Assembly (NCBI RefSeq): GCF_038025025.1
Contig: NW_027117343.1
Span: 1,364,001-1,428,000, forward strand
DNA: 64,000 nucleotides
DNA from: Phyllosticta citribraziliensis
Lineage: Eukaryota
Direction of reading: 5' to 3'
The translations under genes were made by a program, and so were the position numbers. Positions 1 to 64,000 of the stretch are shown here, one piece after another. How positions within the stretch are numbered: position 1 is the stretch's first letter; the number at the start of each line of letters is the position of its first letter. Below the pieces are notes generated by a model, which made no database searches, had not been told where the DNA came from, and worked only from the letters and a program-made list of their open reading frames with translations.

Positions 1-760
1 ACTTTTTCTTGCGCACCGCCAACTCGCGCGCTTCTTCTTCGCCGCCGTCGTCGGCCTCGCCCTCCTCCGCGTCCTCTACGTTTTCGTCCGTCTGGTCCGA
101 CGTGTCTTCCGCCCTGCCCTTCTTCTTGCCCTGGTCTTTCGGCGTGCCCTCCTCCCACAAGTCCGCCGCCTTGGAGCGCCGTGACTTTTTGACCTGCGGC
201 GAGTCTTCTTGCTGCTGCTGGTCGTTCTGAGCCTCTGCGCCGCTGCCGCCCGTCTCCGCCGCCTTCCTCTTCTTGCTCAGCTGATCCGCCTTGAGGCGCG
301 CCATCGCCCTCTCCTTGGCCTGCTGCATTTCGCGCTCCTTGTCGAACTTGTCGTTGCCGGCCAGGCCGGCGTTGATGAAGCGGTTGGCGGCGGGGACGTC
401 GAGCCGTTGTGTCGGCTTTGCGGGCCCGCTTTCGACTTCCTTGATCTTTTGGAAGTACTGGCGCACGCGCGAGATTTCGGTGAAGACGGGGTGCTCTTTG
501 GCTTTGACGCCGGCGAGGGAGAGGTGTGCTGCGTCGAATTAGCTTCATAGTCTGTGAAAATGCGCCAACGGTCGCGTACAGAAGAGGACTGATTCTATGG
601 CGTAAGTGACGAGGACGTAGAGCTTTGCCTTGTCGAGCAGCGGCAGTTTGCTCGCGTTCGCGGAGAGCGCATCTTTGAGGAGCGGTTCGAGCGTTTCTTC
701 GAGGTCGTCGATGTTATCTTCGAGGTCCTCAATCAGCGGCTTCAGATCGACGGAGTCCAT
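1..760 (-). CDS. LRP1: Exosome cofactor Rrp47/Lrp1 (C1D/Sas10 family); 3' end runs off the window
   Basis: Exon 1 760-580 (MDSVDLKPLIEDLEDNIDDLEE...LPLLDKAKLYVLVTYAIESVLF), GT-AG intron 579-529, exon 2 continues SHLSLAGVKAKEHPVFTEISRVRQYFQKIK, the C1D-type HPV..E..RV..Y..KI signature; K/E-rich tail. Confidence 0.85.
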
Positions 761-1056
761 GGCGACGGCGGGGTTGTAGTTCGAGTTGCGGTCGTGGAGC
801 TCGTTCGCAGCTCAAGAAATCCTTCGGGGCGGATCATCCCCTCGGGGCCGGGATCGACGACATGCTGCGGCGGACCTCCGAGCTCTGTCCCTCTCTCTAC
901 TCTTTTTGCCCCACTCACCCGCCTTTGCTTGACCCTGGAGTCGCGATTCAAACATTTGATCCCTTGATGTTCTAGCGCCACCTTCAATCTGTCTTCGCTC
1001 GGCCTCTCCCAAACTCTCCCGCGTCTGCGGCAGAGAATACCATACACGACGTCACA

Positions 1057-2543
1057 ATGCGCCGGCGGTAGCACTCGCCTGGGCGGGGCGGCCTCTTTAC
1101 AACCTTGGACTTTTCCTATTTCACCATCACGATCCCTCAAATTCAGTCGGAGAGAAAACAGGTCAGTCCAGACTATTCATTGAAGGTTTCAATGCTCACA
1201 CTCACAGCCATGTCGTTTCTCCGCGATCATTTAGCACGTCTACTCGACTTCAGGACGAACCAGAAGATCGTCGAGACGCTGCCCGTCGTATTTACATCCT
1301 TGGAACCGGCAGTGTAGGAAAAATGCTGGCGTTCTACCTCCGCACGATCCCAGACCCACCTCCCGTCACGTTGCTATTCCACAAGCCATCTATCCTCAGA
1401 AAATGGCATGCGGCCGGAAAAGAAATAACGCTCCAAGCGCGAGGCGTAACAGAAAAGATGGGTGGGTACGACGTGGAAATGGCGATGCCCAAACGACGCG
1501 AACATGGCAAGGAAGTCGACTATGATAAAGACTTTATGCGGACCTATGTTCCTCCCACGGCCATCGAAGAGGGATTTCGTTATACCTTTGGCGACATTGA
1601 GTATGCCACGCAGCGAGGACTTGGTGTCGAGTCGCAAGAGCCGATTCACAACTTGATAGTGACGGTCAAGGCTCCCGCAACAGTGTCCGCCATTAGCGCC
1701 GTCAAACATCGTCTCTCGCGCGATTCGACCATTGCGTTTTTGCAAAACGGCATGGGACAAACGGACGAAGTCAGCCGCGAGCTGTTTGACGACGCAGAGA
1801 CACGTCCTTCATACATTCAAGGCATCATCTCGCACGGCGTATCCTCGCCGAGCCCCTTTGTGGTTAACCACAACGGCACCGGCACCATCCAGCTCGGTCT
1901 GATGCCACGTCCGGATGGTCTTGCAACGCCCAACCCATCCCCAGCGGTAGACCATGACGTCCCCCAGGAACCGCCTTCGGCGTGGGCCAAGTCTGCCCGG
2001 TACATTTTGCGCACCATAACGCGCACGCCTGCGCTCTGCGCGATCAGCCTCTCGCCCCCCGACATCCAAAGCGCGCAGCTCGAAAAGCTGGCCATCAACT
2101 GCCTCGTCAACCCGCTGACGTCGCTCCTCGACGTCCGCAACGGCCACTTGCTCAACAACTACCACCTGACGCGGGCGACGCGGCTCCTCCTGTCCGAAAT
2201 CAGCCTCATCATCCGCTCCCTCCCGGAGCTGCAGGGCCTGCCCAGCTTGCGGACGCGCTTCGCGCCCGACAGGCTCGAGGCCATGGCCATGCGCGTGGCG
2301 GCGCTGACCAAGGACAACGTCAGCAGCATGCTGGCCGACGTGCGGCGCGGCAACCAGACCGAGATTGAGTATCTGAACGGGTACATTGTGCGTCGCGGAG
2401 AGGAGATGGGCGTGCGCGCTGTCATGAATTACATGATCATGGCCATGGTCAGAGGCAAGAGTGCTATTGTGGAGAGGGAGCGTGACGAGGAGGTCAGTGT
2501 GTTGAGGCCCGAGGACGATGTGCGGCATGGCAGTGGTGAGTAG
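1057..2543 (+). CDS. Ketopantoate reductase (PanE/ApbA)-like protein, probably mitochondrial; 5' end uncertain
   Basis: The frame of ORF 1323-2543 extends upstream through RIYILGTGSVGK (Rossmann GxGxxG) and RSFSTSTRLQ. It contains LIVTVKA, FLQNGMG, KLAINCLVNPLT, NVSSMLADV and TEIEYLNGYIV, typical PanE motifs. Start at 1057 assumes intron 1068-1207 (see findings). Confidence 0.85.
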
Positions 2544-3125
2544 TTGTGGAGTGGTACGAAGCGTGTTGGAGCTGTTTGAATTCATATGATTGGAGGAGGC
2601 GATTTTAGAGCACTTGGATCTTTCACGCAGCTGTCATAGCATTGAGCAATTGTGAGCGAGGGGAATAAGATGGGAAGTTTTGTCAGTAAAATCACATAGA
2701 GATTTATATGGATTCTACCGGAGTGGGTCATTTGAGATGAGGTACTCTTGGTGCCTTGGGCTAGTGTATCTGTTCACCAAATAACGCGCCATTGCCTTTT
2801 TTCATTTCCATTTGGTCACGTTCGAGTGCATTCTTTTCTTTTCTTAGTTAAGAATTAGCGTGTCACAACTCCTCAAAATTGAAATCCTACAGCAGATATT
2901 CTCACATATCTTAAAACTCTTATCGCTCACAGCTGTCCCAAATCCAGGCCGCCGTAGGTCATAGGCGTCGCTATCTGCGATCCGAGAACGGGCACGGTGC
3001 CGAACCGCTCTTCTCCAATCCGCTCAGCAAACGCATTCATATACGTTGCAACCCGCGTCGCTTTCCAACAAGTTGATCTGAGCAATCGGACCAGCGCAAG
3101 GGGCTTCCTGACCTCCTCCAGATCA

Positions 3126-3227
3126 GGCCTGATGGTCTAGTGGTATGATTGTCGCTTCGGGTTCTCCGCATGTCCTGCAGACATGCCTGTATGTGACAGG
3201 CCCCGGGTTCGAATCCCGGTCAGGCCC
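3126..3227 (+). tRNA. tRNA-Pro (anticodon CGG) with 30-nt intron at 3162-3191
   Basis: Acceptor stem GGCCTGA/TCAGGCC, D arm GTCTAGTGGTATGAT, anticodon stem GTCGC/GTGAC with loop TT-CGG-G|T, T arm CCGGG-TTCGAAT-CCCGG; TTTTT Pol III terminator at about 3233. Confidence 0.95.
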
Positions 3228-4093
3228 CATTCTTTTTGCTTTGCTCTTCTTTTTGGCTGGGTGGTCGTTACTGAGCTGGGGATGGCGAGGGAGTTATTTT
3301 GGAGAAAGGAGGTGGTGAGGAGAGGTTTTGGCCGGGTTGACACAGGTGGGAGATGCGTTTTGGAGCTCTGGATGCGTGCCGCGGTGAGTGGTGATGAGAC
3401 GCTGTGGTGTTGAGGTTGGGTGCCACGTGGGGGCGGAAAGACCACGCGAGACTACGCGATGCCATGCGACGGACCTTCAAATATGCTTAATTGGGAAAAC
3501 GTAGTATCGCATGGCACAGCCAACCAAAATGTAGGACAGTAGAAAGTGTCGGCGCCACAGATACATCCAAAAAGGAACTCGGCCACGACGATCATAGCAA
3601 AAGAAGTGCAAAGGAAGCGCTTGATTGCAATTTGGTGATCTTTGTTGGTGCTTTTGAATTGACTGCAAGTCCCTGAAGATTTCCCAAATCCATGCCGGCG
3701 GTTCCTTCAAGAGACTGCTAGAATCGACGACAAACTTGGAAGTGGCTTTTCAGACCATCATCTGCATTTTGTCTCCGCCAATGGAACCAACAACTGAAAA
3801 GGTTGAGTGTTTACATTTTCGTTTGCGTTATCCAACCAAGTGCTCGAGTCGCTCCTGCTTTTCAAAGCCCCCCCAAGTCTCCACCTCCGCACATGTATTT
3901 GTACAAACAAAAAGGATCTCAGGCGCAGAAGAGCTCTGCTTCTATGCACTCTTCACCACACTCTACTCACTCTGCCTCTTCCATCGAACCATCACCACAG
4001 CCTCACCAAACACTCCATCACTTCAACACATTGACGGAACTCTTGCGTCCCAGTCCAATCCACAACAATCACCCCACAAACAAAATCACCACC

Positions 4094-4448
4094 ATGCCTT
4101 CCCTCGTAAGCTCCCCCTCCACCCCACAAACCTCACGCTCACACGCAGCAGCCCAACACCAACACCACTGCCGCAAACAGCGACGCCGCGGCGCACAACG
4201 ACCAAGTCACTGACATGCTGAGCCTCATGGCGACAGTGCAGAAACTGCGCTCCGGTGCCGACGAGCAGGTAAATACAAGCCCCAGATCCACAGACAGCAT
4301 TCTTTGGCTGGCGATGGTAGCATCTGACGGCCAGCAGAGTCGCGTCATCGCCGACGTCAAGAGTCAGGTGGATGAGATGGATCGCCAGGCGGCGCAGGCG
4401 CAGGAGCGTTTGAAGGCGGATGCGGAGAAGATGGACGATACTAAGTGA
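4094..4448 (+). CDS. Small (about 80 aa) hypothetical coiled-coil protein, 3 exons
   Basis: ACCATG start; introns 4106-4148 (GTAAGC..CAG) and 4269-4334 (GTAAAT..CTGAC..CAG) give MPSL|QPNTNTTAANSDAAAHNDQVTDMLSLMATVQKLRSGADEQ|QSRVIADVKSQVDEMDRQAAQAQERLKADAEKMDDTK*. Confidence 0.65.
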
Positions 4449-5008
4449 GATGTCCGCGAGGGAGTGGACTTGTCGGTTGTGATCTGGGGAGTTGGGCAGA
4501 CTGGATGGCGTTGCCTGTGCGATGCCTTTTGGTCGTGGAGCTGATGAAGACATAAAAGGGAACGGCTTTTCGTGGATGGAGTGGAAAGTTGGAGGGCAAA
4601 GGGCATGGATGTGAGGCTGGCAACCTTGATCTCGTGTCTTGCCTACAGAGTGGGACAGGAGGGAAGGAGGCAGACTCTCCAGGCAAGGCTATGGCGGTCA
4701 ACGAATGCGTCTACATGCAGCAGTAGTACCGAAGATCTCATGCTTTTTCGTCAGTAGCCTCAAGACTGACAACACCAAAAGAAAAGCTCTCGGGCCACCA
4801 CTTCTCAATTTCTGACGACAGACTACCTTGCGTAGGAAGGGAAACAAAGAGACTGACAGACAGGTCGCTACACTATCCGCCAGATCAATCGCATCCTGCT
4901 CCCTCATTCCCTGCTCCACATCCTCTTTGCCAGTTCTCCATCAACGTCAAAAAGAGCAAAAACAAGAACACCGTTCGACACCATCCAGCACGCAAACCAA
5001 AAACACAT

Positions 5009-6920
5009 TCAAGCCGCTGCACCACCCACCGCTCCGCCCTTCCGTCTACCCGCGCGCCTCCTCGCCGCCTCGTCACGCCGCACAACGCGCCGCGGCCGCG
5101 TCCGCGAGCGATCCAGATCGTACGCCACAGCCCAGTTGTCGGCGACGTAAGCCAGCAGGTCGTCGTCCGTCAGATTGGGACTGCTGGCGGTCCAGGACTA
5201 TGCTCGCTCGCAAGTCAGCCAGTCAGCCAGTCAACCACTGTCTACGCCTTGACCCACAAGACAGCTGAAGCAGCAAGGGGAGAAGGAAAAGGAGAGAGCG
5301 GGAAAGGGGGGAAGACTCACACAAAACGCCTCCTCATCCAGCTCCGGCCGCCCCGCCCTCCGCAGCCTGGGCACGCGCACCGCCGCCGTCTCGTCCGCCC
5401 CGAGGTCGCGCATGTCGACTGCGCGCGCGAACTCCGTGTACCGCCGCAGCGCCAGCACGACGCGCCGGATGCGCTGCGCCGACACATTACTGTTTTGCGC
5501 CCCAGCCTGCTTCGTCTTCTCGTCTGCGTGGCACTCGGTCGTGGATGCTGCCACGAGGCCGGGCAGCTCGCGCTTGACGCGCGCCCAGAAGGCGGTTTCG
5601 CGGCGCGCCGCGGCGCACGTGGCCAGGTGGACGTGGTAGCGGGACTCTGCGCCGGGGAAGTGAGCGAGGGCGGCGGCGAGGACGGCTGCGCGCGTCGCCT
5701 TTGCCTCCACGTCGCATTCGGCGCCTTTGTGTCCGTTGCACTGGGTTGCTGCGCTGTCGTCGACGAGCGTCGCCGATGACGAGACGTTGGACACATGCGA
5801 GCTGGCTGAGCGGACACTCAGCGTGGGACTGGGGGCAGTGGTGCCTGCGCCGTTGGCTTTGTCTGGCGACGGCGAAGTGGTGAAGGGGTCGTTGGGGAGG
5901 TCGTGGCGCGCGACGAAGGCTGTGAAGACGTTCCAGACGTCGCGTCGTGTGGCCTTGTAGGCTTCGAAGGAGTGGTTCGCACGTCGAATCTGCGGCTGAG
6001 CCTACGAGCGTAAAAAGTGCAAAAGTTAGCACGTCAACGCTTTTGTTGCGGGGAGAGGAGGCGTGCAAGGGGGAGATCGGGATTCAGGGGTAGCAACAAA
6101 AACAACGAAGAAGCAAAAGAGGCAGACTCACCAGCTTCCCCTTCCCATCCTCCGTCACCACTCTCACATTCTGGCCACCAAAATCCCTCTTCGAAAACCA
6201 CCGCGCCGACACAGCGTACTCAAACACGTCCTGCAGCCTCTCGAACCCCTGATCCCACTTGCGCTTGTCGAGGCAGAGGAACTGCAAAATGGCGTCGACG
6301 TCGCTGCTGAGGAAGAGCAGGCCCTCGTTTCCTCCATTGGCTTCAGCACTGCCACAACCGTTGGCCAACAACTTGCCGCCGCCGTCCTGCTGCTCGGCAA
6401 CGCGCACCCACAGCCCAGACGGCCGCAACGACAGGCCAAAGGGGCGGACGCCGGTCTTGAGAAAGCCGAACAAGTCGCCATGCGAGCGGGTGAAGAGCAC
6501 ATACTCCAAGAGCGAGGGCGAGGGGCACAGAATGATGTCGAGCTGGACAAAATCCTCCTTTTTCTCTTCCTCTCCCTTCTTCTTTGCACCACCACCACCA
6601 CCACCACACCACGCAACCCCCGGCATCGGACACGCCAAAAACAGCATCCCCTCAACGACGCGCCCCCTCACGGCGCCCAACGCCCTCTCCACGCGGTCCT
6701 TGACGTCCAGCACGCACGCGCCCGTCCGCACGCTGCCCTTGGGCCGGCTCACGACGTAGTCGACGTCGCCGTAGTCGCGCTTCTCCGGGGCCTCGCGGCC
6801 GACGGCGACGTGGTGGAAGAGGGCGCGCAGGCGCGTCGCGAAGTGTGCCTTGACGGCCGCGTACTGCGGCGGTGGCATGCGCGGGCAGTGGAGGGTTGGC
6901 GCGAAGGTGGTGCCGCCCAT
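5009..6920 (-). CDS. Uncharacterised fungal protein with a Pol-beta-like nucleotidyltransferase motif, 3 exons
   Basis: Exons 6920-6132, 6001-5321 and 5197-5009, joined by GTGAGT..GCTAAC..TAG and GTGAGT..GCTGAC..TAG introns, join ORF-track pieces 6084-6920 and 5231-5794 in frame. Motifs MGG..F..PRMPP..Y, EKRDYGDVDYVV, FVQLDI, SHGDLF. TATA-like element on minus at about 7046-7054. Confidence 0.75.
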
Positions 6921-8538
6921 TGTTTTTGTTGGCGGCGGGGCTGGTGTTGGTTTGGGTAAATGATTGGAGAAGTGATTCTGATGAGGCGCGATGAGGCGGG
7001 AGTGGTGGAGCGATGCCGTAGAGATAGGTGCTCCTGTCGCCCGCCCTTTTTATACCAGAGACCGCTAGCGGTTTTCGTTTGGCTGTTTCCTGCGTCGGCA
7101 CTGCACGCTTGGCTTGGTGGGCAAGTTTGTCGGGCGGCGATCGAAGTGTTGTCGGGAGAAACCACAACGTCCGTCCCAGAAAACAGTCCGAACAGCAAGC
7201 TCAGTCGATCTTTTTCTGCTGTAGCAATGTCAATCGCCAATCAAGGCGATGTTTCCAAGACAAAGACAATCAATCTTTCAAGAGCAGACGGACTTCATCT
7301 CGCAAGCACCAACCAAGCAAGCACTTGCATACCGTCGTGATGTGATACATTATCATTGGTAGTACTCATGCTTGCTTCCCTAGACCTAGCACCAAAAAAA
7401 AAAAAAAAACAAGTCAGCGCAACAAACCTAAAAAAATCCACTCAAACAACTCACCAGAAACCCTCATGACGCAGAAAAGACTTTTTTGAAGCCAGCCCCA
7501 CCACACACCCCCGCAGTGCCCCAGACCGAAGATATGCATACGCACTTCTGACTTCCAAGACAGACAGACAGACAGAGAGACAGACAAACCGAACAACGAA
7601 TGCAATGCTCCTCTAACAAGCAAAACCAGCCAGAGAGCCAGCCAGCCAGACAGACGACATATGACAAAACGACGGAAAACAAAAAGCACAAACCATGGAT
7701 TCGATTCGAAATCAATGATGCCAGCAGCAGTCAGTTAGTTCAGTTCAGTATTTCATTCCAACCAGAAAACCCAGCCCTGTTCGTAATGCACCACCACCCC
7801 ACCCACCCACCCGAGCGCAAACACCCTGCCCTGTCCTATCCATCCATCATGAAAGGTCTCATTCACACCATTTTCAGACAGTGAAAAAAAAGGGGGACGA
7901 CGTCGATAAGGAAAACAAAACGAAAGCAAGTAGGAAAACCATCACAATTCATCATCACCATGCCGGCCCGCCCCACCGCGCCCGCCCCGGCCCCTTGCAA
8001 TGCCACCATCTCATGCTCCAAACAAAAAGCGTGTGTGTCGCATCTAGCTAGACAAAGGGGGATGCATGGATAGGATGCATCATGAATCGGGGGGAGGGGT
8101 ATATTTTTCTTCTTCTTCTATGCAGTGACTGACACAAAGAAACCCACGTTCTTCTTTTTTTTTTTGGTCGTTGTTGTCGATCCATCCACGTCAATGCTGG
8201 CTGCCCGGTTCCCCCGTCCCAATGAGATGATGACGCATGTGCACGCGCGCGATGACTCGAAAGAAAGTGTCGGGCCGGAGAAGGAAGTAAGAGAGAGAGC
8301 ATGAAGAATGTTATGTACGCCATGTCTGCGTCTTCGAGAAGCCGAAAAAGGATATCAGACGTATCGAGAGCCAACGAGAGGCTCCACGGACGAAAGGAGA
8401 CGGTGGCAGCAGATGGGGGTCCAAGACTCCAAGACGAGGAAGGAGGAAACGCCAGCTCTCGAGTGCATCGCCTGGTGTGGGATGGTGTGGTGGTGTGTGG
8501 TAAGCTTTGGCAACTCGGCCCGTTCCACCACTCTAGCC

Positions 8539-10301
8539 TCATTCCGAAACAGGCTTATCGCAGCCAATGCGGCCAAGCAACTCTTTTCTGTCGCTGTGGC
8601 CAGGGATGCTGATGCCGCTAGCTCGCGGGGCGCTTCTCTTGTAGAGCCGCTCGCTCCTCCGCCGCGTCGGCGTGTTGAAGGCTAGCCCTTCGACCCCGAC
8701 TTCTTGCTCGAGCGGCTTTTGGTCGGCGAGCGGTGCAATCTTAAGCGCCTCCTTGCCCGGCGGCTTCTCCTGGCGCCTCAGGTTGTCCTCGAGGTCGTCG
8801 GTGCCGTGCGGCCGGGTGCCGTCTTCCTCCTCGTCCTCGCCCTCGTCGTCTGACCGCGTGTCGTCCGCGCCTTGGCCCGCAAGAACCCTGTAGGCGACCT
8901 TGATGATCATGTAAAACCAGAGGATCGTGATGACTTGCAGTCCGCCGAGGAGCCCCAGGAATGACATGCGGATGCGGTCGTTGAAGCACACGACACCGCC
9001 CGGGTCGCGGAAGGGTTGCAGAATCTCTTTCATGATTTCCCCGCCACCATTCGCCGGGGTCGTTGGCGAATCACCAAGCAAAGAGCCCGACACCGAGTCG
9101 TAGCAGCCGTAGGGCATGACGACCGGGACGATGGTCCAAATCGAGTACATCACCATAATGTACAATACGTGCCGCGCAACGGTCCAAGAGATGATGAAGA
9201 TGCCAAAGCCGACGTCGCAGGCCGTCTGGTATCCGAGGTACTTGAGAATCTTGGCCCCCTGCATTGACTCGTTAGCTCAACACGACGCGTTTATTTTGAG
9301 TTTCGGGCGTACCGAGAGGAAAATGTCGACAACGTCCATGAGGCACAAAATGACGTTGCCGACCTTGGTCTGGTAGTAGCTGTAGCTCGTGAAGATGAGC
9401 GCGCAGGTGATGATGTGGTGCGTAAACATTTGCCAGTGATCTTTCCGTCTCGCCTCCATGTTGATGACGAAGATTTGCTGCAGCCAAAAGGCGAACTGGA
9501 CGAGGTAGTAGCGCTTCATGAGCCCGCTAACAGCATTGGTTGGGAAATTGGTCCAGATCTCCGTCAGGTTGAGCCAGTACGGCGAGTGATAGTATATGTA
9601 CTGCACAACCATCGTCAGTCAAAAGAATCTCGACGATTGTGCTTTGCAGGAATTTTGCTCGACCCATTGGGAAACCTTACCATGCCCACGGCCCAGGAGA
9701 AGCTATAGTAGATCGCCAGCCAGCCCTGCTCGGCGAAGCGAACGCAGGCCTTTTTGCTGCGAATTCCCCCAAGACGCGCACACGGCTTGAGCACGTAGTC
9801 CATGGTGCCCGCCCTAAGCGCCGTAAAGGCGACGACCCAGAAAAAGACGAAGGGAAAATCGTCATACCCTTGGGTATATCTGTTGGTATTCTCGTCGTGG
9901 TAGGACAGGTCGAAGAATTTCCAGGTGCTCTGGCGGGCGCGAGGGAAGCAAAGGTGGGTGAGGCCGAGCAGGAGCAACAGGTTCATGGAAAGGCCTGCGG
10001 CGGGTGCAGGTTAGTAACAATGGCATTTTGGGGGGCATTGCTGCGGCGTACCAATCTGATGCTCCTCAATCCACTTGCAAAATGTGCCAGCTAAGCCCTC
10101 GTCCCTGGTGTTGACCCGGCGGCGTGCCTTGCGCGCCTTGACAACGTGGTCGTTGGCGTCGACGGCGACCCTGGCGACCAGGTTGTTCTTGTTGAGCAAT
10201 TTGGGGGCCGAGGGCACGCTGGCCACGGGCGCGGGCCTCGAGTCTTGGTCGAGCATGAGGAATTTGGCCTCGGTGGCGGGCGAGGCGAGTTGGTGTTCCA
10301 T
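8539..10301 (-). CDS. LAG1: Ceramide synthase (TRAM/LAG1/CLN8 family; resembles the BarA-type clade), 4 exons
   Basis: Lag1 motif RKDHWQMFTHHIIT...MDVVDIFL, RFAEQGW, C-terminal DDTRSDDE; GT-AG introns at about 10051-9995, 9680-9601 and 9311-9259. Confidence 0.9.
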
Positions 10302-11266
10302 TGTGTTGAGGTTGAGCAGAGACGCACGCGGCGCGAGCCAAGTGCAAACCGGGCGCAGGGAGGAGGCAACGTCGACTTCAAGGGGTCATTGAAATCAGCT
10401 TGAAGCTCGAGGAGGGTTGTGGCACAGCCAATTGGTGGTTTCGAAATGTGGTGGGCTTCGCGGTTTCAGTTGAAGGCGGTGTACCTGGCCTGTGGTGGAG
10501 GGCACAGCAGCTGGAGGGTAGGGTTGCGGAGTATGTGCACCGGGCCGCGGCCGAGGGAGCGACAATGGGCAACGGGACGGCAGAAGACGAAGAGAGCGAG
10601 CAGGGCGACGCCTGGTAAAGACAGATGGTGTTGTGGTGTTGTTGCGGGGAAGCTATTCCGGACTGCGGTAGACGCTCGAGCGCTGGCTGGCGGTGGAGCG
10701 AGAAAAGCACAGCACCGCCGCACCTCAGGGCCGCACGAAACTGGGCAAACCTGATACATCGCATGTAATGTGCTGCTGCAAGGGTTGGGCCCGCAGCACA
10801 GCGAATGAGGGCGGCGAGAAAGCCATCGTGCCGACTCGGTTTGGATGCAGAATCGGGGGCCTCGCAACAACTTGGTCCGTTTGTACCCAACCGCCACCGA
10901 CCTGTGCTCCCAGCTACACTGTCACCATCGAGGTGCTTCTGCAGCCAACGAGACGAATAACATCAATCTACCTAGACAAATATCTATCCTACATCCAACG
11001 CGCAACCCTCGCGTTTCCTCCTGAGGGTATCAATGGGCAAAGAAATCGTAAACGAACGCCAGTCTCGTGACTCTGCAATCAATCTCAAACATCCGCCGGG
11101 ACTTTTGCGTCCAACAATGCCAGGCCCTCTATCCAACCTGCCTGCGTCCCAATTTTTTGAACCTCTTCGATACCGAAAGAATGCAAATCATAACTCGTGA
11201 GCAACAGAAAAAAAAAAGACAAAAACGTGTGTGGTTGTGTGTGTGGGGTGGAAAGATAGTCGAGCG

Positions 11267-12979
11267 TTACGCAGCAGTGTACGCAGGGGGCGCATCCAAT
11301 TCGTCTTCCATGCGCCTCTCCCAGAATGACCCAGCGTCACTGCTGCCCGTCGCGCGAGCCTCTCGTTCCTTTTCATCGCGCACTTTGCGCGCAATCTCAG
11401 TCGCCATCTTCATCATCCAAGCCTGTTCAAGAATGCTTCCCGACGCAGGCACGTCGCCGTATGGGAGCGCCGATCCCTGGAGACGGCCACTGGACGACGA
11501 GGGTGACGTGTACGAGTGGGCAAACGGCTTCTTGACATCGCGGATATGAGGGCGTACCGGAACGCTCGAGGTGGATGCGTGCTGGAGTGATGGACGAGAC
11601 GCGGACTGCTCGGTTTCGGGGGTTGCTTGAACTTCTTGAAGCTTCGAGCTCGCAGAGATTGGCGCCTTTTCGATGCTGTTGCGCCTAGTCTGCGTGCCAG
11701 ATTCGCGGGGCGGAGATTGAGGCGGCGTGACCAAATCTTCCTCCCGTTCCTCATGGATGACGGACGAGCTGACCGAGGGCTCGAGCGAAGACTCGGGCGC
11801 CTCGGAGGCTGTCGTACTCGCGTCGTCGGCAACCGTCTTGTCCTTGCGGAGATTGACAATCCTCCTCTTCCTCTTTCTCTGCGCATGTGCTCGCGATCTC
11901 CCAGCCCCCAATCCCAGACTGTTGTACGCCGAGTTGGAGCTTGAGTAGGTGGGTCTCGAAGAAATGCTACCGTCATCAGTGCCTTCTGAAACACTGCCAG
12001 CGCTTGGTGTCGTGTTTCCAGCAAAATGAACGCGTGACAAGGAGGACTGCGTGAGGGGCGAAATGTGCGGCGTGGACGGTTCTGCGCGTTCGGCTGAGCC
12101 AGCCCAAGCGCGGAAGACGGCATCGCGAATGGACGGAGTGAAGAGCGAGAGCGTTCGGTTGGAGTCGTTCAACGCGGCGAGCCGCAGGAGATTCTTTTGA
12201 GAAAACGATGCGTGAATCTCGGCTTCCGGGTCGAGGGACAAGTTTGAGATTTGGCTATCGTCCAACGGATTGCCGTAAGCATCGATGGGGTATTGCGGCG
12301 GACTGGCAAAGGGATCGACCGGTGCCGGAGTGCTTGTGCCGCTGTTGCTCTTGGTGTTGATGACCTTTTCGTCCATTTCTTGGTACTCTGGAGACCAAAG
12401 CCGCAACGACAGTCTGTGCAGAATCGCTGGGAGATCCTCCATGAACAGCACTCGCAGCTGCTTCTCGATTTCCTTTTGAAGATAATCTCTGACAAAAGGA
12501 ATGGAGTCGAATGTGGACGAGACCTTGAGCGACTCGAGGGGGTCGTTCCGGAACACCAACGTGAGGCCCTTGTGCCGCGAAAAGACCAAGATAACAAAGC
12601 CCGACAACCGGATATCGGACAAGGTGATTTGGAGCGGAATCGTCAGCCCATCAGCGGCGGCGAGAGGCTGTGGTGACGCAAAAGAAGGCTTTGTCGACAG
12701 GTAGGTGTTGAGTGGATTGGCCTGCACGCGAGTCTTCAAGGTCAAAAAGGCGTCGCCCGAGTACGTCATTTTGAAGATGCCGCGAAAGCGGTCCTCGGCC
12801 AAGTCTCCAATCTCCAAAATCTCGAGTTCTGGCGGGACGGCGCCGAGATTGAGCTCGGTGACGATGATGTCGTCAACGATGATCGGCGGCTTCGGCGACT
12901 TGTTCAGCGCGGCTGTCAGCATCTCGCGGGCTCGAGACGTGTCCGCGATCAGCGGCGACCAGTTGAAGTTGAAGGCCAT
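11267..12979 (-). CDS. MDM34: ERMES subunit Mdm34 (SMP domain)
   Basis: MAFNFNW start, [41 protein letters not shown]-terminal PPAY motif; single exon. Confidence 0.95.
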
Positions 12980-14817
12980 GGTGGTGTTCTCGCGGCGGTC
13001 GACGTTGGGCGTTGAAGCGCAGGGTCTGCAGACGAGACGAGTAGAGAGGTTGGGTGGATGGTGGTTATCTAGTGTGTCGCGTGCCGCATGCCGTGGTCAT
13101 AGCTAGCAAGGCCGGGGGTCTGGATGCGAGTGGCTGGTGGTGGGCGGCAGTCGAGTGTTGTTGATGGCGGGATGACAGGAGTGCGAGAGAGGTGTGTTTG
13201 GTGTGACGAAAGACTGGGCGGACGATGTTTATGGTGGTGACGGAGTCTTGGTGCGGAGGCGTCGAGCAAGATTTGCAAACGGCTGGGTCGCTCGCTTGAC
13301 GCGAGTGATCCCGCGCCGGGTGAAATGACTTCGGTTCCTTGCTGAGTCCAACAACACCGTTCACCTTGCGCCCCGTCTCCAGACCATCTGCCAGCACAGC
13401 GCCAGTGTGAAGTCATCCTGCCGCCGGCTTCAGTCCCATCCTCGGTCGCTTGAGACGGACCCATCAACCGGCGATCACTCCTTTGCCTTTGACAGGGCTA
13501 CCTCCACCTCGAGCTCCTCCTCTCCGGGACCCAAGTTCTAGTCGCATGTCAAATGAAGGCTGCGGATCAACATGCCCGCACAGACACCTGCTCGACTCGA
13601 CAACGGCGAACGGCCATGGCCCAGTCGGACCTCCTCGAATAATGTCCAATTCAAAGACAGACCCCACGCGTGGTTATCGACTGACGAGCAGGAAGCCTCC
13701 CGCGGTCATGCGCACACGACGGCCGCCTCTCACAGCCTCTGCCAATTCTTGTCTCGCCACGACCACGGGATACGGCGAGATCAATGTGGAGATGGACGTA
13801 TTCTAGCAAGCCCCGACGGCCTCTGCGGTTGTTCGGGAGGAAGCGGGCTTGCTAGCGCTTACCGGAACTATTGGCAACCTACAATTCCTGGACTACCCGG
13901 CGACGCCTCGTCGTGTTTTTGCCGTGATTGTGCTAACTCGCCTGGTGCAGAGCGTCTTTTGAGTAAGTCATTGCTGAGTTGTGTCTGTTGTGGTGAATGG
14001 AGTCGAGTCAACTCTGAAATCATTCTCTAAAATCGCTCTCCTATCCTTGTCTCCAAACAGCCCTATACTATCCTACACCAAGAGCCGCCTCGCGTCACCA
14101 TGCCAAAGAAACGTCGAAACCCCAAACAAAATCTGCAAAACTCGATCCCAGCCACCCATACCCTTTCTCCAGCAACACAGCAAGCAGCCTATCTGGCGCA
14201 CCCTGGTACCTGGCATGCCCGCCCGCTCTCCCGCCCCGCCCCGCCGTCCGTCCCTCGGACACCGGCGCGGGTGGTTCCACGGGCCAACCGACGCGGACCC
14301 TGGACAACGCACAGGACGGGCAGCTACTACAGGGAACGAGCCGACGCGGACGAACGGACGAGCGTGGACGAGCGTGGACGAGCATGTGGTGTTGGCGAAG
14401 TGTTTGCTTGTCTGCCTTGCCATTTCGACCTGTCGGTGTCCGAGTGACGGGATGGGAGGGGACGAGACAGGACGGACGATTCTTCTCGCAGCTGCTCGTT
14501 GTCCGGGGCGAGGCGCAAAGAGATGCGGGGAAAGAGATGGGAGGAGGGCATTCATGGGGCTTGAGCTTATATTAGGTAGATAGGAGGAAGTGGTGGCAGG
14601 GCATGCATGAGTTGAGTTGGATGAGGGGTAGAAAGAATTAAAGAGAGGTACGTGGGTAGATAAAGTAGGCGGGCAAGTAGGTAAGTAGGTAGGTAGATTG
14701 GTTGGAGAATTGGTTTGGTAGATAGACGGGAATATAGGTTGGTAGGTAGGTAGGCAAGGGATAGATACATCCAACAAGCACCACTCACTCCTCGCGCCTG
14801 TCTGTCTCCGCTGGCAC

Positions 14818-16569
14818 CTACCCACCACTACCGCCGCCCCCTCCTCCATCACGCCAAGCGCGCCTCTGCTCCATGCGCTGCTTTGTCGCTTCGACGACAT
14901 GTTTCGGCAGGTTCGGCATGCGCAGCCCCTCGCGTGCCGTCTTGTCGTCGGCATCGTCTCCAGGCGGCTGGGCGGGGCTGTCATCCGCGCAGTCGGCCTG
15001 TCCCTCGACCGGCGCCTCCTCCTCTCCCTCGTCGTCCCGAGGAGGCGTGGTGGCTGCAATCTCGTAGCGCGTAGGCGGCAGGCCGACGGCGGGGCAAATG
15101 TCCGAGGGCAGATGCGTGCCCTGCGTGATGTGGAACGTGTTGCGGGCGTCGAGCTCGTCTGCTGGCGTCAGTACATGAAAGTCACGCGTCCAAGTGGATT
15201 AGAGAAGATGGCAACGCACCCTGATAAATCTTGTCCAGCTTCTTGGCCGCCTCGCGCGCAATGGCTTCCATCTTGCGCTCGACCTGGCGGCGCCGCTCCA
15301 TCTCGGCGACGAGCCCGTCGTACGCGTCCAAGAAGCCGTCGTAAAACTCGCGCAGGCCTTCGAGCGCGAGCACGCCCTCTTCTATGCGCGACTTTTCCTC
15401 GCCCCATTTGGCCTGGAAGGCGCGGCACGCGTCCAGGTAGGTGGGGATTTCCTTGCTAGTGTCTTTGAGCAGCCTGTACACGGCGAGGAGAGCCGTGTAA
15501 AAGGATTGTAGCGAGTCGATGTGCGCCGACATGCCAGACGCCAGCGCTTCCATGTCGGACACTCGATCCCGTATCTCGGCCACGACGTCGTCGACTTCGG
15601 TTGCGTCGTTGGCTAGGACGGCGAGCATGTCGGCACGCTCGGCCTCGGTAAGAGGGGCAGCCGGGGGCGCGTCGGACTGCAGGCTGGCTACGTCGAGGGA
15701 GAGTTGGTGCAGGTTGACTTGGAGGTTTGGGTCCATGTCTGGCGGGAGGTCGGCGCCAGTGGGGATGGGCGATTCGGTCGAAGTTGCGCGCGTCGCGGCT
15801 TCATTGCCGCCTTCGGTGTGCTTGAGCGCCGTCACGCAGAGATCGTAATGGCTGACGAGGGACTGGAGGAGCGACGCAGTCTCTGTTGCGTGGGATTCGA
15901 GCGAGTGGAAGGATTCGGGGAGTGGAGAGGGAGCGTTGAGGACGGAGACCTCTGGACAGGCGGTCATGGCGTCTTGAAGCCGTCCGATGGAAGCATCAAA
16001 TGCATCAATAGTATCGCCAAGCGCTGAATCGGCTTCATTTGTGCGATCGATGCATTGTCGAAGTGAGGCCTCGAGCTGGTCGACGTTGGACGAGTCTATA
16101 AAGTCAAAGAGGAACTTTTGAGGAGTTCCTGGGGTCTGAAGTTCGGGATGAATTAGGTTATCACGTAGAGTCTGTAAAGTGGAATGCAGACTATGTGAAG
16201 ATTCGTCGAGGCTGTTAAGGAGGGCCTGTACGAGTCAGTTGACTGCGGAGCTGAGTTGGACGAATTCCAAAACACCTTGAATTCGGAGCTCCCCTCCAAG
16301 CCCACGAGCTCGATTCCGTAGCGCAGAGCCTTGAGCGTCTTGAGCTGCTCGTCTATGGCTTTGCGCAAAAAGGAGCTCTTGCTGCTGAGGACAGCGTCAT
16401 CCTCGAGCAGCTGACGGGCCTGGGTGACGACCTCGTTTGCGCGCCAGACGTGGTGAATGGAGGAGAGGGCGCGCTTCGCGTTGACGAAATGAGTGACGAG
16501 CTGCTCAAGAGACGGCGGGCTCGCGTCTAGGCTGCCAGCGGAGGCAGCCGGCGACTGGGGCGATGCCAT
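14818..16569 (-). CDS. ATG17: Autophagy scaffold Atg17, 3 exons
   Basis: N-terminal LVTHFVNAKRALSS..HVWRANEVV, then LLQSLVSHYDLCVTALKHTEGG and AYDGLVAEMERRR; last exon F...QGTHLPSDICP; TAG at 14818-14820. Confidence 0.9.
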
Positions 16570-17324
16570 GATGGCGGCAAAGGCTACGGTGTCACATCAA
16601 GGAGGGAGGATGTGTCGGGATGGGTGGTGAGATGGGCGATGCATGGCGGGGTGTTGAGCAACGGGTGTGGTGTTGAGGTTGGCGGTCAGGTCAGCGGGCG
16701 GACTTGATAACGGCGGACCTACCCTGGCGCTGGCACGCGACCAACCATGGATGGCAGCACAAACAGCAAGTGGTGGACGCAGCTCAAAGTGTTTACCAAC
16801 AGTTCAGTAGTATGATCATAAGAGATCTGGCGTGGATTGTGCCGGTTTCGGATTGTCTAAACCTCGTTGTATACAAGGTACCTAGCTATAGTGTAGATCC
16901 TCACCACGACTCAGATGAAAGCACCTAGCAGAGAAGCTGGCGGTCAGGTGTCCGGTGGCCATGGCGCGACAGTGGACCGGGCTTCTCCACTTGTTGGTGT
17001 ATTATTAAAAAGCTGAAGGAGAAGCACAGAACCATCAGGGTGTTTGCCACGATCCAGACGTCGTGGGCTGCTTTGTCATTGAACAAAAGCCATCCTTGTC
17101 TGGTGACGAAGTGGATTGTCGACTGCCCGTGGCTCGTGCATCTTCCCCAGGAAAAGGAATCTTGGCTGGAGGGAATCTCGATGGGCATGCTGCTCCTCCC
17201 GCTGCTCGTCCGGGGCACAGGGAATGGACGCAAAGGCTGAAATTGGAAACGAAACAACAGCGGTGTCGGATGCGGGACGCGCAAAAAGTCTTGTGCTGGT
17301 TGCGATGGGCATGGATTCCGCTGC

Positions 17325-17345
17325 GATGGCGCACCCGCACGTGAC
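17325..17345. promoter_or_regulatory. Adjacent CYS-3/MetR-like bZIP near-match (GATGGCGCAC) and Cbf1-type E-box (GTCACGTG on minus) in the ATG17/sconB intergenic region
   Basis: Motifs read directly at 17325-17334 and 17338-17345. Function is inferred from the known sulfur-regulon architecture. Confidence 0.35.
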
Positions 17346-17779
17346 GGCCAAAAGACGGCGCGGCGGGACCGGGACCCAAGCGGCGAGCACGCAATAAGCG
17401 TCAGGTCGCAGACTGAGGTGGACGTGAGCTGCCACCCAAAGACAAGACATTGCGCCACGCCCTCCCACAGGCTCATCATCACCACCACCTCTTCCTCCTC
17501 AACCCACTCGACGCCCTCGCGCCAACCTTGGCCCTCCCCCTCGCTCTCCTCAGCCGAAACCGTCCGCACCCTAGTCTCATTGCACCACCGTTGCGAATCA
17601 CCCTGGCCCGTTGCCTCGCCGAGCTTCCATCAACACCCTGACCTCCGCATCTCGCACGCCATCGCCTCTGCCAATCTCGACACCCGACAGCGCATGGCCT
17701 GAACCACGGTCCACTCGAGTATTCCTACAAGACTGCTCATCCCCTGCTCTCGCTTCCCCGCCTCATCCTCCTCCACATC

Positions 17780-20090
17780 ATGTCCGCCAACTCGCAACCG
17801 CCTTCGCTATTCCACGACCCTCACCACCACCGCCGGCGCCTGTCGCTGCGCCATCCTCCCCAGGCCATGGCCGACGTCAGCCTCGTCGATGCTGCCTTGG
17901 ACTCGCCCAACGCCCACGACCATGACCACGACCACTCGCGTCCGCGGACCCGACATGCACAGGGCAGTCCCAAGGCCGACATCAAAGACGACGCCATTTC
18001 AATATCTTCGACAAGCAAGCAGGCCGTCCAGACCATCCAGCCTTTTCTGGCCCAACACGTTCCCAACCAGTATAACCCTCTCGGACCCCAGCCGCAACCA
18101 CCATTTGCCATGGACCGCTCCACTGCAAAATCCAACACAAAGTACTGTTACAGACATAGACCTGATATAAAGTGCAGAAGACAGGCCAATGAGCCCTCCA
18201 TGGAACAGCTCCAAAAGGTAAACCCGCCCATGCCCAACTGTGTTCCCTAGCTAACAGGACCAGGAACTCGCGAGCTTATCGCAGTCCGACCAGCAAGGCA
18301 TCGCCCATGTGTGGTCTCTCTTTTCCGCCGCTCCGGCCAAACACCGACAGCTCATGCTCCAGGGCATCCTCGCCCAGTGCTGTTTTCCCCAACTCTCGTT
18401 CGTGGCCGCCTCGGTCCGTGACTTGATCAAGATCGATTTCGTCTCAGCCTTGCCCCCCGAACTCGCCTTCAAAATCTTGTGCTACCTCGACACCACTTCC
18501 CTCTGCAAAGCCTCCCAAGTTAGCCAACGCTGGAGGCAACTTGCCGATGACGATGTCGTGTGGCACAAAATGTGCGAGCAACACATTGATCGCAAGTGCA
18601 CCAAGTGTGGCTGGGGACTCCCACTGCTAGAGGCCAAGAGATTGCGAACCGAAAAGAGACAAATGCAGCTGCGCGCCACTGGTCGGGGCTTGAACGAGTG
18701 GTCTCCCTCCATCAGCCCACTTCCAGCCGATAACGAAGCGAGCAGCGTCAGCCGAGCGCCCGAGGCCTCAAGCAGTCTGAAGCGCCGAGGTTCGGAAGAA
18801 GAAGCTGGATCTTCAAAGCGCCAGTGCCAGTCTGGACCCAGCGCAAATTCGCAAGATTCCTACTTTCAGCAGCGCACCAAGCGTCCGTGGAAGGAGGTCT
18901 ACAAGGACCGCTTCAAAGTGGGGACCAACTGGAAGTATGGCCGCTGCACGACCAAAGTTCTACGCGGTCACACAAACGGCATCATGTGTTTGCAATTTGA
19001 CGACAGTATCATTGCGACTGGTTCCTACGACGCTACCATCAAAATCTGGGACATTGAGTCGGGCAAGGAAATTCGAACTTTGACTGGACACACGGCCGGC
19101 GTTCGCTGCCTGCAATTCGAGGACAACCGTCTTTTTAGCGCTGGTCTCGATCGCACCGTCAAGCTGTGGAACTGGAAGACTGGAGAGCTATTGCGCACCT
19201 TGTCGGGGCACAGTGGCGGCATTGTCACGCTGCATTCGGCCAACAACATCCTTGCCACGGGTTCCATGGACCACACCATTCGCGTGTGGAACTTTCCGGA
19301 CAAGGCCACCTTCAACCTGAAGGGGCACACTGACTGGGTCAATTCGGTTAGGATTGACCCTGCGTCGCGCACCATCTTCTCCGCCTCGGACGACTGCACC
19401 GCGCGTATTTGGGACCTCGACACTAAGCGCTGCCTCAAGGTTTTCAAGGGCCATGTCGGCCAAGTTCAGCAAGTCGTCTTGATGCCGCCCGAATTTGAGC
19501 TTGACGAGGAAGAAACGGACCCGCACTCGGATGTTGAGCAAGAGCCAGAGCCCGAGACCCCAGAAGACTTTTTCAGCGTCACCACTCCTCCGCACAGCAG
19601 CACGAGCGATGAAGCGCGACCTTTTTTCGCGGACCAGCCGCAACGGCCCCAACCGCCGCGCTACATGATAACCGGCGCCCTGGACGGCACCATCCGGCTA
19701 TGGAGCGTCGCCACGGGCCGCTGCCTGCGCAAATTCTTCGGCCACGTCGAGGGCGTGTGGGCCGTCGCCGCCGACACGCTGCGCCTCGTCTCTGGCGCCG
19801 AAGACCGCATGGTCAAGGTGTGGGATCCGCGGACGGGCCAGCACGAGCGCACCTTCACCGGCCACCAAGGCCCCGTCACCTGCGTCGGCCTCAGCGACTC
19901 GCGCCTCGTCTCCGCCGGCGAGGACTGCGAGGTCCGCGTCATGAGCTTCGGCTGCGGCGCAGACCACTCGCCAAAGGCGCTGCAGGACGTCTCCGGCGGC
20001 AACGGTGGTCCGGTCGTCGAGGAAGCGGGCGTCGAGGAGTCGACAGACGATGACCAGGCTCCCACACCCACGCCTGCGCCTGCGGCGTGA
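17780..20090 (+). CDS. sconB: F-box/WD40 sulfur controller (SconB/SCON-2/Met30)
   Basis: [14 protein letters not shown] motif, intron 18218-18263, F-box [39 protein letters not shown], multiple GH..WD repeats. Start could alternatively be 17867. Confidence 0.95.
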
Positions 20091-21185
20091 TTTTGATCTT
20101 TCGTGTATCTCTACTTGTTCTCTTTTGTCACATCACATAACCTCCCAGATTTTTAGCAGCACGGTGTTGAACGGACCTTTTTTTCTTTTCACGGCTTCAA
20201 CGGACGGATGGACGGACGGACGGAGCGAGCGGATCACCACCTACTTGGCTTGGCACGGCATGGCATGGCATGGAATGGGATGTACGGCACTGGGTTATTA
20301 TTGGGCACGGCTATGGCGAGATACGGTCTCTGTTTCCTGACCTTGGGTTTCTCCTTTTTTCATTCCTCTTGATTGCTTCCAACTCACCCCCAAAAAAAAG
20401 TATAGCGGTACTGTACTTTTTTTTTTCTCAAGCTAAAATACCCCCTCATCTCTTGTTTCCTTTTTTTCTTTTTTCTTTTTTCGTTGGTAGCTGGTCTGGT
20501 CTGGTCTGGTGTAGTGTAGCAAGCTGAAGCAAGGTTGTCGGTCATGGAGGTGTGAGCATGCTGTGGTGCTGTGTGGTAGCTACATAGCTAGCTACATCGG
20601 CTAGCGGGCTATAGGGTGAGGTGTTGCTGAATGAATGGCTGTGCTATTTTTCAACTTGGTTTGGTTTTGTGTGGTGGTGGTGAGGCAGGTGTGGCATTGC
20701 TTGCTTCACGTGCAGTGGTAAAAGTAGCACCCAGGCATAGGTAGGCGGGGGTGGTAGCGGAGTGGTGTGGCGCAGAGCGGGGGTTTAGAGCTACTACTAC
20801 TCTAACACCTACTTCTACAATGCCACGCGTCGGCCATCACGGCGTAGTCAGCACAGGCAAGGAGAGTACAGAAAGACAGACAGCCAGATAGACAGTCAGA
20901 CAGACAAATCGCATAGCTGTAATGAAGAACAAAAGTGCCAGCCGGCCGCTCGTAATCCCAAGTCTCAGGTCCCAATATCAGTTCCAATTCCAGTGCCGCT
21001 CACGCGCTGACGTGACGTGCTGGCATACATGAAAGCCCTCTTCCCAAGTCTTGCTTGCTCTTCCAATCTACAGGTAACTACACACGCATGGACAAAGTGG
21101 CTCGCCTCCATCGACCGCCGGGCTCCACTACAGCCCACCCCCTCACAACACCGAAACCAAACCCAAAACCCAGGCCCAAGCCCTC

Positions 21186-22442
21186 TCACACCGCGCCCGC
21201 CGGCGGCGCCTCCTCATAATGCTGCCGCAGCGCCTGCGGCACATCATCATCGTCGTCGTGCTGGCGCGCCGGCTCCGGCACCGAGACGCCACCCGTCCAG
21301 CCTTCCTCATCGTCCGGCGCCTTATTCCACTCGACCTGGCCGGTCGACAGCGTGCGCAGGATATTGGCCGAGAAGTGCGACAGCCGGGGGCAGCTGTGTT
21401 CGAGCGCGCGCATGTCGGCGGCCGAGGGGAACGTCGAGCGCAGCGTCTGGCGGCGCGGGTTCAGCACCGCCATGCTGAACTCGAGCGTCGGGTTGCCGAC
21501 GATCTCGACGCGCTCGAGCTCCGGGCACACGGCGAAGGCGTCGAGCAGGCGCCGCTTGCACGCCTCGTTCGGCTCCACTTCGACCGTCGCGCTGATCATG
21601 AGCAGCTCGCGGTGCCGCCGCAGCACGGCTTCGAGGTCGTCCAGCGTGAAGGTGTAGAGTGTCGTGTTTAGCGCGCGCAGGCCGTCTGGCGCGTTGGCGC
21701 CCGTCAGCGCGTCGACCAGCGCCCGCGCCGAGCTCTTGTGGAACGCGGCCACGCCCTCGACCTTGGCCTTGAACTCGTCGCCCGTGTCGTCCGAGACATT
21801 GGTCGGGTCCTCGGGGTCGTCGGTGGTGTCGGGCGCGGCGATGTTGAAGCTGCACATGACCAGGTTCTTGTTGATGAAGGTGGGCGGCTCGGCCGCGGGG
21901 ATGCGCCGCAGGAAGTCCTCGTCCTCGTGCCGGAACGTGTAGTTGAACTGCAGGAACATGAGCTGCTGCTCGCGCGCCCGCGCCGCCAGCTTGTTGCCGA
22001 CGGCCTCGAAGAAGCCCGGCCGCGCAAACACGTCCAGCAGGTGGATGGCCTTGAGCTCCTTGAGCTTGTCGAAGAAGACGAGCGCGTCCTCTTGCGCCTC
22101 CTTCGTGATGCCGCAGAGCAGCTGGCTGTACGCATCGAAACTCTTCAGGTGCGGCAGTGCGTCGGCGAGGGCGCTGAGGAAGCCTGCCGGATACCCCAGG
22201 CTGAACAGCTCGAGCGTCAGGCTCTCGATGCCTGGCGGCAGAGCGGGAATGGGCTGGAACGACTCGAGTTCTTTGGTGTATTCGTCCAGTTTGACGTCCG
22301 ACGTCAGTGTCAGCGCCTTGAGCCCCTGCGCCTCGGGCGGGAAAACGGGAAGCGCAAAAGTTTGGAGCGGAATCTGCGCGCCTTGAGCTTGCGCAGGGTC
22401 GACCGACCCCTCGGAGGCGGCATTGTCCTCGACTTCGGCCAT
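21186..22442 (-). CDS. Hypothetical protein with leucine-rich-repeat-like segments
   Basis: Long intronless ORF with strong C/G-ending codon bias; LxxLxL-like segments (GIESLTLEL, PHLKSFDAY, PELERVEIVG, CPRLSHFSAN); ACCATG start at 22442. Confidence 0.75.
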   Translation of the reverse strand: MAEVEDNAASEGSVDPAQAQGAQIPLQTFALPVFPPEAQGLKALTLTSDVKLDEYTKELESFQPIPALPPGIESLTLELFSLGYPAGFLSALADALPHLKSFDAYSQLLCGITKEAQEDALVFFDKLKELKAIHLLDVFARPGFFEAVGNKLAARAREQQLMFLQFNYTFRHEDEDFLRRIPAAEPPTFINKNLVMCSFNIAAPDTTDDPEDPTNVSDDTGDEFKAKVEGVAAFHKSSARALVDALTGANAPDGLRALNTTLYTFTLDDLEAVLRRHRELLMISATVEVEPNEACKRRLLDAFAVCPELERVEIVGNPTLEFSMAVLNPRRQTLRSTFPSAADMRALEHSCPRLSHFSANILRTLSTGQVEWNKAPDDEEGWTGGVSVPEPARQHDDDDDVPQALRQHYEEAPPAGAV

Positions 22443-23093
22443 GGTAGATTCCTGGTCCCGTTTGTCTGCTGGGTCAGCAAGAGGCAGAAGCACACACGTT
22501 TCGGCATGACGGCAGCAAGGGGGGGAAGTTGAGAATTAAAAGACGACTGTATTGCCTCCTCGTTCATCCTGGCCCCACGAGTAAACTAAGCGGGGTATGA
22601 CGGAGGATGGTGCGGGGAGCCTCTTTCTGGAGCATGGCCCCGTTGCGTCGAGGAACTGTCAGGCTTGACGTGTGCGGCGGGGACCCTGTCGAGCCAGTGC
22701 GGGGAAATGAAGAATCCAGGGTTCCATCTGACTCGCAGCTTTCTGTCCACGTGGTGTACATCTGTGCCTGAACTAGTAACAAAGAGCCGTTGCAACCTGA
22801 CGGCTTTTGCGTTGATTATCCAATGCTGATCAGCACGAGGGAGCTTTGTCCCACTGGAGAAATCAGAACCGATACCGTGGACGTTGGAATCATCGAGCGG
22901 CCGGCAACTGCGCCATACTGATTGGTAATTATGCTCCGAACATTCCAGCATTGTGCTTTCGAATTTGGGTCCGTCTACACATTGGCTCAAGCTCTGTTCC
23001 AGGGCTGCCAATCGTCGGCGCGAATTGTAAGCATGAAGCATCCGATGCAGCCGCAACTCCAAATCGTGAACGCTCGATGCACGACGAGGCGGC

Positions 23094-24533
23094 TCAACCT
23101 AGCAGGTCATCTTTGCCCAGCAGCTTTGCCATGGGATCTTCGGCCTGAACCTTTTTCCGCCGATACTCTTCCATCTCTTCCTCTGTGATGCCATCCCTCA
23201 TTTCTTCGAACGGCCGCTTTTTGCTTTTGTCGTCAGGACGCTTGCGCTTGTCGTCGCCATCCACTGCGTTGGGAACGTGCTTTTCAAGAGCCTTTTCCTC
23301 TTTCCATGCTTCTTCCTTGGGTACTTCTTCGTCTTCCTCCAGTCCCGCCCGCATTTTTTCCGCCTCCTCAAAAGCCTTTTTGCCTTCTTCGCCTGTGCAA
23401 TAACTATTCTTGACAGTCGAATGACAACATGCGTATCCCCATTGAAAGTTTGACCACCAACTGCCCCAAACCGAAGTGTGGTTGTTGATGTGAATGTCTT
23501 CGGGATATTTGGATTTTGCCTTGGTGACGGGTGCTCCTTTGATGCGACCTTTGGAGTCGTATTCGACATATCGCTCATTTTCCATCAGAGCAGCAGTTTT
23601 GATGGGGTTGCTTTGCAGATGTTCTTGACCACCATATTTTGCCAACAACTCCTTTCTCTTTGCCTCGCGCTTTTGCTCTGCCTCCTCGGCCTCCTTCTTG
23701 CGAAAGTATTCGCCCGAGGTTGGGTTTGCTTGGAGATGGACCTTGTTCCTGTCGCCACGCTGTTGAGACTCCCAAGCCAACTTCTGGGCCCTTTCAAACT
23801 CGGCGGCATCTCCTGAAGCCCGCATGAAGCCTTCCTCGGCCACCAACTGTGCCGTCTTGTCTGCACTGACGCCACCGTCCATCAAAGTTCTGGTCTTGGG
23901 GTTGTATTCGGCCGAGTTCAAGTCGAGGCTGACGAGATACTTGGCGGTATCTTCTCTGATTCGGAGATTCCTTGTGCTCGTCGGTTGTTTCCTCCCCATG
24001 TCTGCCTCGGCCTCATATTTTGCATCCTCATCGCCATCTTCATCCTCGTCTTCGTCCGGCTTGTCATCCTCACCGCCCTTGAGTTTCTTCTTCATATCTT
24101 CCACCTCCTTGTACTCTTCTACGACCTTCATGTACTCTTGCGGATCGTATCCGTTCCAACGATCCCGCTTCGCATCCCATCCTAGTGATACGTCCTGGAC
24201 GACTTCGTCTGCCTCGATGTTTTTGCCAGTCCAGCGTGCGCCTGCCTTGCGGGGTCGGCTGAGGCACTCCTTGGTCTTGTGGCTCATGGCACCGCAGTTC
24301 TCACAGGCGCCTTTGCGGTACTTTGTCGCCGCCGGGCCGGATTTCTTGCCGCGGTCATACCATTTCGAATCTGTGGCGAGCGAGTTCTTTTGGAGACGTT
24401 GATGTTCAAGGTAGTCAGAGTCTTCGGCCTCATCGGCGATGTAGAATGGCTTCTTCGCAATGAAGCTGGGGATGTATTCGTTGCGCTCATTCTTGTCCTG
24501 ATCGCCGGGCTTTCGAGGTTGTGCGGGCGGCAT
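23094..24533 (-). CDS. SLU7: Pre-mRNA splicing factor Slu7
   Basis: [14 protein letters not shown], zinc knuckle [51 protein letters not shown]. Confidence 0.95.
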
Positions 24534-24800
24534 GGTGGGCTGAGATGTGGATGTGGTGTGTAGAGTGGACGGAGGTTGCGGCGAGAGGTTGGAAAGTGAC
24601 ATGGTCCGTGCACCCATCGCGTCGAACTGGAAGATGCGCGTCAAGGCCGTCAGGCTGCCATGACCAAACACTACTCAACGCGTCCGCAACGACTTGCCAC
24701 TCCCGCGCATTACTCGCCAAACTTTGCAGAGGCCTGGTCGCATGATGCTCGCAGTTTCAAAACACTCTAGCAGAGAGAAACTCAATCGGCCCTGGCCTTG

Positions 24801-27800
24801 ATGGACGTCTTTCGCTTTCGCCTCAACTGCGTTGATCACTACCAGGCCACAACGACGAAATTCGACCCTCAGCTCCATCGCGGCCTTGGAATACCGTCGC
24901 AGAGAGAAAATGCTTTTCAGGTCCCCGTCATACGCGTCTTTGGAGCCACCGAGACTGGCCAAAAGGTATGCGCGCACATTCACGGCGCGCTTCCGTACCT
25001 GTACTTGGATTATGACGGCAGCCTAGAGCCGGCCGAAGGTGCGCAATCTTGTTTATCGCAACTACGCCAAAGCTAACCAGGTCCTCGTCAGTCGATGCCC
25101 ATGTCAATTCCCTCCGCATCTCCATCGACCACGCGCTCGCGATTTCGTACCGGCGCAACGCATACGACGGCAAATCCCTCTATGTGGCGCACATTTCTTT
25201 GGTCAAAGGAGTACCGTTTTTTGGTTATCACGTTGGCTACAAGTACTACCTCAAGGTCTACCTGTTAAACCCACTTCACATGACACGATTGGCCGAACTG
25301 CTTCAGCAAGGCACCATTCTCGCAAAGGTGATGCAGCCGCATGAGAGCCACCTCCAGTACCTCGCCCAGTGGATGTGTGACTACAACTTGTTTGGATGCG
25401 GATACATTGACTGCTCACGAGTCAAATTTCGCGCCCCCGTGCCTGAATGGGAGAATCTTAGCCAGACAAAACACAAGTGGCATGACAAGTCTATACCACC
25501 CGCCCACATCTCAGAGGATGACTTTCCTCGCCAGAGTCATTGTGCCATTGAGGTTGACGTCTGTGTGCAAGACATACTCAACCGCAAAGAAATCAAAGAA
25601 AGGCCACTACACCAGGATTTCATGGAGCGCTTCAGCTACCTATCCCCGGATGAGAAGCTTGTACATTCAATGGCAGGACTGTGGAAAGACGAAACCAAAA
25701 GAAGAAAGCGAAGAATGGGTCTGACGGATCCGTCGAGCAGCCCCTTTCCCCCGGAAGTCCTTGTTAGCATGTCGGCCGATTCGAGGGATACTAGCAAGGG
25801 AGGCTGGATACACGAAGAGGAATTCCGAGAGACGATGATGAGATTGGTAGAACAGGAGAAGAGCAGGAATACGGACAGGGACATTTCATTCGATGGCTTC
25901 CTCGAAAAGGCGGCACAGGAAGACCATGTCCAAACTGCCATGGAGAGTGTTGAGGATCTGTATCCCAAGAAATTGGAAGAATACCAAGCAACGCAAAATC
26001 CCTTTCCTTTTGAACAATTGGAAGCCCTTTTACCGACGTTTGACGAGAGCCCATCGGCATTCAAAGATGGCGACAGCGCGTATGATACCGACGAAGCCAT
26101 TGAGAGGGACGTGGCACGGGACATTTTTGACGACCCCAATCTCGCGCCAGAACTACGGAACCCACAAAGGAGTCGTTGTTCAAGAGAAGATCATACATTT
26201 GACGCAGATGATCCAAATCGGGATTTTCTGGAGGACACCGCTTCAAAGTCGGATGGTGAATTCGGAAGCTTCCACGAAGATATTTTGGATGAAATCGACA
26301 AGCAGAAACCCAATTCTCCACGTCTGGGACGGCCAAAGAAAAGAGTGAAATTAGCCCCCAGAGATTTTGAAGCCGTCGAAGATGAGAGACTTGATATGCA
26401 AGACTCTTCACTACCAAAATCATCCCAACCTAAGGTTTCGAGGCGCGTCGCTTTCGAAGACGATGGATGGACGCCTGCCGAAAACACGATATCCAAACGT
26501 CCTAGCCAGGAGATTCCCTTGAGCCAATCCTCTCAGAACAGCATCAAGGCCGGCCCAAATGGAGCTAACACATTGTCATTTCCTGTTGTCAAGAACCCCA
26601 ACGACAGTGACACTGCCCTTCGTTTGAGTCAACGGAGTGGATGGTCCAATTCTCAGAAATCGCCTCATACGCCTGCGAAACGCCTGGATGGCTCTGATAC
26701 CAAGGACTCTCCCGTAACTCCCTGGAGCAATTTTCGGTCCAGCAAGACTTTCTCTAGCAGCCCAGAGATATCGTCCGAAGCTCGAAAGTTTGCTCGCCAG
26801 CTTTCAAAGTCCTTTTACCAATCTACGGACTTGCAGGTCCTCTGCTATGGACAACTGCCGCCAACCGCTGAGACCGTCACATCAACAATGCTTGATTATG
26901 GCCTACCGCCTGTAGTCTACCAAGATGCGCACTACAGCGACGAGAAAGATGTTCCAGAGAGGCCCCGTGAGTATGCTGGACAGGAATTTCGGCTTGAAAG
27001 TACCACACTACCTTACCTTCCTCCATTCGATCCCACTGGAAATCACCCTGCCAACTTTGGCGAAAAGCATGGAGTTGTGATTGACAAGACGAAAGAAGAT
27101 GCCCATCATGAACGACGCCGGACGCAATGCTCTTTGCTGCACTGGGAGATTGCGGCTGCTCCCCCGTCATTTGCAGAGGTCGAGCAGTGGTTAAAAGATG
27201 AGGCCGACAAGGAGATGCCAACCGCAGGTGATGGAAATGGTGACCTCTCCAAGACTCGGCGCAAGGCCGCAAAATCAAAGGGCAACCTCTCCCAAATCGA
27301 GGGCCCAACGCAAAAGAACAGGCATGGCTTCAAGTATTCCCAACGGCAAAAGTCCACCTCCGTCCAACACGAGACCCAATACATGAGTATCATGAGTCTA
27401 GAGGTCCACGTCAACAGTCGAGGCCAATTGCTGCCAGACCCTGCAGAAGACGAAATCTCAAGCATCTTTTGGAGCATTCAGGCAGATGTGAATGAGATTG
27501 AAGGGCCTCGGGTCGGTATCCTCACTCTGTCTGAGGATGATGGCGTCGCTGCCAGAATATCCCGCCAAGTCAATGTCCAAGTCGAACACGAAGACGACGA
27601 ACTCGACATCATCAATCGAATCGTCAGCATTGTGCGCGAGTACGACCCCGACATTCTCACTGGCTACGAAGTACACAACTCGTCCTGGGGTTATCTGATA
27701 GAGCGCGCACGGCTCAAGTACGAGTACGACTTGTGTGATGAGATTGCGCGAACCATCTCTCATTCGCATGGCCGATTCGGAAAAGAGGCGGATCGATGGG

Positions 27801-30034
27801 GCTTTACGCACACGTCGACCATCCGCGTCACTGGCCGACACATGATCAACATATGGCGGGCCATGAGGAGCGAGCTCAATCTGCTGCAGTACACCATGGA
27901 AAACGTCGTGTTCCATCTTCTCCACCGTCGCATACCACGCTACGAATACCAAGACCTGACGCGATGGTACAAGTCGGAAAAGCCGCGCGATTTAGCCAAG
28001 GTGCTCGACTACTTTCTCTCGCGGACACAGCTCAACTTGGACATTCTCGATGCCAACGAGTTGATTCCGAGAACGTCGGAGCAGGCACGTCTGCTCGGCG
28101 TCGACTTCTTTTCCGTCTCCAGCCGTGGGTCGCAGTTCAAGGTCGAGTCTCTGATGTTTCGGATAGCAAAGCCCGAGAACTTCATCCTGCCCTCGCCCAG
28201 TCGGAAGCAGGTTGGCCAGCAAAACGCGCTCGAGTGCCTGCCCCTCGTCATGGAGCCTCAGAGCGCCTTTTACAACTCGCCAGTATTGGTCCTCGACTTT
28301 CAGAGTCTGTACCCAAGCGTCATGATTGCGTACAACTACTGCTACTCGACATGCCTGGGACGAATCGTCAGCTGGCGCGGCACGAACAAGATGGGATTCA
28401 CAGACTTCAAGCGAGAGCCACGACTGCTGGAGCTGGTGCAGGACCACGTCAACATCGCGCCCAACGGCATCATGTACGTCAAGCCGGAGATGCGCAAGTC
28501 GCTGCTGGCCAAGATGCTGGGCGAGATTCTCGAGACGCGCGTCATGGTCAAGAGCGGGATGAAGGTGGACAAGGACGACAAGACGCTGCAGCAGCTGCTC
28601 AACAACCGGCAGCTGGCGCTCAAGCTGATTGCCAACGTCACGTACGGCTACACGTCCGCCAGCTTCTCAGGCCGCATGCCGTGCAGCGAGATTGCCGACA
28701 GCATCGTGCAGACGGGCCGCGAGACGCTGGAAAAGGCCATCGCCCTGATCCACAGCGAGACGCGGTGGGGCGCCGAGGTCGTCTACGGCGACACGGACTC
28801 GCTCTTTGTGCACCTCAAGGGGCGCACGCGCGACGAGGCCTTTGCCATTGGCGACGAGATTGCCGCCGCCGTGACGGCGCGCAACCCGCGGCCCGTCAAG
28901 CTCAAGTTCGAAAAGGTGTACCACCCGTGCGTGCTGCTGGCCAAAAAGCGCTACGTCGGCTTCAAGTACGAGACGAGGTCGCAGGCGGAGCCCGAGTTCG
29001 ACGCCAAAGGCATCGAGACGGTGCGGCGCGACGGCACGCCGGCGGAGCAGAAGATCGAGGAGACGGCGCTCAAGCTGCTGTTCCGCACCGCCGACCTCTC
29101 GCAGGTCAAGCGCTACTTCCAGCGACAATGCGCCAAGATCCAAGCCGGCCGCGTCTCCATCCAAGACTTCGTCTTCGCGCGCGAAGTCAAGCTGGGCACC
29201 TACAGCGAGCGCGGCGTAGGGCCTGCCGGCGCGCTCATCGCGACGCGCCGCATGCTGGCCGACCGCCGCGCGGAGCCGCAGTACGGCGAGCGCGTGCCGT
29301 ACGTCGTGGTGACGGGGGCGCCCGGCGCGCGCCTCATCGACCGCTGCGTCGCGCCGGACAAGCTGCTCGCCGACGACCAGCTCGAGCTCGACGCCGACTA
29401 CTACATTTCCAAGAACCTGATTCCGCCGCTCGAGCGCATCTTCAACCTCGTCGGCGCCAACGTGCGCGCGTGGTGGGACGAGATGCCCAAGGTGCAGCGC
29501 GTGCGCAGCGTCACTGCGGCCGCGGCTGGCGCGTATGGTGGTGGTGGTGGTGGAGGCGTAGGAGGAGGAGGAGGAGGAGCAGAACAACATCACCACAACG
29601 TGGGCCCGGCACCCGCCAAGAAAACCCTCGAAAACTACATGAAAGCGACGTCCTGCCTCCTCTGCCGCGCCGCGCTCCCCAAACCCCCCAAACATCGACC
29701 CACCACCACCACCACCGCCACGAACCCTCCCCCCGACCTCCCCCTCTGCCCCTCCTGCGCCTCCTCCCCACACACCACCCTCGCATCGCTGCGCGCGCGC
29801 CTCGCCGCCGCCGACCGCCGCGTCGCCGACTCGGCCGCCGTGTGCCGCAGCTGCGCCGGGCTGGCGTTCGGCGAGCAGGTGCGCTGCGCGTCGCGCGACT
29901 GCCCGGTGTTTTATAGCCGCGTGAGGGAGGGGGCGAGGGCGAGGGCGCTGCGGGGCGGGTTTGGCGGTGTTGTTGCGGCGTTGGAGGGGAGGGTTGAGCG
30001 GGAGATGGAGGGGGAGATGGAGTTGGAGTGGTGA
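24801..30034 (+). CDS. REV3: DNA polymerase zeta catalytic subunit Rev3
   Basis: Exon 1 MDVFRFRLNCVDHY..VPVIRVFG..CAHIHGALPYLY, intron 25039-25091; B-family motifs VLDFQSLYPS, KLIANVTYGY and YGDTDSLF; C-terminal CysA/CysB (CLLC..CPSC, CRSC..CASRDCPVFY). Confidence 0.97.
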
Positions 30035-30378
30035 GGGAGTGAGGTACTGGGGAGGGGGGGAGAGAGGGGGGTTTGTATTGGTTTTTGTTTTTTGCATCGT
30101 CACGCATTGGGGGTGGGGAGCTGCGCAACACACCACACACATATACACCCCTGAAGAGCGTAGACAGACTGGATTTTGTTTAGGCAAGTCCCTCAGCCCG
30201 TCAATGAGCACTTGACAGTATTGGAATAGACTCAAGTAATAGGACGACACCTGACCACAACTACAATCATAATCATGCAAGCAACGACTCCCTCCCAGAC
30301 GACGACGAGATGAATGAGAGGACTTAAATAGTGTACACAGTATAGTCACCGATTGATCCACAAGACGAAGAGAAGAAG

Positions 30379-30402
30379 AACAACAACAACAACAACAACA
30401 AC
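30379..30402 (+). repeat. (AAC)8 microsatellite in the repeat-rich REV3/SND1 convergent spacer
   Basis: Direct reading; neighbouring (AGACC)n, (GACT)n and (CAGCAC)n tracts. Confidence 0.9.
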
Positions 30403-30786
30403 GAAGTCAATATCCAACCGCCACACGTGTACGCGCGGGCGTGCGTGCGAGCGTGCATGCATGCATCCAAAACCCCCCAATCACCAAGGCATGACTGACT
30501 GACCAGACCAGACCAGACCAGACCAAACCACACTACACCCACACCCACCAACATGCAGCAGATCCCTCCTCCTTCCTCTTGATACAGTACAAATGGCAGC
30601 AAACAAGCCAAGCTCTTCTGATCCCACCACACAGGGCCTCGTCAACAGACAGACGGACAGATACAAAGCAGAACCAACTTTTACACCGGCACCAGCACCA
30701 GCACCACAACTACTGCGACGACAACGACACCTCCAAGCGTCAAAGCAACAACAGCAAACCAACGATGGGTGGCCAGACGACTGCAC

Positions 30787-33587
30787 TTAATCCTCAGTCA
30801 AGTCGCCATACTCCCAGACACCCCTCCTCTCAGCCTTGGCCTCATCCTCGCGCGCCTTGAGCGCCGGCAGCACGTCCGTGGCGGCGCGCTCCCACGGCCG
30901 CAGCTTCAGCGGCACGCGCGCCAGGCCCTCGCCGACGACCTCGGCGTTGATGCTGTGGTCCTTGGACTCGCTCTCCGGGTAGAACAGCGTCACGTGCCAC
31001 GCGCCGTCGACCACGTTGTCGACGTTGGCCACCAGCTGCACGCCGTTGGTCAGCTCGCCCACGAACGCCACCGCGTCGCGCAGGTAGTCGGGCGTCGCTT
31101 CCGACGGGAACTGCACGAATGAGAGCACCGCCTCCGTGGCCTGCGGCCGCAGCGACGCCGTGCTGAATTTGGCGTCGAGGGGCCGCAGGCTCGAGTATGG
31201 CAGTGTCTCCGAGTTGCCGTAGTCGACGTAGACGACTTCGACCTTTTTGTTCTCGCGGTCGTGGCGCCGGATGCGCGCGCGGTACCAGTCGTTGTCCTCG
31301 CTGAAGCGCGCGGATACAAAGTCGCCGACCTTGAATTGCGAGAGCGGCTTGTCGTTTGACCTGTCCAGGTGGAAGTTGCGGAAGCGTTCCATGAGGTTGG
31401 TGAGTTCGGCGGTTCCGCTGCCAATTTCTTGCAGCTTCAAGCGACCGTTCTCTTCAACATGTGTGACCATGACGTCGCGGTAGTCTTTGCGGCGTTCTGC
31501 AGCGGCAGCGTCGCCGTTGGTGCCGTTGCTCGTCTGTGCTGGCGATTCGTCCTCCTCCACATCCTGCGAGGGATCCCAGCTGTGCCACATACCCTTGCGT
31601 CCCTCCTTGGCCTTTTGTTCCGCAGCAAAGAGCTCCTTTGCGTTGCCAGACTTTTCAGCCGAGTACGCATGCACAGAGGCCAGCCCCTCCTCGACCAGAA
31701 GCTTGGCAAAGCTCTCGCGGTTGACGTAGAGCGTGCCGATGAAGCCACCGACCTTGTCACAGTCCTCGACGTCAATCTCGACGTCGCGCTGCAGACACCT
31801 TTTGTTGGCAAAGTCGTGTGCCTCTTGACCGAAAGGCTCGCTCTTTTCGTTGGGGTTCCTGGCCGACTTGGGAGCACGAATACCAGAAAGTACAAACGTG
31901 AGTTTGGCATTCTCGCGGGGAACCAAGACGGTGAAGCGGGATCCGGACTTGACAAAGTCGACAATTGCCGGTACCTTCTTTTGTTTCGAGAGGAGAGTGA
32001 GCTGCCTCTTGGCCTTTTCCAAGCTCTCTGAGTGGTCGACGAATGGCTTGGTTGAAGGAGACTTGGACGACCAAATGCCCTTTTGCTCCTTTTGCGCCTG
32101 GTCCTCAGCCAGGAGCAAGTCGTCGTAAACGGAGCTGCGGTCTGCGTCGTCGGCACGGTGCCTAATTACTGAGCCGTATCCGTTCTCGACCAGGAGCAAG
32201 GCAACATTCTTGCCATTGTGCGTCACGGTGGCCATCTCGCGCTCGTCGAATCCATCCTGGGGTGGGCGCTTGCCGTCAATCACAACCTTGACGTGCTTTC
32301 CAATCAACCTCTTTCTCAAAAACTCCTTTGCCTCTGCTTGCCAAGGGGCCTGCTTGTGGTCCGTCGTCTTGGGTTGCCTGACGCTGCTCAAGTTGATGCG
32401 CTTCTCGAGGCCGGCCTTGTTGCGGAGATACAATGTGTCTGCACTTTGGACTCTGCTGACAACGGCCTCGACCTCGCCAGCGCTCGGCCTAGCAGTCGAC
32501 ACGTGGCCTTGGAAGACACCCAGCCTCTGTTCCTTGGCCTTTCTCTCAGCCTGCCGCAGCTTGCCCATTTCTCCGCCCAAAAGTGTAGAGTGTTGGTCCA
32601 TACATCTTGCCAAGCCCGACTCGAGCAAGTAAGGCGCTACGCTTCCGCGCAAGGGGTGCGATACGGTTCCGATGAGCTGGTTTTGAGGATTCACACCGAG
32701 CGGAGAAAACTTGATGTTGCGCTGCAAAAGGCGGGTCTCGATGAATTGTTGGGCCTCGTCGCCAAAAGGCTCTGCAGGCTGCTCCTTTCCGTCGGATGGG
32801 TTTACGCGCTTTGTTGACGGCGCGCGAATGCCAGCAACTAGTACCATGGTTTGGACGTGCTTGGAGGGCGATAGGAGCAGGCGCGCAATGAGGCGATCTC
32901 CGCTGAGGACCTTTTCGACGATGGCTGCTCGAATTAGCTGTGAATCCCACGATACCACCATTTTGAAACTCACCATTAAGTTCGACGCCCCTGTTTTGTT
33001 CCACAAACGTCTTGGGGTCTGGCAATTCGTAGGCAGTGTCGAGGTGTCCTCCCGCCTCGGCCCACAGGCCTTTCGAGTCTGCCCTCGCTCGTGCCTCCAA
33101 AACCTCGAGCCTTTGCAGAATCATGGTCGAAGCTTCGGAGTCATCTTTGCGGTCAGCATCGCCGCGGAGCTTGACCCAGCCTTCGGCGACGGCGGTGTCG
33201 GGCAGCGTGAGACCACCGGGGAGGGTGATGATGCCGTAGTCGCGCTTCGCACCGGTTGGGATGGTGTACAGGACTCGAAATTGCACGACCTTGCCGACGA
33301 GGATGTTGCGCAAAAAGTCTCGCGATTCAAAGGCAAAGGGCTGCGTTCCTGGCGTGTTAGCATGGTGCCCTGAGATGTTCAACAACAGGCCGGCGGCGTT
33401 GAAAACTTGGCGGGTCAATGTCTGGTGAGTAAAATTGTCCACGCACCTCATCGCCCTCTCTCCTTAACCGCGGCGCAGAGACAAAGGCAAGGCTCAGGAC
33501 GCGCTCTTGCTTGGGGTTGTTGATGTTGTGCAGGACGACGGTGTCGCCTGAGAGAACGCTCTTGACCATTGCTTGGAACAACGCCAT
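30787..33587 (-). CDS. SND1: Tudor staphylococcal nuclease (SND1/Tudor-SN), 3 exons
   Basis: VKSVLSGDT, repeated SNase domains, Tudor motif ARFSEDNDWYRARI..VVYVDYGNSE, C-terminal RRGVWEYGDLTED; introns at about 33446-33342 and 32972-32929. Confidence 0.95.
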
Positions 33588-34114
33588 TTTGGGAATCGAG
33601 GTATCGACTGGGAAGCGTAGGACGTCAGAAGAGCGCGGATGGACGGTTGGCGAGTCGGTTTGATGAGACTCACACGAGCTGACTTTTTGGAATGAAGCGG
33701 AGTAGTGCGGCGATGGCGATTGCAAGCAGGTCCCTAAACTCGAAGGGGCAAGGTGCAGGGTTGCAGCGTGGTGAGAACGGGGAGGGGTTCGGGGGGTCGA
33801 TGGGGTGTTGCAGGTGGAGGAGAGGAGCTGTGGGGTTGAATCTGGCCTCTTCGTTTGGAAGTCGTCAGTCGGCGCGCCGAGGGGAGGGTCCAAGCGGCCA
33901 GCCTTTCGGAGGAGGTTGTTCGGTCCGGCCACTCAATTCAGGTACCACGACGAGTACATCAATTGTGTGCTTGTCATTTCACGCAAGGAGTCGTCGGCAC
34001 GTCTGCACATCTGCACAATTATTTTCATTGTAGCTACGCTAACCGCCAATTTGATCGTAGACCTCGTTCACATTTGTACCATTGTACCTACAGCACCAAC
34101 AGTGCTCGCGCCAT

Positions 34115-34985
34115 CTAGTTGGAGATGCCAATGACACCTACGCATGGCTACATTAGCCTTCGGCCTAACCGGGTCAATGGCGAGTATCCGTAACTTACCG
34201 CATGCGGGGCGGGGACCAGCGTTGCCCGTCTTCTTGGACTCCTCGTTGCCGCCCTTGCCCAGGTCGTCGGTGCCGCCGTGGACGACGACGGTGCGGCCAA
34301 TGACGCTCTCGGCACCAATGAGCTTGACGAGCTTGTCGGTGACGGAGCCGGTCGCGTTGCCCTGGGCGTCGGTCTTGAGGTTACCAAGGTCACCGACGTG
34401 GCGGTCCTCGTCGGTGGGAGCACCGTGACCCTTGCCGTGGGGGTTGACTGGCTGGTGTTAGCAGTCGACGCCGGATGGGGTGTGGTTTGTGGTTTGCAGC
34501 TCACAGTGAGGGCCGGCAGAGGTGCAGCCGTTGGTGTTGTCGCCAAAGGCGTGGACGTGGATGCCACGCTCAGCGTTGGGGTCGTGGCCGGAAAGGTTCC
34601 ATGAGATGGTGGTGGGAGCAGACTCGGACTCCTGCTCAAAGGTGACGGTTCCCTTGACGTTGGAGTCTCCACGGAGGACAGCGACTAGGAGAGGATTCGC
34701 GTTAGCCGACTGGGACTGACATGTGTAGGTGAGCACCTTGATGAGCGACGGGGACCACGACCAGGACCGGGACCAGGACCAGCCGCCAGTCATCGAGTGT
34801 AATTAACAGCCGCAGCCAACAAGGTGCCCGGCCAGAGCCAATTGCCAGACGACGTCGTCGAGGCAAGCCGCCAGGTGTCGAAAGAACATGCTCAAACGGC
34901 CTCGCAGCAGCCCCACCCTAGCCCAAGCCGGAGTGGCGATACAGCTGATCAATGCAAAGTTACACAACGTACCGGCCTTGACCAT
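34115..34985 (-). CDS. SOD1: Cu/Zn superoxide dismutase, 4 exons
   Basis: [67 protein letters not shown]; all Cu/Zn ligands visible. Confidence 0.97.
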
Positions 34986-35399
34986 TTTGGCGGATTGATT
35001 GATTGATTCAATTGAACGGGGTGATGAGGGTGATGATGAGCAGGACAGGAGTTGACGATGAGAGAGAAAAGACGAGAGCGAGACGAGACGAGACGGAGAC
35101 CCGAAGAGACCAGCTCACTGCGGGGCTCGATTGATGACGAAACTACAACGCCCCCCGCCCCTACACCAATCACAGCCCTTGCACGTGCCATCAGCTCCGT
35201 CTCCGCCGCGTCCTATTCCTAAGCAACTGCACACTAGATTGTTCAGGTCGGCATTAACAACATTTTGGTATCCGTCTATCTGCACAAAAATCAAACTACG
35301 AATTGCTGCATGGCACTATTGCCTGGGTCGTCACTCTTCAAATTCTGCCCCCGTCGTCATTTTACCCCGCCTTTCCGATATCGGCTCGGCCGCCCCAAT

Positions 35400-36587
35400 T
35401 TATGCCTTCTGCACCTTCTCCTTGATGATGTCCTTGAGCGTCACCGCGTCGGCAGCAAACTTGGAGATACCCTCGCGCAGCTTCTCAACGGCCATCTGGT
35501 CCTCGTTGAACCAGAAACGGAACTCGGCCTCGTCGTTGATGTAAGTCTTCTTCTCAAGGTTGAGGCTCGACGCGTTGGAGGCGTCAAGCTTCTTGGGCAC
35601 GGCGTCCTGCGAGTTGTACAGCGTCTCGAGGAGGTTGGGCTGGCGAACGTTAGCCAAGGCACTCGTCACTACACTTTCAAACTTACCGAGATGGTGAGGT
35701 AGTCGCAGCCAGCAAGCTCGGTGATCTCGCCAATGTTGCGGAACGAGGCACCCATGACAATCGTCTTGTAGCCAAACTTCTTGTAGTAGTTGAAGATTTC
35801 CTGGACGCTCTTGACACCGGGGTCCTCCGAGGCAGAGTACTCCTTCTTGGTGGCAGCCTTGAACCAGTCGAGGATGCGGCCAACGAAGGGAGAGATGAGG
35901 TAGGCACCGGCCTCGGCCGCGGCAATGGCCTGGGTCTGGGAGAACATGAGGGTAAGGTTGGTGTTGATGCCGTGGTCCCTCTGCAGGATCTCGGCGGCCT
36001 TGATACCCTCCCAGGTCGAGGCAATCTTGATCAGGATGCGCTCCTTGCCAATGCCCTCCTGCTTGTAGAGCTGTGCGATTGTCAGCTGGGTTCAATTGGT
36101 GTCCAGGATAGAAAGACGTACGTCAATGATGCGGAGAGCCTTGTTGACCGAGGCCTTGGTGTCGAACGAGTAGCGGGCGTCGACCTCGGTCGAGACCTTG
36201 CCGGGGATGAGCTTGAGAATCTCCTTGCCAAACTCGACGAGGAGACGGTCAAGGGCCTGTTCGACCTGCTGGTCAACGCTGCCGCCCTGCTTCTTGCTCC
36301 ACTCGACGGCGTTGTCGACGAGCTTGGCGTACTCGGCCTTCTTGGAGGCAGCGAGGATCAAGGAGGGGTTGGTGGTGGCATCCTGGGGGTTGTACTTGGA
36401 GATGGTGGCAAAGTCACCAGAGTCGCAGACGACGGTCTGTTGGAGCAAAGAGTCAGCGAATCCCAACAAGCCGCGACGTTCCACTCCGAAGACGGCGGGG
36501 GGCAATTCTTCCGCGGATGAGGGGCAAGGAGGGGCAGCGAGGACTCACGGTGCCGGCGGCCTTGAGCTGCTCGAGGGAGGAAGGCAT
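35400..36587 (-). CDS. TAL1: Transaldolase, 4 exons
   Basis: [29 protein letters not shown] (Schiff-base Lys), [34 protein letters not shown]. Confidence 0.97.
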
Positions 36588-38777
36588 TGTGTATGGTTTG
36601 GGTGATGGATCGGTGCGGATAGGGTATCTTGGGAGAGTGGAAAGGAGTTGTGAGGGATGGATGGGCGATGGTGGAAGTTTGAGAGAGGTGCAGGTGGCGG
36701 GGTTTTCAAGGGCCTGCCTGACGAGGTATTATGTCATCGGGGAGTCGACCAGACAAAAGACCACGACATCGGTCAGATCCTCACCAATGACCAATGGCTG
36801 CGGGCCGTGTTTCTCGCGCCCCGTCCCCCCGAGCCTTCTCCAGACGCCTTTGGCCAGCTCGCGTCAAATCATGCCCGTCCGAATGCGATCCAACGGCTTG
36901 CTGCGGCCGCCTTTGCCTATTCCAACCGTCAGTACCACCAGGCCGCGACCAGACCGTCGACCTGCATCGTCATGTGTCGGCCAATGCCATCGGCCTTGAA
37001 CCGAAAGTCCGTCGTTGATCACCGGTGCCGCCGACTGCGCTCGAAACCTCCGTCTCAGACTCACTCACACTTCAAATGTCCCTCACGCCACGGAGTCCAT
37101 GTATTGCGGTATATTTTCCAGCTCTCGAGGATTAGTGAATAAGCTCCAGGTCCAGAGCTCAGTCGGTCCGACCGCTGACGCTCGTATGTTGCGCGAACAT
37201 GGCCGAGGCCTCAGTCTGGCGTCGACGTAGGCGGCTGTTCGCGCTTCAGACAGTCTGCCGTCTTCGATGCCTTGTGGACGGCGATGGACAGTAGCACAAC
37301 CTGTCAAAAGCGGCACTCTAGTTTGCAGGCCTCCCGTTTAGTCCGGCAACAGGTAGGACTAACAACTCAATCTGTCAGTCTCAAGTCCAGGTGTTAGGTC
37401 TTCAATCCCGCGAGTCAGCAATGCTTAGCCTACATCATAGCTCAATCTGAACCCAATCTCCGACTGCTTACTACACGACAGGCGAAGATGGATAAGATGC
37501 GGATTAGTATCGTGGCCTCGACCTTTGAGATCAGACGAAGGCCGTCAGCGACATCTTCACTTGGACGTCAGCCTCGCCACGTCTTTTTCCAACCAGTCAC
37601 CGGGCGAAGGAATTTTTTCCCTGGTGCATCTTTTTCCTGCTCATCTTTCAGCAGTGTTTTTCAACTGCCCACCACGCATCGAGAAGCAACTTGAGCAAAC
37701 AATGCTCACATTCTGTTGAGACGTTTTTGAAGTTCACGCTGTGGAGCATTCAGCCAACGTCCAAATACCTTGTCACCAGTCCGCCAAAGCAATCTGCAAA
37801 AACGGCGCATCATACAACCCGATGCGTGCACCGGGGAGTAATAAGGAATGCTCCAAACAGCAGCATGGGCTTTATGCTCAAGCTGCCCGGATACTTAAGC
37901 CCTGTCGTTCCAAACGTCGGGGGAAATACACGGAGGCCAAGGCAACAACAATTGACTTGCTGGCAAGGCTGACAATGCATCCATAAACAGATCATGACCA
38001 GGGGCGAAAACTACCAAAGCCACGCGGTCGGGAGGCAGTGTCGTGGAACCTAGCCCTAGACAATCCCACGAGGCAGAAGCCCAGCGTCGGGCTGGAATGC
38101 CATTTACTGTCTCGTGCTCAAGAGTTGCAACAAGGATGGCGGGAAGGTCTCTGGCCAGTAGCCAGGGGGTTTCGGCATCGCCGCCGAACCGCTCTAGGGC
38201 CGTCCCGAGCCACGAAGCTTAAGACGATGCTTGAGCAGTGGCAGCATCATCTGGGGGGCCGAATGACAGGCACCTACGTGACTGCACCGCCCGGAAGCAT
38301 GTCCCGCCGCGCTGGAACAAGCCACTGACGGTTGAGATAAGCTCGTCGCGCAAGACGCTTGTCGTCCTCGCCTCCACCCTAGTCGTAAGCCAGCTACCAG
38401 ATCCGGCCACCGCTAGTTGCGCCATTCCATACGCGCTCGCCTGCACGCTAGCTCGTGTCCCATTCGCCAGGTCATGACGAGCGGTAAGCCAGAGATATCT
38501 CGGTTTCGTTTTCACCAGGTGGGCTGAGTAGCATGGCTTGACATTACTATTTGGGTTGCAAAGTGCGAATCCTTCTCTGACCGGGCAACCCTTTTTATTT
38601 CTTTGTCTCCCATCCGAATTCGTGGGTTGGACTAGTCTTCGTCTTTGTCGTTTCTTAGCCTACTTGGGCTCCTACCGACCCTGCTTCACCTTTGCTTCGC
38701 CCTCGCTCTAAATTCCTTGCCCGCCATCACCTATTTGTGTGGTATCCATCGCACCTGTCACTTGTCAAAGACCTCAA

Positions 38778-39995
38778 ATGGACACGACCACCTTCCTCGC
38801 AACGGCCCTCCTCAAGCGGGCCTCTGACAATTCAACATACCAGCAAATACAAGACTACCGCGACAACTGCACGCTCTCAACATGCCCGCTTTCCGACTCG
38901 TACTGGGCGTACCGACCATCTCTCCCAGCCAATAGCTTTTTCCTCGCCTTGTTCGCCCTCTCCCTCGTAGTCTACCTGTGTCAAGGCATCTTCAGCAAGC
39001 GTTTCCTCGGCTTTACCATTGCAATGGTGTCTGGCGATGTTCTCGAAGTCCTTGGATACGCAGGTCGCATCATGTCGTACTACAATCCGTTCGGCGAGGT
39101 AAGCAACCCTCATGGTCGCGGCACTACCTTTCGGTCTTTACCGATTGGATTTTGAAGTCCCTCTTGCTCTCATTGATTGCTTGGGAACTTCTCAAAATTT
39201 CCCAAGCGAAGCCGAAAGACTCCCAACTGATTTCGTCATCTTGAGTCTGGGGGACGGGATTGTACGAAGCACGTCACTGACAGTCCACAGGAAGGCTTCC
39301 TCATGCAAATCGTCTGCCTAACCATCGCCCCCGCCTTCATGGCCGCCGGCATCTACCTCTGCCTCTCGCGCATCGTGTCCACCTTCGGCGCGCAAAACTC
39401 ACGCCTGAAACCGCTCTCGTACCCGCGCATCTTCATCCCCTGCGATGTCGTCTCGCTGCTGCTGCAAGCTGCCGGCGGCGGCCTCGCCAGCGGCGCCAGC
39501 CACTCCAACAAGGACCCGTCGGCGGGCAACAACATCATGCTGGCAGGGCTCGCCTTCCAAGTCCTCACGCTGCTCGTCTTCATCGTGCTGGCCGCCGACT
39601 TCGGCGTCCGCACGCTGCGCCGCGTGCGCGAGCTGGGTACCACGCAGGCACTCGATCCGACGCACGCGCGCCTGCGCGCCAGCCGCGCGTTCCAGGGCTT
39701 CCTCGCCGCGCTGGCCTTCGCCACGCTGTGCATCTTCACGCGCAGCGTGTACCGCGTGGCGGAGCTCAGCGAGGGCTGGACCGGCCACCTGATCGAGACG
39801 CAGAGCTACTTCATCGGGCTGGAGGGCGCGATCGTCGGCGCGGCCATGGTCGCGCTGAATCTCTTCCACCCCGGCCTTTGCTTTCGCGAGGGGTATGAAG
39901 AGAGAAGGTGGTTTGGCGGGAGGGCCAAGGTTGCGCCTGTGTCGGCGCGCACGCCCGAGGATGATGTCTCGGATGATAAGGCGAGTGTGGTGTAG
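38778..39995 (+). CDS. RTA1-like seven-TM protein (lipid-translocating exporter family)
   Basis: CTLSTCP..YRPSL..N, LEVLGYAGR, intron 39099-39290, QIVCLTIAPAFMAAGIY, CDVVSLLLQAAGGG, RSVYRVAELSEGW, FHPG. Confidence 0.92.
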
Positions 39996-41582
39996 GTGTA
40001 GGTGCAGGTGTAATTCTCGCTTTTTGGCGTCTTTTTGTTGCAGATGCTGCTGCGGTGTTGTAGATACCCTCGTGTTTAGAGGATGGAATGGACTGAATCC
40101 TTGCCTGGCATCGTGCGCCGACTCGGTGACCCACCGCTGTCAATTCAATCAAACCTCACGCGCTACCTAACTGACGCTGCGCACGAGATGCCCCTGAGTC
40201 CCGCTCGTGATTCCTGTGCTGCATGAGACCGCGGAATTTCGTATATAAACCTCACCAGACGCCCTCGTCTTCCTGCCGCGCACCAAGGACAGCGCTTTTG
40301 CGTCCTCGAGGGAATCAACAGTCGTAAAATTTGCTCTCTTTATTCCACTTCTCTCTCCCTCTGTCCTTCCCTCTCCACCAACCACACTCCTCCAGTCCAG
40401 TACCTCAAGAGGCCGACCAGCACCATCACTTCACCGCCATCCTCGCCACCACGACGATCCAACGGCGACACTCAGCATAGAAACAAAACATTCGACGCAC
40501 TCCTGCCTCAATTGACCGCGGAACGAGCAAACCCCAAAGCCAACAAAGTGATTGTGGTTTATGCTGCGTAGCGGCGGGAGGGGAAGCCGCAGTAGGTTGA
40601 TTGCCAGTGTGGTGATCCTGCGCGGGGAGGATAGCTGTGGGTTGCTGGCAGAGTACGATAGAAAGGCCGGAAAGGTGAGGTTTTATAGGCGGCGGAGCGG
40701 TAGATCGCTTGCTTGCGTGGTCAGGGGTCGGGTCAGCGGGTATAAAACCTCCTCCGCTGCCCTGTCCCGGTATCTCCAATCCAACAGGCACTCCTGAATC
40801 CAGCAGCCGAATGAAGCGCAGACGCGCGGGTAGTACCGAAGAAGATTACTTGCCCTGTCTCTTGTCCTGTCCTGTCCGTCAGACTAGAAACTGTTTAGTT
40901 CGCGGACACGAGGGGAGGTTTTGATGGGTGGCACCAGTGAGAATGAGAATGAGAATGATGATGATATCAGTGGTGGTGGTGGTGGTGCACAGCATCATCA
41001 TCATCATCATCGTCTCGTCAACAGGAAGCGCAGACTTGCTGACCTGCCAAGTTTGGTTCCTCTCCGCCTACCCCTTGAAAGGGCTGCTGTTCTACCCCTG
41101 AGATTAGGCGAGAGATTGACATAAGAAGTGTTAGATGGCTTGGCCTGGTGGTCCACTGGCTTGGGCAGCCCTCACTCTCACCCTCGCCCCTGAGTTGGCT
41201 TTTCCTTGTGGTGCAGAGGAGCGGTATACCACAACGCTGGCGATACTCATCACCTCTCTCCAACCACTTAACCACTCAACCCAGCAGCCACACGACACAA
41301 GAAACAGAAAAACGCCAAGTGATGTGTTTGTTCGGTTTTTCTGCGAACCGCAAACCGCAGACCACAGTGGCCTGTTTGCGTTGTCTCGTTGAAGAAGAGC
41401 AGAGCTGTGCTGAGCGCTCGGTCATTTTGCCGGCTGGGTGTGTGGGGAGTGGGAGTGGGTGTGGGTGTTTTATACCTTTCTTCCTTCTTTCTACGTGTGT
41501 AAGCCCCATGGCAGTCCTCGCAAAACAGCGCATGTGCAAATCCGATCACAATCCCTTCCGCTGCCCTGCTTTGTGACAACTT

Positions 41583-41769
41583 GACAGCGTGACAGCGTGA
41601 CAGCGTGACAGCGTGACCGCACAGAGCCCAGCCCAGCCCAGGTGCCTCTCTCGACTCTCTCGAGTATAAAACCGGCGTCCCTGGCTCCACAGACAAGCCC
41701 ACACCAGCTTCATCCACGGGGCGGCAGACAGACAGACAGACGCCAGAAGAGCACACGAAAATCTTACCC

Positions 41770-41801
<32 letters not shown>
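41583..41801 (+). repeat. Microsatellite cluster: (GACAGCGT)4 at 41583-41614, (CAGA)4 at about 41725, (TCTG)8 at 41770-41801
   Basis: Direct reading. Confidence 0.9.
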
Positions 41802-41803
<2 letters not shown>

Positions 41804-42175
41804 GAATGCGAGAACGAGGGATGTGAAACTTGTCTCTTGTCTCTGTCTTGTCTCTGTCTTTCCTGTTTTTGCCAACCGTGGCGTGGCAGGACAGGGCGGG
41901 TAGACTCGCCATATAGCATACGGCAGCGTCGCATGACAGAGAAGCCCGCCATAGACGCACAGTGACGGAAGACGTCGTCCTGTCTAATCGACGAGACAGA
42001 CGGAGAACAGAGCGCGAAAGAAAGAAAGAAAGGAAGGGAGTCTGCGGACCCGTCCAATCCATTCATACGTCGTGGAGCGCACATGACTATCATACACCCC
42101 TTCCCTTTCCCTTCCCCCCTTTTTCCTTTTCCCTTTTTTCTTCCCACCATCCATCCTCAGCCCTCCCCTCACTGT

Positions 42176-44130
42176 TCACTGCTCAGCCCCATCACCACCC
42201 CCCTGACCCTTATCATCGCCCTCAAACCCCAGCGAATTGCCATTGTAATACTCATTCCGCCTGTCATCGTCGTCCTCGCCCATGCGGTCTCTCATCGTGC
42301 GGAATCTTAATCCACCACCACCATTGCTTCCTGCCGCCCCACTCGCACTCGCGCTCGAGCCACCCGCGGCGTCAGCCTGTCCGTCGAGACCACCGCCGCT
42401 GCTTTCGTTGCCACCGCTGCCGCCGCCGCTACCGCTGCTAGGTGAAGCGTGCCCGCCGGCGCTCATGTGCTTCGCGGACCACGAGGAACTGACGGCCGCG
42501 GCGGCGGGCGAGCCGGAGTTGCCTCTGCTGCGCGCGGCGTCGACGGCCGCAGCGCCTCGTTGCCCAGCACTGCTGTCACGGCCCGACGACGAAGCCGCAG
42601 AGGCGCTGTCGGCGTGCTCGCCTGCAGCCGGACGAGCGCCAGCTGCTGCACCGCCTCCGCCGCCGCCACCACGCGCAAACGGCGCAAAGAACGTCCCGAT
42701 GAAGGAGGCGAGGAGGTTGTACGCCGCGACCAGTGCGACGTAGACGGACCCGATGTACCCGCCGCCCGCGCCGCTGTACGCCGACGCGGCGGCCGCGTTG
42801 CGGATAGGGACGAGGACGAGGGTCGCGCTGGGGGCGATGTCGTCGAGTTCTTGGAGCGGACTCGTTTCGTCCGACGCGGAGAGGTGGCGGTTGGGATGCT
42901 GGGGGGCGAGCAGGAGTTTGAAGGTGTACGGCGGTGCGCGGGATGATGGCGAGGAGGATATAGCGGCGTCGACGCGCGGTCGCACGTCCGTGGCGAGAGT
43001 GGCCGTGGGGGGGAAGTAGTCGCGCAGTTGGCTGCCATCGAGGAGGCGGATGCGGAGGCAGACGGTGCCGCTCTTAGAGGCCGGGCCGCGCGAAGCCGTC
43101 GTCGTCGTTGCCGTCGTCGTCCTCGATTCGTCAGACATCTCAGGATGCGGCGAGCCGCTGGACTCTGCCTCGCGCAGTCGGCGGCGCATCTCTGCCTGCT
43201 CGCGGCGCTCGCGCTTGTCTGCCTCGACGCGGTCCAGGATGCGCTGAAGTTCTGATTTACGAGCTTGCTTGCGCAGCTTCTCTTGCGCCGCGTAGCTCAT
43301 CTTGGACGACGACTGCTGCTGCTTTGCTTGGCTCGTCTCTTCCTCGATGGCCCTCCTCTTGCCTGCAGCCTTTTCTCTCCGTGCCGCCGCTTCGGCTTCT
43401 GCTGCGCGGCGCCGTTCTGATTCCAGACGTGCAGCTCTGTCCGGCAGGAGCGAAGTGAGGGTCGAATTCGATTCGGCGGGGCTGGGGGCGGATTCGGTAT
43501 ATTGAGTCGAAGGCGGAGGAGAAGTTGTCTGCGTCGGCGCTGACGCCGCGATCGATTCTCGAGCCTCCTCTTGCGGCGGATTGGACTGCAGCTCGCCAGG
43601 CGTACTCTGGCCTACCTGCGGCGCGCCCCCATTCTCCAACACGGCGGCCACTTGGGCGACAAAATCCTCCTTTTCAACCCCCGCAAACAGGCTCAATTTA
43701 AGCTGTCCGTTATACACAACAACGAGCGCCGGCGTCTTGTGGATGGGACAAAAGGCAGCGAGGAATCCGGCCTCGACGCTGCCGGCTTCCAGGCGAAGGT
43801 TTACCGATTTCGAGGCCAGGAGCTCCGCAATCTACGAAGACGGGGGCCGGTTAGCAGGCGACGAAGCTCGAGAGCAATGCAAGGCTTACCCTCTCGTCGT
43901 GCAGCCATTCGTCCTGCCATAATCTGCTCTCGTCCGAATCATCTGTCCCATGCTCGCTCCGTCAGCCACTGGCGAGACCAAGTGTTGAATTGGGACCTGC
44001 GCTGCCGTGCACCGCAACTGCAGGGACGTGCGGCCGTTGAGAGTGACGCACCTGTGACGAAGCATGCCACTGACTTGGACTGTTGGAGCGCGAGCGAGAT
44101 GCCGCTCTGGAGGTCGCCTTGGTGGAACAT
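42176..44130 (-). CDS. UBX-domain Cdc48 cofactor (UBXN4/erasin/Ubx7-like), 3 exons
   Basis: Thioredoxin-like N-terminus MFHQGDLQSGISLA..VACFV, coiled coil, UBX LRIRLLDGSQLRDYF..LAPSAT-like, hydrophobic hairpin, C-terminal YYNGNSL.FE. Confidence 0.88.
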
Positions 44131-44208
44131 GGCTTGCGGCGGTCGTTGGTTGGGCGGGCAGGAAATGGACAAATGGATTGTTTGCTCCACTAGACACGAT
44201 GCGCACTT

Positions 44209-44235
44209 GCGGCGGCGGCGGCGGCGGCGGCGGCG
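44209..44235 (+). repeat. (GCG)9 triplet repeat upstream of the UBX start codon
   Basis: Direct reading. Confidence 0.9.
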
Positions 44236-44993
44236 GGATGTGGAGAGCTGCCGCGCCATGATCTCACTGCTCGCCCTGGCCAATCACAGCAGGCGACGAC
44301 GAAATCCAGGAACACCCATCTCGACCACCTCTCGGCTTCCCCGCACCAGGACTCCCACTTTCCGCAGCTCTCACTCGTCGCTGGGCACGTCTGGAGGCCA
44401 ACAACTTGTCGACATCGTCGCCGCCCACGAGTCAGCCCCAGGAACCACGGCCTGCGCCGAGTGATCTCCCGGCCTCTAGTCATTGGCCGGCCTGACGACA
44501 TGCTTTGAGGAAATGTACAATTACTGGAGTATTTCGAGCCTAATTAAGCGCAGAGAGAACCCACTATTGCCGATGACCCGGAATGCCCTTTTGCTCCGGC
44601 GCACTATCTACAAAAAGGAAACTGAAAGGGAAAAAATAAACTGGGGTGGGAATTTCGATTGTGGGTGGGGGCATGCAGCGCTTCCTTTCAAATCCTAATC
44701 CACGTTCACGTCGTCGGCCGAACCTGCCCACCTCAACCCCCACCATGAACTAGATTCAAAAGGCAAAGTGATTGGATGCAACCTTGAAGCTCCCGAGCAG
44801 GCAGTCGATAAACTCCCCGTGTAGGCATGCACCAGCGCGCCCTGTGGGTGCAGTGTGCGCCGTCAACGCGCGCAGCGTGGGGAACCAGCCTGCTTCGGCT
44901 GCAGTGTCGAACGCCGGCCAGGGTTCTCTAATCAAATTTACGTCCTCCACCGTCTAAGTCGCTCTTCGAACGTGCGCCGTCTGCGCTAGCAGC

Positions 44994-45848
<855 letters not shown>

Positions 45849-46642
45849 GGTGTAGGTTGTGGTGGATATTATTCAAGACGAGCGCAGCTCGCGAGGGGCT
45901 CGTTTGCGGGTGGAAGGAATGGGGGCGGCGGCGGCAGTGGAGGTGAGAGGACAGGCTGCGATGCGAGGATCTCGGAGGTTAGCAATAGCGTCGACAACTG
46001 GGAGGGCCAGGTCAAAGAGGAGGTGAGGCTCACGCAGCAGCTACTCGCGTCGCGGAGCGCTAGCAGAGACGCGGTCTGTCGGGGGGCTGGGGGTAGCAGA
46101 GGAGCAGCGCAGCAGGAGGTGCAGCGGTGTGCCACGGCGTCGAGGGAGGATATTAGGGTGGGACGGTCGATGGAAGCAGGCGAGAGGAGAGCGGGTCGAC
46201 GGGGGGTTGTAGAGGACGTGGAGTCGACGGGTGGTGGTCGCAATGACGAGGGTAGGGTAGGGTAGGGTTGGGTTGGGGTTCGAGTTGGTGGTGAGGGACG
46301 GACTGGACTGGAGTGGAGCGGCCAGGAGCGACGCCGCTGATGCAGCAGTGGACAGACGGACAGCCAGCGTGGGCGGTCGGGTGGCCGAAGTCAATGCTCA
46401 AACACAGTTGAAGCAGACGAAATGTTCGAGACGGAGCAGATGGGAGTAGAACCTGGATGCTCGCTTGGCTTTTGCGTGTAGTGTACTGTACATTAGCCAC
46501 CAGAGTCCATGTCGCTGAGTCTCAGTCTTCCCATCACATCACGCCCTCTGGCAATCAACCCGAATGGCCAAGCAGCGCCTAGCATCCATCAACAACAACA
46601 CTACGACTGCACCACGCGTTGTGTTTGTGACCATCTCCATCA

Positions 46643-46664
46643 CCCCCCCCCCCCCCCCCCCCCC
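46643..46664 (+). repeat. C22 homopolymer
   Basis: Direct reading. Confidence 0.9.
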
Positions 46665-47199
46665 AATCGGACGCAGCCCAGACATCTGTCGCGCGACGCT
46701 GACACCAGATGCATGCAACACGCTCAACATCACCATCGTCTGCACTTTTTGGTCCGTTTGCTTCAACGCCCCTCCTCCCTCGTCTTCGGCTAGCTGCCGG
46801 GAATGCCCTTTGCCCAGTGCGCTCCCTTTCCGTCGCCTAACCCGTCCCTCCCGAGCTAAACATTGATGGGTGATGCCAAATCCACCCACGTGCACCCTTG
46901 CAACGTCGTCAGCCCAGGTCGTCGCTGATGGCTCTGCCTGCTCGTTGGTTCCATCCGCTCTTTTGGCGGTCCGGTCCGCAAGCATAAAAAGTAAGCTCGG
47001 GTCTCGCTCTGCTGCGCTCCTCACGTCGTCGAGCTCCAGACAAGCGAGCAAACATGCTGCCGTCGGGGGCCTCTTCGCTTGTCCCTATTTCTCGTTTCCA
47101 GAAGCCCTGGAAATTTTCTTCCCCAGAAATGCCCGGCGCCGCTACCCCGACGCAATCAGTGCGCAGATTAAAGATCCACGCGCGCCATTGCATCAGTCC

Positions 47200-48190
47200 T
47201 CAGTAAAAGACCACTTCAATGCCCCCTGGTTGTCCGAACCGAGACTTGAGCTCCTCGCGCCCCAGCAGCTGCGCCAGGGGCACCTGCGTTTCCTTCATGT
47301 CCATGATGCCCCGTTTCTTGACGTCAATGTGCGACGCGTCGATGATGATGCGCTTGAGATTGCTCGTCGAGAGCGCTCCGTCGCCGACCAAGTCTGAAAT
47401 GCGCTGCGGCGTGCCCACGCCAAAGTTCATCCTGCACGCCCGCTCCGTCAGTAAACACTCGACAGCCTGCTTCAGAGAAGCGCTTACTTTAGCCTCGTGC
47501 AGCTCTCTATCGCCTCTTTGAGCTTAATGTGCTTGGCAAACAGCTTTGCCACCTTGGTTCCCTTTTGTTCAAATTTCCTCAATCCTCTGCTACCAGTTAG
47601 AAGCTAGTGTCGTGTCCGGAAATAGGACAAACATGCCTGGTCACGTCGGCCGCTCGGATGCCCGACGCCGCAACGACAATGGTATGCGGCGCTCCGTTGC
47701 TCTTGGGAGCCTTTGTGAGGTCGCCTTGTGCGAATTTCTCGATGAACGCCGGTAGTTGGTCGAGGGTCCGCTCGCCGTCCCAGCTGCTCGTGTCGCAAAT
47801 CGAGTTTTCTAGAACCGTGTCAGCAACCTCGAAAAGCGAGTTTCGCGTGACGACACGATGCAGACGCCCAAGGCGACTTGCAACGTCCGACTTACCTGGC
47901 ACGTAGCGGTCTTCAAGCTCCACAAAGCTGAGGTCAGGCTCAAACCGCTTGGTCCGCTGAGCCATGTAGTCGGCCAGCAAGCGACTGTCCATGCGACCAA
48001 CGGATCGATTCAGTCCTGCTGCTTCGTCGAGGTCCTCGTCGTGGACGTCCTTGGGTTGCTTGTTCTTTCTGCGCTTTGCTCTTTTGCTCTGCTTTGGCTC
48101 CTCCTCGTCTCTCTTCCTCTTTCCATCTGCTGGAGAGCCGGGCATGGGCTCGATGAGCGGGACGCCGGCGCCATACTCAGAGTCCGACAT
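47200..48190 (-). CDS. CMS1: Cms1/CMSS1 90S pre-ribosome factor (helicase-like remnant), multi-exon
   Basis: MDSRLLADY..RFEPDLSFVELED, GAPHTIVVAASGIRAAD, VAKLFAKHIKL, GVGTPQRI, IIIDASHIDVKKRGI. Confidence 0.88.
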
Positions 48191-48367
48191 TGTGTGCGTG
48201 CGATTTGTGTGATGTTTGCGGGGCTGGCAAAAAAAAAATCCAAGGTACGCGGCTCGGCGCGCTTGCCGAGAGCGCCGACGCGTTCCCCGCGGCGGACCTG
48301 ACTGACTGCGCGCTTCCGCTCACCTCCAAACACTCTCCAACCAACCCAACCCAGCCAAAGCGACAGC

Positions 48368-50176
48368 ATGACCGAGCCACCGTCCAAGAAATCTCGAGCC
48401 ACTCCTCGCAACTCGGAAGCGCACCAGGCTACTGCCGGCGAACAAGACGCGACTCCGTATTCCAACGTATGCCCATGGTCCGACTGCCCTCGGTCAAACC
48501 ACTGACGTAACTGCAGCTCCGTCAGTTGTCACAGAGTCTCCGGCAACCCTCAACTGCAACGCCCCGCCGCCGCGCCACGAGCGCGGACCCCACACCTGGT
48601 CGAACACCTCGAACCCAGCAACGCACTCCGCGGGCCCGTCAGTTTCCGGTCCCTCGGCGCGTGGGACCGCCTACGACACCACATGCCATACGTGCTCTCC
48701 GGGCCCGCCGCGATGCCGCTCTAGCAGCTTCGGGTGGGAGGAATAGGCGACGGAGCGGCGTCCAGCAACGTGAAACCCCGCGCGACTTTTTGAGGGCTCT
48801 TAGCCGGCGTAAGTCTAATCATGAGGCATTGTGCGGATGGAATGCTGAAAAATGAATTCGCAAAGGCCTTGCGGGGACTTCTGAGCCTGTCCAGCCGTCA
48901 CCATCCGTCGACACCCGGGGTACCAGACCGAGAGATCATGATTTGGAGGATGAGCCCGACCTCCCCCGGCCGAGGTTGTCCATGCCATTGCACGAAGATG
49001 AGGACGACTCTTTTCACGAAGCGCCCCCGAGGCTATCTTTGGCACTGGATGAGGCAGACATAGATGCGACGCAAATATCTGTCGAGGGTGGTCGTCGCGC
49101 CTATAGTGAGGATCCAATCAGACCGCGCCTGTCACGAACCAGCTTTGGTCGGTTGAGACTAAGCGAGCGTTTCGGCGACTTGGATGCGCTGGGAGAAGAA
49201 GAGTTGGCCGAGGACGATGCCACCTTTGCATTCGGCGACGCGGGACAGGATGTTTTGGACGAGGAAACCCGTCGGTTTGACGAGTACGTCATTTTAATCA
49301 ACCATTCGTTGGAGTGGTGCTAACGCCTTCCAGTGAGAATACGACGCAGGAACTGCGCAACCTGCTTGCGTCTCGACGGCGTTCTCGAGCCAGCGACATT
49401 AACATCCCCGAGGGCGAGGAATCGGATGAAGAGCCGACCTTTAGATTTGCAATCCCTCCTGCCCGCAGGTCTCTCCTGGCGAATCTAAACCGCGATGCTG
49501 CTGGCCGCGAAGACGACATTCAAGAGCAAGACGAAGCCACCACCGCGGGAGCAAATCTCTTGGACGACGAGCCAGAACCAGCACTAGAACTCGACGACGA
49601 CCAAGAGGAAGCACTCGACAGCGACGCAGCTGAGACCAGCCCCTCGCGGCTGCGGCAAGCGTCCCCTCCTGTCGGCGAACAGACGAAGAAGCGCGGCCGG
49701 ACCAAGACGCTCCCAGTGTCGCGGTTCGGACACGAATACCCGTCACTCCCCAGCAGCGTCGTCAAGCGCCTCGCGACGAGCTTCGCGCGCGTGCACGGCG
49801 GGCCCTCGGCCAAGCTGTCCCAGGACACGCTCAACGCCATTGCCACGGCGTCGGACTGGTACTTTGAGCAGGCGGGCGAGGACCTGGCGAGCTATGCCAG
49901 CCATGCGGGGCGCAAGACGATTGACGAGGCCGACGTCGTCATGCTCATGAAGAGGTACGCAGTGGTGCACATGCCATTCTGAGAGTATGAAGCTAACGAC
50001 GCAGCAGACAGCGCAAGCTCGGTCCGTCGACGACGCCCTTTTCGCTGGCGCAGAAATACCTCCCGCGCGAGTTGCTGCAAAACGTACGCATGCCCGCTCG
50101 TGCGGCGCCCAAGCGCAAGCCGCGCAAACGCAAGCTGGACACGATTGACGAGGGCGACGAGGCGACGGAGCTGTGA
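48368..50176 (+). CDS. cnp20: Kinetochore protein CENP-T (Cnp20) with C-terminal histone fold, about 5 exons
   Basis: PTTPHAIRA and RETPRDFLRALSR N-terminal motifs; histone fold YPSLPSSVVKRLA..YFEQAGEDLASYASHAGRKTIDEADV..LMKR|Q..FSLAQKYLPRELL; TGA at 50174-50176. Confidence 0.88.
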
Positions 50177-50242
50177 ATGTGCCCCTTTTCTGCATCATTT
50201 CCTCGTTCGTTTTGTACATTGCTTGTGATACCACTCTGTTCG

Positions 50243-50274
50243 CTTCTTCTTCTTCTTCTTCTTCTTCTTCTTCT
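50243..50274 (+). repeat. (CTT)10 microsatellite in the 113-bp gap between convergent CENP-T and SHY1 stop codons
   Basis: Direct reading. Confidence 0.9.
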
Positions 50275-50289
50275 ACCTATACAGTACGT

Positions 50290-51561
50290 CTACCATTCCC
50301 TGCTCTGTCTTACGCGCCTGCCGATGCGCGATACGGGCTTCTTGATGACCATCCACAGCATGATGGATGTTGCTAGGGAGAGCGAGTACCTGGCGACGCA
50401 GGATTAGCGGGCGTTGTAATGGATGTTCTTGGGAATCGCTCACCATGTGAAGATGTACTGCAAGTGGTTGTTGCGCACATTGACCTCTGCCGGCCGCCCG
50501 ATGGGCACGCCTTTTTCGGCGCGGTCCATGGCGACGAGATAATCGGGCCCTGCTTACAATTAGTCTCTCGCCTTCCACCCTTGATAGTCGACGAAAAGAG
50601 GGAAACCATACTTAGCGTCTCCTCAATCCACACGGGCTGCGTCCCCGCCGCGCGCGCCATCTGCTCCACATCAGCAAAATACCACTCGCCCCTGTCTGGA
50701 TGGTTGTCGGGCGTGAAATAGTTCTTCTTCCACGGCTCGCGCAGCAGGCCCTCGACCAGCACCTCACCCTCAGGCAGCGCGTCGCCCTTGCGGCTCTTCT
50801 GCTCGCGACGATCGCGCCTGATCCAGCCGCGGCACACGAGGACGCTGGTCGAGCGGCCGGCCGCGTCGACGCCGCCCGGGTCGCGCTCCAGCGGCGTGAA
50901 GACGAGGAAGCCGTCGTCGCCGTCGCGCAGGCGCGGGCCGACCAGCATCTCCTTGTCGTGGCGCAGCACGCCGCGGGCCGTGACGCGGCGGTAGTCGAAC
51001 GACTTGATGGCGTCGGGGTCGACGCGCGGGGGCAGCGGCAGCGGCGGCTGGATCAGGCGGTCTTCGAGCGTCGCGACGAGGTCGGTCTTCCAGGTCAGCC
51101 GGCGCACCTGCCATGTGCCGAGGAAGAAGGCCGTGATGGGGATGAGCGCTGCGAGCGACGGTTAGCCGGTGGTTGGCTCCACGCGAGCTGCGGTGCGGTG
51201 CGGTGGAGAGGAGAGGAGAAAGCGTACCCAGAATGATGAGCCCCGGCCCATGGCGCCGCCCCGTCTTGACCAGCGTGGCCGGCTGGTCGACGATGGACGT
51301 GAAGGACGGGTCGTCGGCGGGCTGCGGGCTCCCCGAGGCATTGGCGTCATTCGGCTTGTCGGAGCTCCTGTAGCGGCGCTGCTGGGCCCGCGGGAATCTC
51401 GCGCGCTGCGTGCATTGCGGGCAGCGCCATGTGGTGGTTGCGATTGTGGGGTGTCTTGCGGATGGCGGTGCTGTGTGGAAGAATGCAATGCTGCTGCGCG
51501 GCGTTGCTGCGCTGGCGCCGGTGCGCAGGAGATGCCGGAGCAGCGAGGGCGGTTTGTTCAT
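50290..51561 (-). CDS. SHY1: Cytochrome c oxidase assembly factor Shy1/SURF1, 4 exons
   Basis: Presequence-like N-terminus, PITAFFLGTWQVRRLTWK, VLVCRGWI, NYFTPDN, NNHLQYIFTW|YSLS. Confidence 0.93.
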
Positions 51562-51772
51562 TGGGTGGAGCGGTGGTGCCGTTGCGGCGATGTTGGTGGA
51601 TAGGTGGGTAGAGCAGAAGTCGTCCGACGGTGAGGTAAACGAACGCAAGCAAGCTCAGGGATCTTCGCCGTAGGGCTGAGGACAGGGACCTGCGTCATGT
51701 CGTGTCCGTCCCGCTCCCCTCCACCGCACGCAGTCTCAAGCGTCAATTCCCACCACCTCACCCGCAGCGACA

Positions 51773-52655
51773 ATGGCCGAATCCACGCACGCAATGCCGC
51801 CCGAGCGCATCCAGCCCAAGCCCTCGGGCGCCGCCGCGACGACGGAGCTGGTCGAGCGCCTCGACGACCTGCTGAAGCGCTACCTCGAGCTGCTGGACCA
51901 GTACACGCAGGCGAGAGAACAGCTGTCCACGGAGCTGTCGGCGGTGCGTCCTGCTGTCCCTCTACACTGCCATTGATTGATTGGAATACTGAACGGTCTC
52001 AAGGGATACATCGCGCTGGCAAAGGCCAACTTCAACGCGCCGAACCGCGTGCGCTACGGCCGCGATTTCTACGACGAGCGCATGCAGGCGCTGCGGACCG
52101 TGTGCGTTTTCTCCATTCGGTTGCCAATGGCGATCTAGCGTCTTCGACGGCACATTGGCTCATGCATGTGGTATCAGGACAATTGAAGAAAGAGACGACG
52201 CCAAATTCCGCGCTTCCATCGCCCTGGCCGCCGATTCCGAACCCACGGAGAAAGCAAAGGCGGATGGGAAACCCGCCTCGACGCCACCCCGGCCCTCTTC
52301 TCCTCCCACCGACCCCGAAGTTTCCAAGTACCCCACGCCACCGCCCGACTCGCCGTCCGATCCTGCGCAGCCGTCCGGCGTCGACTCCGGCGCCAGTCAG
52401 GAGGAAAAGGAACAGGAGGGACAGAAAGAGACGGACGAAGAGGAGCAACAACGCAAACAGCAGCAACAGCGCCAACGCGATCCCATCCGCTGGTTCGGCA
52501 TCCTGGTGCCCCAGGCGCTGCGTAGCGCGCAGGGCAGCTTCATCGGGGCGGTCGAGACGGCTGTGCCGCGGACGCTGAATCTGGCGGCCGAGATGCGCGA
52601 GCTGGAGATTGAGATTGGGCGCGCGAGGAAAGCTATACGCAAGAGCGGGGCATAG
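51773..52655 (+). CDS. VMA22: V-ATPase assembly factor Vma22/CCDC115, 3 exons
   Basis: LDDLLKRYLELLDQY, GYIALAKANF..RYGRDFYDERMQA, DPIRWFGILVPQALRSAQ..F. Confidence 0.88.
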
Positions 52656-55407
52656 GGGGGATGTCAGGGAGACGGACGTGTGAGTGCCGTGTTGAAAAGA
52701 AGCTGAGATATATATATTCTAGACAGGTGCTGGATGTGTGTGTGTATACGACTACGCTCTTCAGGACGCTTTCCGTACCCATCAGTCGACCGCTGCTCTT
52801 GTGCACTTCAGGCATCCTCGACCACAGCACACATTCTGATCAGTGGCACGCAGCAACAAAAGCGATGACGAAAAACTGCAAACTGCAAAAACGCTGGCCA
52901 CCATCATTTCAGGCTCCTACACAACACCCAAGAGCCTGTAATCCAAGCCAACCACCGAGGTCCCAGCACGACAAGTACCTTGAAGCGGTAGTCGATTCTC
53001 CCCAAGCGCACACAGTACTGACTTTCTGGAAGGCCTTCAGAGCCTGTCGTCAAGCACTGCCGCCCTGTGTCCGCTCTCTAGACGCGGCGCGAGGCAGTGT
53101 TATATACCCCTACATCCCCCTTCCACATGGCAGCGGCGGCGGCAGCGGAGTCACAGAAGCACATGTCTCCCGTTTGCACGTGTGCGCGCACAGGGAGCGG
53201 TCGCGTGATAGGCGCCTCATGACGGCGCACCTGTGCCAATGCACGCGCCGATTCTGGCCTCTGCCTCCTGCTCCACAGGCTATATAAGAAGCCTTCGCGC
53301 CGCTTTCTGCTGACTGAGATGACAGGTCGACGCACCTCTTCTGTGGAGGGCGAGGCGTAGAAGGCTGCAGCGAACACAAACTGGCTTTGGCTTGTTGGGT
53401 GGGGTTGTGCTGGGCGTGGTTGATGCAATGTTGGTTAGAGGAGATGAAGGACGTGAAGAGACGATGGTGGTGAGTTTTATTGGGCTGTGATGGTGGACGC
53501 ACTCGTGAAGGCTTTGAGGTTGCTAATGTCAACACTTACATGTGCTGAATTTTCTAAGAGTTGAGCTTCTAAGAACACTTCCTAGTCGCGTACCAATTTA
53601 CAGGTTGAATGCTTCTTAATCGCTGACGCGTCAAGGTCATGGATGCTCCCAGGTCATAGATCCGTTCTCGCCATGCATACTTCCATCCCACAAACACTTC
53701 AACGTCATGAACGCTCTCAAGCCGCAAACGCTTCCAGCATACCACTACTCCCTAGGAAAACAACCCCGGCCTCTTCTCTTTGCCGGACTCTTCGCCGTGC
53801 TGCCTGCGAGTAAAGTGCAAAATTGAGGATCCCCTCGCATATACGCAGCACACTGCAGGATTCTCTCATTCAACAACGCGGTTCAGCCGCCAATGTCAGA
53901 AGAATTAGAGCACGCGTGGGTCGGTATGGCTGTCTGGCGCGCAGGCATAGCTCGCCTGGAGGACCCATGCCTGCCTCTACTTCGTGTGTGCAGCAATTCC
54001 TCCTCCCTACCGACCACCAGGACCACCAACGCCAAAACCACCGGCAGTCACATCCCCGATCTTCCTGCCAGCCCTACCTGGGGGCCAAGGGGCCAAGACA
54101 CACCCCGAACCAGCACGCCCCAACCCAGACGACTAAGCTCCGCAACAAGCTTCGCGCGGCGCCGTTACGATGTCGGCGGTGTCTTCGTTGTGGGGCCGCT
54201 TTCTGCGCGCTGCGGCGATCCTCAGATGACATTCTCTTTTTCGCGGCCGTGCTGTTTGTTTGCTGTGGTCGTTTCGAGCGCTGTTGTGGGGGCGAAGAGG
54301 GGAAATAGGTTCGCGGGCGGGTGAGGTAAGTGATGCGCTGACCAAGCAGGAAATTCGGTTTTGAGGAAGAGTGTCGGCGCGTTAGCGGTGAGGAGAGCCG
54401 TATGTCATCCTCGTCCTAGTCTCTTCGCGCTGAGTGGAGTTGTCAGACTGACTACGACTTCTGCTGCTGGCGATCGCCTGCCGGATGCGGTAATATAGGC
54501 GGATTTAGCTGGGTTGGGGTCTGTGGAGTGGTGCCTGCACGACCACCTCATCTATCCATTTTCTCAAGTCTTTGTGGTTTCCACTCTGGCGCTGTATTCG
54601 AATCTTATCTCGTGCGAGTGGGCAAAGAAGCAAGCGTTTGGCATCGAGTCGGCGGCCATGCCGACGCGTACAAGCAGACGGACAAACACTTGCACGTTCT
54701 CAGCGCACCACTCGCGGCAGACAATCCAGCCCAGCGGTATCAGCACCGCTGAAGTCGGCAAAACACATCAACGACAACCGTTCGCCCCAAAAATGCCTGC
54801 TTCCCTGACTCGGCACGCAGGCGACGCCAGGCAGACGAAGGAAGCAGAAAGGAGTCTTACGATTCCCATCCCAATCCTGCCAAACCTAAATCCAGAACGG
54901 CTATACAAGGCAACGAAGCCCCACATCATCGTAAAATCGAGCCATGAGACAGGAGATGGAGAGGGATCGCCGACGCTTTTTGCCCTGCTTGATGGGCGTG
55001 GAGGCCGCGGAGCGGTTGGGGGCCGGGGCCAGAGGAGGAACCTGAACCACGTCCGGGCACTGCGAAGAGCAACGATTGACGGCTGGGCCGTGGAGACGTG
55101 GGACGGAGACCGAAGAGCGTTGGTGCTGCGGTTGATGGGGGTGGTGTTGGTGGAGGCTGCGAAGTTGCCTGGAGGTGGAGGGCCGGATGCAGGCGAGGAG
55201 TGGAGAAAGAAGAAGAGGAGAACGAGAGGCGAGAGACGAACGAGAGAAAAAGAGAGAGAGGAGGATGAGAAGCGTATAAGAAGGGCAGCCTTCGTCGCCG
55301 CATAGCACCTCATCACCATCAGCAATCACAACTTCCATCCTCCGCTCCAACCACCACCTCCACCGACGCCTATCACCACCTCAAGCAATCAGACCGCCTC
55401 GCTCAAC

Positions 55408-55670
55408 ATGAAGTTCGCCGCCTTCCTCGCCACCATCTTCGCTGCCTCCATGGCCACCGCCGTCGCCATTCCCGAGCCCGAAGCTGCTCCCGCCGTGCTC
55501 GAGAAGCGCTGCATTGCGCGCGGTGGTACGTCCAATCTCCTCACCTCCTCTGTACGCACACTGACACCATCGCCGCAGTCGAGTGCATCAACGACCTCAA
55601 CAACTGCTGCTCGCCCAACGTCTGCGCCATGAACAAGGGCCTCGGCACGCTGACCTGCGGCGGCGTCTAA
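55408..55670 (+). CDS. Secreted prepro-peptide with inhibitor-cystine-knot (knottin) spacing, 69 aa, 2 exons
   Basis: TATAAG at 55275; signal peptide MKFAAFLATIFAASMATAVA; pro region ending LEKR; intron 55526-55578 (GTACGT..CTGAC..CAG); mature CIARGVECINDLNNCCSPNVCAMNKGLGTLTCGGV*; strong C-ending codon bias. Confidence 0.88.
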
Positions 55671-56020
55671 GCCAGTCATTCAGTCTTCTACCCAAATTGT
55701 TGGAAACGAATGTGACGACATGACGACGACGCTTCGATATTTTCTTTTGCTGTTGGCAGCTGGGCGGCTTTGGGATCTTTTTGGCGGGTTTGTGAAGTGT
55801 ATCTAGAGAAGCGTCAGCGACGAAGATGATGAGAAGAGGCAATTTGATATGGTTATGAATCACTTACTTTTCGAGGCTGCTGTATGTTTGAAGGTGGCTG
55901 GATATGTACCCCTAGCTTTACCCCTTCTTCCAATGTCGCCGCAATCAAATGCTCCTCATCCCCGTCCTCGCCGTCAATAACGAGCGAAGACTCCCATCCC
56001 GACCCCACGCTCACAACCGC

Positions 56021-56247
56021 CACCATCATGAAGCATTCACGCACACCACCATCATTAAGCATTCCTGCACACCACCATCATCACAAGACAACAACGAAGG
56101 AACGCTCCCCAAGCGCCCAACCTCCCCCCAAAGCGCCGCACAAACAAGTGCCACTCCCTCCATCACCGGCGCGAACCACCCAGCCAACCAGTCAGCGTTC
56201 TGGTAAGAACTTTTCCCACCAGCAGTCAGCGTTCTGGTAAGAACTTT
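56021..56247 (+). repeat. Two short tandem duplications: a 26-bp unit x about 2.3 (56021-56082) and a 25-bp direct repeat CAGTCAGCGTTCTGGTAAGAACTTT (56189-56213, 56223-56247)
   Basis: Direct alignment by eye. Confidence 0.85.
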
Positions 56248-57047
56248 ACCCGACCGCCGCTGCTGCCGGCGCTGCTGTGTGCAGAAAAGAGAGTGGAGTT
56301 AGGAAGCGGGGAGGGCGGTATATATACTGCGGCGGGTGATCCGCACAGGCGCACGGGCGGAAGAGCGGGCTGTCACAGGATGGTGGCGCCTGCGCGGCAT
56401 CAGGGCAGGCTGAGCGCATGGGCTTGTGACTGGTTGCTCGTGATGTTGACGCATTGCTTCTGGCTGCTTGTGATGCGCTGTAGCCTAGATTCCTGGTTAT
56501 ATAAGGAGCGCCGCCTCCCTCACGGCGGAGTGAAGACATGGGTGAAGCGGCGCCGTATGTGCGTTGCGTGGCGGCGTGGCTTGCGAGGATGGCTGTCGAC
56601 AAACTGATGACTTATTTGTCTGTGTGCTTGGCTGGAAGGAGTCAGGCGTGTGGCTGTGGAGAGGGGTGACAGGGAGCATTCATTCGGCGACGTGGGTTGG
56701 TGAAGGGGAGCGACAAGGAGCATTCATGCTGCTGGACAGCATCATTAAGGGGTGATGGTGATAGCGACCATGATGGAGCCATGAGGAGAAGGAATGTGGA
56801 GGGAAAAAGAGGGAGAGAAAAGAAAGTGTGCAGTGTCTTTAGAAAGTTTCTTCAGAGAGGCCGGCCCTCCTGCGGTGCGAGACCAAAGAGAGAGTGGGAG
56901 ATCGGCGTAGGAGATTTTATACCTGTAGACACTGCCGTGCCTATGCTCTGACATGAGCCAAACCCGCTCGTGGCCCTCAGGTAGCCACGCTGTCCCCCAA
57001 TAACACCATCCACATGCTGAATGTTGACGACCTCTCGTCACTCACAC

Positions 57048-58317
57048 TTAGTACCCCGAAGCTGCCTGTCCATCAACGCCCTCCCCCCTCGCCTCCCTCA
57101 CAATCTTAACCCCCGAACTGGTACCAATCCTGCCCGCCCCAACCGCAACAACTCTCTTCAACTCCCCCACACTCCTAACCCCTCCACTCGCCTTGACAAA
57201 CATCTTCCCCGCGCCCTCCCATCCCCTGCGCTGCAGCTCCTCCAGCGCGCCCTTCATGAGCCGCACATCCTGCACGCTGGCGCCGCGGCCGCAGAAGCCG
57301 GTGCTCGTCTTGACGCAGTCGAGGCCCGCGGCGGCCGCGAGCGCGGTCGCGGCGACGATTTGCTGTGGCGACAGCTGCGAGGTTTCGAAGATGAGCTTGA
57401 GGACGGCGGGGGAGGGTGCGGCGGCGCGCAGAGCACGGAGCTCGGAGAGGATTGCCGCGTACGAGGGCGGTTGCGTTTGCAGGAGCGGCCAGTTGAGCAC
57501 GATGTCGAGTTCGGTGGCGCCGGCGGCGATGGCGGCTTTGGCTTCGCTGGGGAAAGTGAGTCGAAGGCCAGTGCTGCTTGGAAGGGAGTGTGAAAGGTGG
57601 AGGGCGTGGAGTGAGCTATAGCTGATGCCCGGTTTCGCCTTGACACTGACGCACAGTGATAGTGGAGGGGAGAGGGGCAGGACATCACTCACTTGACCTT
57701 GTCCTCGGTGCTATGCGTGCCCTCGTGGAAACCAACCACACACGCAACGCCCACGTCCGAGCCCTTGAGCAGCTCAACGGCTTGCTCCACAAACCCCAGC
57801 CGGACGCAGACAGTCTGCAGAGACGTCAGCGAAATTCCTAGCTCTTGATCTCCTTCTCATCTCTCTTCTTCCAAGCTCAACGCAAAGCAATGGCAACTGG
57901 AAAGAGAACACAAGAAAATTGGTCACCAGACTCCTGCTCTTCCCCTTGCAATGAAAAGGAGAGACAGATGTAGGAGAGGAGAGAATGGGAAACGTGACCT
58001 ACCGCAAACTTTTCCGTCCGCGCCTCCTCACATAGCGTCTTGACCTGCTCCTCCGTGGCGTCTAATTTGAGCAGCGTGTGGTCAATCAGCTTAGCCATCT
58101 GCGCAGGGGTCAATTGGACGTCCTCGCCCGGCAGTCCATTGGAAATTGTCTTCTTTAGCGAGGCGTCGGCAGGGGAGAGGTAGGCGAGCAAGACACTGTC
58201 GCCCATCGACGCAGGCGCTTTGTCAAGGGCGCCGGCGGCCTCAAGCTGCGAGAGTAGGCTAGTCGCGAGGGCCGTCCAGGCAGGCGTGTCGGCAGGGGAG
58301 GGAATAGGCGTGGTCAT
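57048..58317 (-). CDS. deoC: 2-deoxyribose-5-phosphate aldolase (DERA/DeoC), 3 exons
   Basis: LIDHTLLK, CVVGFHEG, GATELDIV, LKLIFET, VKTSTGF (Schiff-base Lys), VKASGGVR, RIGTSSG; introns at about 58001-57816 and 57692-57547. Confidence 0.93.
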
Positions 58318-59383
58318 GGTGGGCAGTGATTAGTGTAGTCGTGTGGTTGTTGTTTGGTGGGTACTGTGCAGCGAGGGAGTGTAGTTCAGCGATGCTAGGG
58401 CGGGGAAGGCAGTAGAGGCACTGGCAATGCTCTGTGGTTAGCAGGCGTGTGGAGAAGCGTAGGACCCTGGATACAACGAATGCGGGGACGACGGCGGCTC
58501 GAGCAAGATGTAACGACGGGAGACAAGCGCTGCTCTTCTTGTACATAGATGCGGTCAAAATTTTCCCTCTCGCTGGGCTATCTACACGGCTTCCGGCCTG
58601 GGTAACTCGGCTGCGGGTGCGTCCGTCCGGTTTGCTGCATGTGGGATGGGGTGCGGAGCGGAGGGCGCCGCTGGCTGAGCGAGGTCCTGGTCCACGTGCG
58701 TGGGGTCGAAGGGGGGAAAAAATTGGCGAGCCCTTCAGTCGGCGAATAGCATCGAACCAAAGTCTGGAACGCCGCCGGCCGACGACGGGTGGAGCTCGTC
58801 CTATGGAGAGATGATTGGACAGAGGTTCAACATCACGGGCACCTGTTCATTTGACGTGGTCGACATGGGTTGCAGACGCGTTTGTAGTATACCGTCCCAA
58901 GCCTCGATTTCAGTACAGAAAGACTGCGAGCATGTTGCAGGTATCCTCGATGCAACAACAGACGGGTCCTCGCCGCCGGAAACGCGCCCAGGCAGAATCC
59001 GCGCGGCTCATGCGCATGTTTTCATCATCTCCCCTCCAGCATGCGTTTAACACAAGGAAAAACGAACAAAAAGGAAACATGACAGAAGAAGCTTTGCGCT
59101 CTGGCATGCCGGCCGACACCACAGAATGGAAACTTCATGTCGCTAAGATATCCGGAACTCCCGATTTTGTGAAAAATGGCTTTGGGTTTTTGTTGTTGCT
59201 CGCTTGGGCTTGCTTTGCTTTGGCCGATATTTTCGACAACCAGGATGGATTCCCTCTTCTATCCTGCAAGGTGATTCCGTGTCATGTCTCTACCACGCCA
59301 TTTTGGAAAGCCATGATGAAAATTTCGTGTCCCAAGCACCGCTCATTCCGCTTTTAGCCACCCCTCGCTCTCGATCGAGTCGT

Positions 59384-59889
59384 TTACTTCCTCCTGAACG
59401 AGCAGCCCTCGGTGAGACGGGCCTTGCCACCGGTGGGCTGGCAGAGGACTTGCGAGCAGCCCTGGCAAACGACGACGGTCTGGGCGTGCGAGAAGACGGT
59501 GGTGATGGTGAAGCAGCCGGGGCACTTGACGTCCATGAAGAAGGAGCGGGGGCCCGGGACGAGTTGCTTTGGGCTCTGTCAGCGCTGGCTCGTTGACAGA
59601 GAGGGAGAAGAGCGAACCTTGAGCTTGTGCTTCTTGGCCTCGGCGGCGGGAGTGGGGTTGAGAAGGTCAACGGCGAGAACCTGCACGGCAACAATCGTCA
59701 GCGTCTTGTTGCCCGTGATCCAAATCGGCCAGCAATTTTCCACGGATTGTCGCGAGGCGAGATTCGTCCCGGTGTGAAGCAGGCGCGTCGTTTGTGTCGG
59801 TCGCGGTCGTGTCCATGTCGTGTGCTTCATCGGGTCGTGTCGCCACCTCGTGCAGTTGTCGGTCGGGCAGCAGCGGGTAGGCTCACCAT
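59384..59889 (-). CDS. RPS27: 40S ribosomal protein eS27, 3 exons (first coding exon is ATG only)
   Basis: [55 protein letters not shown]; introns 59886-59681 and 59617-59567. Confidence 0.97.
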
Positions 59890-60425
59890 CTTGACGGCTT
59901 GTCAGAGTATCACTGGATAGCTGTTTCCTTGATTGTCGGATGGATGGCGTGCGGGAAATGGAAACAGCGGGTGCTGGTGATTGTCGATGGGGTTCCGGAG
60001 GAGAGAAAGGTTGAAATCGCGGCGGCCGGCGGCAAAACCAGACAGTGCGAGCCTCGCCAACGTTTCCCGTTTGGGACGCGCTAGCGCCATTTGGCGACGA
60101 CTTCAAGGTGCATCATCAATGCTTGCCGCTGTCTACTTCATGTTGGTTCTGCTATTATTGTTGGTCCAGTGATTGGTTTCATCCGTCGCCTTTCAACTCG
60201 ACTGACAATGCTGTCGATTCACATTCGACTCTCGACCATCATGTACATGGTCATGCTACTCCCAGGAAATACGTTGAGACTCGCTACCACTCTTGAAAGC
60301 TCCTCTTCATGTATATAAAGGCACGCCAAATCCCCTGCCCTTCTGGACAGTCTTCATCTCTGGACACCACTTCTTGAACAGCTCAAAAGTCACCAACTAC
60401 AAACACATCTTCCAAAGAATCGGCC

Positions 60426-60917
60426 ATGTCATCCGAGAAACACCACGGTGACCTGGAACACCAGATGCAGGACTCCATGCAGGACTCCATACAGGGCTCC
60501 GACAACGCAACGGAGGAACTTGACCGCATAAAGAAGCATCTGAACTTTCGTTTCTCCAAATCAAGGGCGGTGGAAGAACTCGCCATCGAGGCATGTCTGG
60601 AAGCCGGATACAACAATGATCAAATAACCACGATGGTGCGCTTGCACAAAGCTCGCGCCATCCTTACCTGCCTCGGCTGGATGGCTTGTAGCATCAACAC
60701 CTACCGATTGGCTTTTCTCGCAGCGTGGCCTCCAAAGGACCCATGGATAATCGCAGCCGTGGTGATCAGTTTCCTCATGCTCATCCTCCACGACTACATT
60801 GTAAAGCGCGCTGTCGGCGGGTGTAGAGACATTGGATTCCATCGCATCAGCTTCGAGATTGCAATGGCCGTGAACATATTGTTCATCGTTCCAACTATAG
60901 TGTTTCTTTGCATGTAA
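60426..60917 (+). CDS. Hypothetical small membrane protein (163 aa, about 3 hydrophobic helices)
   Basis: TATATAAA at about 60312, GCCATG start, intronless ORF with hydrophobic segments ILTCLGWMAC.., WIIAAVVISFLMLIL and IAMAVNILFIVPTIVFL; no family recognised. Confidence 0.55.
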   Translation: MSSEKHHGDLEHQMQDSMQDSIQGSDNATEELDRIKKHLNFRFSKSRAVEELAIEACLEAGYNNDQITTMVRLHKARAILTCLGWMACSINTYRLAFLAAWPPKDPWIIAAVVISFLMLILHDYIVKRAVGGCRDIGFHRISFEIAMAVNILFIVPTIVFLCM

Positions 60918-61773
60918 GTTGAAAAGAATCGGCGCGTTTGAATGCTCCTAACGCTGTTCAGATTTGGACTTGAGGGGCCGCACGCCGCAGGTGTTGGATC
61001 GTGAGGGACTTAGAAAGAGCGCGCGAGTTGCTCTGGTGGCGATGGCACTGGAAGAGGCAAAGCTGTTTTTCGTGATTCGATCTGGGCTTTGTCGAGTTTG
61101 GGCAGGTGTTCCTGAAAGTGCCCACAGGGAGGCTCCATACTCCCTGCATGCCGTCGATAGGGCCAGCAGACGGACCGAGTCGACAGCTCACCGCCCAACG
61201 TTTGCATTCATATTTAAATCGTAGACGATGGATTCTTTGATCAATTTCATCTTTTTGGGTGCCGTGCCCCACACTCGGCGCGTGAATTATGACTGTTGAT
61301 GCAACGCCACAAGACCTCGGCCAGACTCGGAAAAGGAGCGGCAGCTGACTGGAGAAGGCGATGGAACACGACGGCAACCTGGACAGCATCAGTAAAGTGG
61401 AGGAGACGTGGAGGACATAGACCTACCTCAGATGTCACAATAGAGCTATGTTGGCGTTGATTGTAGCACGTAGTCCTGGATGAAAGAGCCTCAGCAATGG
61501 CGTCTGGACGGCGTGCAAATCGGCGCAGCGTGATTCGGTCTTTTGCTTGCGGGTTCCCTGGTCGGATCTGGGTCTCTCTCCCCAGGTCTGTGCTCTCCCG
61601 GCCGCCGAGCAGCTGGTGCTCCAAATTATTTGATCCATCCATTTCTCCGCCACCCGCCGCAACACCTCAACCCAACCTCTACGTCGCCAATCCACTCCCA
61701 CCACCCACCCAGCGTCATCGCATCAACACCGACCCATCTCTCCCGCCCACTCTCTTCGCAAACCTCAGCAACA

Positions 61774-62472
61774 ATGCCTCGTCAAGGTCGCGGTAGCGCT
61801 GCTCCCCGCCGCTCGGCGCCCGCCCCGGCGCCCGCTCGTCCCACCGCGCCTGCGCCTGCTCCCCAGCAGCACCGCCCTGCCACGACCGCCGCCCACCCGC
61901 CCGCTGCGACGCCCCAGCAGCCGCACCCGCCGGCTGGCCAAGCGCCCTCGCAGGGCCCCGGCCTCTTTGGCCAGATGGCTTCGACCGCGGCGTGAGTACC
62001 CAGCCTCCATCCCCCGGAGCAGCCCGGCCCAACACCTCCTCGGGAAGAAGAAAGAGATGGACACAGACCGTGGCGCGGTACCTAAACAATGAAAGAGAGG
62101 CACAGGCTAACACTCCACAGCGGTGTCGCCGTCGGCTCCAGCATCGGCCACGCCATCGGCGGCTTCTTTGGCGGCGGCTCGTCCGCACCCGCCGAGGCAG
62201 CTCCCCAGGCCCCGGCCGAGGCGTCGTCCAACGCGTACCAGGCACCCAAGGTGTGCGAGACGGACATTACGAACTTCAAGCAGTGCATGGACCAGAACGA
62301 GGGCTCGCTGACCATCTGCGGCTGGTACTTGGAGCAGCTGGTAAGTCAGGACCCAAACCGAACCGAATTCCCTGCGAGATCGAAGGGGAAGAATGCTTAT
62401 GGCGATTGGAATTGACGCTGACGAACCGTTTGTGAATAGAAAGCGTGCCAGCAGGCTGCTAGCCACTACTAA
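61774..62472 (+). CDS. MIX17: Mitochondrial CHCH protein Mix17 (CHCHD2/10 family), 3 exons
   Basis: MPRQ.R.., GPGLFGQMASTAA|GVAVGSSIGHAIGG, twin Cx9C (CETDITNFKQC, CGWYLEQL|KAC). Confidence 0.95.
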
Positions 62473-64000
62473 ACCGGCCCCTGCTACGTCGATACTCGAA
62501 AGAAAAGCTTAAAAATAACTTTGTTGTACTTCTTCCGAGGACTCGCTTCCTCTCTGCCATTGTCATTGCACTCAACTCTCAACTCTTGAAGTCGGTGGAT
62601 GGACGGACGGCTGGCTGGCTGCGCCTAGCATGAATGGCAGCAGCAGCAGCAGCATTAGCAGTAGCAGTTGTAGTAGTCGTCGCAGCACCAGCGGCATATA
62701 AACATAATCATCTCTTTCCCATGCCATACAGAGCGAAGAAGAATTGCATCCGTCAACTTTCCATTTCCTCCAAACAAACTCCCCCTGACCTCGTCAATCC
62801 CTCAATTTCTCGCTCTTCCCTCCTCCTCTAACCATACCTGCAGGCCCTCTCTCTTTTCCTCCCGCCGCCCGCCCTCCCTGCCTAATGAGCACGACGGCTA
62901 CGGCCGGGGGATGCAAGCGCAGTTGCAACAGCTGCCAAACCCCCTCTCCATTTGTCTTCTTTGAGACTAGACTGTGCTTGCCTTGTCGTTATGCCGTCCG
63001 TGTGCTGTCCGGTCTTTGCCACGACTACAACCCAGTCACGTACGCGAGACGTGCGTCGGGGACGCTTGTCCTTTACTGCAGGCTGTGCATGCTGTGAGAT
63101 GTATGGCGAGACGAAGCAGGCACGCACTCACTGTGGCAAGGCGGGCGTTCGAGGAAAGGAGTTGAAGGAGGAAGGGGAAGATGGCAGCGCAACAGAAAAG
63201 ACTGCAAGTGTCTCATCCTAGATTTGAATAGTAGAAGTGGGAGTACTTGTGGTAGTTGCAATAGTAGTTAACTAGCTAAGTAGGTAGGTGGGTAGTGTAG
63301 TGTAGCGTACCCAGCGTAAGGTAGGCAGCAGATACACGTAGTAGTGGCTAAGGTAAAGTAGGTAGGTAGGTAGGAGGTAGAGAAGCCCATATATCCCATA
63401 AAGCAATCACCGTCACACCACGACCACAACCGACGCCTCTCCTTTCCCTTGCCCTCCCTTCCCCCCTCTTCCCCAAGCAAGTAGTCGACGATCAATGCCG
63501 CCCGCCTTTTTCCCTTGCGTCCCGCCCTTCTCCCTCCTCTCCACCACATTCCACGCCGAATCCAAGGGCCGTCATCATCTCGTTCCCATAGCTCGACCAT
63601 GCGCCAAGACGGCAAAGAGGCAGAAGCTGCGTCGAACGCATGCACGCGTTTCCACGTCGGTTGGCCATCTCGCCTCTGCGCTGCTGCACCTCACTGCAAA
63701 CGCCCTTGCTTCCACCCAACCAGGCGCCCAGCGAGACGAGGCAAAAAGGGGAAAGAAAGGGGAAGAAGTAGGAAAAGGAAAAGGAGAAGAAGAAAGCAAG
63801 TTGGCTGACTGGTGCGCTACAACGCTAGCTATGCGAAGAGCCAAATAGGAGGCGTCGTCGTCGTCGGAAAAGAATAAAAAATGATGATGAGGAAGTAGAT
63901 GATGAGCCGATGATGATGCCGATTCATACAAGCCATGAAGCGAAACGAAAGAGAAAGAAAAAGAAAAGAATTAAGTCATGAATCCCACTTGCGCCGCGCC

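Follow-up and report, generated by a model that had tools for sequence, protein, structure and literature searches.

The window, a stretch of 64,000 nucleotides from Phyllosticta citribraziliensis, carries close to its first base two divergently oriented genes, namely a C1D/Sas10-family gene and a gene that encodes a ketopantoate-reductase-family protein, a predicted NADPH-dependent reductase (Table 1). The ApbA and ApbA_C domains of the latter score above the curated cut-offs (PF02558, 84 bits; PF08546, 107 bits), and TIGR00745 reaches 180.8 over a cut-off of 141.35. Upon alignment to 1yjq, Lys176, Asn98, Asn180, Ser244 and Glu256 in ketopantoate reductase from E. coli, whose catalytic and binding roles have been described (PMC3478992), correspond to K293, N180, N297, S373 and E385 of the product (P0001). 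All five are invariant in 60 homologues, and the same catalytic residues are also found in ketoisovalerate reductases. Among named homologues, Phyllosticta proteins come closest (97% to P. citrichinensis). The C1D/Sas10 gene starts about 150 nt from the beginning of the RNA-type contig cover of the reductase, and orthology is supported by the retention of this neighbour upstream of the reductase in 27 of 38 related loci. This genome possesses six ApbA_C loci; the five further ones (G000 C3, C4, C7, C9; L086-L090) are distant, with about 23% identity where alignable, and lack the leader element described below.

Open from 960 to 2543, the reductase frame carries the cofactor-binding motif ILGTGSVG (1296-1319), and its first ATG lies at 1323, behind that motif. 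The first-pass annotation had drawn attention to this absence of a simple start, and its observations were confirmed on the sequence: the spliced frame contains no AUG before the Rossmann motif, and the upstream ATGs give only short or out-of-frame products (M-F-stop from 967, MRRR-stop from 1057, and an out-of-frame reading from 1210). Two ATGs missing from its list are located at 862, 5′ of all RNA-type contig cover, and at 1192, within the intron. The public annotation starts at ATG1323, yielding 406 aa without the GxGxxG motif, and the same truncated model (406 or 405 aa) has been adopted for P. capitalensis and two members of the P. citricarpa cluster; the full product of a CUG start would comprise 502 aa.

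Transcript evidence was taken from four of five runs of contigs, whose RNA nature is presumed and which lose rare variants. In three of the four runs, representing three organisms, exactly 46 nt with GT..AG ends are skipped, and a loose end in the fourth agrees with this removal, so that the GTCAGT..CAG intron predicted earlier, whose excision connects the enzyme with a frame that lacks an ATG (from 968 on), holds. Splice joints other than 1161^1208 were found in none of the four runs, one of which has a contig depth of 1650. Nor was any insertion or deletion found in them, 965-975 included, which refutes the earlier suggestion of a 1-nt indel near 970 restoring ATG967; all 33 differences listed for run X3 spare ATG967, CTG989 and 1057-1071. 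The contig starts between 914 and 928 are a weak hint only, as contigs cannot fix a transcript start. The cover is unbroken from there to the junction in three runs, and therefore leaves no room for an upstream AUG exon. An exon beginning at ATG862 was considered and rejected: it lies outside the contig cover, and no hand-checked listed GT donor/acceptor pair gave the frame. Among 39 distinct orthologues (see below), 10, the window included, likewise lack an in-frame AUG ahead of the GxGxxG motif, in a tally for which the introns of 14 sequences were set by a rule of thumb, three of them only approximately. Because of these AUG-less orthologues and the lack of indels in four runs, the absent AUG is not due to chance or assembly error.

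Table 1. Features of the reductase leader and its surroundings (positions in the window).
Feature	Position	Strand	Remarks
Divergent C1D/Sas10-family gene	2-760 (first exon 580-760, end approximate)	-	Starts at 760
5′ leader reached by RNA-type contigs	914-966	+	Contig starts 914, 928, 918, 914; no ATG within
TGA stop upstream in the CUG frame	965-967	+	TAA in organism B (G966A)
uORF1, ATG-TTC-TAG	967-975	+	AUG context weak; 13 nt separate its end from the CUG
Putative start context TTCAAT-CTG-TCT	983-994	+	CUG codon 989-991; conservation in 39 orthologues
Coding exon 1, predicted to be CUG-initiated	989-1161	+	N-terminus resembles a presequence, with 8 Arg/Lys and free of acidic residues before residue 56
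Local hairpin	1014-1035	+	Begins +26 from the CUG; energy near -11.5 kcal/mol; orthologues have clade-specific hairpins at this offset
uORF2, ATG-CGC-CGG-CGG-TAG (M-x-x-Arg-stop)	1057-1071	+	Overlaps the main frame out of frame; contains the "GTAGCA donor"
4-bp hairpin position, GGCC-N4-GGCC	1082-1093	+	+26 from the uORF2 AUG; in this genome just 3 of the 4 pairs can form
46-nt phase-2 intron, spliced	1162-1207	+	RNA-type contigs; similar phase-2 introns in Pleosporales-like loci
Coding exon 2	1208-2543	+	Rest of the presequence, GxGxxG (1296-1319), ApbA and ApbA_C domains
Out-of-frame AUG frame	1210-1317	+	35 aa; stop 1315-1317; ends 5 nt before ATG1323; lineage-specific

A protein profile of 60 homologues led to 195 related places in metagenomes, of which the best 80 were used. 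Thirty-four loci, anchored by eye on the peptide, trained a nucleotide profile from which the window was left out; the leucine codon at the anchored position is CTG in all 34. This profile matched 68 of the 80 loci as well as the window (972-1096, E 9.8e-14). Seven of the 12 unmatched loci have no more than 216 nt before the protein match, while the others (L031, L033, L044, the duplicate L045 and L078) bear AUG-started, presequence-like N-termini in place of the cassette; many Aspergillus and Onygenales proteins also possess such N-termini and no element. Collapsing at 90% identity left 39 sequences (38 metagenome loci and the window; 25 from the training set and 14 not; mean identity 47%), which are related, so that the counts below are not independent. 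We take them to represent Pleosporales-like and Capnodiales-like Dothideomycetes, Knufia/Endocarpon and Acarospora/Pleopsidium, together with clades without a close named protein. Intron-bearing orthologues have a phase-2 intron of 45-55 nt near +173 to +194, and L064 is cleanly intronless when compared with L060. By profile, no copy of the element was found at the five paralogous ApbA_C loci or at two other pattern matches, and a genome-wide search for a regulon with the CUG and uORF2 pattern returned three matches against three in the reversed control.

Several lines of evidence converge on the CTG at 989, which had been listed earlier only as an alternative start and is now strongly supported. 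The start column reads CTG in 39 of 39 distinct sequences, including all 14 outside the profile training, where the column was mapped by the profile, and CTG makes up 22% of the leucine codons in the same genes. The context is constrained as well (A at -3 in 39/39, C at -4 in 37/39, C at +5 in 37/39). The intron-removed frame from 968 reads GGAAS..SRRENS up to the junction and continues beyond it with HVVSP into the enzyme. Across this junction, annotated proteins of the P. citricarpa group (P0003, P0124, P0125) match gaplessly, and P0141 (an ORF of the Lasiodiplodia cluster) and P0038 (Pleopsidium) match further upstream, from residues encoded at 983 onward; exon 1 is therefore coding in the CUG frame. 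Indels in the region keep the frame, the distances differing by multiples of three. The first 20 residues counted from the CUG contain no acidic residue in 38 of 39 sequences and a mean of 3.4 Arg/Lys. As expected of a near-cognate start, the codon is conserved, stands in a good context, is open in frame to the main ORF and is followed by a conserved extension. On this comparative evidence, translation very probably starts at CUG989, and the composition of the extension makes a mitochondrial targeting presequence likely. In the 10 sequences mentioned above, the CUG looks like the sole start, since no in-frame AUG is present there. Elsewhere, the Eurotiales-like proteins P0330, P0375, P0349, P0365, P0367 and P0390 show FKVS, KVS or KLS at the place of the CUG, a hint of GUG or CUG starts.

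The importance attached to ATG1057 in the first-pass annotation is also well founded: this out-of-frame ATG is invariant (39/39). Its A occupies a main-frame third position behind 10 different residues and is yet unchanged. It lies at +68 from the CUG in 25 of 39 sequences, at +56 in six, and within +53 to +71 in the rest, and only one other ATG occurs in the 2535 nt between CUG and uORF2. The fourth codon of uORF2 is Arg in 36/39 (CGG 24, CGA 7, AGG 4, AGA 1), the fifth is a stop in 37/39 (TAG 17, TAA 12, TGA 8) with about 12 changes of type on the tree, and C directly follows the stop in 36/39; the stop is lost in two sequences and the Arg in three. This pattern suggests that uORF2 is very probably translated and under selection. 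An in-frame AUG follows uORF2 in 29 of 39 sequences, mostly 34-106 nt past the stop (range 1-169 nt, 28 measured).

uORF1 appears less rigid. An upstream AUG is present within 60 nt of the CUG in 36/39 sequences and its frame ends before the CUG in 33/39; uORF1 has five codons or fewer in 30/39, compared with 3, 8, 15 and 7 of 36-37 in four control bins. A at -3 is found for only 7 of 47 upstream AUGs, their position varies from -15 to -59, and reverse-strand ATGs are equally frequent in the region (35/39). Because of the weak context, the variable place and these reverse-strand ATGs, uORF1 is the least certain part of the cassette. Variants of the arrangement were observed as well. At the place of window positions 1073-1075, P. 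citricarpa-group proteins (P0003), L081 and L046 have gained an in-frame AUG immediately after the uORF2 stop position, and in the latter two the uORF2 stop itself is lost. In L028, L048 and L050, uORF1 and uORF2 are fused, with an AUG at -28 spanning 36 codons across the CUG to the uORF2 stop. CAA-TTG follows the uORF2 stop in L005, L056, L060 and L061, which is near the readthrough context CAR-YYA after a stop.

RNA folding adds to this picture. Energies are near zero over the CUG, and the most stable windows start at +22 to +28 (hairpin windows +22 to +31); in 37/39 the best window exceeds its synonymous recodings in stability (mean z -1.7; -11.5 versus -4.8 in the window). A study of structure-assisted initiation (START; PMC11165317) places the optimum hairpin offset for CUG at +23 to +26, and its thresholds in mammalian lysates are -15 to -22 kcal/mol. 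The hairpins here resemble it in position, beginning at about +25 to +30 after the CUG and at +26 after the uORF2 AUG, but they are far weaker than those thresholds (about -5 to -12 kcal/mol), and the sequences of those behind the CUG differ between clades. The hairpin downstream of uORF2 is fully paired in 31/39 (91% paired, 10 compensatory cells, 0 of 500 shuffles as high), figures that apply to a hairpin picked by eye from the same sequences, with compensatory changes reducing to about three events. RNAalifold found no common structure across the orthologues, and an Rfam scan of 780-1330 to E 10 gave two chance matches far below threshold. A different hairpin (1064-1079), proposed earlier to enclose a splice donor, can form in the window, but it is fully paired in only 1/39 sequences and shows no covariation beyond that of shuffles (52.6% paired, 271 of 500 shuffles as high).

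That hairpin belonged to a splicing interpretation, according to which a minor or conditional donor, GTAGCA at 1068, would fuse ATG1057 to exon 2 and toggle the gene between a uORF and the enzyme. The 1067^1208 join would indeed bring ATG1057 in frame, as a sequence check confirmed. Wherever the downstream intron is present it is in phase 2, so that the reading frame would survive such a join in those sequences as well. GT is retained by 13 of the 14 sequences with the intron, compared with 15 of the 25 without it (Fisher p 0.06, kinship ignored). The phases and this retention bias leave a small chance of a minor splice isoform. However, the contigs, in which rare forms can drop out, show 1161^1208 alone, and the 1067^1208 joint is absent even from the run with a contig depth of 1650. 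The donor is not conserved among orthologues either: GT is absent in 11/39, with about seven changes on the tree, and +5 is G in 0/39. The "GTAGCA donor" consists of the last G of the uORF2 Arg codon and the stop, the element persists in 25/39 orthologues that need no intron there, and conservation of a coding type extends from the CUG across the stretch that the splice would remove. The idea of a recursive splice site fares no better, given that the bases before the donor vary (GAC, AGC, TCG, AAG, AAA, AGA, GAA) and 1146-1161 is purine-rich. The fungal TPP riboswitches that control splicing likewise have an intron as well as a uORF in their 5′ region; here, by contrast, no Rfam family, and hence no aptamer, reaches threshold in 780-1330, and neither a conserved second donor nor a second junction in the contigs exists. 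Taken with the unconserved hairpin, these observations make the splice switch highly improbable.

We consider it probable that the CUG and the uORFs together form a conserved translational cassette in the leader of this ketopantoate reductase of the Pan5/Cbs2 family, with a logic like that of cpc-1. The mechanism is inferred by analogy to Neurospora cpc-1 (PMC5487733) and Cryptococcus eIF1 (PMC7049704). The 46-nt intron would be removed constitutively and translation would start at CUG989, yielding the mitochondrial protein, with output set by uORF1, the CUG in its optimal context, a hairpin, uORF2 and a second hairpin. Scanning subunits would mostly leak past the weak uORF1 AUG, and those that use it would reach the CUG, 5-44 nt further on, before being reloaded. 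The CUG itself would be used by a minority, aided by context and hairpin, and the remainder would be caught by uORF2. In the 29/39 sequences with a later in-frame AUG, re-initiation or bypass may produce a shorter form without most of the presequence; in the 10/39 without one, including this genome, uORF2 would be a sink that prevents a truncated enzyme. As in cpc-1/GCN4 and eIF1, output may then follow how stringently start codons are selected and how much initiator tRNA is available. Whether such regulation would be condition-dependent or a fixed dampening is, in our judgement, evenly balanced.

In the cpc-1 leader, conserved across Pezizomycotina, a short uORF1 is followed by main-frame near-cognate starts that precede an out-of-frame AUG uORF2 and so bypass it (PMC5487733); the corresponding short uORF1 and out-of-frame uORF2 downstream of a near-cognate codon are present here in 33/39 and 39/39. 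The cpc-1 uORF2, however, has 35-70 codons, several near-cognate codons are used and a main AUG is always present (PMC5487733), whereas here we find one invariant CUG, a four-codon, Arg-ending uORF2, hairpins, a presequence extension and no in-frame AUG in 10/39. Nor does uORF1 here have the strong conserved context that permits re-initiation in leaders of the cpc-1/GCN4 type. In Cryptococcus eIF1, a poor-context AUG main start precedes an out-of-frame AUG ORF that catches leaked ribosomes, in an autoregulatory circuit (PMC7049704). The reductase leader shares the weak start and the catching ORF, but the weak start is a CUG, the gene is metabolic or mitochondrial, and an extra uORF lies upstream. 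Fungal mitochondrial isoforms in which a near-cognate start adds a targeting sequence upstream of the AUG form are likewise known (PMC6582344; tRNA synthetases, PMC7049704), without the conserved out-of-frame AUG that lies between the two starts here; PAN5 and CBS2 are not mentioned in the main text of PMC6582344.

The main rival shares the CUG start and differs in how uORF2 acts. Slow initiation or termination at uORF2 would stack scanning subunits back onto the CUG and raise its use, so that the leader would respond not to general stringency but to arginyl-tRNA, termination efficiency or a metabolite. Such a queue would suit the potential slow-down elements, namely the fourth-codon Arg, always purine-ending, the stop followed by C, and the hairpin 11 nt behind the stop, as well as the common 68-nt spacing; queuing has been reported to help non-AUG starts, reportedly in AZIN1. 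Against it, the spacing also ranges over 53-71 nt, the third-position purine of the Arg codon may be forced by the main frame (Gly/Asp), and a uORF2 stall would stand in the way of ribosomes that elongate from the CUG as well. We regard queuing as unlikely, and a bolder version as somewhat less likely still, in which uORF2 and its hairpin would form a sensor (of arginyl-tRNA, termination speed or a polyamine- or CoA-precursor-like metabolite) that acts backwards on the CUG by queuing, thereby switching the gene between a mitochondrial form that serves cytochrome b synthesis in the manner of Cbs2/Cbp7 and a pantothenate enzyme of the cytosol. If true, one gene would do the jobs that yeasts split between CBS2 and PAN5. 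The least credible alternative, which we consider very remote, places the conservation at the DNA level, as transcription-factor or initiator sites of the short divergent promoter that both genes share, with the enzyme starting at ATG1323 or another downstream AUG. The public start at 1323 here and in P. capitalensis and the conserved divergent neighbour would fit, as would CGG/CCG triplets, which resemble zinc-cluster transcription-factor sites. Nevertheless, beginning at 1323 would cost the enzyme its GxGxxG motif, which hardly varies among 60 homologues; indels keep the frame; three different stop codons interchange; and the region lies within the spliced transcript.

The protein may act as Pan5 or in the manner of Cbs2/Cbp7. 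Cytochrome b depends on mitochondrial proteins that resemble Pan5, namely Cbs2 in yeast and Cbp7 in S. pombe (PMC8565316), and the reductase step in fungi has been called poorly defined (PMC11428646). No yeast sequence was among the best 120 matches listed in each of three homologue searches or in the PDB search, and the Atlas likewise gave no link to Pan5 or Cbs2. Compared with Pan5, Cbs2 and Cbp7, the protein studied here has the common ApbA fold with all catalytic positions, keeps the enzyme active site and contains long inserts. The cassette may be useful for learning how fungi split a pantothenate-pathway enzyme or cytochrome-b factor between compartments, and points to an undescribed translational control that would set the amount of the mitochondrial form. 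Few conserved non-AUG starts have been described in filamentous fungi, and fewer as the sole start of a gene; Wei et al. (JBC, 2013) are said to list conserved non-AUG extensions in Neurospora. We found no description of the CUG-uORF leader in a literature consisting mostly of openly accessible papers, where a listing in a supplementary table is possible. A compact cassette, invariant across several ascomycete classes, would offer a ready reporter for the cooperation of uORFs and near-cognate starts, and public 406-aa models that lose the cofactor-binding motif can be corrected.

Downstream of the reductase, an intron-containing tRNA gene lies at 3126-3228 on the forward strand; it was missed by ARAGORN without the intron option and identified with that option as tRNA-Thr(cgt) with a 30-nt intron, an anticodon call that is uncertain.
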